NCBI GenBank assembly: GCA_046583315.1
Contig: JAYGCN010000225.1
Coordinates: 1 to 27,132 of the forward strand
Direction: 5' to 3'
Length of the DNA: 27,132 bases
Origin: Candidatus Hydrogenedentota bacterium
GTDB taxonomy: Bacteria; Hydrogenedentota; Hydrogenedentia; Hydrogenedentales; GCA-2746185
Part shown: one piece after another, positions 1 to 27,132 of the stretch
Layout of the letters: each line of letters opens with the position of its first letter
Position numbering within the stretch: position 1 is the first letter of the stretch
Notes under the pieces: generated by a model
Database searches by the model: none
What the model saw: the letters and a program-made list of their open reading frames with translations, nothing else
What the model was told of the DNA's origin: nothing
Position numbers and translations under genes: made by a program

Positions 1-102
1 CTCGAATCGTTTCAGGTCATCGCGTATCCGTGCGCGAAGCCCTCTATACCACCAATGACTGTCCTCAACTTTTGCCATGATGGCGTACTCATTGTCCCGC
101 AT
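1..102 (-). CDS. Class I SAM-dependent methyltransferase, N-terminal part only (runs off window edge)
   Basis: Not in the ORF track; manual translation from ATG at 102 gives MRDNEYAIMAKVEDSHWWYRGLRARIRDDLKRFE. The EY..M...E..HWW(Y/F).G N-terminus is typical of methyltransferases in glycosylation clusters. Starts 2 nt after the aminotransferase stop (105-107). Confidence 0.7.
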   Translation of the reverse strand, partial: MRDNEYAIMAKVEDSHWWYRGLRARIRDDLKRFE

Positions 103-104
103 CG

Positions 105-1204
105 TCAGCCGATCCCATTCAATACCGAGCAGATTCTACGAACCGTTTCCTCGTGAAGTCCCGGATAGAGTGGGAGGGAAAGTATGCGCTTCGCCGCCGC
201 TTCGGTCACAGGAAAATCACCAACTGAATACGGCAGGAAATCATACGCCCGTTGCAGATGGATCGGAATCGGATAATGAATCAGCGTCCTGATTCCCGCC
301 TCGTCCAGTTGCCGCTGCACCAGGTCGCGCTCCGAACACTGCGCTACATACAGATGACAAGCGGATTCGGCCCATTCAGCTGAGGAAATCGATCTAACCA
401 ACGAACTGCTCAATGAGTCATCGTAAATGGTAGCCAGTTTCTGTCGTTCCTCGATGGCTTTCCCTAAATGCCTCAGCTTTATCCGCAAAATGGCGGCCTG
501 AATTTCGTCCAGACGACTGTTCGTTCCCTCAACTTCATGGTGATAGCGTTTCGCCTCACCATAGACCCGCAGTTGACGCACCCGCACCGCCACTTCTGCG
601 TTGTTGCTAACCACAGCCCCCGCATCGCCGAAGCACCCAAATTCTTGCTGGGGTAAAAACTGAAGGCCGCAACGTCACCCAGCGTTCCACATCGTTTGCC
701 TTTGTACCGCGCACCATGCGCCTGCGCACAATCCTCAACGAGCAGCAAGTCATTCTCCTTGGCAAAAGAGAGAATCGGATCCATATCGCAGGGGTGACCA
801 TATAAATGCACAGTAATAATCGCGCGCGTACGCTTCGTCAACGCTTTCGATAGGCACTCCGGATTCATCGTTAACGTCTCCGGCATCACATCCACCAGCA
901 CCGGAGTCGCCCCGCAGGCCCAAATCGCGGTGATGGTCGGCACGCAGGTATTCGCGACCGTAATCACTTCATCACCCGGACCAATGCCAAGTCCCATCAA
1001 CGCCAGCTGCATCGCGTCCGTCCCCGATGCGACACCAATCGCATGGTCTATCCCCAACCACGCCGCCCATTCACGTTCAAAAGCCTCGCCCTCCTTGCCC
1101 AGCAAAAACCAGCCGCTCTCCAGCACGCGCGCAATGGCCGTATCGATCTCTTCCGCGATAGGGGTGTGCTGAATTTTCAAATCCAAAAAGGGCACCGAAT
1201 TCAT
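105..1204 (-). pseudogene. DegT/DnrJ/EryC1/StrS family PLP-dependent sugar aminotransferase, split by a 1-bp frameshift at ~631 (real lesion or sequencing error)
   Basis: ORF 479..1204 carries VPFLDL, VASGTDA, VHLYG, EDCAQAHG, SFYPSKNLGA. ORF 105..614 carries GTNSRLDEIQAAIL, HYPIPIH, LSLPLYP. Adding one T (gct-tc-ggc to gct-ttc-ggc) restores KNLGAFGDAGAVVSN and a 366-aa protein. Confidence 0.9.
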
Positions 1205-1959
1205 GGTTTTTCACCAATGCCCAATCGGTAATGAAGAAAGTCCGCTATCCAGAGGCCGCGCAATTGCCACACAACCCGCGCGATACGAGGGAAGTTGAAA
1301 AATTGGGACTTTCCGTGTGCGCGTTCATGGTGATGCACCGGCACCTCAGCGAATCGACACCCCTCACGATACGCCTTGGTCATCATTTCCGCGCAAATAA
1401 CCCCACTATCGCTTTTGAGGTGAACCTTGTCGAACACGCTGCGCCGGATCAGACGAAAATCGCAATCCGTATCCCGAATCTTCAACCCAAATGCCACCTT
1501 AACTATCCAATGGTAGATTCGGCCAATGATGATACGGTGCATCGGATCGTTGCGCGTAATTTTGTATCCCTGCACAATGTCCACGTCGTCCCGTGCATGT
1601 TCCAGCAGAAGTTCCAACTCACGCACGTCGTATTGCGCGTCTCCATCCGTATAAAAAATCCACTCCTTCGTACCCGCCGCGAAACCCGTGCGTAACGCGC
1701 CGCCATAACCCCTGTTCTTTTCATGTCGAATGATACTTACTTTGGGGTAGCGATCCGGCAGCGTATCGAGCAGCTCCAGGGTATGATCATCGCTGCCATC
1801 ATCGACAAGCGTTACCTCGTAATCCAGACCAAGTCGGTCCGCCGTGTCCACCGTGAAGTGAATCATGCTGCCCATCGTGCCCCAGTCGTTGTAACACGGG
1901 TAGAAAATCGACACGCCCATGCCTTCATAACGCCTGTCCTGTGTTTCACTCTCACTCAA
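1201..1959 (-). CDS. Glycosyltransferase family 2, polyprenol-phosphate glycosyltransferase (DPM1/ArnC-like)
   Basis: SIFYPCYND, LVDDGSDD, NRGYGGALRTGF, YTDGDAQYD, DTDCDFRLIRR, EVPVHH motifs. ATGA overlap with the aminotransferase. Start placed at TTG 1959 after AAAGG; alternatives are ATG 1920 or 2025. Confidence 0.88.
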   Translation of the reverse strand: MSESETQDRRYEGMGVSIFYPCYNDWGTMGSMIHFTVDTADRLGLDYEVTLVDDGSDDHTLELLDTLPDRYPKVSIIRHEKNRGYGGALRTGFAAGTKEWIFYTDGDAQYDVRELELLLEHARDDVDIVQGYKITRNDPMHRIIIGRIYHWIVKVAFGLKIRDTDCDFRLIRRSVFDKVHLKSDSGVICAEMMTKAYREGCRFAEVPVHHHERAHGKSQFFNFPRIARVVWQLRGLWIADFLHYRLGIGEKP

Positions 1960-1966
1960 CAGGAAT

Positions 1967-3670
1967 TTACCTTTCTGTATCGTCCTTCTCCACCACCGCA
2001 TACCGTCCGAATCGGAGCGCGTCATCCATCATCTCAACGGTCTTCGCATTCAGATATTGGTCGTAAATGATCACATCGTATTCCGCATCCGAATCCGTCT
2101 GCACGTCCACCATATCAAGGTTGCGCCCCGTCATAAAGTCCATTGATAATATAGCAGGATAATACGCCGTCCCGATACGCGTCTCAGCCGGAAGACTTTC
2201 AACATAGGCCGCAAGTGCGCGTTCATCGCCCGCCTGATCCTGCACATAGATGAGGTCACCCAATTTCAGCAACCGGGCACCCGCCGGATAGAGCATACAA
2301 AGGGCCACAACCGCCAATGCAACACGTAAACGTGGGGGAGAATTAGATTTTCTCAGGCGGGATACCACCTCAATCAGTGCCGGCCCCATGAACATGCCGG
2401 CAATCGCGCATGTATACCATAGGTAACGTGACAGCGTAGCGGGCGTGTAAAACAACCACCAAAAAAGATAGAGCACCGCTGTCATGAGTAGCACCCACAC
2501 GGCAGGACTGGGGGACTGCACGATTCCCCTGCGCAACAACCAGCCCACACTGAAGAGCATACCTACGCTATACACGGGCTGCTCAGAAAACCACGAGAGT
2601 CCATGTCCTGCCGCTCCAAATCCAAACATCAAATAATGTCGGTAATACACAATCATCGAGACATCACCCGTCTTGAGATAGGAATAGTAAGTCGTAATAC
2701 CCGTCCAAAATCCTAAAACGATGATCGCGCCCACGCCGGGTAAAAGAACCATCTTTAGTGGAATGTTCTTGTGTATCATTCTATCCAGCCCCCACACCGC
2801 GAGAATTGGAAACGCGCTCAGCAGCATAAACGATTTCGCGAGCACCGCACAGCCCCAAAGAAAACCGGTCGCGAATCCCCAGATGGTCGTCCGGTTCCCT
2901 TCAAGCGTGCGATCCCAGCAGACCATACTCCATACGAAAAACATCAGCGCAGGCACTTCGCCGTACAACGAGCGTCCAAGATATACCGTGCCGGAGGACA
3001 GGGTGAGCATTACAACAGACACACACGCCGCAGTTGCCCCCCAGTGACGACGCACAAAGGCGAAAACTCCCAGTGCCATCAATACGAACGATGTCGCAAT
3101 AACAAAACGTGCCGTCGAGATACTCACCGAAACCGCCTTAAAGGCCATAGCAATCGGCGCAAGCACCGTCACCCCCACAGAATCGTAATGGTCGAAATAA
3201 TTGAACCCGACAACAGGGTTGCCCGAAGCGTAGGCATGATGCACGCCAAGATTTCGTGCCACGACCAGATGATACAGCTCGTCCGGCGCGGTCCACGGAT
3301 ATTTATGGAGCAGGGGGTACGCACTAAGAAAAACCAACAAGAATACGCCGATGGTCAGAATTCTCGGTGCAGGTCGGGAGGAGTCATGGGTGCCCTTAAA
3401 AGCCACCGATGCGCGTCTGGGTGACTTCACAACCCATAGCACCGTAACGCCGACGATCATCGCGAAAAAAAACGTTTTCAAAACCAGTCGCGCTAACAAC
3501 CCATCTTCCGAGAATCCATTCGCGCCGAGTCTTACGATAAGTACGAGCGACCCCACTGCGGCGAAACCGACACAGGTCAATACTGCGAGTTGAAAGGCAT
3601 AACGAAGCACATCCCCGCGCAAACCAGGTTCGTTCTTCGACTCCACCAATGCGTCCCCCGAATCCGACAC
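1967..3670 (-). CDS. ArnT/PMT-like (GT-C fold, GT39/GT83-type) integral membrane glycosyltransferase
   Basis: Many hydrophobic helices, acidic PDE motif in the first large loop (WTAPDELYH), YGEVP, AVLAK and RY motifs. Start GTG at 3670 follows AGGAGG; the ORF-track extension to 3781 runs through the promoter region. Confidence 0.8.
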   Translation of the reverse strand: MSDSGDALVESKNEPGLRGDVLRYAFQLAVLTCVGFAAVGSLVLIVRLGANGFSEDGLLARLVLKTFFFAMIVGVTVLWVVKSPRRASVAFKGTHDSSRPAPRILTIGVFLLVFLSAYPLLHKYPWTAPDELYHLVVARNLGVHHAYASGNPVVGFNYFDHYDSVGVTVLAPIAMAFKAVSVSISTARFVIATSFVLMALGVFAFVRRHWGATAACVSVVMLTLSSGTVYLGRSLYGEVPALMFFVWSMVCWDRTLEGNRTTIWGFATGFLWGCAVLAKSFMLLSAFPILAVWGLDRMIHKNIPLKMVLLPGVGAIIVLGFWTGITTYYSYLKTGDVSMIVYYRHYLMFGFGAAGHGLSWFSEQPVYSVGMLFSVGWLLRRGIVQSPSPAVWVLLMTAVLYLFWWLFYTPATLSRYLWYTCAIAGMFMGPALIEVVSRLRKSNSPPRLRVALAVVALCMLYPAGARLLKLGDLIYVQDQAGDERALAAYVESLPAETRIGTAYYPAILSMDFMTGRNLDMVDVQTDSDAEYDVIIYDQYLNAKTVEMMDDALRFGRYAVVEKDDTER

Positions 3671-3698
3671 CGAATCCCCTCCTGCGACCGAAAAAGCC

Positions 3699-3759
3699 AG
3701 TATAGTCACACACCCCGCCCCCGCAACTTTGATACCCGCCCGTCCCCGTGTGCTATAGT
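3699..3759. promoter_or_regulatory. Back-to-back divergent sigma70-type promoters (putative)
   Basis: Plus strand: TTGATA (3729-3734) and extended -10 TGcTATAGT (3751-3759) ahead of the HAD gene. Minus strand: TTGCGG (3726-3721), 16 bp, TATACT (3704-3699) ahead of the ArnT-like gene. Confidence 0.5.
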
Positions 3760-3781
3760 GCGCATCAACAAGGAGCGGCAC

Positions 3782-4726
3782 ATGCCCGAAGAGGGATTTT
3801 TTCTACAAAACGTCATCGCCATCATATGGGACTTCGACAAAACCCTGTCCCCTATCTTCATGCAGAAGCCCCTCTTCGATGCCTATGACGTAGATACCGA
3901 TGAATTCTGGAAAGAAGTCAACGCCTTACCCGATTACTACGGCAAAGTCGGCATCACCATTCACGAAGACACCTGTTATCTCGGCCACCTTCTTTCCTAC
4001 GTCAAACACGGCCCCATGAAAGGCCTCACCAACGAGCGCCTCACCGAATTGGGCAAGAATATTCCGCTCTTTCCAGGCTTGCCGGAATTTTTCGGTCAAC
4101 TAAAAGCGACCGTCGCGGCACCGCAATATCAAGAGGGCGAGATCACGCTCGAACATTACGTCGTCAGTACCGGCCTCGATGCCATGATCCGAGGCACCGA
4201 CATCGCCCCGGAAGTCGACGACATCTGGGCATCGGTTTTCATCGAAGAGCCCGCAATACCCGGTCAGGATTTTTCACAATCCCCGAAGCGGAGTGAAATC
4301 AGCCAGATAGCCGGTTTTCTGGACAATACAACCAAAACCCGCGCCATTTTCGAAATTAACAAAGGCGTCAATAAGACAGATAAGTTCTCAGTCAATGACA
4401 CCATTGAGCACGACAAACGCCGGGTTCCTTTCGAGAACATGATCTACATCGCAGATGGCCCGAGCGACATTCCGTCGTTTTCAATCGTCACGCAAAACGG
4501 CGGCAAGGCCTACGCCGTCTACGACCCTGACGCGCCCGACGATTACGCCCAGGCCGCCGGACTTAACGACCAGCACAGGGTCGATCACTTTGGCCCAGCC
4601 GATTACCGCCCCAACACCGGAACCTCCCTTTGGCTGGAGCATACGGTTAAACAGATGGCCGATCGAATCATGGAGAAACGCAACCAACGCATCGACAGTT
4701 CCGTCGCCTCCGCACCTTCCCACTGA
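3782..4726 (+). CDS. Haloacid dehalogenase (HAD)-like hydrolase
   Basis: Motif I IIWDFDKT, motif II YVVSTG, Lys in TTKT, motif IV YIADGPSD. ATG 3782 is preceded by AAGGAG. 314 aa. Confidence 0.88.
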   Translation: MPEEGFFLQNVIAIIWDFDKTLSPIFMQKPLFDAYDVDTDEFWKEVNALPDYYGKVGITIHEDTCYLGHLLSYVKHGPMKGLTNERLTELGKNIPLFPGLPEFFGQLKATVAAPQYQEGEITLEHYVVSTGLDAMIRGTDIAPEVDDIWASVFIEEPAIPGQDFSQSPKRSEISQIAGFLDNTTKTRAIFEINKGVNKTDKFSVNDTIEHDKRRVPFENMIYIADGPSDIPSFSIVTQNGGKAYAVYDPDAPDDYAQAAGLNDQHRVDHFGPADYRPNTGTSLWLEHTVKQMADRIMEKRNQRIDSSVASAPSH

Positions 4727-4748
4727 CTTGGTTCACCTCCAACACCGT

Positions 4749-4757
4749 TGCTATACT
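4749..4757 (+). promoter_or_regulatory. Extended -10 element for a probable leaderless transcript
   Basis: TGcTATACT ends 6 nt before ATG 4764, and no Shine-Dalgarno is present. Confidence 0.45.
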
Positions 4758-4763
4758 CCAAGC

Positions 4764-6092
4764 ATGACCTCAAGCCCGCTTGTGCATGTACTCATAATCA
4801 ATTGGAACGGCCTGGAACACCTGCCGGCCTGTTTCGATTCACTCGTAGAATCCGCTTATGCCAACGCCAAGTTTATCCTGCTGGACAACGACAGTGATGA
4901 CGGTTCCGTAGAGTTTGTGAAAGAGACCTATCCGGACGAGTCCCGTGTCGAAATACTCAAACTCGACTCCAATTTGGGTTGGTCCGGTGCCAACAACGTA
5001 GGCATGCAAGCGGCACTGGATGCCAACGCCGACTACGTTTTACTGCTCAACAACGATACCCGTGTCGAGCCAGATTTTCTCGAACACCTCGTCGAAATGG
5101 CGGAGTCTGATAAAAATATCGCTGCATTATCGCCGCGCATCCTGATGTACGACGAACCCCAGATCATCAATTCCCTGGGACTCGAAGCCTCCGTGATCGG
5201 GGCTGGTTGGGATACCGCCATCGGTCGCGTGGACAACCCCTGTTGGGATACGCAAAAACCCATCCTCGGCGTATGCGGCGCGGCGATGTTCCTGCGCGTA
5301 AAAGCCCTCCGAAAAACAGGCCTGCTCCCCGAAAATTTCGGCATCTACCTCGACGATCTCGACCTTTGTTTGCGCATCTGGAAGGCCGGATACAACATTC
5401 ATCTATGCTACGCCTCCGTCGTGTTTCATAAATTCAGCGCAACGATGGGAGGCGCAAAACAATCCCATAAGAAATATTACCTCAACACCCGAAACCGTAC
5501 ACGCATCGCGATTCGGCATTTTCCGATCTCACGATGGCCCTACATAGACTTGAAATTCTTCATCGGCGAATGCAAAGCCCTGGGTCGCGGTGCGCTGAAC
5601 GGGGATTACTGGAAATTTCCCGTCCACCTGCGTACCTGGCTGGATGCCCTGCTTTATCTGCCCATCGGACTGAAGTTTCGCATTACCCAAAAACGTTCCC
5701 GAAAGGGCGAAAACGATATCTGGTCAATGATCACCAAGGACAAACTATTTTTTCCCGGCGTACAATTTCCGAAAAACGGTTTCTATCCCGAAACGACTCT
5801 TGATGATGAAAACTGGAGGCCCATGGCCCGATGCGCGTCGTTCCAGCATGAAGGTGGGGGACTATCCCTCCGACTCCATCCATCTTCACCCGGCCCGATC
5901 ACGCTGACTGATACCGATGGCGCGACCTACACTATTTCTCCCGAAGATTCCGCTGCGAAACACTTCGATTTTGTAAGGGGCGAAATTTCCATTGAAACCC
6001 ACGCCCTCACCAAGGTCGAGACTCAACATCGCGTCCGTGACATCGGTGCGTGGCTCGCAATCAATACAAAGAAGGATGCCGATGAAGAGTAA
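4764..6092 (+). CDS. Glycosyltransferase family 2 (WbbL/rhamnosyltransferase-like) with C-terminal extension
   Basis: VLIINWNG, LLDNDSDDGS, NLGWSGANNVG, LLLNND, CGAAMFLR, YLDDLDLCLR, VVFH motifs. The GT2 domain begins right after ATG 4764, so the ORF-track start at 4455 is an overextension. Confidence 0.88.
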   Translation: MTSSPLVHVLIINWNGLEHLPACFDSLVESAYANAKFILLDNDSDDGSVEFVKETYPDESRVEILKLDSNLGWSGANNVGMQAALDANADYVLLLNNDTRVEPDFLEHLVEMAESDKNIAALSPRILMYDEPQIINSLGLEASVIGAGWDTAIGRVDNPCWDTQKPILGVCGAAMFLRVKALRKTGLLPENFGIYLDDLDLCLRIWKAGYNIHLCYASVVFHKFSATMGGAKQSHKKYYLNTRNRTRIAIRHFPISRWPYIDLKFFIGECKALGRGALNGDYWKFPVHLRTWLDALLYLPIGLKFRITQKRSRKGENDIWSMITKDKLFFPGVQFPKNGFYPETTLDDENWRPMARCASFQHEGGGLSLRLHPSSPGPITLTDTDGATYTISPEDSAAKHFDFVRGEISIETHALTKVETQHRVRDIGAWLAINTKKDADEE

Positions 6093-8217
6093 TCGAAATA
6101 TTTTGTTTGGGTATATGCTCCTGGCCGTGCTCGCCGTCACGATTGGCGGCTTCCTCGGCTCCTACAGCGTTCCGGAACTCGAATCATTACAGCTCCTCCC
6201 CTCAACAACAGAGCGACTCGAACAAACCGCGATAAAACGGATCAATCACAATTCCCGGTTCTATTTTTCGATCGCGCCAGGGTCATATCTCCCCGCCATC
6301 CAAGAGGAGATGCGCTACGCACGAACGGCTGGCCTCACCGACTTTATCGTTCAAACCCCCTTGCCCAGATCCGATGAGGAGCGCAAAGAACTGGGGGTGA
6401 CTCTTGAGCAACTCTTCGCAGGTAACGAATCGGACACCTATTGGCTTGCTGTCGATTGCAACCCACCGATGTCCTGGTTACGCGATCATCCTGATGAGGC
6501 CGTCCTGGACGATTCCGGCGAAGCCGTCCGGCCCAGCATCACATCGCGTCTCTGGATCGATAATACCCGTTCCAATCTGAACACACTGCTCGCCGCACTC
6601 GAATCACGACGAACAAGCGGGGTATTCACCGGCATCCTCTTTGAAGCACTGACCGACGGCCTTTGGAAACAAGGTGAGTTTCGCGATACGACTCCGGAAT
6701 TCACCGCGCATTTTCGACGATGGCTCCAGACTAAATACATCAACATCAACTTGTTGCACGCGGTGTGGAGTGACGATACCCTATCCGACTGGAATGACAT
6801 AACCGTCCCGGCCGACCCGTTAGAACCGACCAACAACGAGGTCTTCTTCGATACCGAGACGCAACAACGACAAATCGACTATGCACAATTCATCAGCGAA
6901 GAAACGGCCGGAGTGATCTCGAGCATAGCGTTCACAATTCGAACAGAAACCTCCGACACGTTTTCGATCTACGCCTCCACGGCCAATGTCCTTTCCGGTG
7001 ATGCCGCCGACGCAGGAACCTGGCACATCGGCGCGCTCCGGGAAAGCGCGCTCACGGGAATCGCAAGCAGGAGCCCGTCAGCAACATTTCGAGGGCGTTT
7101 GGCGACCCCGGTACTCCCGGGTTTCAGTTATATTTACCTGGATGCGAGCTTTACAGGAATTCAATACGACCCTGCATCGGAAGAAATCGTGGTTCCACCA
7201 AATTATGACGCGAGCATACTGCAGCAAAGTTTGACCCGCAACGCCGCACTCACCGCGACCCATGAGACGACGTGGGCCATAAGCGATACACAAGGGACCG
7301 GAACCTTTGCCCATGCACCCTTATGGAAGGATATTCGCGAGTTACTTGAACTCCGCGCAACCGTGCAAGATGATTCTGAATCCTCGCCCCAGACACCCTT
7401 GACGCTCGTCCTGGATAACACGAGTGTCTTTGCCGTACACGATGCCACGTTCGTGCAACAAATTTTCCTGACCGCACTCGGAACCGCGGCGCGATCCGGA
7501 TTTCCGATCGAATGGAGAACCGTAAAAGAAATTCTCGCATTTGAATCCGACACGCCACCGCTCTACATTTTTCTCAACCTCTTTTCCATGAATCCTGAGG
7601 GACGCGACTCGCTGCATGCTGCGTTGGCCCGTCAAAACGCCACGGCGATCTGGCTCTATGCGCCCGGCTTCATCGATACGCTTCCCTCAATCGAAAACAT
7701 ATCGCTCCTCACAGGAATTGAAACACTCCAACGAGAACCCGACTCCAAACTCGGCTCATTGTTCGCGTTCTCGGGAAACTGGATTCGAGAGAACCAACCG
7801 TTCAGCGAGTCCCGCATCATAAATCCCTCGTTTCATACCAACGACGAAACCGCCGATCCCCTGGCACGCTACCAGGACACACTGGAAGTCAGTGCCGCGA
7901 TGAAGTTTCATGAAACGGGATGGACATCAATTGTGCTCTACGATCCCTTCCCGACACCCGGCTTCATTCGCGACCTGCTTTCGATTCTCGCCACGCCCAC
8001 CGACGTTGCTATCTATCCCCAGCAAGGTAATCCCTTGATATCTCGATTCGGCAATACACTCGTCATGCACTCCGACAAAGCCGCTAAGACACGCCTCGAA
8101 TTTTCGAGCCCCCGAAGCGCACGTAATCTGCTGGATTCAACCGAGGGCTGGACCAATCGGGCCGATATCAGTGTTTCGTTGCAACCAGGCGAGACCAAAG
8201 TGCTGCGTCTGGACTGA
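6082..8217 (+). CDS. Membrane-anchored GH42/beta-galactosidase-like protein, catalytic residues apparently degenerate
   Basis: N-terminal hydrophobic anchor; PPMSWLRDHPDE, PSITS..W and FRRWLQTKY.....LHAVW resemble the GH42-type TIM barrel; LYIFLN...AIWLYAPG resembles the trimerisation-like domain. GAAGGA SD; overlaps the GT2 stop. Confidence 0.65.
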   Translation: MKSNRNILFGYMLLAVLAVTIGGFLGSYSVPELESLQLLPSTTERLEQTAIKRINHNSRFYFSIAPGSYLPAIQEEMRYARTAGLTDFIVQTPLPRSDEERKELGVTLEQLFAGNESDTYWLAVDCNPPMSWLRDHPDEAVLDDSGEAVRPSITSRLWIDNTRSNLNTLLAALESRRTSGVFTGILFEALTDGLWKQGEFRDTTPEFTAHFRRWLQTKYININLLHAVWSDDTLSDWNDITVPADPLEPTNNEVFFDTETQQRQIDYAQFISEETAGVISSIAFTIRTETSDTFSIYASTANVLSGDAADAGTWHIGALRESALTGIASRSPSATFRGRLATPVLPGFSYIYLDASFTGIQYDPASEEIVVPPNYDASILQQSLTRNAALTATHETTWAISDTQGTGTFAHAPLWKDIRELLELRATVQDDSESSPQTPLTLVLDNTSVFAVHDATFVQQIFLTALGTAARSGFPIEWRTVKEILAFESDTPPLYIFLNLFSMNPEGRDSLHAALARQNATAIWLYAPGFIDTLPSIENISLLTGIETLQREPDSKLGSLFAFSGNWIRENQPFSESRIINPSFHTNDETADPLARYQDTLEVSAAMKFHETGWTSIVLYDPFPTPGFIRDLLSILATPTDVAIYPQQGNPLISRFGNTLVMHSDKAAKTRLEFSSPRSARNLLDSTEGWTNRADISVSLQPGETKVLRLD

Positions 8218-8221
8218 GTCC

Positions 8222-8250
8222 TTGATTCCTTGGCTCCCGCCACCTATAAT
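8222..8250 (+). promoter_or_regulatory. Sigma70 promoter for the riboswitch operon
   Basis: TTGATT (8222-8227), 17 bp spacer, TATAAT (8245-8250), directly upstream of the riboswitch. Confidence 0.75.
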
Positions 8251-8297
8251 GCATAAACATTTATTCGAAGAAAGGAGGACTCGAGCTAGAAAACATA

Positions 8298-8494
8298 CTG
8301 CGGTATTGGGAAGAACGGTGAAAATCCGTCGCAGTCGCGCTGCTGTAACCGGTTACGAAATCCACATCGAGGCCACTGTCCAAAAAGGATGGGAAGGCGT
8401 GGAAAGTAGGACGACCCGGAAGCCAGAAGACCAATTCGCACAAAGAATCACTTGACTGGCCTTCGGGCACCAACCTGACAGACGCGAAATCTGT
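8298..8494 (+). ncRNA. Cobalamin (vitamin B12) riboswitch, aptamer ~8298-8440 plus kissing-loop hairpin 8478-8494
   Basis: Conserved elements in the expected order: GGGAA-n-CGGTGAAAATCCG, GCAG-TCGCG-CTGC-TGTAA, GCCACTG, GGGAAGG and the B12 box AGCCAGAAGACC. Closing helix TGCGGTATTGG/CCAATTCGCA. The loop of downstream hairpin ACAGA-CGCGAAA-TCTGT is complementary to L5 TCGCG. Confidence 0.93.
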
Positions 8495-8511
8495 ACAAAG
8501 GATCTATCACC

Positions 8512-10461
8512 ATGAAAAAAATTTCGTTGGCAATCGCCTTCAACTCCCTTCTTACTTCCACCCTCTTCGCCGAAATTCCCAGCATTGATGACTTCCGCGT
8601 GGTCCCGCAATTTCCGCAGCCAGCCGAATTCGCATTCGGCGTCACAGGCGCTACCACCACCGACGGACGTTTTATCCTCTGGGATGGCGACACCGTCTAT
8701 CTTCAAGCCTCTCCGGGTAGCGACGAACTCGCCCCCATCGCAACAGGATACCCCGGCGACCCGGGCTTTATCGCACTGTCGCCCGACGGACACACCATCG
8801 CACTCGGAAGCGGATTCAGTGCCGAACTCTACTTGCTCGATATCAACAACCCGGTGGACGGCGATCCTGCTGCGTCCATTGCCGTACCCAGTCACTTCGG
8901 GGGCGCCTTCCTCACTCAATCCCTCATCCTGATGGATAGAGGCAAAGACGACTTCTCCGGCTCCGAACTGGTGGTAATCGATCTCGACGCGATGCCTGAT
9001 CCCGGAACACTCAGTGATCGCGTTCAATCCGCCCAAACCGTACTCGAATTCCCAGCTTCCGATATCACGTCGAACGATATCATCATCGAAAAACCGGCCG
9101 GTTCCTATTCAAGTAAGATTCACATTGATCATACGCGCACAAACCTCTACACCATGGATGCCTTCACTGGAGAACTTCGCTATTTCAGTGTAATTGAGGT
9201 CATTCAGGCCGTCATAAACAGCACAACGCTCGATTGGGCCACCGACGGAACCGCCGTCGGCCTTCCCGGCGATTTCTTTACAGGTGGAGTAGCCGGTATC
9301 AACCCCGATGCCCAACTCATCATCGGTGGCTCCTCCGGCTTCGGGAGTCCCGGTGGCGTACAATATATTGACCCGGAAACACCCGCCATGGTGCTTGCCA
9401 CACTCGACCCCGCAGGCACGCAGCCCTACTACGATGTCATCTACAATCGTGCTACTGACGAAACGATCGCCATCGACGCGACCTTCGGCCAGCCCCTACA
9501 AGCCTACGCGCGCACCTCAGCCATCGGTCCCGTGCCGCCAGAGTCCCCCTGCGAAATCGTGGAAGATGTTCTTTTGCAGTGGGAAGCCTTCAGCCAAGCA
9601 TACGGACTTACGCCGGAAACGGCGGACATCAATCTCGACGAAATCCCGGATCACGCCATGCTTCTGCTTGCCCTTGATGGTTCTTGCAACACGGTCGACC
9701 CAGTGGGTGAAGCGACCCGAACGGCATACGACCTGAATCTTGATGCCTTCGATGCCGAAGTCGGTGCCGCAGCAATCGTCGATTACCGCGAGTTGATTGC
9801 AATCCTCATGCTGATGAGTGACGATATGCATACCGACCTCCGGACATTCCTGAATGCCAACAGCATTTCACTCGCCAGCACATACGAGGTGGTCACCTGT
9901 CTCGAAGGGGGTGAATGTTTCCCTGAATTCGTTGAGAATCCAATATTCCCCGATCTCTCCACCCGCTCTGCAATCGAACCCTATTCTGCCGAAGGGGACT
10001 TCGACAACGACACATTCACCAATCTCACTGAATACCAGAACGTGATCGCCAATGGGGGAAATGCAACCGATTTCGTAGTCGCGGCTACTGCCCCAACATT
10101 GGACGGCACCAACACCATACGTACACACGCGTCGAGCGGTGGGTGTTTCATCGCAACGGCCGCGTACGGTACGCCAATGGCAACGGAGGTTGAAACACTT
10201 CGCACGGTTCGGGATACCTATCTTCTCGATAACGCCCTGGGCGCAACATTTGTGGAAACCTACTATCGCTTGAGTCCGCCCATCGCGGATGTCGTTTCAA
10301 AATCACCAACGCTACGCGCAGCAATACGCGTTGCACTTGCGCCGGTCATTTTGCTCGCGAAACTGATTATTCTGGCTCCGGCATCCCTCCTGATTCCGGG
10401 AGTATTCGTGCTGGTGGCAGGAATGATTCGCCGGAACCGCGCGCGCCGCGTCAACGCCTAG
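8512..10461 (+). CDS. Secreted surface protein with a putative beta-propeller N-terminal region and C-terminal CFI-box-CTERM domain; first gene under the B12 riboswitch
   Basis: Signal peptide MKKISLAIAFNSLLTSTLFA; beta-rich repeats (FIALSPDG, LYLLD, LVVID); acidic Ca-binding-like GDFDNDTFTNLTEY; GGCFIATAAYG...LRTVRD..L..N..G..FV..YY..SPPIA followed by a TM helix and basic tail. AAAGGA SD at 8497-8502. Confidence 0.85.
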   Translation: MKKISLAIAFNSLLTSTLFAEIPSIDDFRVVPQFPQPAEFAFGVTGATTTDGRFILWDGDTVYLQASPGSDELAPIATGYPGDPGFIALSPDGHTIALGSGFSAELYLLDINNPVDGDPAASIAVPSHFGGAFLTQSLILMDRGKDDFSGSELVVIDLDAMPDPGTLSDRVQSAQTVLEFPASDITSNDIIIEKPAGSYSSKIHIDHTRTNLYTMDAFTGELRYFSVIEVIQAVINSTTLDWATDGTAVGLPGDFFTGGVAGINPDAQLIIGGSSGFGSPGGVQYIDPETPAMVLATLDPAGTQPYYDVIYNRATDETIAIDATFGQPLQAYARTSAIGPVPPESPCEIVEDVLLQWEAFSQAYGLTPETADINLDEIPDHAMLLLALDGSCNTVDPVGEATRTAYDLNLDAFDAEVGAAAIVDYRELIAILMLMSDDMHTDLRTFLNANSISLASTYEVVTCLEGGECFPEFVENPIFPDLSTRSAIEPYSAEGDFDNDTFTNLTEYQNVIANGGNATDFVVAATAPTLDGTNTIRTHASSGGCFIATAAYGTPMATEVETLRTVRDTYLLDNALGATFVETYYRLSPPIADVVSKSPTLRAAIRVALAPVILLAKLIILAPASLLIPGVFVLVAGMIRRNRARRVNA

Positions 10462-10480
10462 TTACCGGGCGATATCAATC

Positions 10481-12172
10481 ATGCGCGCGCCAACCGCCAT
10501 AGGTGTATTTGCCATTTTCCTGGCCTCGAGTCCAGGGATCGCCGAAGATCCCTGGGCCGATGCCGTGGTTTCCTACACTGCGACCGACCCCGTCACCGGA
10601 TATACCGATACCACAGCCGCACTTGGCGAGCCCATCGGTTTCAGCACGTCCATTCCGGTCAATACCCACAATTCCGTGAATCAAGTCCTAAGCCTGGGTA
10701 CCCCCGCGGGTAATCCACGCGGACAGCTCACCGTATCCTTCGACACACCTATCGAAGACCATGCCGATAATCCCTTTGGCCTCGACTTCATCGTCTACTC
10801 GAACGCCTTCTGGGTAGGCGGCGATCCCCAAAAACGATTTCAGGAACCCGCCATTGTAGAAATCAGTCCCGACGGGACAACCTGGTACATGATCCCCGGC
10901 AGTCGAAACTACAGCTACTCGGGCGGCACGGTTCCAATCGTGAACGAAACAAACGGCGGCGATAATTCCTCCGATCCGGAACTCCTCGCAGGAACCATCA
11001 CAAATCCCAACTCAACCGATGGCAACAGTTCGAACGATGACATCGAATACAACTGGGGTTACGCCGAACTCTCCCCAACCATGCCCGCATACCTTGACAA
11101 CTACCTTCGGCCCGACGATCCCGGCGCCGTTGGAGTGACCGCGCGAAGTGGGGGAGGCGATTCCTTCGATATCGCTTGGGCCATCGATTCCAGCGGCTCA
11201 CTCGCCAACCTTACATCCATTACCCACATCCGAATCACACCCTTCATCAATCGCACGATGACCGTCGGCCTGGCCACACCCGAAATCATGGCCGTCGCAG
11301 ACATCGCGGCCGATATCGACAGTGATGGCGACGGCATTCTCGACGACTACGAAACGCGCGTCATCTCAACGGACCCCTCACGCGCGGAAAATACACTGAT
11401 TCCACTCGAAATCCCCGCCACCGAAGGGGGCAGTCCGGCTGCCACGCTTCTCGGCACCGCGCAGGCCCTCTCAGGCAACGCTCTGGCACTCTATTCGACC
11501 GGTGATCGGGTCAGCGATACCCTCGAAACCATCGTCGATCTGACCACTCCGGCTCCAACGGCTGGCACTATCAACGGCTCGGCATCTCAATTGAGCGAAG
11601 CGTCCCTTCAAATCGATTCCACGGTCACCGATTTCCTGTCTGAAGAAGTCGATTCCGCGGAAATTACCATTCAGTATCTACCTTCCCAGATCCAGAGCCT
11701 GAACGAGGGAAGTCTTGAACCCTATCGATTCAATGCCGGCACCTACGATCAAACCGGCATCACCACCATCCAGAAGAACGCTCAGGGAAATTCCATTACT
11801 TTCGACAGTCAGTTTTCCGGGCTCTTCGTGCTCGCCTCTACCAGCGGCAGTGGTAAATCGAGGGCCCAAAACGTATGGGTCGATTTCAATCACAACGGCA
11901 TCCAGACCGGCGCACAAGCGACACCGTACAGCGCGATATCCGAAAGCCTCCTGGCCGTCACCAACACCGGTACGCTACATCTCGATGCCGCGACGACCAC
12001 AGAAGCCATTCTCATCAACCAAGCCGTGACCCTGCAATCAACCGGCGGAACCGTTCGCATCGGATCCGCGCCACCCTCCGATCCAATGCCGCTCCTTGGA
12101 ATTTCGGAGTCGCGCGACTCAGGTTATGTAACGATTCCCATCCGCGATCCGAAAAAGGAGGATAAACCATGA
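10481..12172 (+). CDS. Secreted cell-surface protein with a BtuH-like (putative cobalamin-binding) N-terminal domain
   Basis: Signal peptide; motif string [45 protein letters not shown] matches, from memory, the cell-surface proteins of Bacteroides B12 loci (BtuH class). Also a DSDGDGILD Ca-binding loop and a C-terminal VWVDF...VRIG module. The CDS is certain; the function is inferred. Confidence 0.7.
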
Positions 12173-13014
12173 AAACTCCTCGCACAACAGGCTTCACGCT
12201 CATCGAATTGCTCGTCGTCGTCGCGATCATCGGCCTTTTGGGAGCGCTACTCCTGCCCGCGCTCAGTCGCGCACGTTCGCAGGCCCGCAACATGGAATGC
12301 GTGAACAACCTACGACAACTCTATCTTGCGAGCACCATGTTCGCCGCCGAAAACAATGGTCGCTATGTAGCGGCCGCGCCCGATATCGCCGAAATGGGCG
12401 GCGGACTCAATCGCTGGCACGGGGTACGACCTGCGCTTGACAAACCTTTCGACAGTCAACAAGGCCCGCTCGCAGAATATCTCTCCTTCGGCATCGTCAA
12501 AGACTGCCCCGTTTTCATTGAATTCCGGGACGACTCGCAAGCCCCCAACGCCTTCGAGTCCGGTACCGGCGGATACGGCTACAACTCGGCCTACATCGGC
12601 GGCACCGCCTATCAAAACACCTTCCCCGACTCGAATCGACTAACCACACTCGACTCTCGCGTCCGAAACCCGGGCAACACCATCATGTTCGCCGATGCTG
12701 CCTTACCCCAAGACGGCTACATCATCGAATACGGTTTCATTGAGCCTCCCTATTACCCGACACCCGACGCACCGCAAGGAAACGTCGACTGGGGATACAC
12801 GTCTCCCTCAATACATTTTCGCCACAACGGCCGCGCCAACGTCCTCTGGAGCGACGGTCACGTCACAAGCGAGAAAATCACCTGGACCCCCGAAACCAAT
12901 GTGTACGGAGGAGACAATCAAAAGTGGGGGGTGGGCTGGTTTGGCCCCAGAGACAACCGCCTTTTCGACGTAAGCCATCGCGATGCCTACAAAAGCGTAG
13001 CCGCGGACCGTTAA
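12169..13014 (+). CDS. Prepilin-type N-terminal cleavage/methylation protein with H-X9-DG C-terminal motif (DUF1559-like pseudopilin)
   Basis: [40 protein letters not shown]...GYGYN and [16 protein letters not shown] (H at 12823, DG at 12853-12858). AAGGAGG SD and ATGA overlap with the preceding gene. Confidence 0.93.
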
Positions 13015-14795
13015 TCGGACGTAGATTCGACATCCGATGCGGTTATCAGAACCTTCATGCCCTTTGGAATTAGTTCAAACACCTCAATCACATCGTCGTT
13101 TGTCAGACGAATGCACCCGTGAGACGAAGGCACCCCGATTCGCGCCTCATCGTTTGTTCCGTGGATGTATATATACCGTGCCATCGAGTCCACATTACCG
13201 CCGCGGTTTAGTCCCTTCTCCAAACCATCCAACAACATCACCCGCGAAAGCACAAGATCTTCCGTCGTATCTTTACCCGGCAACCAGATTTCGCGCGTCG
13301 CCGTTCTCGAGCGAAAAACTTGACCCCAAGGTGAATCCGCCCCGATTTTTGTCTTGACGGCATGCCAGCCCAGCGGGGTTTTCTCGCTGTCCATCATCGA
13401 ACCCACACCGTTCGTCGCCGACGCGCAACGCGCCTGATACGTGATGGTATCGCCCTGCACAATCCGCAGCATCTGTTCATCAATCGATATCCAAATGGCC
13501 GCGTCATCCCCGACACGCCCAGACCAATCCGCATCCGCAAGAATCGACTTCGCCTCGTCTGACAAGCTACTCGCCTCGGTGTGACTCTGATATTTTTTGA
13601 TTACCATATTCTGCCCCTCAATCGTATCCGCCATCACTCGACTGCCTACCGGAACCGTTACAGTCACGCCTAGCTCCGTAGCATAACGCATCGTCACGCG
13701 CCCATCCGGAACAGGCACTTGTATCCGCGCAGACGTGATCGCCCCTGGAAAACGGGGTGATACGTCAATGGTGTTCCATGCGGAACGGGCCGGTTTCAAT
13801 CCAAACACGTATTCTGGAATCAAATAAATTGGCGTTGGATTTTCCTCGAATGACTCCAGAAAGGTAAGTAAATCCACGCCCAATTGAGTCTCGCCCGCCA
13901 CAAAACAGGCCTCAATTACATAGGGAATAAACAACGGCCCACAATCGAGACCCCACTTACGAATTAGCTGAATCGTCGGCTCAATCCCCTCATCCGGCAT
14001 CAAACCCACCAACAGGGCCAGCGCGTTCGTCACTACGGAGTGATGCGTAGGTGGCTCGTTCCTCGTCTCGTGATCCCAAAATAGTTTCGCCTCATCATCC
14101 CAGAACGCATCCAGGAATTCCCGCTCTACCGATTCAATTCGTGTCACGAGTGCAGCATCATGCACTCCGAATTCATCATACAATCGCTCACACGATTTCA
14201 GCGCTCGATAATAGAACGTTTCCGTAATCGCGTTGCGTTTACCTTGGAACCCCTCATAGTCAACGCCCGTTTTCAACTCCTCCGGCCAATTCCGGGCGTT
14301 GCGAGATCGTCCATCCAACATCTTGATCCACTGCGGCATCGCGTCACGCACAAGGGTCTTCACGTAGCGCCGATCATCCGTGTTTAGATAATAGGTCTCC
14401 AGTATCACCGGCCAATGTAACGAACCCGCCATGACGCTGCCGGGAATAAGGGTAGGTACTTCGGATTCGGAATATGTAGGTTGAAACACCACACCCAAAG
14501 CCGATTTCGTATACCACTCGTCCGGCATCACATAATATTGAGCCCGAATGCCTGGAGTCGGGTCCGGCCAGAAGGAAGCGTGTGGCCCACGCAATACGGA
14601 ATCATAGTAGGGCGTATCAAAACCGTTCCACGCATCGCGGCTCGCCGTCCACGCATGGTTCAACAGAGAATCAGACACCTGCACCGAACCCGAGAACCTT
14701 CCCGCGTTCGTTTCAGCGTCTGTTTCCCCCGAAACGACCTCTGATGTAATGAATGCCTGACACACAATCGCCAAGCAACATGCTTTTCGAAGCAT
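13011..14795 (-). CDS. Secreted fusion protein: degenerate GH78 alpha-L-rhamnosidase-like region plus C-terminal L,D-transpeptidase (YkuD) domain
   Basis: Signal peptide and GGAGG SD. N-terminal part: [42 protein letters not shown]...VSP..VPVPDG. C-terminal part: [29 protein letters not shown] with catalytic His/Cys intact. Confidence 0.85.
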
Positions 14796-14822
14796 CGACC
14801 ACCACCTCCATCGATTACAACT

Positions 14823-14883
14823 ATGGTACCATGCCCGGCGTGCCGATAAAAGAGAGAAGCGATACCCACAAAATAGATATACT
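14823..14883. promoter_or_regulatory. Putative divergent -10 elements
   Basis: Minus strand TGgTACCAT (14831-14823, inside palindrome ATGGTACCAT) ahead of the LDT fusion; plus strand TATACT (14878-14883) ahead of the GH38-like gene. Confidence 0.35.
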
Positions 14884-14944
14884 CAGACAGGGGAGCGGGA
14901 GTTCCCAACGACCCATGCGGAACGCTATTTTGAATTCAAATTTT

Positions 14945-17900
14945 ATGAAACCTCTCCTGACTGCTACCATTCTCACGAGCGTCCTCGTACAGTCGGTTAC
15001 GGCCATCGCCCAGGAAGACCTCAGCACCATTCTCGACCGCGGCACGCCGGCAATTTGGTACGTCTGCGGCCCTTTCGAATCCGATCTGCCCAACGGAATA
15101 CTCGATGCCGTCACCGCCAACCAACAACCCCTTGGTCGTTTCGACTTCTTCTCGTCCCAAGGCGGCACCAGTCGGTTTCAACCTTCCCACGGTCTCGAAA
15201 TCAAAACACCCTCCGGTAAAGCCACGTGGCTGCGAATACGTGCCGACGAGCCGACCGTTGACCTCTCACCTTTTTTCGCCGAACGCGACTCGGGAATTGC
15301 CTTTGCTGCATTTTTCGCCGAGTCGCCGGTCCCGACACAAGTCCTCCTCGAACTCCAAACGATTCTGGGCGTGCGCGTGTTTCTCAACGGAGATGAGTTG
15401 AAGAATATTACGGGCGGTCCGATCGGCTTCACTGGAGTCGAGTATATCGTCGCGAATTTTCGAGCCGGCGAGAACCTCCTCCTGCTCGAAATTCCTGGCA
15501 TTCACCTGGAATCGCTGGCCGAGGCATACAATATACCTCCCGCACTCTTTCCAAATGCCCTCCTCAAAAACAGGTCCCTCCTCACTCCGAAGACCGGATT
15601 CGAATTCATTCTGAGACTGCAAGAGGTCAAACCTTTCGAAAATATCGTGTATGCGACGCAACTCGTGAATACCGGGATTTTTTCCGGATCCGGGGACAAT
15701 GTTTTTCAAGATGTCTGGCTTACTCTATTCAATCCGTCGGAGGAACCTTCTGCTTCGCTTGAGTACTCTGGAATGGCCGTAGGCGCGTCGGCACGCTTCC
15801 AGAAGATCATTCCACCAATTCCGCCTCGTGAACGCCACCTTGAGCGCATTTCAATCCCCATAGCCGCAGCAATTCCCGGCCAGCCCATCAGCGTTCAATC
15901 CAGTCTCAGCCACAATCTCGAATCCGCGCGCTGGCAGTCCTCCGTGGTGACCGCGATTCACCCGAAAGCCGCCGACCTGTTTTTTGTGCCGCTGCCTGAT
16001 GATTCAGAACAACGGCAGGCGTCCCGGAATTCAGACCTTGTTCATTCCCAAAAGAGCATTCAAGACAAAATCAAACTCGCCAAAGAGAATGAAGACTACG
16101 GATTCAGTCTGGGCCCTGCGGAAAACTGGTTTCCAGTACTAATCAATGACCCTGAATTGCGCCAAGACCTCGCCCGATTTCGCGATATTCGTTCCATAAC
16201 CGCGTGGAATACCCATTCGCGCATCGACCACCGTATCGTCAACGGCGAGACCCTGATTCGCAACCTGCAATACGGAACCGCCCTATCGAATGCATGGCTT
16301 AGCCTCCCGCAATCTTCGTATTGGTCGTGGAACGCGCCTGCAATTGCCCCGCAACTTCCCCAAATCCTGAGCGACTCCAGAGTACCCGGCCTCATCCACA
16401 ATGTAGATGCCTTCGGTTTACCATCGCTCTATTATCAACTGGGATTGGACGGCTCGACACTTCTGCATCGCAAGAAGGCGAACACTCCCGCACTTCGTAG
16501 CCTGCTCGACGTACATCACTCGTCCGCCGCTCAGCATCGATTCTGGCAGCTAGAACATATCGACACCGACCTGTTGGTCTACGAAAACCACGCCAACGCA
16601 CCCGAACCCTTCTGGACCGAAAATATATTGCCCCTGCCTGAAGCGATCCCGTCGATCACCGTCACCGGAACAGGCGCCGACCGCTATTTCGCGTCCTTGC
16701 TTCAGAATCGCATGTTTCTGGATCGCTCTACACCCCTTGAATCCCGCCCTATACAAGAAGTTAACGCCTTCGGTCTGCTCAGCAATCCGGAACTGACTGA
16801 CCGCCTGGCGACGATACAACAAAATCTTCTCATCGCCGAAACCATGACCACGCTTGCAACACGAGTGGGGGCGGCGTTCCCCTACGATGCGATGGATCAC
16901 GCATGGCGATCACTACTCTCTCTCAGTACGGCCGGCAAACTTTCCGGACTCATACCTTCTGAACGCAAAACGGATTACCTCGCGCTCATGCGAACGCTAG
17001 ACGCAACCATCGGCTCGGTGACACGCGACGCGCTCACACAACTCGCAGGAAAAATCCACACACAGACCGATCTCTCCAATGAACAAGGCGCCCAACAAGC
17101 ACTCATCGTATTCAATCCCACGAACTGGACCCGAAGCGACCTGGTTGAATCCGTGATTCTGCCCACAGAAGGCAGAGGGTTGACGCTGTTGGATGACACG
17201 GGCCGAGTCGTTCCCTTCGAAGTGCTCGATTACACCATCGCCAACAACCTGCTCCGACGTGCCGTGATTCGATTCGTGGCAACCGACGTGCCCAGTCTAG
17301 GCCACAAAACCTATTTTTTCATCAACGCGGGAGGGCTTCCCCAAGAATCCACCGTCTTTACGCCGTTCATCGAGAATGATTTCTACCGAATCGAATTCAA
17401 TAACGGTGATATCGCATCGATACAATCCAAACGAAACGCCGAATTGAATTTCTCGGATCATCACTTCAATGAGTTGGTCGCGTATCACACCGTTTCAACG
17501 GGAGACGGCCCCGAATGGAACGGCGATATCACCCGCTCCTCGGAACAGACATCGACCGTAACGATGGAGCGCACTCCCTTGGGGCATCGGGCGACCATTA
17601 CAACACCATTCCTCGGAGGGACGTTGGAACGCACGGTCACGTTGCACTACGGAATTCCGCGAATCGATTTCGATATCCAACTCGAGGGAGTCTCGCGATC
17701 CCATTACCTATTCGCCGCTGAATTTTCCCCAACATCAAAACAGTTGATCGCGATCCTGGGACAAGCCTTTGGGCGCGTTCAAGGGCCACGCGATCGACCC
17801 GCGCCACTCTTCGATTCCAATACAACCACGCAGCAACTACCCGCACCCAACGTCTCCCAACGTCTCCCAACGTCTCCCAACGCTTTCACGCGCTCGCCCG

Positions 17901-19677
17901 CGGTGCTGGAATCGAGGTGGGGGACGACATCTTCGTTCCTTTGGCTCCAGCCATGATAATTCATCCCGGCACGATCCGCTCAATCGGTAGCGCCACCGAA
18001 CTGCAGCGAGCCCTGATGCACCAGGGCATACCGTCCTCCATGTACGCCTACGACGATTTGGACACCCAACCCGTCTGGCGCGACGATTCACTGATGAACT
18101 CCTTTCGCGACGATATCGGAATTGGCACGTTCTTTACCATTCTCATTGGAAACACCGATCAGAATCCATCCACTGAAGCCTTTTTGAGTCAATTCGACGA
18201 AGTGACACGCAAGACGCTCAATGATCATCTCTCCGAAGCACGACCCGTGTTCGCCTACGACGAAAACGTCCCCTTTGGGCATGCACCAATGCCTACGCTT
18301 GTGCTCGGCGGGGATACCAGTGCGATAACCAGCGCGATGGTGATAGACGTGGTTTCGAATCTTCAAGAAACAGGTGTAGTTACGCTTCAAGCCTCGCAAG
18401 CCCTCACAACCAATCCAGGAAAACGCCCAACTTCAGGATTCGCGATCCTTCATAAGGGCGCCGCGCTCAGCCAGATCCACGAAGACCGTCTTATCCATTA
18501 TCTCTACGCACCACCCGAATTCGAAGATCTCGAAGTTGCCGCTCAACCTCTACAGTTTCACTATGCGGTGTACCCCTTTGCCGGAGGCCTGCGTGATTCA
18601 CAAGTCGCCCACCAGAGTTACGCCTATTCAACGCCTTTGTTATCCACACAGACGACGCTTCATCCCGGCTCCACGCCATCTACCTCCAGCGCACTTGCCA
18701 CCGACGCTGAAAACTTTATCATGACCTCGCTCAAACCCATGCGCGCACCAGACGCATTGATGGGCGAAGACGCGCCATTCCCGGAAGCCCTGATTCTAAG
18801 GGGATACGAAACGGCCGGAGCGCGGAGCAAGGTTCGGCTCACTCCTGGATTCACCGCCTATGCAAGTGCGACCGTCACACCGCTCGAAACCGTGACAACT
18901 TCCCTCGAAACGGTGCAAGAGGATATCCAATTCGCCCTGGAGCCCTACGACATTAAATCCATCGCGCTTTATGTGCCGCCGATTCGCGGCGTACAGCCTG
19001 CCGAATCCCGTACCCTTGCCGCGCCCATATTCAGCCGAGGATGGACCTTTAATGAAGGCCCCATTCCCCTGAACGATCAACGGCTTGTCATACGCATTCA
19101 CGAGCCCTTACCCACGCCTGACGGCCGCGTCACCGTAACCGTAGGCAACAACTCATTATCCGAATCCGTCTCAGGTGATCTCACGGTGACCGTGTCGAAA
19201 GGATGGACGGTCGTGCCCGACACCCATACCTACCGACTTTCCCCGGGTGTCAGCGCGCAATTCGAAATGAACGTCACCCGCGAATCCGGCAACTCATCCG
19301 AATGGGGACTGCTCGCGCAAACCGAACACGAGGGGCGCGTCATTTACGATACACGTGCAACAGTCAACGCTCCTCTTCAGATCGAATCGGCGCGAAAGAA
19401 CAACGAATACCTGATCACCATCAAGAATCCCGGCGGACTTCCCCTCATTGGCCGAGCGACAATTGTGAGTAGCTTCGACCTCAGTGTCGAATCTGCACTC
19501 ATCCCCATTACGCCGCTCACCTCCGAATTTCACATAGCACCTTACGAGGAAAAGAGAATCCTGTACACACGGCACATTGCGGAAGAACCCCGCTGGCTTC
19601 ACGCGAAAATCACCGCAAATGGCCAGACGATTTATCACGTCATGACGCTCGATCCGACTGAAGCGCCAACACCTTAG
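14945..19677 (+). pseudogene. Large secreted GH38 alpha-mannosidase-like multidomain protein (with NEW3-like C-terminal domain), interrupted by a tandem-repeat frameshift into ORFs 14945..17956 and 17917..19677
   Basis: Signal peptide MKPLLTATILTSVLVQSVTAIA; WYVCGPF N-domain; GH38 hallmarks GETLIRNLQYG, QLPQIL, GLDGS, AWRSLL, LIVFNPTNWTRSDLV, VPSLGHKTY, IENDFYRIEF. The second ORF continues with FHYAVYP, TSLKP, LILRGYETAG, LEPYDIKS. Removing two 10-bp repeat units gives one 1570-aa ORF. Alternative start ATG 14915. Confidence 0.82.
17846..17882 (+). repeat. Perfect 10-bp tandem repeat (CCCAACGTCT) x 3.7
   Basis: Direct reading: cccaacgtct cccaacgtct cccaacgtct cccaacg. It coincides with the frame change in the GH38-like gene. 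Confidence 0.95.
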
Positions 19678-21458
19678 ATTAGCGGCTTACCATCGACCCT
19701 GCCCGAATACACTACACCCGTGATACTGCTGATCGTCGGGCCGATATCCTCAATGGACGCCATCCTCGGACGTTTTGCCTTACGAAGACCAGGCCCGTTG
19801 ATAATGATCGGCGTTCGCATCGTCGCTTCCTCCAAAGCACGTCCGCTTCTATCCAGTGAAAACGCGTGTCCATACGGTGAAGCAACAATGATGTACGTAT
19901 TTTTTCGCGTCTCACGATCGCGCACAAATTTCAGCAGGCTCCCCAGTTTCGAATCGATATCCAGCAACGCATTGTCGTAAGAATCAATCGCGCGTGTCCG
20001 GCCATTTTCGGAGAAGCCACCTTCACCCGGATCAAAGTTCTGATAATCAGCCAAATCACGAACGCGTATCAGCATGAAAAACTTCACCCACTCATGTTCC
20101 CCAATCCAGCGCTGCGCACGTTCAACCGTAGCACGTGATCCCTGTTCGGCGCGATAGCCCTCGTCGAAAAGTTCGAATCCTTGCTCCAATCCCTCGCCAA
20201 ACTGAAGTCCGCTGTCCGATACATGCGCACCCTCGGTGAACGCGACCGTCGAATATCCCGCTTCTGACAAACGCGACACGATCGATTCATGATCGCCCGG
20301 AATGCGCAGACTCAATTCATTTATGCCACACAACATCGCCTCGATAGCCTGGCCGGGATCAGCGGTATACGAGTAGCCATTGGGATAGGAAATCCCGGCA
20401 TAGGCGAGTTTATCCAAAGCAGGCGTCACCCCCCGCGAATACCCCATCATCGAAACATGATTCGCCGCCAATCCATCCACAACAATCAAAATTACGTTGG
20501 CACCACGCGCCATGGGACGTTCACGATGCACAAACGGCCCCGACATAATCGCAGAACGCGCTGGGGGCACCGGACCACCCGGCGTCTCGGGTAGCGCATA
20601 AACGATAGGCCGCAATCCCAGCATACGCTGCCAGTTTGGTTCCTTCGTGTGGGTCCATCGCATTTCAAAAGATCGAAACCCTTCCGGAATCACCGCGTTG
20701 GGCACGCGAATTTCACCCAGATGACCAGGTTCTATCGACACCGACTTCTCATAGATAGCCGTTTCTTTGCCGTGCAACACAAAGGTCGCGTACACACGCT
20801 CAAACTCTTCATCGGGAGTAGCAGACCATCGCGTCGTAATCGTCTGCCCTGGCTCGAATTCAACCTTCTGGCTCAACGTCGACCCTTCGAGCATCGAACG
20901 CACATGCGCGTACACGCCCTCATCAAACACCATCAATTCCGTCTCAACAGGTGCCGATGCCCGCGCAGCATCAAGGGAGTGCAGCCATTGATTCGCCAGC
21001 ACGATTGACAAGGTGAGACTCACCATCGATGCGATGACATATCCAAGCGCTCCAGTACGGCTCTCCAGTTTCCCGCGATGAGACCCATAAAACGTTGCCA
21101 GTTTCGTAACAAACTGGATGGCGCCAAAGGCACCGAGATACAGTAGCGGCTCAACTCGGAGCAGTACGGACGAAGGCCACGGAATCGACACATGGAGAAT
21201 ATACGGTATCAGCAAAATGACCGAAGCATTCGAGGCGATTTCTGTCAAATAGGTACTACGCGCTTTCGTCGGCTGATACAGACGCATCGTAGCCATAAAC
21301 GTCGCCTGCACCAGAATATACAGCGAGCCTGTACAAAATATCAGGAGCAAACCCGAAGCAAAATTCGGCACTAGGCCAAGCCCCACCATCGCCGCGCGAC
21401 AAAACACCGCAAACAGTAACGATGCCCCGACAACTATAGCGCAATACAAATAAAGCAC
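19674..21458 (-). CDS. Membrane protein with C-terminal sulfatase/alkaline-phosphatase-superfamily domain, active site degenerate
   Basis: About five N-terminal TM helices, then NVILIVVDGL..H....GY.R..TPALD.LA..G, LSEAGYSTVAF, GFELFD, YDNAL..ID..LG, TPIIINGPG, DIGPTI, DGKPL. GTG start after GGGGG. Confidence 0.82.
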   Translation of the reverse strand: MLYLYCAIVVGASLLFAVFCRAAMVGLGLVPNFASGLLLIFCTGSLYILVQATFMATMRLYQPTKARSTYLTEIASNASVILLIPYILHVSIPWPSSVLLRVEPLLYLGAFGAIQFVTKLATFYGSHRGKLESRTGALGYVIASMVSLTLSIVLANQWLHSLDAARASAPVETELMVFDEGVYAHVRSMLEGSTLSQKVEFEPGQTITTRWSATPDEEFERVYATFVLHGKETAIYEKSVSIEPGHLGEIRVPNAVIPEGFRSFEMRWTHTKEPNWQRMLGLRPIVYALPETPGGPVPPARSAIMSGPFVHRERPMARGANVILIVVDGLAANHVSMMGYSRGVTPALDKLAYAGISYPNGYSYTADPGQAIEAMLCGINELSLRIPGDHESIVSRLSEAGYSTVAFTEGAHVSDSGLQFGEGLEQGFELFDEGYRAEQGSRATVERAQRWIGEHEWVKFFMLIRVRDLADYQNFDPGEGGFSENGRTRAIDSYDNALLDIDSKLGSLLKFVRDRETRKNTYIIVASPYGHAFSLDRSGRALEEATMRTPIIINGPGLRKAKRPRMASIEDIGPTISSITGVVYSGRVDGKPLI

Positions 21459-21571
21459 AATACCCCCATTTATCGACTATCTATAAGAACCCAGAATCCA
21501 TCCAAATCCCGAAAAGTTCCGCATTCACCAAACCCGCCGACACGCCGCAGTTGGTTGTGATCGGCTTGCTT

Positions 21572-21580
21572 TGGTATTAT
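21572..21580 (+). promoter_or_regulatory. Putative extended -10 promoter element for secA
   Basis: TGgTATTAT about 60 nt upstream of the secA ATG, in a divergent intergenic region. Confidence 0.45.
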
Positions 21581-21640
21581 ATCGGCCTGTTTCGCTGTGG
21601 TGAAGTGTACCATGAAGAAAAGACTGGAGATCAATACCCC

Positions 21641-24367
21641 ATGTTGGGCGGCGCTATACTTAAAAAACTATTCGGCACGAGCAAAGAGCGCGACTACAAA
21701 CGCCTCAAACCCGTCATGGACGCGATTCGGGACCTGGAGTCCAAATATGCGGCCATGAACAACAACGAATTGCGCTCGCAGACCGGAATTTTCCGAAATC
21801 GACTCGCTCAGGGCGAAACGCTCGAAGAATTGCTCCCTGAGGCCTTCTCCGTCACACGAGAGGCTGCAAAACGCGTAATTGGATTACGTCCCTTCGATGT
21901 ACAAATGCTCGGCGCGACCGTGCTCCACAACGGAGACATCGCCGAAATGATGACCGGCGAAGGCAAGACCCTGGTCGCCACCATGCCGCTCTATTTGAAC
22001 GCCCTCTCGGGTAAAGGCGCTCACCTCGTCACGGTAAACGACTACCTGGCCCGTCGCGACAAACAATGGATGGGACCCATCTTCGAATTCCTCGGGCTTA
22101 CCGTAGGACTCATCCAGTCCGGGATGGCCACGCAGGATAAACAAGTCGCGTACCGCGCCGACATCACCTACGGTACCAACAACGAATACGGTTTCGACTA
22201 TCTGCGTGACAACATGGCCGTGCATCCAGAAGGACGTGTGCAACGCGATCTCAACTACGCCATCGTCGATGAAGTGGATTCGATTCTCGTTGACGAGGCA
22301 CGCACACCCCTCATCATTTCCGGTCGCCCCGAAAAAAGCACCGACCTCTACCAGAAAGTCGACGAAGTGGTCCGAAAACTCAAAGAAGACGTCGATTACG
22401 AAACGGAGGAGAAGGGCAACCACGCCACCATGACCGAAGACGGCATGGAGAGAGTCGAAGAATTGATGGGTGTGGAAAACCTTTATACGGACGACGCGCT
22501 CGGCATCGTGCACATGATCGAACAGTCCATCAAAGCGCACAAATTCTACAAAAAAGACGACGAATACGTGCTCAATGGCAACGATGTCGTGATCATCGAC
22601 GAATTTACCGGACGTATGATGGAAGGCCGCCGCTTCGGCGACGGGCTGCATCAAGCAATCGAAGCCAAAGAACGCGTCCCGGTACAATTCGAAACCCAAA
22701 CCGTCGCCAGCATCACATTCCAGAATTTCTTTAAGCTCTACAACAAACTCGCAGGCATGACCGGTACCGCCATGACCGAAGCTGCCGAATTCCAGAAGAC
22801 CTATAAACTCGAGGTCTTCGCGATCCCCACCAACCTCCCCCTGATTCGCGAAGATAGTACCGATCTTGTATTCGCCACCGAAGATGGAAAATTTCGATAC
22901 GTCGCTAAAGAAATCGAAGAACTCCACAAAACCAATCGCCCGATCCTCGTCGGTACAGTCTCGATTGAACGCTCCGAAAGATTGGCGAAGTTTCTCGAAG
23001 ATCGCGGTATCAAAAACTACGAAGTACTCAACGCCAAACAACACGAGCGCGAGGCCGCTATCATCGGTAATGCGGGCAAACCCGGCGCCATCACCATCGC
23101 GACAAACATGGCCGGGCGTGGAACCGACATCAAACTCGGCGAAGGCGTTCGTGAAAGTGGGGGACTCGCAATCATCGGCACTGAGCGCCACGAATCCCGC
23201 CGCATCGACAATCAATTACGTGGACGCTCTGGGCGTCAAGGCGATCCCGGCTCCACCCGATTCTACGTCAGCCTCGAAGACGAAGTCGCACGACTCTTCG
23301 GTGGCGACAAGGTCAAACGCCTCATCGACATGTTCGGCGGCGATGCCATGGACGAAGATCCGCTCGACCAAAAAATGGTGACCCGTTCCATCGAACGCGC
23401 CCAGGGCCAGGTCGAAACGCACAACTTCGAAATCCGCAAACAAGTCGTACAATACGACGACGTGATGAACAAACAACGACTCGTCATCTACAAAATGCGC
23501 CAAGACGTGCTCGAAGATCGCGACGTGACCGATCTCATTCACGAAATGATAGAAGAAATCATTCTCGAAGCCATTGATCAATACACTCCCAAAGACCTGC
23601 AACCGGAAGAATGGGATGTCGACGGGCTCATCAAACGCCTGCGCATGGTCTTTCACTTCGAACCCAACATGGATGAGCACGCCTCTGGCAATACCGAGGA
23701 AATGTCCGAAGTATTCATGGAACAGATTCTTACCGAATACGAAAACCGAGAGAAGGGTATTGGCGAAGAAATACGCAAGAGTTTTAAGGAGCAGGTCGGA
23801 GGCGACGATTCGCACATTGATTTCGCGCAACTCGCCCGAAAACGGGTGCACGATCTCGAAAAAATGGCCTTGCTCGATGCCGTGGATGAAAAATGGATTG
23901 TCCACCTCTACTCCATGGACTACATGCGCGATTCCGTACGCATGCGTGCGCTGGGTCAACGCGATCCACTCCTCGAATACAAGACCGAAGCCTTCAGCAT
24001 GTTCCAGGAGTTGTTGCTCGCCATCTACGAACGCACCCTTCAATCCCTGTTCCGCGTGACCTCGCCAGAGCTACGCAAAAAACGCGAACTCAGTGTGGCG
24101 CGAGGCGACGATCCCGAAGAAGATCCCATGGCGCATCTCCAAAAATATTCTCACCTGAGCGAACAAAAGAGTCCCGACCAGAGTTTCGGTTCCAACGGTG
24201 CCAATCAACTCGCAGGTGGCGGTGGTCCATCAAACGCCAATCCACAAGAACCGAAACGCCGCGCCCCGCAACCCATCAAACGTGTCGGCGACAAAGTAAA
24301 ACCCAACGATCCTTGCCCCTGCGGAAGCGGGAAGAAACACAAAAAGTGTTGCGGCGCCAACAAGTAG
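21641..24367 (+). CDS. secA: Preprotein translocase ATPase SecA
   Basis: EMMTGEGKT, VTVNDYLARRD, GFDYLRDNM, IVDEVDSILVDEARTPLIISG, GLHQAIEAKE, IATNMAGRGTDI, ERHESRRIDNQLRGRSGRQGDPG and C-terminal SEC-C CPCGSGKKHKKCCG. ATG 21641 follows GGAGA; 908 aa. Confidence 0.99.
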   Translation: MLGGAILKKLFGTSKERDYKRLKPVMDAIRDLESKYAAMNNNELRSQTGIFRNRLAQGETLEELLPEAFSVTREAAKRVIGLRPFDVQMLGATVLHNGDIAEMMTGEGKTLVATMPLYLNALSGKGAHLVTVNDYLARRDKQWMGPIFEFLGLTVGLIQSGMATQDKQVAYRADITYGTNNEYGFDYLRDNMAVHPEGRVQRDLNYAIVDEVDSILVDEARTPLIISGRPEKSTDLYQKVDEVVRKLKEDVDYETEEKGNHATMTEDGMERVEELMGVENLYTDDALGIVHMIEQSIKAHKFYKKDDEYVLNGNDVVIIDEFTGRMMEGRRFGDGLHQAIEAKERVPVQFETQTVASITFQNFFKLYNKLAGMTGTAMTEAAEFQKTYKLEVFAIPTNLPLIREDSTDLVFATEDGKFRYVAKEIEELHKTNRPILVGTVSIERSERLAKFLEDRGIKNYEVLNAKQHEREAAIIGNAGKPGAITIATNMAGRGTDIKLGEGVRESGGLAIIGTERHESRRIDNQLRGRSGRQGDPGSTRFYVSLEDEVARLFGGDKVKRLIDMFGGDAMDEDPLDQKMVTRSIERAQGQVETHNFEIRKQVVQYDDVMNKQRLVIYKMRQDVLEDRDVTDLIHEMIEEIILEAIDQYTPKDLQPEEWDVDGLIKRLRMVFHFEPNMDEHASGNTEEMSEVFMEQILTEYENREKGIGEEIRKSFKEQVGGDDSHIDFAQLARKRVHDLEKMALLDAVDEKWIVHLYSMDYMRDSVRMRALGQRDPLLEYKTEAFSMFQELLLAIYERTLQSLFRVTSPELRKKRELSVARGDDPEEDPMAHLQKYSHLSEQKSPDQSFGSNGANQLAGGGGPSNANPQEPKRRAPQPIKRVGDKVKPNDPCPCGSGKKHKKCCGANK

Positions 24368-25839
24368 TCGCGATAGTCATCGTTCTGTTCTGGGCCGCCA
24401 TGATGGGCCCACTACTCTATCGCCATTGGGCTCAAGATACCGCCATCCCCTTTGAATCCGCTGGGTTCACCAAACCCACCGACACCTGGATGGGCATCTA
24501 CATCCAATCCGCCGATGGAAGTGAATCCAAAATTGGTTACATGCGCACCCAATCCCAGCCCACCGTCGAAGACGGCGATCCCGGAATCGAATATCGCCTC
24601 ACCCTGAAACTCGCCACGCAACTTCTTTCCTTCCCGGCAGAAATTTTCCTGACCGGTTCATCCCGCGTTTCTCAAGAACACGGCTTGCAACGTGTCCAAT
24701 TCTCCGTCGACTCCTTCAAAGAACACGTGATGCAGGCGAGCGGCGAAGTCATCGGTGACGAATTTCGCATGAACATCAGAACCGCAGGGGAGACCTTCCC
24801 CATGACCCTGCCGATCAATCGCAACATGATGATCAGTGGGGGACTCGGCACCACAGCACTTCACATACCCTCCCTGGAAATCGGTGACGAAGTCGTCGTA
24901 CCCACCTTCGATCCCCTCACCTTCACCTACACCCAACGATCCACCATACGCTGCGTCGATACCGACACCTTCACCTTCGAAGGCGAAACCATTCCCGTCA
25001 AAGTGCTCGAAACAGAAGTCAACGGAATTACCAGCACCATGTGGGTCACCCTCGAAAACGAAGCCGTCCGCATCAAAACCCCCTTCGGCTTCCACCTGCG
25101 AAAAATAACGCCACACGAAGCACTCACCAACCCCACCCAAGGCAACGCGACCGATTTCCTTGACGCGATGGCCATCCGCCCCAAAGGCAAGACACCCTTC
25201 CGCGGCGCCAAATCGATGACCTTTCGGCTCGACGGATACCCGGATTCCGTGCAGCCGCCCAGCGATTCCATCCAACGCGAAATCGAACCTCGGATATTCA
25301 CCGTGGCACCGCCCGCGCCAATCGAATCAACTCTGTTGGTGCAAGCCATCACGCCCTTCGCCGATTCCTTGAACGGCGACGCTTTCGTGCAAACCGAACA
25401 CGCTTCCATTCTCGCCATTCGCGACGCGATTATCGATCCCGAGGCCCCCGTCTGGCAAAACGCCATGGCCATCTACGACTGGTGCTGGACCGAAATCGAA
25501 AAGAAACCCGTGCTCAGTTTCCCTTCCGCCATCGATGTCGCGCAATCCCGCGAAGGCGACTGCAACGAACACACCGTTCTCTTCACTGCGATCGCGCGGT
25601 CTGCCGGAATTCCCACCCGCATGGCCATCGGCATCGTGTGGAGCGACGCGCTCGTCGGCTTCTATTACCACGCATGGCCCGAGGTCTACATCGATCAGTG
25701 GATTCCGATGGACCCCACCCTGGGCCAGCCCATCGCCGACGCAACACACGTAAAATTTCTGGAAGGCAACATGGACAGTTGGCCCCAACTCATGGCGTTT
25801 CTGGGGCAAGTCGAACTGGAGGTCATCGAAATTCAATGA
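24346..25839 (+). CDS. Membrane-anchored transglutaminase-like (Cys-His-Asp) protein
   Basis: N-terminal TM (VVAIVIVLFWAAMMGPLL); GDCNEH, ARSAGIPTR, YYHAWPEVY and WIPMDPT give an intact triad. Start GTG 24346 or TTG 24349 overlaps the secA 3' end; the ORF-track start at 23893 is an overextension. Confidence 0.88.
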   Translation: MLRRQQVVAIVIVLFWAAMMGPLLYRHWAQDTAIPFESAGFTKPTDTWMGIYIQSADGSESKIGYMRTQSQPTVEDGDPGIEYRLTLKLATQLLSFPAEIFLTGSSRVSQEHGLQRVQFSVDSFKEHVMQASGEVIGDEFRMNIRTAGETFPMTLPINRNMMISGGLGTTALHIPSLEIGDEVVVPTFDPLTFTYTQRSTIRCVDTDTFTFEGETIPVKVLETEVNGITSTMWVTLENEAVRIKTPFGFHLRKITPHEALTNPTQGNATDFLDAMAIRPKGKTPFRGAKSMTFRLDGYPDSVQPPSDSIQREIEPRIFTVAPPAPIESTLLVQAITPFADSLNGDAFVQTEHASILAIRDAIIDPEAPVWQNAMAIYDWCWTEIEKKPVLSFPSAIDVAQSREGDCNEHTVLFTAIARSAGIPTRMAIGIVWSDALVGFYYHAWPEVYIDQWIPMDPTLGQPIADATHVKFLEGNMDSWPQLMAFLGQVELEVIEIQ

Positions 25840-26570
25840 TAGAAACGATACATCTGAGCAAGAAATTCGGCGATAAACTCGCCGTAAATGAACTCAACCT
25901 GCACATCAAAAAAGGCGAATTCTTCTGCTTCCTTGGACCCAACGGTGCAGGAAAAACGACCACCATCAAAATGCTCACGGGCCTCATTCAAGCGACCAGT
26001 GGTACCGCCAAAATAGGCGGATTCGACGTTCAATCCCACCCCGTCGAAACCAAAAAGCTGCTCGGCTACATTCCCGATCACCCCTTTCTCTACGAAAAAC
26101 TCACCGGACGCGAATTTATGCGATTCGTAGGCGGTCTCTATCAAATGCCCGAAGAAAGCCTCGGCGACTCGATAGAAGAACTGCTCAAAATTTTCGAGAT
26201 CGCCAAAGTGGGGGACCAACTCATCGAAAACTACAGCCACGGCATGCGCCAAAAACTCTCCTTCGCATCCTGTTTCCTCCATGACCCAAAAGTCGTCATC
26301 GTCGATGAACCCTGGGTAGGGCTCGATCCCAAAAACATCCGGGCCGTCAAAGATTTCCTCAAACGCAAGACCCAGGAAGAGGGCCTGACCGTGATGATGT
26401 CAACCCATACCCTGAGCATCGCCGAAGAAGTCGCCGACCGCATCGGCATCATCAACCTAGGCAAACTGCTCCACGTCGGCACTGTAGCTGAAACCATGAA
26501 CCTCGCTGATTCCCCCGAATCCCTCGAAGAAGTTTTCCTCGAACTTACCAAAGGGGAAGACGAAGAATGA
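25836..26570 (+). CDS. ABC transporter ATP-binding protein (ABC-2/DrrA-like)
   Basis: Walker A GPNGAGKTT, signature YSHGM, Walker B VVIVDEP, H-loop STH. ATGA overlap with the upstream gene; 244 aa. Confidence 0.95.
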   Translation: MIETIHLSKKFGDKLAVNELNLHIKKGEFFCFLGPNGAGKTTTIKMLTGLIQATSGTAKIGGFDVQSHPVETKKLLGYIPDHPFLYEKLTGREFMRFVGGLYQMPEESLGDSIEELLKIFEIAKVGDQLIENYSHGMRQKLSFASCFLHDPKVVIVDEPWVGLDPKNIRAVKDFLKRKTQEEGLTVMMSTHTLSIAEEVADRIGIINLGKLLHVGTVAETMNLADSPESLEEVFLELTKGEDEE

Positions 26571-27132
26571 GCCAGATATCCACCGTACTCTGGTCCAAAC
26601 GCAGGATGGCCCGGCACCACCTCGCCTCCGTACGTACCGAATCAAAACTCAAGATGGGCGTCGTCGGCTCAGCAGCCGTCCTCCTTTGGTACGGCATTCT
26701 CTCCACCTTTAGTTGGGCCTTTCACTGGCTACAACGCAGTGCCTTCGACGATGTCGTCAACGTGGGTGACACCGTCACCTTGGCCGAAGTGCTCATGGCC
26801 CGGCTTCTCTCCGTATTTGCACTCGCCCTGTTTTTCATGCTCATTTTTTCCAATACCCTCATCGCCTTCTCCACACTCTACAAAGCCAAAGAGGTGCAAT
26901 ACCTCCTGCAGGCACCCTTGGCCGTCCGGAACCTCTTCCTCGCGCGCTTCATCGAATGCGTCAGCTTCAGTTCCTGGGGCTCAGCCTACCTCGGCTCCCC
27001 GCTAATCCTCGCCTACGGAATGGCTACCGACGCCCACTGGCTCTACTACATCACCGCACTCGCTTTCTACGTCCCATTCGTCATGATCCCCGCAGCAATC
27101 GGATGCATTATCACCCTCATCCTCGTCAGAAT
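26567..27132 (+). CDS. Putative ABC transporter permease, N-terminal part (runs off window edge)
   Basis: Not in the ORF track; ATG 26567 (ATGA overlap) opens MSQISTVLWSKRRMARHHL...LFFMLIFSNTLIAFSTLYKAKEVQYLLQAPL...LFLARFIE...PLILAYG, with several TM helices and no stop to the edge. Confidence 0.85.
   Translation, partial: MSQISTVLWSKRRMARHHLASVRTESKLKMGVVGSAAVLLWYGILSTFSWAFHWLQRSAFDDVVNVGDTVTLAEVLMARLLSVFALALFFMLIFSNTLIAFSTLYKAKEVQYLLQAPLAVRNLFLARFIECVSFSSWGSAYLGSPLILAYGMATDAHWLYYITALAFYVPFVMIPAAIGCIITLILVR

Follow-up and report, generated by a model that had tools for sequence, protein, structure and literature searches.

How diderm bacteria that lack TonB import a cofactor of 1.3 kDa is unexplained. 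Cobalamin is too large to pass general porins, and the locus described here bears on this question. The window, that is, the whole stretch of 27,132 nucleotides that was analyzed (contig JAYGCN010000225.1 of GenBank assembly GCA_046583315.1), comes from a Candidatus Hydrogenedentota bacterium whose genome (G000) has a completeness of 96.66% and a contamination of 5.38%. It contains an operon that a preliminary description had interpreted as a pilus-linked system for B12 capture. The operon is best read as a TonB-independent corrinoid capture module with a pilin in the role of BtuB, for which we infer binding and transport, and it suggests that the vitamin may be taken up by a route not described before.

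Results

The operon lies on the forward strand between a gene of 741 aa with a weak GH42 match (5992–8217, forward strand) and a convergent gene with a YkuD L,D-transpeptidase domain (13011–14795, reverse strand), which closes the operon from outside; both neighbors serve as syntenic markers below. The gene order first described was confirmed. A cobalamin riboswitch precedes ORF1 (8512–10461, 649 aa), which carries a CFI-box-CTERM domain, the BtuH-like ORF2 (10481–12172, 563 aa) and a prepilin with an H-X9-DG motif (12169–13014, 281 aa). ORF1 and ORF2 are separated by 19 bp, ORF2 and the pilin overlap at ATGA, with the pilin carrying its own ribosome-binding site (AGGAGG), and the stop codons of the pilin and the YkuD gene share TTAA at 13011–13014. 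Neither btuB, btuFCD nor filament assembly genes were found within the operon. The proposed promoter fared less well: a candidate sigma-70 site (TTGATT-17-TATAAT, 8222–8250, 10 of 12 matches) ends 2 nt before the aptamer, but the three such sites counted against 2.9 expected are not above chance, and the support is therefore limited to the position just before the aptamer.

The riboswitch call was borne out by the covariance-model search, which yielded a full-length RF00174 match (model positions 1–189) at 8253–8450, 61 nt before ORF1, with 89 bits compared to a gathering score of 31.5 (E = 4.8e-21). This aptamer is the sole RF00174 match in the genome. Its L5 loop (UCGCG, 8335–8339) is complementary to the loop CGCGAAA of a hairpin at 8478–8494 in the expression platform (8474–8502). 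Among 42 parsed leaders, 38 have a hairpin loop that contains the complement of L5, compared to 6.05 expected from shuffling, which supports a predicted L5–L13 kissing loop joining the aptamer to the expression platform; little covariation is seen between the two loops because L5 barely varies. A weak extension of the platform pairs CCU (8474–8476) with AGG of the ribosome-binding site (8497–8502), and the fold energy of the platform is no better than that of shuffled sequences (z = 0.05). No terminator was found in the leader, and repression by this riboswitch would be translational.

ORF1 consists of a signal peptide (recognized by eye), a predicted six-bladed NHL/SMP-30-like beta-propeller (residues 21–340), a middle part, the CFI-box-CTERM domain and a hydrophobic tail. 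The CFI-box-CTERM assignment holds for this genome (NF041770, 93.4 bits against a cut-off of 40, residues 545–613), but the tail is lineage-specific and occurs in 4 of 101 loci. The protein is a candidate corrinoid-binding or relay protein, and the locus would add a new propeller family, six-bladed and under B12 control.

For ORF2, the earlier suggestion of a secreted BtuH-like protein is supported. Its B12-binding (H) domain (residues 22–277), followed by a ZU5/GAIN-like domain (~300–455) and a short C-terminal domain, is assigned by sequence and fold as a homologue of BtuH2 and of the H domain of BtuG1, which would extend BtuH beyond the Bacteroidota. Residues were mapped onto BtuH2 by HMM alignment and their conservation was counted over 56 ORF2 orthologues. 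The metal/phosphate site of BtuH2 (Asn399, Glu406, Asp522, Ser582, Glu584) is matched in ORF2 by N108 (56/56), E122 (55/56), D206 (56/56), T266 (S/T in 55/56) and E268 (54/56). Among the corrin and base contacts, Tyr510 corresponds to Y194 (56/56) and Phe401 to F110 (46/56), and most residues in the column of Leu578 are hydrophobic; Trp511 and Trp577 are not conserved, and no position could be assigned to His476 or Gln333. The ORF2 leader has no lipobox cysteine, and the protein would act like BtuH without being a lipoprotein of the Bacteroides type. ORF1 and ORF2 orthologues end in a hydrophobic segment and a basic tail, and in fusions this tail is the prepilin leader. Such anchors could keep the two proteins on the periplasmic side of the inner membrane; ORF2 of G000, unlike most orthologues, has no C-terminal membrane anchor, and the surface location first described is putative.

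The third protein was correctly identified as an H-X9-DG prepilin, as it exceeds the cut-offs of both TIGR04294 (23.6 against 16.3) and TIGR02532 (23.4 against 19). The DUF1559 model (PF07596) scores 22.5, below its gathering score of 23.3, over residues 34–61 (28 of 268 positions), while the Atlas groups the pilin with N_methyl/DUF1559 clusters at 0.98. It shares the class III leader, N-methylation helix and H-X9-DG motif with other H-X9-DG/DUF1559 prepilin-like proteins, for which no described function was found in the literature searched, but differs from them in forming a nearly single-copy clade with invariant motifs of its own (RWHG, GGYGYN and HFRH in the head, 72/72) and a fixed regulatory context. 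All aligned orthologues retain the leader and the methylation helix. A type IV machine encoded elsewhere in the genome had been postulated, and PilT, PilB/GspE-type ATPases and secretins were indeed found there.

The predicted association of this pilin subfamily with B12 riboswitches is strong across the phylum. The pilin is present in 82 of 86 high-quality genomes, and a riboswitch lies ahead of it in all 57 loci with 6.5 kb of upstream sequence; no published report of this pairing was found in the literature searched. The pilin is often fused to or co-transcribed with secreted binders, and in 23 of 76 riboswitch-led loci it is the sole gene behind the switch; in several genomes with such loci BtuH was not found at all. 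We regard the pilin as the core part of the operon because it is the only part kept in all architectures. TonB (TonB_C) was found in 8 of the 86 high-quality genomes and not found in the other 78. Since related genomes are not independent, these genome and locus counts overstate the support.

Two natural experiments are available. In G037, a genome of the same genus, the operon is missing at the syntenic site, where the upstream neighbor directly adjoins the YkuD gene, and the genome carries btuB-like, tonB and btuFDC genes instead; this is a single event in a genome that is 84% complete, and the BtuB-like protein scores below the equivalog cut-off (599.7). Four other genomes possess a pilin of a different clade, riboswitch-led in three of them, and no profile match was found between the heads of the two clades. 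Fourteen genomes lack this pilin, and in six of them no substitute was found. Two genomes combine the pilin with a fragment similar to btuB: in G077 the fragment is riboswitch-led and the pilin operon is present as well, and G032 has a fragment, TonB and a riboswitch-led pilin; both fragments are on contigs of 1.8–1.9 kb.

In G000 itself, neither BtuB nor TonB (TonB_C) was found, nor a riboswitch-led BtuB barrel with TonB, the operon's riboswitch being the only one. The genome has four MotA/ExbB matches and two TonB-dependent receptor loci, neither of them BtuB: a split TOL_0244-type gene with a YfiR-like gene next to it, and a truncated gene on a 3.7 kb contig. The absence of BtuCDF is true of the operon but not of the genome, where another contig (C32) encodes the only FecCD permease, an ABC ATPase and a pair of binding proteins. 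This set is likely btuF-D-C; in six relatives the orthologous genes lie behind a riboswitch. The proposal that the pilin replaces BtuB agrees with the failure to find BtuB and TonB in G000 and with the exchange in G037, although, given the unlinked BtuF-D-C, the pilin would replace the outer step only.

Discussion

These results make it probable that the operon is a B12-repressed system for corrinoid capture that serves the outer uptake step in a diderm without TonB, and throughout the phylum the pilin seems to take the place of the outer-membrane importer that normally admits B12. When cobalamin is scarce, the L5–L13 contact would remain unformed, leaving the ribosome site free. The BtuH domain of ORF2 would bind corrinoids, and the propeller of ORF1 is probably a second trap or relay, as homology and membership in the regulon suggest. 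The pilin, cut by prepilin peptidase, might become a ligand-specific minor subunit of one of the general type IV filament machines of the genome, and extension followed by PilT-driven retraction through a secretin might bring the corrinoid into the periplasm; the machines are encoded in the genome, but we give this step somewhat less than even odds. BtuF-D-C, by orthology, would complete the transfer over the inner membrane. Counting against this reading are the co-occurrence of the pilin with btuB-like fragments in G032 and G077, the single exchange in the incomplete G037 with its BtuB-like protein below the cut-off, the loss of Trp511 and Trp577, the tails that could tether ORF1 and ORF2 to the inner membrane, the lack of assembly genes in the operon and the six genomes in which no substitute for the pilin was found.

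An unlikely alternative is a periplasmic trap without a filament. Corrinoid would enter by a porin or through a secretin that stands open, and would be bound by the pilin, acting as a membrane-tethered binding protein, and by the anchored binders in the inner membrane, which would pass it to BtuF. The hydrophobic and basic tails of ORF1 and ORF2 orthologues, equivalent to the prepilin leader in fusions, and the lack of assembly genes in the operon agree with this scenario, as does a Legionella pilin that is reported to aid iron acquisition without PilT or PilD (PMC13170364). Against it stand the class III leader and methylation helix, which every aligned orthologue keeps. The size of cobalamin is against entry by porins, and in G037 the loss of the operon is paired with a gained outer-membrane receptor and TonB, not with a periplasmic protein.

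We consider it improbable that the pilin never touches the vitamin and instead serves, as an adaptor or pseudopilin, to export or display the BtuH, propeller or DUF4465 proteins, or, as an adhesin, to attach the cell to B12 producers during B12 shortage. In favor of this are the many cases in which the pilin is fused to secreted binders or co-transcribed with them, and the unrelated heads of two clades in the same slot, which would fit a scaffold. Against it are the pilin-only loci, the strongly conserved head and the outer-membrane step that export leaves unexplained in TonB-less genomes. Least credible, and very improbable, is an operon that only raises the local supply for an unrecognized BtuB-type or other outer-membrane channel. 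The receptor loci and MotA/ExbB matches of G000, the btuB-like fragments and the incompleteness of assemblies leave some room for it; yet the G000 receptors are split or truncated, TonB_C was not found in most high-quality genomes, and of 55 barrel matches one has a listed riboswitch within 10 kb and is followed by DUF4154 and a histidine kinase.

Returning to the pilin as the outer importer, we speculate, at less than even odds, that in TonB-less lineages a retractile type IV filament works as an importer in place of TonB-dependent receptors, and that H-X9-DG pilins are its exchangeable receptor subunits, each specific for a ligand. This clade would take cobalamin through a secretin and receive it from the BtuH, DUF4465 and propeller binders. 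If true, many H-X9-DG paralogues would import other large nutrients. The earlier expectation that the whole family would gain a ligand was too broad: eight H-X9-DG paralogue loci of G000 sit on riboswitch-free contigs, which confines the ligand claim, should it hold, to the two clades. The locus nevertheless ties TonB-less uptake and the very large H-X9-DG/DUF1559 family to one ligand, with the riboswitch as a built-in reporter.

The closest known system is the Btu relay of Bacteroides thetaiotaomicron, which leads from BtuJ/BtuH/BtuK to BtuG–BtuB and then to BtuFCD (PMC8941943, PMC13616437). The locus shares with it control by a cobalamin riboswitch, a protein with a BtuH domain, a partner with a beta-propeller and BtuFCD for the inner membrane. 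DUF4465 (BtuJ) partners are a further common feature and were seen in 6 of 31 scanned proteins, all from distant loci. In contrast to the relay, BtuB and TonB were not found here and the pilin fills the slot, the binders have C-terminal sorting tails in place of lipoprotein anchors, and the propeller is predicted to be six-bladed, BtuG and BtuK being seven-bladed. With the BtuB–TonB–ExbBD and BtuFCD system of the E. coli type, the locus shares a riboswitch-led first uptake step and BtuF-D-C orthologues, but its riboswitch-led genes encode no beta-barrel and TonB_C was not found in G000 or in 78 of 86 high-quality relatives. Competence pili take up DNA by a type IV filament. Legionella PilA2 is reported to be a major pilin that aids iron acquisition without the pilus machine (PMC13170364). 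Both link a type IV pilin to carrying a large solute across the envelope; the pilin described here differs from them in being dedicated, ligand-repressed and accompanied by dedicated candidate cofactor-binding partners.

Organization of the operon and its leader

The operon opens with a cobalamin riboswitch (RF00174, positions 8253–8450, 89 bits by Infernal with Rfam models), the single RF00174 match in the whole genome. It continues with ORF1 (8512–10461; propeller and CFI-box-CTERM), a 19-bp gap, ORF2 (10481–12172; BtuH domain) and an H-X9-DG pilin (12169–13014), which overlaps ORF2 at ATGA and the stop of the convergent YkuD-domain gene at TTAA, all as given in a preliminary description. 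The promoter proposed there exists as a 10/12 match, but three such sites were seen where 2.9 are expected by chance. The genome (G000; completeness 96.66%, contamination 5.38%) is placed in Hydrogenedentota by named homologues. Elsewhere in the window, two overlapping ORFs of 1067 and 586 aa with GH38 C-terminal domains occupy 14753–19677; as a single 1586-aa frame in the congeneric genome G037 matches the first, there may be a frameshift near 17917–17956. A DegT/DnrJ-like aminotransferase gene (105–1204, named by eye) is apparently split across two overlapping frames.

No terminator was found in the leader of this operon, from which we infer that B12 repression acts at translation. A hairpin spanning 8478–8494 has a loop complementary to L5 (UCGCG, 8335–8339), and a weak extension of this hairpin covers the AGG of the ribosome site. 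Among the 42 of 76 leaders of relatives that were parsable by pattern, 38 have the L5 complement in a hairpin loop, against 6.05 expected; a position-free form of the test did not discriminate. Tandem cobalamin riboswitches precede the operon at L030, L064, L066, L082 and L193.

Association of the pilin with cobalamin riboswitches

The pilin head was found in 107 of 121 genomes of the phylum (82 of 86 high-quality genomes), and at least 65 of 110 pilin matches could be joined to Infernal riboswitch matches. We fetched 100 of 109 relative loci, the nine omitted being mostly fragments or same-genus repeats, and searched with an nhmmer model seeded with the window's riboswitch. Of 101 loci, 76 have a riboswitch ahead of the pilin in the same orientation, among them all 57 whose upstream sequence reaches 6.5 kb or more, related genomes not being independent samples; the 25 loci lacking a match all fall short of 6.5 kb. 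The suggested co-occurrence is borne out in Hydrogenedentota. As a control, none of the contigs bearing eight other H-X9/10-DG pilin loci of G000 has a riboswitch.

The riboswitch is followed by the pilin alone (23 loci, read by eye), by BtuH and pilin, or by propeller, BtuH and pilin. BtuH and pilin share one reading frame in 26 of 63 cases, the basic tail of the anchor doubling as prepilin leader. BtuH, present in 88 of the 121 genomes, went undetected in several that have pilin-only loci, so that the pilin is the core of the module. Another family of secreted proteins encoded behind riboswitches (460–560 aa; L171, L172, L174, L178, L183, L188, L194), with a C-terminal anchor and, in two, a weak SBBP propeller repeat, occurs mostly in genomes without the ORF1 family and is a candidate further B12 binder. 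In the phylum, cobalamin riboswitches also precede class I nrdAB at five loci, nrdD at one and a double 4HBT thioesterase at one (L164, L166, L167, L175, L176, L169, L163).

Beyond the sampled genomes of the phylum, a pilin-motif scan of metagenomes returned 120 stretches. In the 80 listed, from records without taxonomy, the pilins, of 36–54% identity, frequently lie downstream of PEP-CTERM proteins, and 6 of 31 scanned neighbours carry DUF4465. Rfam scanning of 56 of these 80 stretches revealed a riboswitch in 32, in every case ahead of the pilin and in the same orientation. It is there in 19 of the 20 stretches with 4.8 kb or more of upstream sequence and in 30 of the 37 with 2.5 kb or more. 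The propeller–BtuH–pilin order recurs, with PEP-CTERM anchors, in the metagenome locus L294 and in the protein P0208. The latter, a single open frame of 906 aa, unites propeller, PEP-CTERM and BtuH with a second PEP anchor and the pilin; it is a polyprotein or else a tandem array of genes lacking stop codons.

B12 use and transport

G000 is a diderm (two Omp85 matches) and a user of B12: it has six B12-binding matches, five above cut-off, and ORFs recognised by eye as MetH-like and IcmF-like. Because it has two tetrapyrrole methylase matches and no tblastn match to cobU, cobT, cobS or cobQ of G037, it seems unable to synthesise B12. The preliminary description had the operon stand without BtuB or BtuCDF. 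TonB_C was not found in G000, which has four MotA/ExbB matches, and its two TonB-receptor loci are a TOL_0244-type gene split by a frameshift beside a YfiR-like gene (L019, C114:5240–7803) and a truncated gene on a 3690-bp contig (C145, L018; GC 0.494 vs 0.532) that is possibly contamination. However, contig C32, without a riboswitch, carries a btuF-F-D-C-like cluster whose best matches are BtuC/BtuF-type models, below cut-off; its orthologues (36–63% identity) lie downstream of a riboswitch in six relatives, selected for that adjacency.

Among the 86 high-quality genomes, TonB_C was found in 8, the barrel in 26 and FecCD in 85. The majority of TonB-dependent receptors examined are TOL_0244-type. 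Such receptors adjoin YfiR/DUF4154 and histidine kinase genes (L019, L162, L201–L211) in genomes in which no TonB was detected, which suggests a signalling role.

Genomes without the pilin

In G037 (84% complete; L196, L197, L347) neither the riboswitch nor ORF1, ORF2 or the pilin was found, and the YkuD-domain and weak-GH42 genes that flank the window's operon are directly adjacent on one contig. Since the pilin adjoins the YkuD gene in other family members, this looks like operon loss. G037 instead carries cobU-cobT-btuB-like and tonB-btuF-D-C-cobQ-cobS. Against TIGR01779, whose cut-off is 599.7, the BtuB-like protein scores 339 bits; the btuB-like and tonB contigs have matching GC (0.444–0.453). 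The claim that the pilin replaces BtuB fits this genome, but G077 has the pilin operon plus a riboswitch-led btuB-like fragment, and G032 a riboswitch-led pilin plus TonB and a btuB-like fragment, so exclusion is not strict; both fragments are on 1.8–1.9 kb contigs of genomes with 5% contamination.

Four genomes without the usual pilin have a second, H-X10-DG clade (67–100% identity; G127, L214:1565–2821; G103, L193:2479–3987; G101, L353; G102, L354), riboswitch-led in three, the fourth contig stopping just upstream. These pilins, about 400 aa when mature, have a head unrelated to that of the RWHG pilin and perhaps another corrinoid specificity. Distant pilins led by a riboswitch (36–38% identity) are present in G001 and G002, and in G041 the operon runs past the contig end. 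For 6 of the 14 pilin-lacking genomes, no substitute or explanation was found.

Possible function and relation to known systems

We lean towards a capture module repressed by B12: BtuH and the propeller would trap corrinoid, the pilin would perform the envelope step done elsewhere by BtuB-TonB, and BtuFCD would complete import. A receptor hidden from our searches is very improbable. A role of the pilin in export or adhesion appears rather improbable.

Within the capture module, the idea that a retractile filament carries the corrinoid through a secretin is a tentative proposal overall, one we would not quite bet on; the 4.65 Mb genome has seven PilT-family retraction ATPases above cut-off and nine secretin matches. 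A rival to the capture module, a filament-free trap in the periplasm, is unlikely, with a precedent for filament-independent pilin function in PMC13170364. In G000, an H-X10-DG-like pilin ends an operon of PilC-like, PilB/GspE-like and small pilin-like genes (C11:33805–39670), a candidate assembly machine for the H-X9/10-DG family.

The riboswitch, BtuH and BtuFCD are of known kinds. Our literature searches found no report of a dedicated pilin occupying the slot of BtuB, and the word "pilin" is absent from the accessible portion of the DUF4465 preprint (10.1101/2025.08.21.671476). New here are the phylum-wide lack of TonB, the swap in G037, the second pilin clade in the riboswitch slot and the B12-regulated propeller family.
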